The position numbers were made by a program, and so were the translations under genes. A stretch of 24,346 nucleotides of DNA. Origin: Alphaproteobacteria bacterium (GTDB lineage: Bacteria > Pseudomonadota > Alphaproteobacteria > Paracaedibacterales > JBAWWF01). Below the pieces are notes generated by a model. It made no database searches. It was not told where the DNA came from and saw only the letters and a list, made by a program, of their open reading frames with translations. The DNA is taken from NCBI GenBank assembly GCA_037146895.1, contig JBAWWF010000001.1, positions 1 to 24,346 of the forward strand, given 5' to 3'. Every line of letters begins with the position of its first letter. Position 1 is the stretch's first letter. Positions 1-24,346 of the stretch are shown here, piece after piece.

Positions 1-73
1 AGCATTCGCTTACGCTCATTGCTATTTTCTAGCTTCCGGTATGACAGTGGGGCACGTCTTATGGCTTTCTCTT

Positions 74-92
74 TTATCCCGAACTGAGGTTA
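74..92. mobile_element. Possible IS982-family-like terminal inverted repeat (right end of a MITE/IS remnant extending off the left edge)
   Basis: TTATCCCGAACTGAGGTTA resembles ends I recall from IS982-type elements. No transposase or partner end in the window. Confidence 0.35.
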
Positions 93-95
93 GAT

Positions 96-122
96 AGATC
101 CTCGGGCTTGACCCGAGGATCT
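96..122. repeat. REP/RPE-like palindrome AGATCCTCGGG-CTTGA-CCCGAGGATCT
   Basis: Perfect 11-bp stem with 5-nt loop. Partial copies form the outer arms of the element at 6223-6475. Confidence 0.85.
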
Positions 123-130
123 CGATTGGA

Positions 131-664
131 TTAATCGAGCTTCAAATTAGCTAGAGCCTGAAATGGCCGCACCATACCTATAGGTGGTTGTTCTGCCGCA
201 TCTCCAAAACTGGTTTTTTCTTGAGGTACTGAAGGGTGACGCGGATAATGATCTAGTGCCAACGCTAAGTGTTGTGCAGCGATTTCTCCGAGCTCGACTT
301 TATCGCCATACAAGGGTTCGTAGTCTTTGTCTTCATCCATTTCTTGCTCGCCTTGAAAAACCCCATGCTCGCTTGGCAGTAGGATAGTATTAATCGATAT
401 ATGCACATGATTGGAAACGTCTTGTAGGGTGATAATGCATGCTTGGACAATGTCAGCATCTAGCTCCCCTTTTAAAATATAGGATTGCGGCTCCTCACCA
501 TGGCTCAGTTGTAAATCAACCACTAAATTATTGAGCGATAATAAATCAAAACGGCTCGCTAAGTGGTGACATTCTTCTGCGGAAGCTGTGATCACATAAG
601 ACGCTGCGGTATCGCCTAAGCGGCTTAACGGAAACAAACGAGAAAATTCGACCCTATCGCTCAT
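131..664 (-). CDS. DUF177/YceD family protein
   Basis: V-Q-A-C-I-I-T-L-Q-D-V segment, ELGEIAAQHLALALDHYPRHP and terminal RPFQALANLK match alphaproteobacterial DUF177 proteins. Adjacent to the Cbp3-like gene as is usual. Confidence 0.85.
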   Translation of the reverse strand: MSDRVEFSRLFPLSRLGDTAASYVITASAEECHHLASRFDLLSLNNLVVDLQLSHGEEPQSYILKGELDADIVQACIITLQDVSNHVHISINTILLPSEHGVFQGEQEMDEDKDYEPLYGDKVELGEIAAQHLALALDHYPRHPSVPQEKTSFGDAAEQPPIGMVRPFQALANLKLD

Positions 665-680
665 AGCTTATCCTTATTCT

Positions 681-1181
681 TTAAGATTGCATTGTGTTAA
701 AAGAAACCATTGGCAGCTTGTGTGTAATGCTAGCAGCACTCTCACCTGCCAACCATTCGTCGAGAAAACTCGTGTACTTTACAAGCTGCATCTTACAATC
801 CATAGGCGTTTGCGGACTATGAATATAGAGATTGCGTTCAAGAATATCGAGAATAGAGTTTTCGTTTTTGTGTCGCAAAGCAAGATCGAGGGCTCGCAAC
901 CTCCCATAAAAAGCTCGTGCAAGACGCTTAACTTCCCGTCCTACCTGCCAATCATTGATGGGTAAATCACGAAGACAAGCATCCAGATCCAACACCAATG
1001 TATCCGCTAGTGTTTGGCAAAGACTTCTCTCTTGCGAGAAACGCCGCATCAATAAGCCTAGATGAAGAGAAAGAAGCTCAAACCTTGTCAAGACATGATC
1101 AACAACAGCAAGATCTGTATAAAAATAGGGATGGCGAGTCCACGCAACAACTTGCTGATAGATACCGCGGCCTTGCGTCAT
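681..1181 (-). CDS. Ubiquinol-cytochrome c chaperone (Cbp3/UQCC1 family)
   Basis: HPYFYTDLAVVDHVLTRFELLSLH, DLDACLRDL and VKRLARAFYGRLRA match the family pattern, as does LERNLY. Confidence 0.85.
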   Translation of the reverse strand: MTQGRGIYQQVVAWTRHPYFYTDLAVVDHVLTRFELLSLHLGLLMRRFSQERSLCQTLADTLVLDLDACLRDLPINDWQVGREVKRLARAFYGRLRALDLALRHKNENSILDILERNLYIHSPQTPMDCKMQLVKYTSFLDEWLAGESAASITHKLPMVSFNTMQS

Positions 1182-1314
1182 TTTTCGTCACCAAAAAAGA
1201 TAAAAAATGCTCTTCTACCCAGAACCCTAACACATCGTCGGGCAACATGTACACAGAGAATGATGTACGTTATCTTCTCTTGATATCTTTAGCGTTTTAG
1301 CTCACCTTTATCTA

Positions 1315-2226
1315 ATGACACAGAAAACACCCCCCCGCGAAGATGGTACATCTTTTTTGCCAGTTCTTATAGCCTGTGCAGGCAGTATTTTGATCGGTGT
1401 ATCTCCTATTTTCGTGCGTAGTTCGACCTTGGGGCCAATGACAGTTGGTTTTTACCGAATGCTCTTTGCTCTACCGTTGTTGTGGATATGGATGCAATGG
1501 GAAAAGCATCATGTTGATAAACAAGTTCTAGTAAAAAAAGATTATTTTATATTGGCTTTAGCCGGAGGGTTTTTTGCCGTTGATTTAGCCTTATGGAATT
1601 TTTCAGTCAACCATACAACCATTGTTAATGCGATTCTTTTTAATAATACAGCGGCGTTTTTTGTGCCCCTATGGATGTGGCTTGTTTTTTCTGAAAAGCA
1701 ATCCGTACGCTTTATCGTTGCGGCAATTTGTGGATTTTTGGGATGCGTTCTCCTTGCTGGCGAAAGCTTTACCATTAGCATTGACTATTTTATAGGCGAT
1801 ATTATATCCATAACCTCAGGTTTTATGGTTGCTTCGTATATCATTGCCATTAAAAAAATCAGAGAACGTCTGGCTACCGGAGTATTGATGTTTTGGACAG
1901 GCATTGCGTCGTTGATTGGTTTGGGAGGGCTGGGAGTCCTCTTTGGTGAATCTTTTTGGCCATTAACACGTTATGATTGGTTTAGTGTCCTTGGGCAGGC
2001 AATCCTGGTGCACGTTATGGGTCAAGGATTACTCGCCTATGCCATGGGGAAAATCACAGCAAGCTATGGTGCTTTAATTCTTTTATTGTCGCCTGTCACC
2101 GCAGCAATCCTTGGGTGGATATTTTATGGAGAAGCTCTAAGTGTGATAAAGTTTGTTGGTATGTCAGTCATTATGATCAGCATCATTGCTGTGCAGGAGA
2201 AACAGAAAAAGCTGGCGGTTCCTTGA
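1315..2226 (+). CDS. DMT/EamA family transporter
   Basis: About 10 hydrophobic segments in two repeats. SPIFVR, FYRMLFALP and LLLSPVTAAILGW..GE are typical EamA features. Confidence 0.9.
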   Translation: MTQKTPPREDGTSFLPVLIACAGSILIGVSPIFVRSSTLGPMTVGFYRMLFALPLLWIWMQWEKHHVDKQVLVKKDYFILALAGGFFAVDLALWNFSVNHTTIVNAILFNNTAAFFVPLWMWLVFSEKQSVRFIVAAICGFLGCVLLAGESFTISIDYFIGDIISITSGFMVASYIIAIKKIRERLATGVLMFWTGIASLIGLGGLGVLFGESFWPLTRYDWFSVLGQAILVHVMGQGLLAYAMGKITASYGALILLLSPVTAAILGWIFYGEALSVIKFVGMSVIMISIIAVQEKQKKLAVP

Positions 2227-4054
2227 TGATTTCATCAAGATTTACATTTGCTGCAACATAAGGGAAAAAGCCACGATCACGTCCTTTCTGATAGATTTCT
2301 CTCAGTGTTGTTGGATCCTTAGGATCCCAATAGTCTAGCGGATAAACCCCTAGTTTTGGATTATCTATTTGTGCAGCTTTAATAATCTTGAGTTGGTCTT
2401 TGTAGTTCTCTGCAGGATCAATAGAGTAAGTCTTTTTACGAAAATCATACTCACCAAATAATGACTCGCTCATAATCATATCAATGTCTTTGGCAACAAA
2501 CGGTAGAATCTTATAACCGCGATTCATCATGATGATGATGGTGGGATGCTGCCTGCGAATCTCTTTAATAAGTAGGATAACGGCTTGGGTGGTTCCTTCA
2601 TGTTTTGGAATTTTATCAATCTCAGTAACATCATCGACTGTATCAATGAGGATCCCCGCAAAGCCTTGTTTTAACAAGGTCGGCACTTTTTCCTCCAAGA
2701 TGTGTTTGGCCCAATCTTTCGAGCGCAGATCTATAAGGTAGCTTCCTGGCCAGTTAGCATTTTCTTTAACAAGCAATCCTAAGGTTTGCGCTTTAGCAAA
2801 GAAAGGCTCCTCTTTGTAGATTTCAGTCAGGCTCAAATAGCCCAGTAGTTTTTTACCCTGGGCTTGTAGGGGCTTGAGAGATAGACAGGTGTTGGGCTGT
2901 AAAATAAGAAGGGAATAATCCTTAACCTCAGCTATATCACATATACCGTTTACATCGGTTTTATAGAACGCTGCCCATTTTTGTGGCTGTATAACAGGTT
3001 CAGCATAAACAGGCTGCGAAGTACAAAAAACGAAGAGCATACCAGCAATAGAAGCCCCCAGCTTGCGCAGATCATCAAAATTTCTTTTGAAGGGAAGCTT
3101 TTCGCGTATGTGCTTGCGTAGGGCTAGACGTCCTTTCATCCACTCTAGGGTTTGACTTAACCCATCAACAATAGACATTTGCGCACTTACGCCCAAAAGC
3201 TCATTTAATAAGCTTGGATCACCGATAGATTCATAGATATCGCCTTTGCGTGATTTGCGATAAAGGCACTGTCCTTGAGAATCCGTCAGATCGATAATAT
3301 GGTGTGCAAGGGCTGAGATGGTTGCCTCTTCTCCTGTGCAGGCGTTGACAACATAATGACCCCTTTTTTCGTTGTGCAGTTTTTCCATTGCAGCCATAAG
3401 AGCCATAACGGCATCACTGATATACAGAAAATCGCGAACCTGACTACCATCACCAAATATAACCAGATCCTTGTGGTTAATTGCTCGATGAATGAAAGCA
3501 GAGATAACACCTGAATAAGGGTTCAAAGGATCCTGTAGTGGTCCGTAAACATTAAAGAAGCGAATGCCGATTGTCGGGACATTATGGATTAGATCAGCAA
3601 TTCGACCTTGCAATTCACAATGATATTTATCACAGCCGTAGGAGGAAATAGGGTTAATTACAGCGTCTTCTCTGATAGGGAATTCTTGTTGGTGACCATA
3701 GACAGCAGCCGAGGAAGCATACACCACAGGGATTTTACGTTGCCTAGCTTGGGAAAATACATTCAGAGTTCCTGTTGCATTAATGGTGTGCGACTTTTCC
3801 CATTCTTCATTGCAGCGTTGGGTGGAGGTAACGGCGGCTAAGTGGAAGCAACCATCGACCATATTCATCAATGATTCGAGAAGAACTGTATCTAAAATGC
3901 TGCCTTGAACAAGCGTTGCTTCAGCGGAGCAATTCGTAGCCAACCCACCAGATAAGTCGTCAAGAATGGTAACTCTGTTGCCTTGCTTGGCAAGAGCATA
4001 ACTTAAATGAGAACCAATAAAGCCACACCCACCTGTAACTAAATAATGTTTCAT
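2183..4054 (-). CDS. Fusion of an NAD-dependent epimerase (GalE/PelX-like SDR, aa ~1-305) and an endo-alpha-1,4-polygalactosaminidase (PelA-hydrolase/GH114-GH166-like, aa ~352-615)
   Basis: N-terminal half: TGGCGFIGS Rossmann motif, YASSAAVYG, YGCDK (YxxxK), RFFNVYGP, IFGDGSQVRDF. C-terminal half: GYLSLTE, NANWPGSYLIDLRSKDW, QGFAGILIDTVDD, MMNRGY, MSES, LDYWDP. One uninterrupted frame. Confidence 0.85.
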   Translation of the reverse strand: MKHYLVTGGCGFIGSHLSYALAKQGNRVTILDDLSGGLATNCSAEATLVQGSILDTVLLESLMNMVDGCFHLAAVTSTQRCNEEWEKSHTINATGTLNVFSQARQRKIPVVYASSAAVYGHQQEFPIREDAVINPISSYGCDKYHCELQGRIADLIHNVPTIGIRFFNVYGPLQDPLNPYSGVISAFIHRAINHKDLVIFGDGSQVRDFLYISDAVMALMAAMEKLHNEKRGHYVVNACTGEEATISALAHHIIDLTDSQGQCLYRKSRKGDIYESIGDPSLLNELLGVSAQMSIVDGLSQTLEWMKGRLALRKHIREKLPFKRNFDDLRKLGASIAGMLFVFCTSQPVYAEPVIQPQKWAAFYKTDVNGICDIAEVKDYSLLILQPNTCLSLKPLQAQGKKLLGYLSLTEIYKEEPFFAKAQTLGLLVKENANWPGSYLIDLRSKDWAKHILEEKVPTLLKQGFAGILIDTVDDVTEIDKIPKHEGTTQAVILLIKEIRRQHPTIIIMMNRGYKILPFVAKDIDMIMSESLFGEYDFRKKTYSIDPAENYKDQLKIIKAAQIDNPKLGVYPLDYWDPKDPTTLREIYQKGRDRGFFPYVAANVNLDEIIKEPPAFSVSPAQQ

Positions 4055-4075
4055 ACGTCACTGATGAGTACCAAT

Positions 4076-4121
4076 TTAACCATGATTTAATGGTAGCATA
4101 ACCATCTTAAAAATTGATTAA
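4076..4121. promoter_or_regulatory. Two CtrA-type boxes (TTAA-N7-TTAA) upstream of the epimerase-hydrolase gene
   Basis: TTAA-CCATGAT-TTAA at 4076-4090, which contains TTAACCAT, and TTAA-AAATTGA-TTAA at 4107-4121. TAACCAT recurs between them at 4099-4105. Confidence 0.6.
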
Positions 4122-4153
4122 GCAAAATAACTACGTTATTTTTTCTCAAGTCC

Positions 4154-4906
4154 TTAGGTTGTATGTTGGCGAAAAGCCTCATAGAGGCTAACTGCTGTCG
4201 CAATTGAAACATTCAGGGTGGTGAAGTTTGCTTGCGTTGGTAGCCGCACTAGGAAGTCGAGGTTTTCACGGGTTAAACGTCGCAGCCCATCGCCTTCGCT
4301 CCCCAGAACAAATGCCATTTTTCCTTTAAGATTAATAGCATTCAGAGACTGCGACGCGTCTTCAGCAAATCCACAAGTCCAGAACCCTAGGCTTTGTAAT
4401 TCTTTGAGTGCTTGGGCAAGGTTGACAATGCGAATCAACGGCACGGCCTCAAAAGCCCCAGATGCCGCCTTCAGCAAGGCTGCCGTTTCCATTGGTGCAT
4501 GGCGTTCAGTGAGAATTAGTGCTTTAGCACCGAAAGCTGCACAGCTACGCAAGATAGCCCCAACATTGTGCGGGTCCGTCACTTGATCTAAACAGACCAC
4601 AATCTGGTTTTCTTGGGCGCACCCTTCAAGAACAGACAGAGACAAGGCCGGGAGAGGTGCTAGCTCACAAGCAATGCCTTGGTGTACCGCATCAGGTCCT
4701 AAAAGCTGTTGCAGAAAGCGTCTCTCAACTATTTCAACAGCAGCAGGGGCCGCAAGCCCATCAAGAAGAGGCTTGGCATCCTGTTCATTAACAAGGAGAA
4801 TGCGATAAATCTTTCGATTTGGATTATGGATAGCTGCTTTACAAGCATGCCACCCATAAATAACCAGGCGCGAAGCTTGCTTTGTTTTTGTGATGTTCAC
4901 TTTCAT
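4154..4906 (-). CDS. rlmB: 23S rRNA (Gm2251) 2'-O-methyltransferase RlmB, SpoU/TrmH family
   Basis: IYGWHA, VHQGI, CLDQVTDPHNVGAILRS, GSEGDGLRRL, LNVSIA. Start placed at ATG 4906; the track extends the ORF to 4945. Confidence 0.92.
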   Translation of the reverse strand: MKVNITKTKQASRLVIYGWHACKAAIHNPNRKIYRILLVNEQDAKPLLDGLAAPAAVEIVERRFLQQLLGPDAVHQGIACELAPLPALSLSVLEGCAQENQIVVCLDQVTDPHNVGAILRSCAAFGAKALILTERHAPMETAALLKAASGAFEAVPLIRIVNLAQALKELQSLGFWTCGFAEDASQSLNAINLKGKMAFVLGSEGDGLRRLTRENLDFLVRLPTQANFTTLNVSIATAVSLYEAFRQHTT

Positions 4907-5021
4907 GATGCCCACCATAACGATAAAAAAAACTCCAGGCAACATCTGACTATATTTCCGTTGCTTGTCTTAACAAATTCTTGCATTCTCCATGTAGATA
5001 ATTTTAAGGAGTTTATCTATT

Positions 5022-5495
5022 ATGCCCTTATCACCCGGAGATCTAGCCCCATCATTTTCCATGGTCGCCGACACTGGTGACATCATTAGTTCAGCTTCGC
5101 TCAAAGGCCAGTTGTTCGTTTTATATTTCTATCCCAAAGATGATACAAGTGGTTGCACAGCAGAAGCTTGCCAATTTCGTGATCTGCTCCCTAATTTCTC
5201 TAAAATAGACGTGCCTGTTTTTGGCGTCTCTAGAGATAACACAAACAGTCATCGGCTATTTAAAGAAAAGTATCAGTTACCATTTGTGTTGCTCAGCGAT
5301 GAGGACGGTAGCGTATGCCAGAGCTATAACGTATGGGTTGAAAAATCGATGTACGGCCGCAAGTATTTTGGCATCGAGCGTTCAACCTTTTTGATTGATA
5401 GCCAAGGCATCATCGCTGCCGTGTGGCATAAAGTTAAGGTCCCTGACCATGCACAAGAAGTACTCAAGACGCTAAATGACTTTATCAAACAGTGA
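5022..5495 (+). CDS. bcp: Thioredoxin-dependent peroxiredoxin Bcp/PrxQ
   Basis: LYFYPKDDTSGCTAEAC (PxxxTxxC with CxxxxC), KSMYGRKYFGIERSTFLID. Confidence 0.95.
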   Translation: MPLSPGDLAPSFSMVADTGDIISSASLKGQLFVLYFYPKDDTSGCTAEACQFRDLLPNFSKIDVPVFGVSRDNTNSHRLFKEKYQLPFVLLSDEDGSVCQSYNVWVEKSMYGRKYFGIERSTFLIDSQGIIAAVWHKVKVPDHAQEVLKTLNDFIKQ

Positions 5496-5510
5496 TTATT
5501 CATAGTTCCA

Positions 5511-6077
5511 TCAAGTGTTGATTATAAATTGTCGATATGAAGCAGGTGATATAGCCATACGCTTCAATGAGAGAGGGAAGCTGATAGAGTGGGGGCTATC
5601 TTCCTTCACATCTATGAGTGGCCAACCAGCCTGCCACAAATCTTGGATGACTAAGTGATGATCCAAGATCAGGAGTCTCTGAATGTTTTCCTGAGATGCA
5701 AAATCGTAAAGGGATTTAAAAAGCTCTTGGTAAAAACGATATGCAACGATGGCTATGCTAGATTCACACCGTAAAAAATTAATGTTGTGAGGCAAGAAAA
5801 AATGAATCGCACTCAACTCCCACAGTTGCGGTGAAACAAATATTCTCTCAGGTGATAAGTGACCGCAAATATGAAGACCAGTAGTTGGCAATAGCCTCGC
5901 AAGACCACAGATGCCAATAGCCTTATCAACGCCAACAAAGTAGACAGCTTCAGGAAAAACATCAAAGGGCATAACTTCTTCTTGAAAAAGAGGAATCTTA
6001 AATTCACGTTTTTGGAAAGCTTTGCTAAGGCTTTTTTGATAGTGATGATGATTACCGCGAGTGACGATATACAGCAT
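5511..6077 (-). CDS. Divergent acyl-homoserine-lactone synthase (LuxI)-fold protein
   Basis: FD..EAVYF, GLARLLPTTG.H, WELS and GWP patterns fit the LuxI family, but several conserved residues are missing (see findings). Confidence 0.7.
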   Translation of the reverse strand: MLYIVTRGNHHHYQKSLSKAFQKREFKIPLFQEEVMPFDVFPEAVYFVGVDKAIGICGLARLLPTTGLHICGHLSPERIFVSPQLWELSAIHFFLPHNINFLRCESSIAIVAYRFYQELFKSLYDFASQENIQRLLILDHHLVIQDLWQAGWPLIDVKEDSPHSISFPLSLKRMAISPASYRQFIINT

Positions 6078-6172
6078 ATGTAGTTTTATTCCCGATTAAA
6101 TAACTAAACTACGCATTTTATAAAATTTATGTGTAGTTTTTGCAAGCATAAAGAGAGAGTATGTGTAGTTTT
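6078..6172. promoter_or_regulatory. Repeated ATG(T/C)GTAGTTT motif array upstream of the luxI-like gene
   Basis: Copies at 6078-6087 (shorter), 6106-6116 (inverted), 6129-6140 and 6161-6172. Copies 2 and 3 form an inverted repeat with a 12-bp spacer. Confidence 0.45.
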
Positions 6173-6222
6173 TTTGTGAAAAAATTTGCCTGCCAATGGT
6201 GCGATTAAAAGTAATTCTAGAT

Positions 6223-6475
6223 AGATCCTCGGGTCAAGCCCCAATGCTATTCATTTAGAATAATTTATGACTGCTGAGGTGTTATTGCTAAGAAAAACTC
6301 CTGGATTGCTTCGCAAGAGCTCGCAATGACGGAACTGGCGTCATTACTAGCTCTCCGCCGTCATTGCGAGGAGTTTACGACGAAGCAATCCAGGTTCTTT
6401 ACACTTCGCAAAAACAGACCCAGGCAGTTCCAAGTTATTCTAAATGAATAGCATTGGGGCTTGACCCGAGGATCT
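6223..6475. mobile_element. MITE-like nested palindromic element with perfect 41-bp terminal inverted repeats
   Basis: 6223-6263 AGATCCTCGGGTCAAGCCCCAATGCTATTCATTTAGAATAA is the exact reverse complement of 6435-6475. No coding capacity. Confidence 0.8.
6300..6394. repeat. RPE/REP-like paired palindrome (CTGGATTGC...CGCAATGACG family), copy A
   Basis: CCTGGATTGCTTCG pairs with CGAAGCAATCCAGG, and CTCGCAATGACGG pairs with CCGTCATTGCGAG. Confidence 0.85.
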
Positions 6476-6520
6476 TGCATTAGGTCACACTTTTAATCGT
6501 CCCCATCTGCTGAACAGCAC

Positions 6521-6549
6521 TTGACTACCGGCTAGTTACATTTTATTAA
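6521..6549 (+). promoter_or_regulatory. Candidate sigma70 promoter for the NADAR-domain gene
   Basis: TTGACT-N17-TATTAA. Confidence 0.3.
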
Positions 6550-6698
6550 TTCATAGAATATACCATAAATAATATTGCAGATTATATAACGAGTGTCCTG
6601 ATGTTTGTTTTCTCATTTCTGTTTTTCATAACCACGATTTTTCTTCATCAACGGTAGATGTTAGTGCTGCTGCAAGAGTAGGGCGGATTAGTCGGGCT

Positions 6699-24346: not shown

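Follow-up and report, generated by a model that had tools for sequence, protein, structure and literature searches.

We describe here a conserved gene in which a PelX-like epimerase and a PelA-hydrolase-like enzyme are encoded by a single open reading frame, an arrangement that our comparisons confirm as real. The gene occupies positions 2183 to 4054 on the reverse strand of the window, that is, the whole 24,346-nt stretch of DNA that was analysed, and its one frame runs without stops for 623 amino acids plus the stop codon. We think it probable that the product is a functional two-domain Pel accessory enzyme, with a cytoplasmic epimerase and a periplasmic hydrolase, which arose by in-frame joining of overlapping pelX-like and pelA-hydrolase-like genes. 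An earlier sequence-only reading of this DNA had pointed to the same pair of activities joined by an internal signal peptide; the features that it listed (open reading frame, motifs, linker, core, cleavage site and internal ATG codons) are all present where it had placed them, and its assignment of the two halves is borne out by the profile and structure matches given below.

The N-terminal half (aa 1-305; positions 3140-4054, reverse strand) is best described as a PelX-like extended SDR, that is, a UDP-hexose/HexNAc C4-epimerase domain with a predicted specificity for UDP-GlcNAc/UDP-GalNAc. It matches the Pfam Epimerase family PF01370 over aa 5-236 (E 1e-49) and carries the GxxGxxG NAD motif (G8-G-C-G11-F-I-G14, aa 8-14) as well as the catalytic residues S115 and Y139-G-C-D-K143. 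Its best solved match is PelX (6WJB/6WJ9; E 3e-47, 164 bits, over aa 3-301), which outranks other UDP-GlcNAc/UDP-Glc 4-epimerases, WbgU and WbpP; PDB entries 6WJ9, 6WJA and 6WJB are those of PelX, the UDP-GlcNAc C4-epimerase of Pseudomonas protegens (bioRxiv 10.1101/2020.05.26.111013). Both proteins share the extended SDR fold, and in a phmmer alignment S115, Y139 and K143 fall on the PelX triad S121/Y146/K150, with the Ser-to-Tyr loop one residue shorter than in the PelX-type pattern S-x24-Y-x3-K that was used as a criterion. The equivalog cut-offs of NCBIfam are not reached by this half (134 bits against 262 for GalE). The AF2 model was built from an alignment of full-length and hydrolase sequences only, and for this reason its N-terminal half is of low confidence (pLDDT 35-50 over much of aa 118-303); we therefore draw nothing from it on the relative placement or packing of the two domains.

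The C-terminal half (aa 352-623; positions 2186-3001, reverse strand) is a PelA-hydrolase-like, GH166-type barrel. Pfam Glyco_hydro_114 (PF03537) matches aa 393-607 with 55 bits for a cut-off of 27, and the best solved match in profile searches is the PelA hydrolase domain 5TCB, aligned over its whole length (E 5e-27). The motifs D471-T-V-D474 and E530-S531 are present; E530 aligns with PelA E218, the position mutated in 5TSY. Across 68 family sequences, D471, N511 and E530 never vary and T472 and D474 hardly do; the family-invariant Y575 is also found in this half. The AF2 model is confident here (pLDDT >90 over aa 360-610), with 5TCB as the top Foldseek match (TM 0.86, E 1e-17); identity to PelA is about 22%. 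A word-index search with this half alone returned no match, which reflects the sensitivity limit of such searches, while an exhaustive profile search brought up 2457 relatives. By both sequence and fold, the hydrolase half is closer to PelA/GH166 than to GH191 or GH114; of the two families named in the sequence-only reading, GH114 and GH166, the latter fits better. The GH114 enzyme Ega3 reaches a TM of 0.73 against 0.86 for PelA, and 9EP5, a chain named as GH114 although its entry title reads GH191, scores E 2e-5 against 5e-27. The protein is not a full-length PelA either: it stops about 10 residues past the barrel, and the deacetylase and other C-terminal domains of PelA are absent, full-length PelA-like members of the family being about 950-1010 aa long. 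We infer that this half is endo-alpha-1,4-N-acetylgalactosaminidase-like in its predicted specificity; its family has already been explored as a source of anti-biofilm enzymes.

The fusion is shared by relatives. As the sequence-only reading had suggested, we looked for fused homologues and found two full-length metagenomic ones that keep the two halves in frame, P0002 (77% protein identity) and P0003 (69%). Two fused relatives are separated by a dS of about 1, and both halves are under purifying selection (dN/dS 0.086 for the epimerase, compared with the 77% relative, and 0.20 for the hydrolase). Logan contigs cover the fusion stretch only in part, but in three freshwater runs, each of a different study, a contig reads through the linker and the end of the epimerase ungapped and with at least 99% identity: X1 spans 3060-3399, X3 spans 3045-3279, and X2 (2925-3198) is the only contig that also spans the signal-like segment and the cleavage site. 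X4, from a fourth run and study, consists of two pieces, 2763-3069 and 3137-3287, that flank the junction.

The arrangement in more distant relatives suggests how the fusion arose. The closest standalone hydrolase (38% identity), at locus L012, lies directly after an epimerase of 47% identity, whose stop codon overlaps the hydrolase start in an ATGA, and at locus L057 the order is pelF-pelG-epimerase-hydrolase, the last two genes overlapping. These separate, overlapping genes look like the ancestral state, the fusion then being a derived state and not an error. The sequence-only reading had held that two separate frames in relatives, together with an indel or lost stop at the junction, would speak against the fusion: the former are seen in L012 and L057, but the contigs show no indels at the junction. 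In 40 genomes of the same order, all from other families, we detected generic SDR matches only (at most 34% identity) and no match to the hydrolase half; the fusion gene is thus not a trait common to the whole order, as far as these other families represent it.

It is hardly credible that the fusion is a pseudogene or artefact in which two genes were brought together by a faulty assembly, a sequencing error or a recent frameshift. A false fusion of exactly this gene pair does occur elsewhere, in the 670-aa P0004, which we had considered as a fourth, distant fusion and rejected as a frameshift read-through in the 3′ end of the epimerase gene: the canonical C-terminus of its epimerase is found in the +1 frame, and its hydrolase has its own Met and signal peptide. 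In the fusion clade, by contrast, the epimerase C-terminus is intact and in frame, the fusion is common to three lineages that have diverged to a dS of about 1, and ungapped contigs through the linker and epimerase end come from three independent studies. The recent accidental fusion that had been kept as an alternative is likewise rejected by this divergence. The 841-aa P0202, also considered as an epimerase fusion, proved to be a tandem GH114-like protein with Ig domains.

Between the two halves lies a segment (aa 332-351; positions 3002-3061, reverse strand) that by homology is the retained Sec signal peptide of the hydrolase, a role already proposed for it in the sequence-only reading. Its hydrophobic core, LGASIAGMLFVFC (aa 332-344, about 13 residues; 19-residue Kyte-Doolittle mean 1.29), is followed by Q-P-V-Y-A and a predicted signal peptidase I site, QPVYA↓EP, with V349 at -3 and A351 at -1 (A351, nt 3004-3002; E352, nt 3001-2999), and AF2 places a helix at aa 326-345. 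About 60 standalone homologues of the hydrolase have classical N-terminal Sec or lipoprotein signal peptides, with a conserved W-[AV]-V-Y-Y about 5-10 residues after them, and the internal segment aligns with these peptides in position. It falls inside the standalone interquartile range for the length of the uncharged run (17-24 aa against a median of 19), for hydrophobicity (best 10-aa Kyte-Doolittle score 2.3-2.8 against 2.5) and for the distance from core to conserved Trp (14-19 against 16). A Sec signal peptide was taken to have a positive n-region, a hydrophobic core of some 7-15 residues and a small residue at each of -3 and -1; in the fusion, the n-region is net positive, the core has about 13 residues, and Val and Ala occupy these positions. 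Unlike ordinary N-terminal signal peptides, it starts 331 residues from the N-terminus.

The linker that precedes this segment (aa 306-331; positions 3062-3139, reverse strand) is basic, with 10 Lys/Arg and one His against three acidic residues, and begins with Met306. It is the most constrained part of the protein: 25 of its 26 residues are identical in P0002, and its dN/dS is 0.016 (11.5 synonymous against 1.5 non-synonymous changes). In the AF2 model, aa 306-319 belong to a helix (295-319) that starts inside the epimerase. According to the established positive-inside rule, the positive charge N-terminal of the hydrophobic core predicts an N-in orientation. So strong a conservation of the linker points to a specific contact on the cytoplasmic side of the inner membrane, for which the synthase complex is a possible partner.

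The topology and export that we infer for the fusion protein are as follows. The epimerase (aa 1-305) would remain in the cytoplasm and convert UDP-GlcNAc to UDP-GalNAc, the conserved basic linker would lie at the inner membrane face, and the retained Sec signal peptide would insert so that its N-terminal end faces the cytoplasm and its C-terminal end the periplasm. The hydrolase domain would then be translocated to the periplasm, where it would trim an alpha-1,4-GalNAc/GalN polymer made by a pelD′E′FG core and a porin-like gene encoded elsewhere in the genome. Since the hydrolase seems to have retained its signal peptide, one protein is probably active on both sides of the inner membrane. A cut at VYA↓EP would yield a tail-anchored epimerase and a free periplasmic hydrolase; an uncut chain would be a single bitopic enzyme. 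Some features sit less well with this explanation: the core is short (about 11-13 residues) and marginal for a stable uncleaved anchor, and a folded domain of 305 aa ahead of a signal peptide is unusual among Sec substrates. The fusion is a compact natural test case for the behaviour of a Sec signal peptide after 300 folded residues.

We give signal peptidase I cleavage at VYA↓EP about an even chance. A sub-variant of the preferred explanation, favoured by the sequence-only reading and to which we lean slightly less than to its opposite, is a true polyprotein that is cut at A351↓E352 after Sec insertion, so that the hydrolase is set free as a soluble protein in the periplasm and the cytoplasmic epimerase stays anchored through the linker and what is left of the signal peptide. 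The cores of the three fused proteins (P0001, P0002 and P0003) are of signal-peptide length rather than anchor length, at about 13, 11 and 13 residues respectively, and these proteins have P-V-x-A (Pro at -4, Val at -3, Ala at -1) in common even as the hydrophobic core turns over (33% identity, dN/dS 0.42), although three sequences have little power to show selection on the cleavage site. In addition, every standalone homologue has the layout of a cleavable pre-protein or a lipoprotein. There is also a bacterial precedent in FbcH, the cytochrome b-c1 precursor of Bradyrhizobium japonicum (fbcH), which is processed at an internal signal peptide: one gene encodes an upstream part in or at the membrane and, behind an internal Sec-type signal peptide, a downstream part in the periplasm. 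The upstream part of FbcH is a polytopic membrane protein, whereas that of the fusion is predicted to be a soluble cytoplasmic enzyme. Against cleavage, long N-terminal extensions can convert signal sequences to uncleaved signal anchors. In yeast, cleavage of a signal sequence depends on its n- and h-regions (PMC8277137).

More tentative still is the view that the protein is a natural two-compartment polyprotein, one chain in which two enzymes of the same pathway are split by signal peptidase I and the linker with the spent signal peptide serves as a tether for the epimerase. If this were true, the tether would park the UDP-GalNAc-producing epimerase beside the Pel synthase, and precursor supply and polymer trimming would be co-localised at a 1:1 stoichiometry. 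The fusion poses the question of whether signal peptidase can be used to split a cytoplasmic and a periplasmic enzyme from one gene.

The frame also contains internal ATG codons at 3139 (M306) and 3040 (M339), and translation from Met306 might supply most of the hydrolase as a pre-protein of its own, as the coupled genes of the ancestral arrangement would, with the full-length read-through product mattering only as an epimerase; we regard this as unlikely. Met306 is indeed kept in all three fused relatives and sits where the downstream ATG of L012 overlaps the epimerase stop codon, and a product starting there would, apart from its long n-region, be a pre-protein of the usual kind. That n-region would have 26 residues, however, far longer and more conserved than standalone n-regions, and the separate epimerase of L057 has the W-M pair at its end as well, so that Met306 may belong to the epimerase. 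Upstream of ATG 3139 there is no promoter-like site on that strand and no conserved Shine-Dalgarno-like motif (a weak one, GAGTGG, here and none, with GCGTGG, in L002); the latter counts only weakly, since no Shine-Dalgarno motif was found before the annotated start codon of the fusion frame either. Finally, the fused product would arise in any case: without a stop codon between the halves, ribosomes that finish the epimerase continue into the hydrolase.

Very unlikely, in our view, is a hydrolase that is not exported at all, with a vestigial segment, a whole protein that is cytoplasmic or peripherally membrane-bound and a C-terminal half that is inactive or repurposed. While the modest hydrophobicity of the segment and the large folded domain ahead of it would fit such a state, the C-terminal half retains all family-invariant catalytic residues under purifying selection, the composition and spacing of the segment have been maintained during sequence turnover as in a working signal peptide, and the substrate of this enzyme family is extracytoplasmic.

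A Pel core is encoded elsewhere in the genome. No pelDEFG genes were found in the 24-kb window, in agreement with the sequence-only reading, but this absence does not extend to the genome: contig C59 carries pelF (NF038011, 372 bits), pelG (345 bits) and pelD-like and pelE-like frames, and a PgaA/PelB-like porin candidate spans the ends of contigs C72 and C59. A search with Pfam PelD_GGDEF gave no match in this genome and equally none in the control genomes, so that this negative carries no information. The fusion gene itself stands among housekeeping genes and not beside the pel core, which counts against the preferred explanation. In the 77% relative (L002), 1.2 kb separates the fusion gene from the start of a cluster with porin-like, pelD-like and pelE-like genes, and pelG or pelF adjoins the hydrolase homologue in about 20 of 58 genome loci of the family, L013 for example having the order pelD′-pelE′-pelF-pelG-hydrolase. 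Likewise, pelX lies directly 5′ of pelA in 70% of 136 pelX-containing loci. Also against the preferred explanation, the genome, which is 79% complete, yielded no PelA-type deacetylase, so that both the polymer and the way it is processed may depart from canonical Pel. Two small CE4 deacetylase genes are present on contigs C50 and C77, with no tie to Pel found. The fusion is genomic evidence, from an independent source, that the PelX-type epimerases and the PelA-type hydrolases share a pathway, also at the loci of Alphaproteobacteria, Chlamydiota and others in which pelDEFG is accompanied by a short hydrolase and which have been little studied.

In the literature searched we found no description of a PelX-PelA(H) fusion, and the sequence-only reading knew of none. 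We see it as a rare variant within a system that is already known, since both SDR-PelD fusions and pelX-pelA adjacency have been published. The PelX gene is typically directly upstream of pelA; here, the epimerase is covalently joined to the hydrolase instead and is extended by a basic tail of 26 residues and a hydrophobic segment. The C-terminal half shares its barrel fold, catalytic Glu and D-T-x-D with PelA_H (CAZy GH166), but lacks the other three PelA domains and has its signal peptide in an internal position. Standalone PelA_H enzymes such as Bacillus cereus BCE_5582 are pelDEFG-linked and secreted via N-terminal signal peptides (bioRxiv 10.1101/768473). In the SDR-PelD fusions of Gram-positive pel loci, an epimerase-type SDR is placed, as here, N-terminal to a membrane-embedded Pel component and tethers precursor supply to the machinery (bioRxiv 10.1101/768473). 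Their partner is PelD (a transmembrane region, GAF and GGDEF), so that both parts stay on the cytoplasmic side, and most of their SDR domains are degenerate, whereas the partner is here a predicted exported enzyme and the SDR motifs are intact. The same pairing for a GalNAc/GalN polymer exists in the galactosaminogalactan cluster of Aspergillus fumigatus, with the C4-epimerase Uge3 and Ega3 (GH114; 6OJ1), which has an alpha-1,4-galactosaminidase-type barrel, but as separate eukaryotic genes, and the fusion hydrolase matches Ega3 less well than PelA_H. Ega3 is anchored in the membrane by a transmembrane helix at its N-terminus and has its catalytic domain outside the cell.

At its 3′ end, the fusion frame is convergent with an EamA-family gene (1315-2226, forward strand), the two 3′ ends overlapping by 44 nt. 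A promoter and terminator scan of positions 2000-4300 gave matches no better than chance. In the 99-bp region 5′ of the start codon, two TTAA-N7-TTAA motifs (4076-4121, no strand assigned) were noted, which could be a candidate regulatory site. They are the only two matches in the window, and both lie upstream of the fusion start codon, but two or more matches somewhere in the window were obtained in 23 of 100 shuffles.

The fusion gene (2183-4054, minus strand) forms one uninterrupted reading frame (623 codons), in which Pfam recognises an NAD-dependent epimerase/dehydratase domain (aa 5-236, E 1e-49) and a Glyco_hydro_114 domain (aa 393-607, 55 bits for a cut-off of 27); no NCBIfam equivalog cut-off is reached by the 623-aa protein. 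The sequence-only reading had described an epimerase, a basic linker, an internal signal peptide and a galactosaminidase in one frame, and the features it relied on are all in place. These are GxxGxxG (aa 8-14), S115 and Y139-G-C-D-K143 in the epimerase, the basic stretch (aa 306-331), the hydrophobic core (aa 332-344), the Q-P-V-Y-A|E-P site whose A351/E352 boundary falls at nt 3002/3001, D471-T-V-D474 and E530-S531 in the hydrolase, and internal ATG codons at 3139 and 3040.

Among all solved structures, the top matches of residues 1-310 are the PelX entries 6WJB, 6WJ9 and 6WJA (E 3e-47, over aa 3-301), and below them come other UDP-GlcNAc/UDP-Glc 4-epimerases, WbgU and WbpP. These PDB codes are attributed to PelX in the study that also gives its S-x24-Y-x3-K motif (bioRxiv 10.1101/2020.05.26.111013), the aligned counterparts of which are S115, Y139 and K143. 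With the profile of the C-terminal half, the match to 5TCB, the isolated hydrolase domain of PelA, extends over the whole domain at an E-value of 5e-27, against 2e-10 for TM1410 (now GH191) and only 2e-5 for 9EP5, of which the molecule name is GH114 and the entry title GH191. E530 sits at the position of E218 in the alignment with the PelA E218A variant 5TSY. Moreover, an AlphaFold2 model built with 68 family members has a pLDDT above 90 over aa 360-610, and Foldseek ranks 5TCB first for this model (TM 0.86), ahead of GH191 (about 0.76) and Ega3/GH114 (0.73). On the basis of the best structure matches, the alignment of the motifs and the fold ranking, the protein is predicted to be a PelX-like epimerase joined to a PelA hydrolase-like (PelA_H-like, GH166-type) domain. 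Since the other three domains of PelA, deacetylase included, are absent, the protein does not qualify as an orthologue of PelA.

The fusion is genuine and of long standing, and we reject an assembly or sequencing error as its explanation. A 5.8-billion-cluster protein search returned only three other proteins covering both halves: P0002 (619 aa, 77% identity), P0003 (613 aa, 69%) and P0004 (670 aa, 35%). P0002 and P0003, two diverged metagenomic relatives, align with the query end to end with the junction identical in place, and the local synteny of P0002 is that of the fusion gene, convergent EamA gene included. Between the window and the P0002 locus, for a dS of about 1, dN/dS is 0.086 in the epimerase, 0.20 in the hydrolase, 0.42 in the hydrophobic core and 0.016 in the 26 codons of the linker (11.5 synonymous and 1.5 non-synonymous changes). 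Three freshwater metagenome runs, each from a different study, yielded Logan contigs that span the linker and the epimerase end gap-free at no less than 99% identity; one of these contigs (2925-3198) also covers both the signal-like segment and the cleavage site, and a fourth study contributes two Logan pieces lying on either side of the junction. Two relatives of the GlmS protein of the window are 84% and 80% identical to it, and no others exceed 62%. The relatives of the fusion protein show a parallel pattern, which suggests a small clade of Alphaproteobacteria, uncultured and from freshwater, with the fusion in every known member.

P0004, considered as a fourth fusion, was discarded because a frameshift makes two overlapping genes read as one: the canonical C-terminus of the epimerase is found in the +1 frame, and the hydrolase part possesses a Met and a signal peptide of its own. 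At this locus, from a distant lineage (L004:10690-11020), the epimerase gene is paired with a GH166-like one whose product carries HEAT repeats at its C-terminus, the frameshift lying near the epimerase 3′ end. The P0004 protein sequence is recorded identically in contigs of at least two runs.

An exhaustive profile search found 2457 relatives of the C-terminal half. The best 150 of these are nearly all standalone proteins of 260-310 aa, with a few full-length PelA-like proteins of about 1000 aa, and an epimerase fusion occurs among them only in the query's own cluster. One long match, P0202, taken as a candidate epimerase fusion, is actually a tandem GH114-like protein with Ig domains. The standalone proteins start with classical Sec or lipoprotein signal peptides and carry a conserved W-[AV]-V-Y-Y a few residues past the likely cleavage site. 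In the alignment of full-length and hydrolase sequences, the internal segment of the fused proteins aligns onto these signal peptides. The fused proteins are within the family range, as defined by 60 standalone proteins, for the uncharged run (17-24 aa; standalone median 19, IQR 16-22), the best 10-residue Kyte-Doolittle mean (2.3-2.8; 2.5, IQR 2.3-2.9) and the distance from the core end to the conserved Trp (14-19 aa; 16, IQR 12-19). The sole difference is the number of residues ahead of this Trp, with a median of 32.5 in standalone proteins and 359 in the fusion protein. P-V-x-A (Val at -3, Ala at -1) is common to all three fused relatives and the core is variable. In the AlphaFold2 model, a helix running on from the epimerase (295-319) is separated by a break, L-P-F-K-R-N, from a second one (326-345). 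From its sequence, the middle segment is predicted to be the signal peptide belonging to the hydrolase itself. In an unfused hydrolase homologue from an alphaproteobacterial MAG (L057:3842-4768), S-R-R-S-L precedes the hydrophobic stretch; because it resembles a twin-arginine signal, some members of the family may use Tat instead of Sec.

The closest standalone relative of the C-terminal half (P0121, 38% identity) is encoded directly 3′ of a gene for an epimerase of 291 aa sharing 47% identity with the N-terminal half, with an ATGA stop/start overlap. In L057, which is genome-resolved, the gene order is pelF, pelG, epimerase (47% identical) and hydrolase, the last two overlapping by 56 nt, and pelX has been reported directly upstream of pelA in 70% of 136 pelX-containing loci. 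One small indel in an epimerase/hydrolase overlap would be enough to create the fusion. Met306 stands at the position of the downstream start codon in L012, a locus with separate genes; as the separate epimerase of L057 also ends in W-M, this Met is not necessarily left over from a start codon. No equivalent of the 26-residue basic linker is seen in the standalone signal peptides, whose n-regions are short, and this linker is the most constrained part of the fusion protein, which suggests a function gained in the fused state.

The best-supported arrangement is a putative cytoplasmic epimerase and a putative periplasmic hydrolase in one chain. The epimerase would fold in the cytoplasm, and the basic linker, being positively charged, would be held at the inner membrane face in line with the established positive-inside rule. 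The retained signal peptide would then enter the Sec translocon in an orientation that keeps its N-terminal end inside, and the hydrolase would be exported to the periplasm, the compartment in which members of its family act on the nascent alpha-1,4-GalNAc/GalN polymer. It is common for bitopic proteins of the inner membrane to carry a sizeable cytoplasmic domain at the N-terminus, which makes this export step feasible. A C-terminal half that is not exported is disfavoured and highly improbable given the selection on catalytic residues and the signal-peptide composition. Cleavage by signal peptidase I at the internal site could go either way: the hydrophobic core of about 11-13 residues has signal-peptide length and P-V-x-A is conserved, but the long N-terminal extension calls for caution. 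If cleaved, the epimerase would still be tethered via the linker and the spent signal peptide. Internal initiation at Met306 is unlikely, since no Shine-Dalgarno motif is conserved before it, no promoter-like site was found there and the fused chain would be made regardless.

The function of PelX and the pelX-pelA adjacency are already published, as are the PelA hydrolase domain and standalone PelA_H proteins (bioRxiv 10.1101/768473). In Gram-positive bacteria, the membrane protein PelD can carry an SDR (epimerase) domain as an N-terminal fusion (bioRxiv 10.1101/768473), and other gene fusions, GT-PgaB among them, have been described in exopolysaccharide systems. Neither a PelX-PelA_H fusion nor a Pel protein with an internal signal peptide was described in the literature searched. 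In the databases searched, the architecture is very rare and forms one cluster at 50% identity. It should be of moderate interest to specialists of exopolysaccharides and protein export, chiefly for its cross-membrane layout and unusually conserved linker.

Housekeeping genes flank the fusion gene (YceD, ubiquinol-cytochrome c chaperone, EamA, SpoU methylase and AhpC), with glmS and glmU farther off. The latter two, involved in UDP-GlcNAc supply, are at 17783-20935 (minus strand), about 14 kb away. The convergent EamA-family transporter ORF overlaps the fusion ORF by 44 nt at the 3′ ends (2183-2226), and by 4 nt at L002, the locus of P0002.

The source genome is a 1.40-Mb MAG of 313 contigs (79% complete, 45% GC) with one GH114/GH166-type gene, the fusion gene. 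Its contig C59 carries pelG (345 bits), pelF (372 bits against NCBIfam PelF, cut-off 100), a pelE-like ORF (386 aa), a 91-aa ORF of unassigned function (orf91) and a pelD-like ORF (324 aa) with a membrane region and a weak GAF match; no GGDEF domain was found in this 324-aa protein. A 449-aa gene with a signal peptide runs across the joined ends of contigs C72 (L087 4400-5473) and C59 (L010). Its protein-language-model neighbours suggest, as a lead, a short TPR and a PgaA/PelB-type barrel, hence a putative porin. The locus inferred across the two contigs is pheS-pheT-serS-porin′-pelD′-orf91-pelE′-pelF-pelG, primes denoting similarity only. At L002, porin′, pelD′ (77% identity) and pelE′ (62%) start 1.2 kb from the fusion gene, just beyond EamA. 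More widely, pelG or pelF adjoins a hydrolase homologue in about 20 of 58 genome loci, and the order pelD′-pelE′-pelF-pelG-hydrolase is seen at L013. A PelA-type deacetylase was not found in the 79%-complete source genome, which also has two small CE4 genes that are not assignable.

Contig C37 (L011) holds a poly-beta-1,6-GlcNAc locus, pgaA-pgaB-(234-aa ORF)-pgaC, beside a type VI secretion TssG gene; this small genome thus encodes two synthase-dependent exopolysaccharide systems. ORFs of the AAA-ATPase/PDDEXK_9 and PDDEXK_2 nuclease families are predicted repeatedly (window 21762-23459 and 13254-14144, both plus strand, and L010:1-570), and a PDDEXK_9 fragment directly adjoins pelG on C59. 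Such recurrent ORFs may mark rearrangement points. Finally, two TTAA-N7-TTAA (CtrA-box-like) motifs, one of which includes TTAACCAT, lie at 4076-4121, 22-67 bp 5′ of the fusion gene start. The 24-kb window holds no further match, but at least two matches anywhere in the window were obtained in 23 of 100 shuffles.
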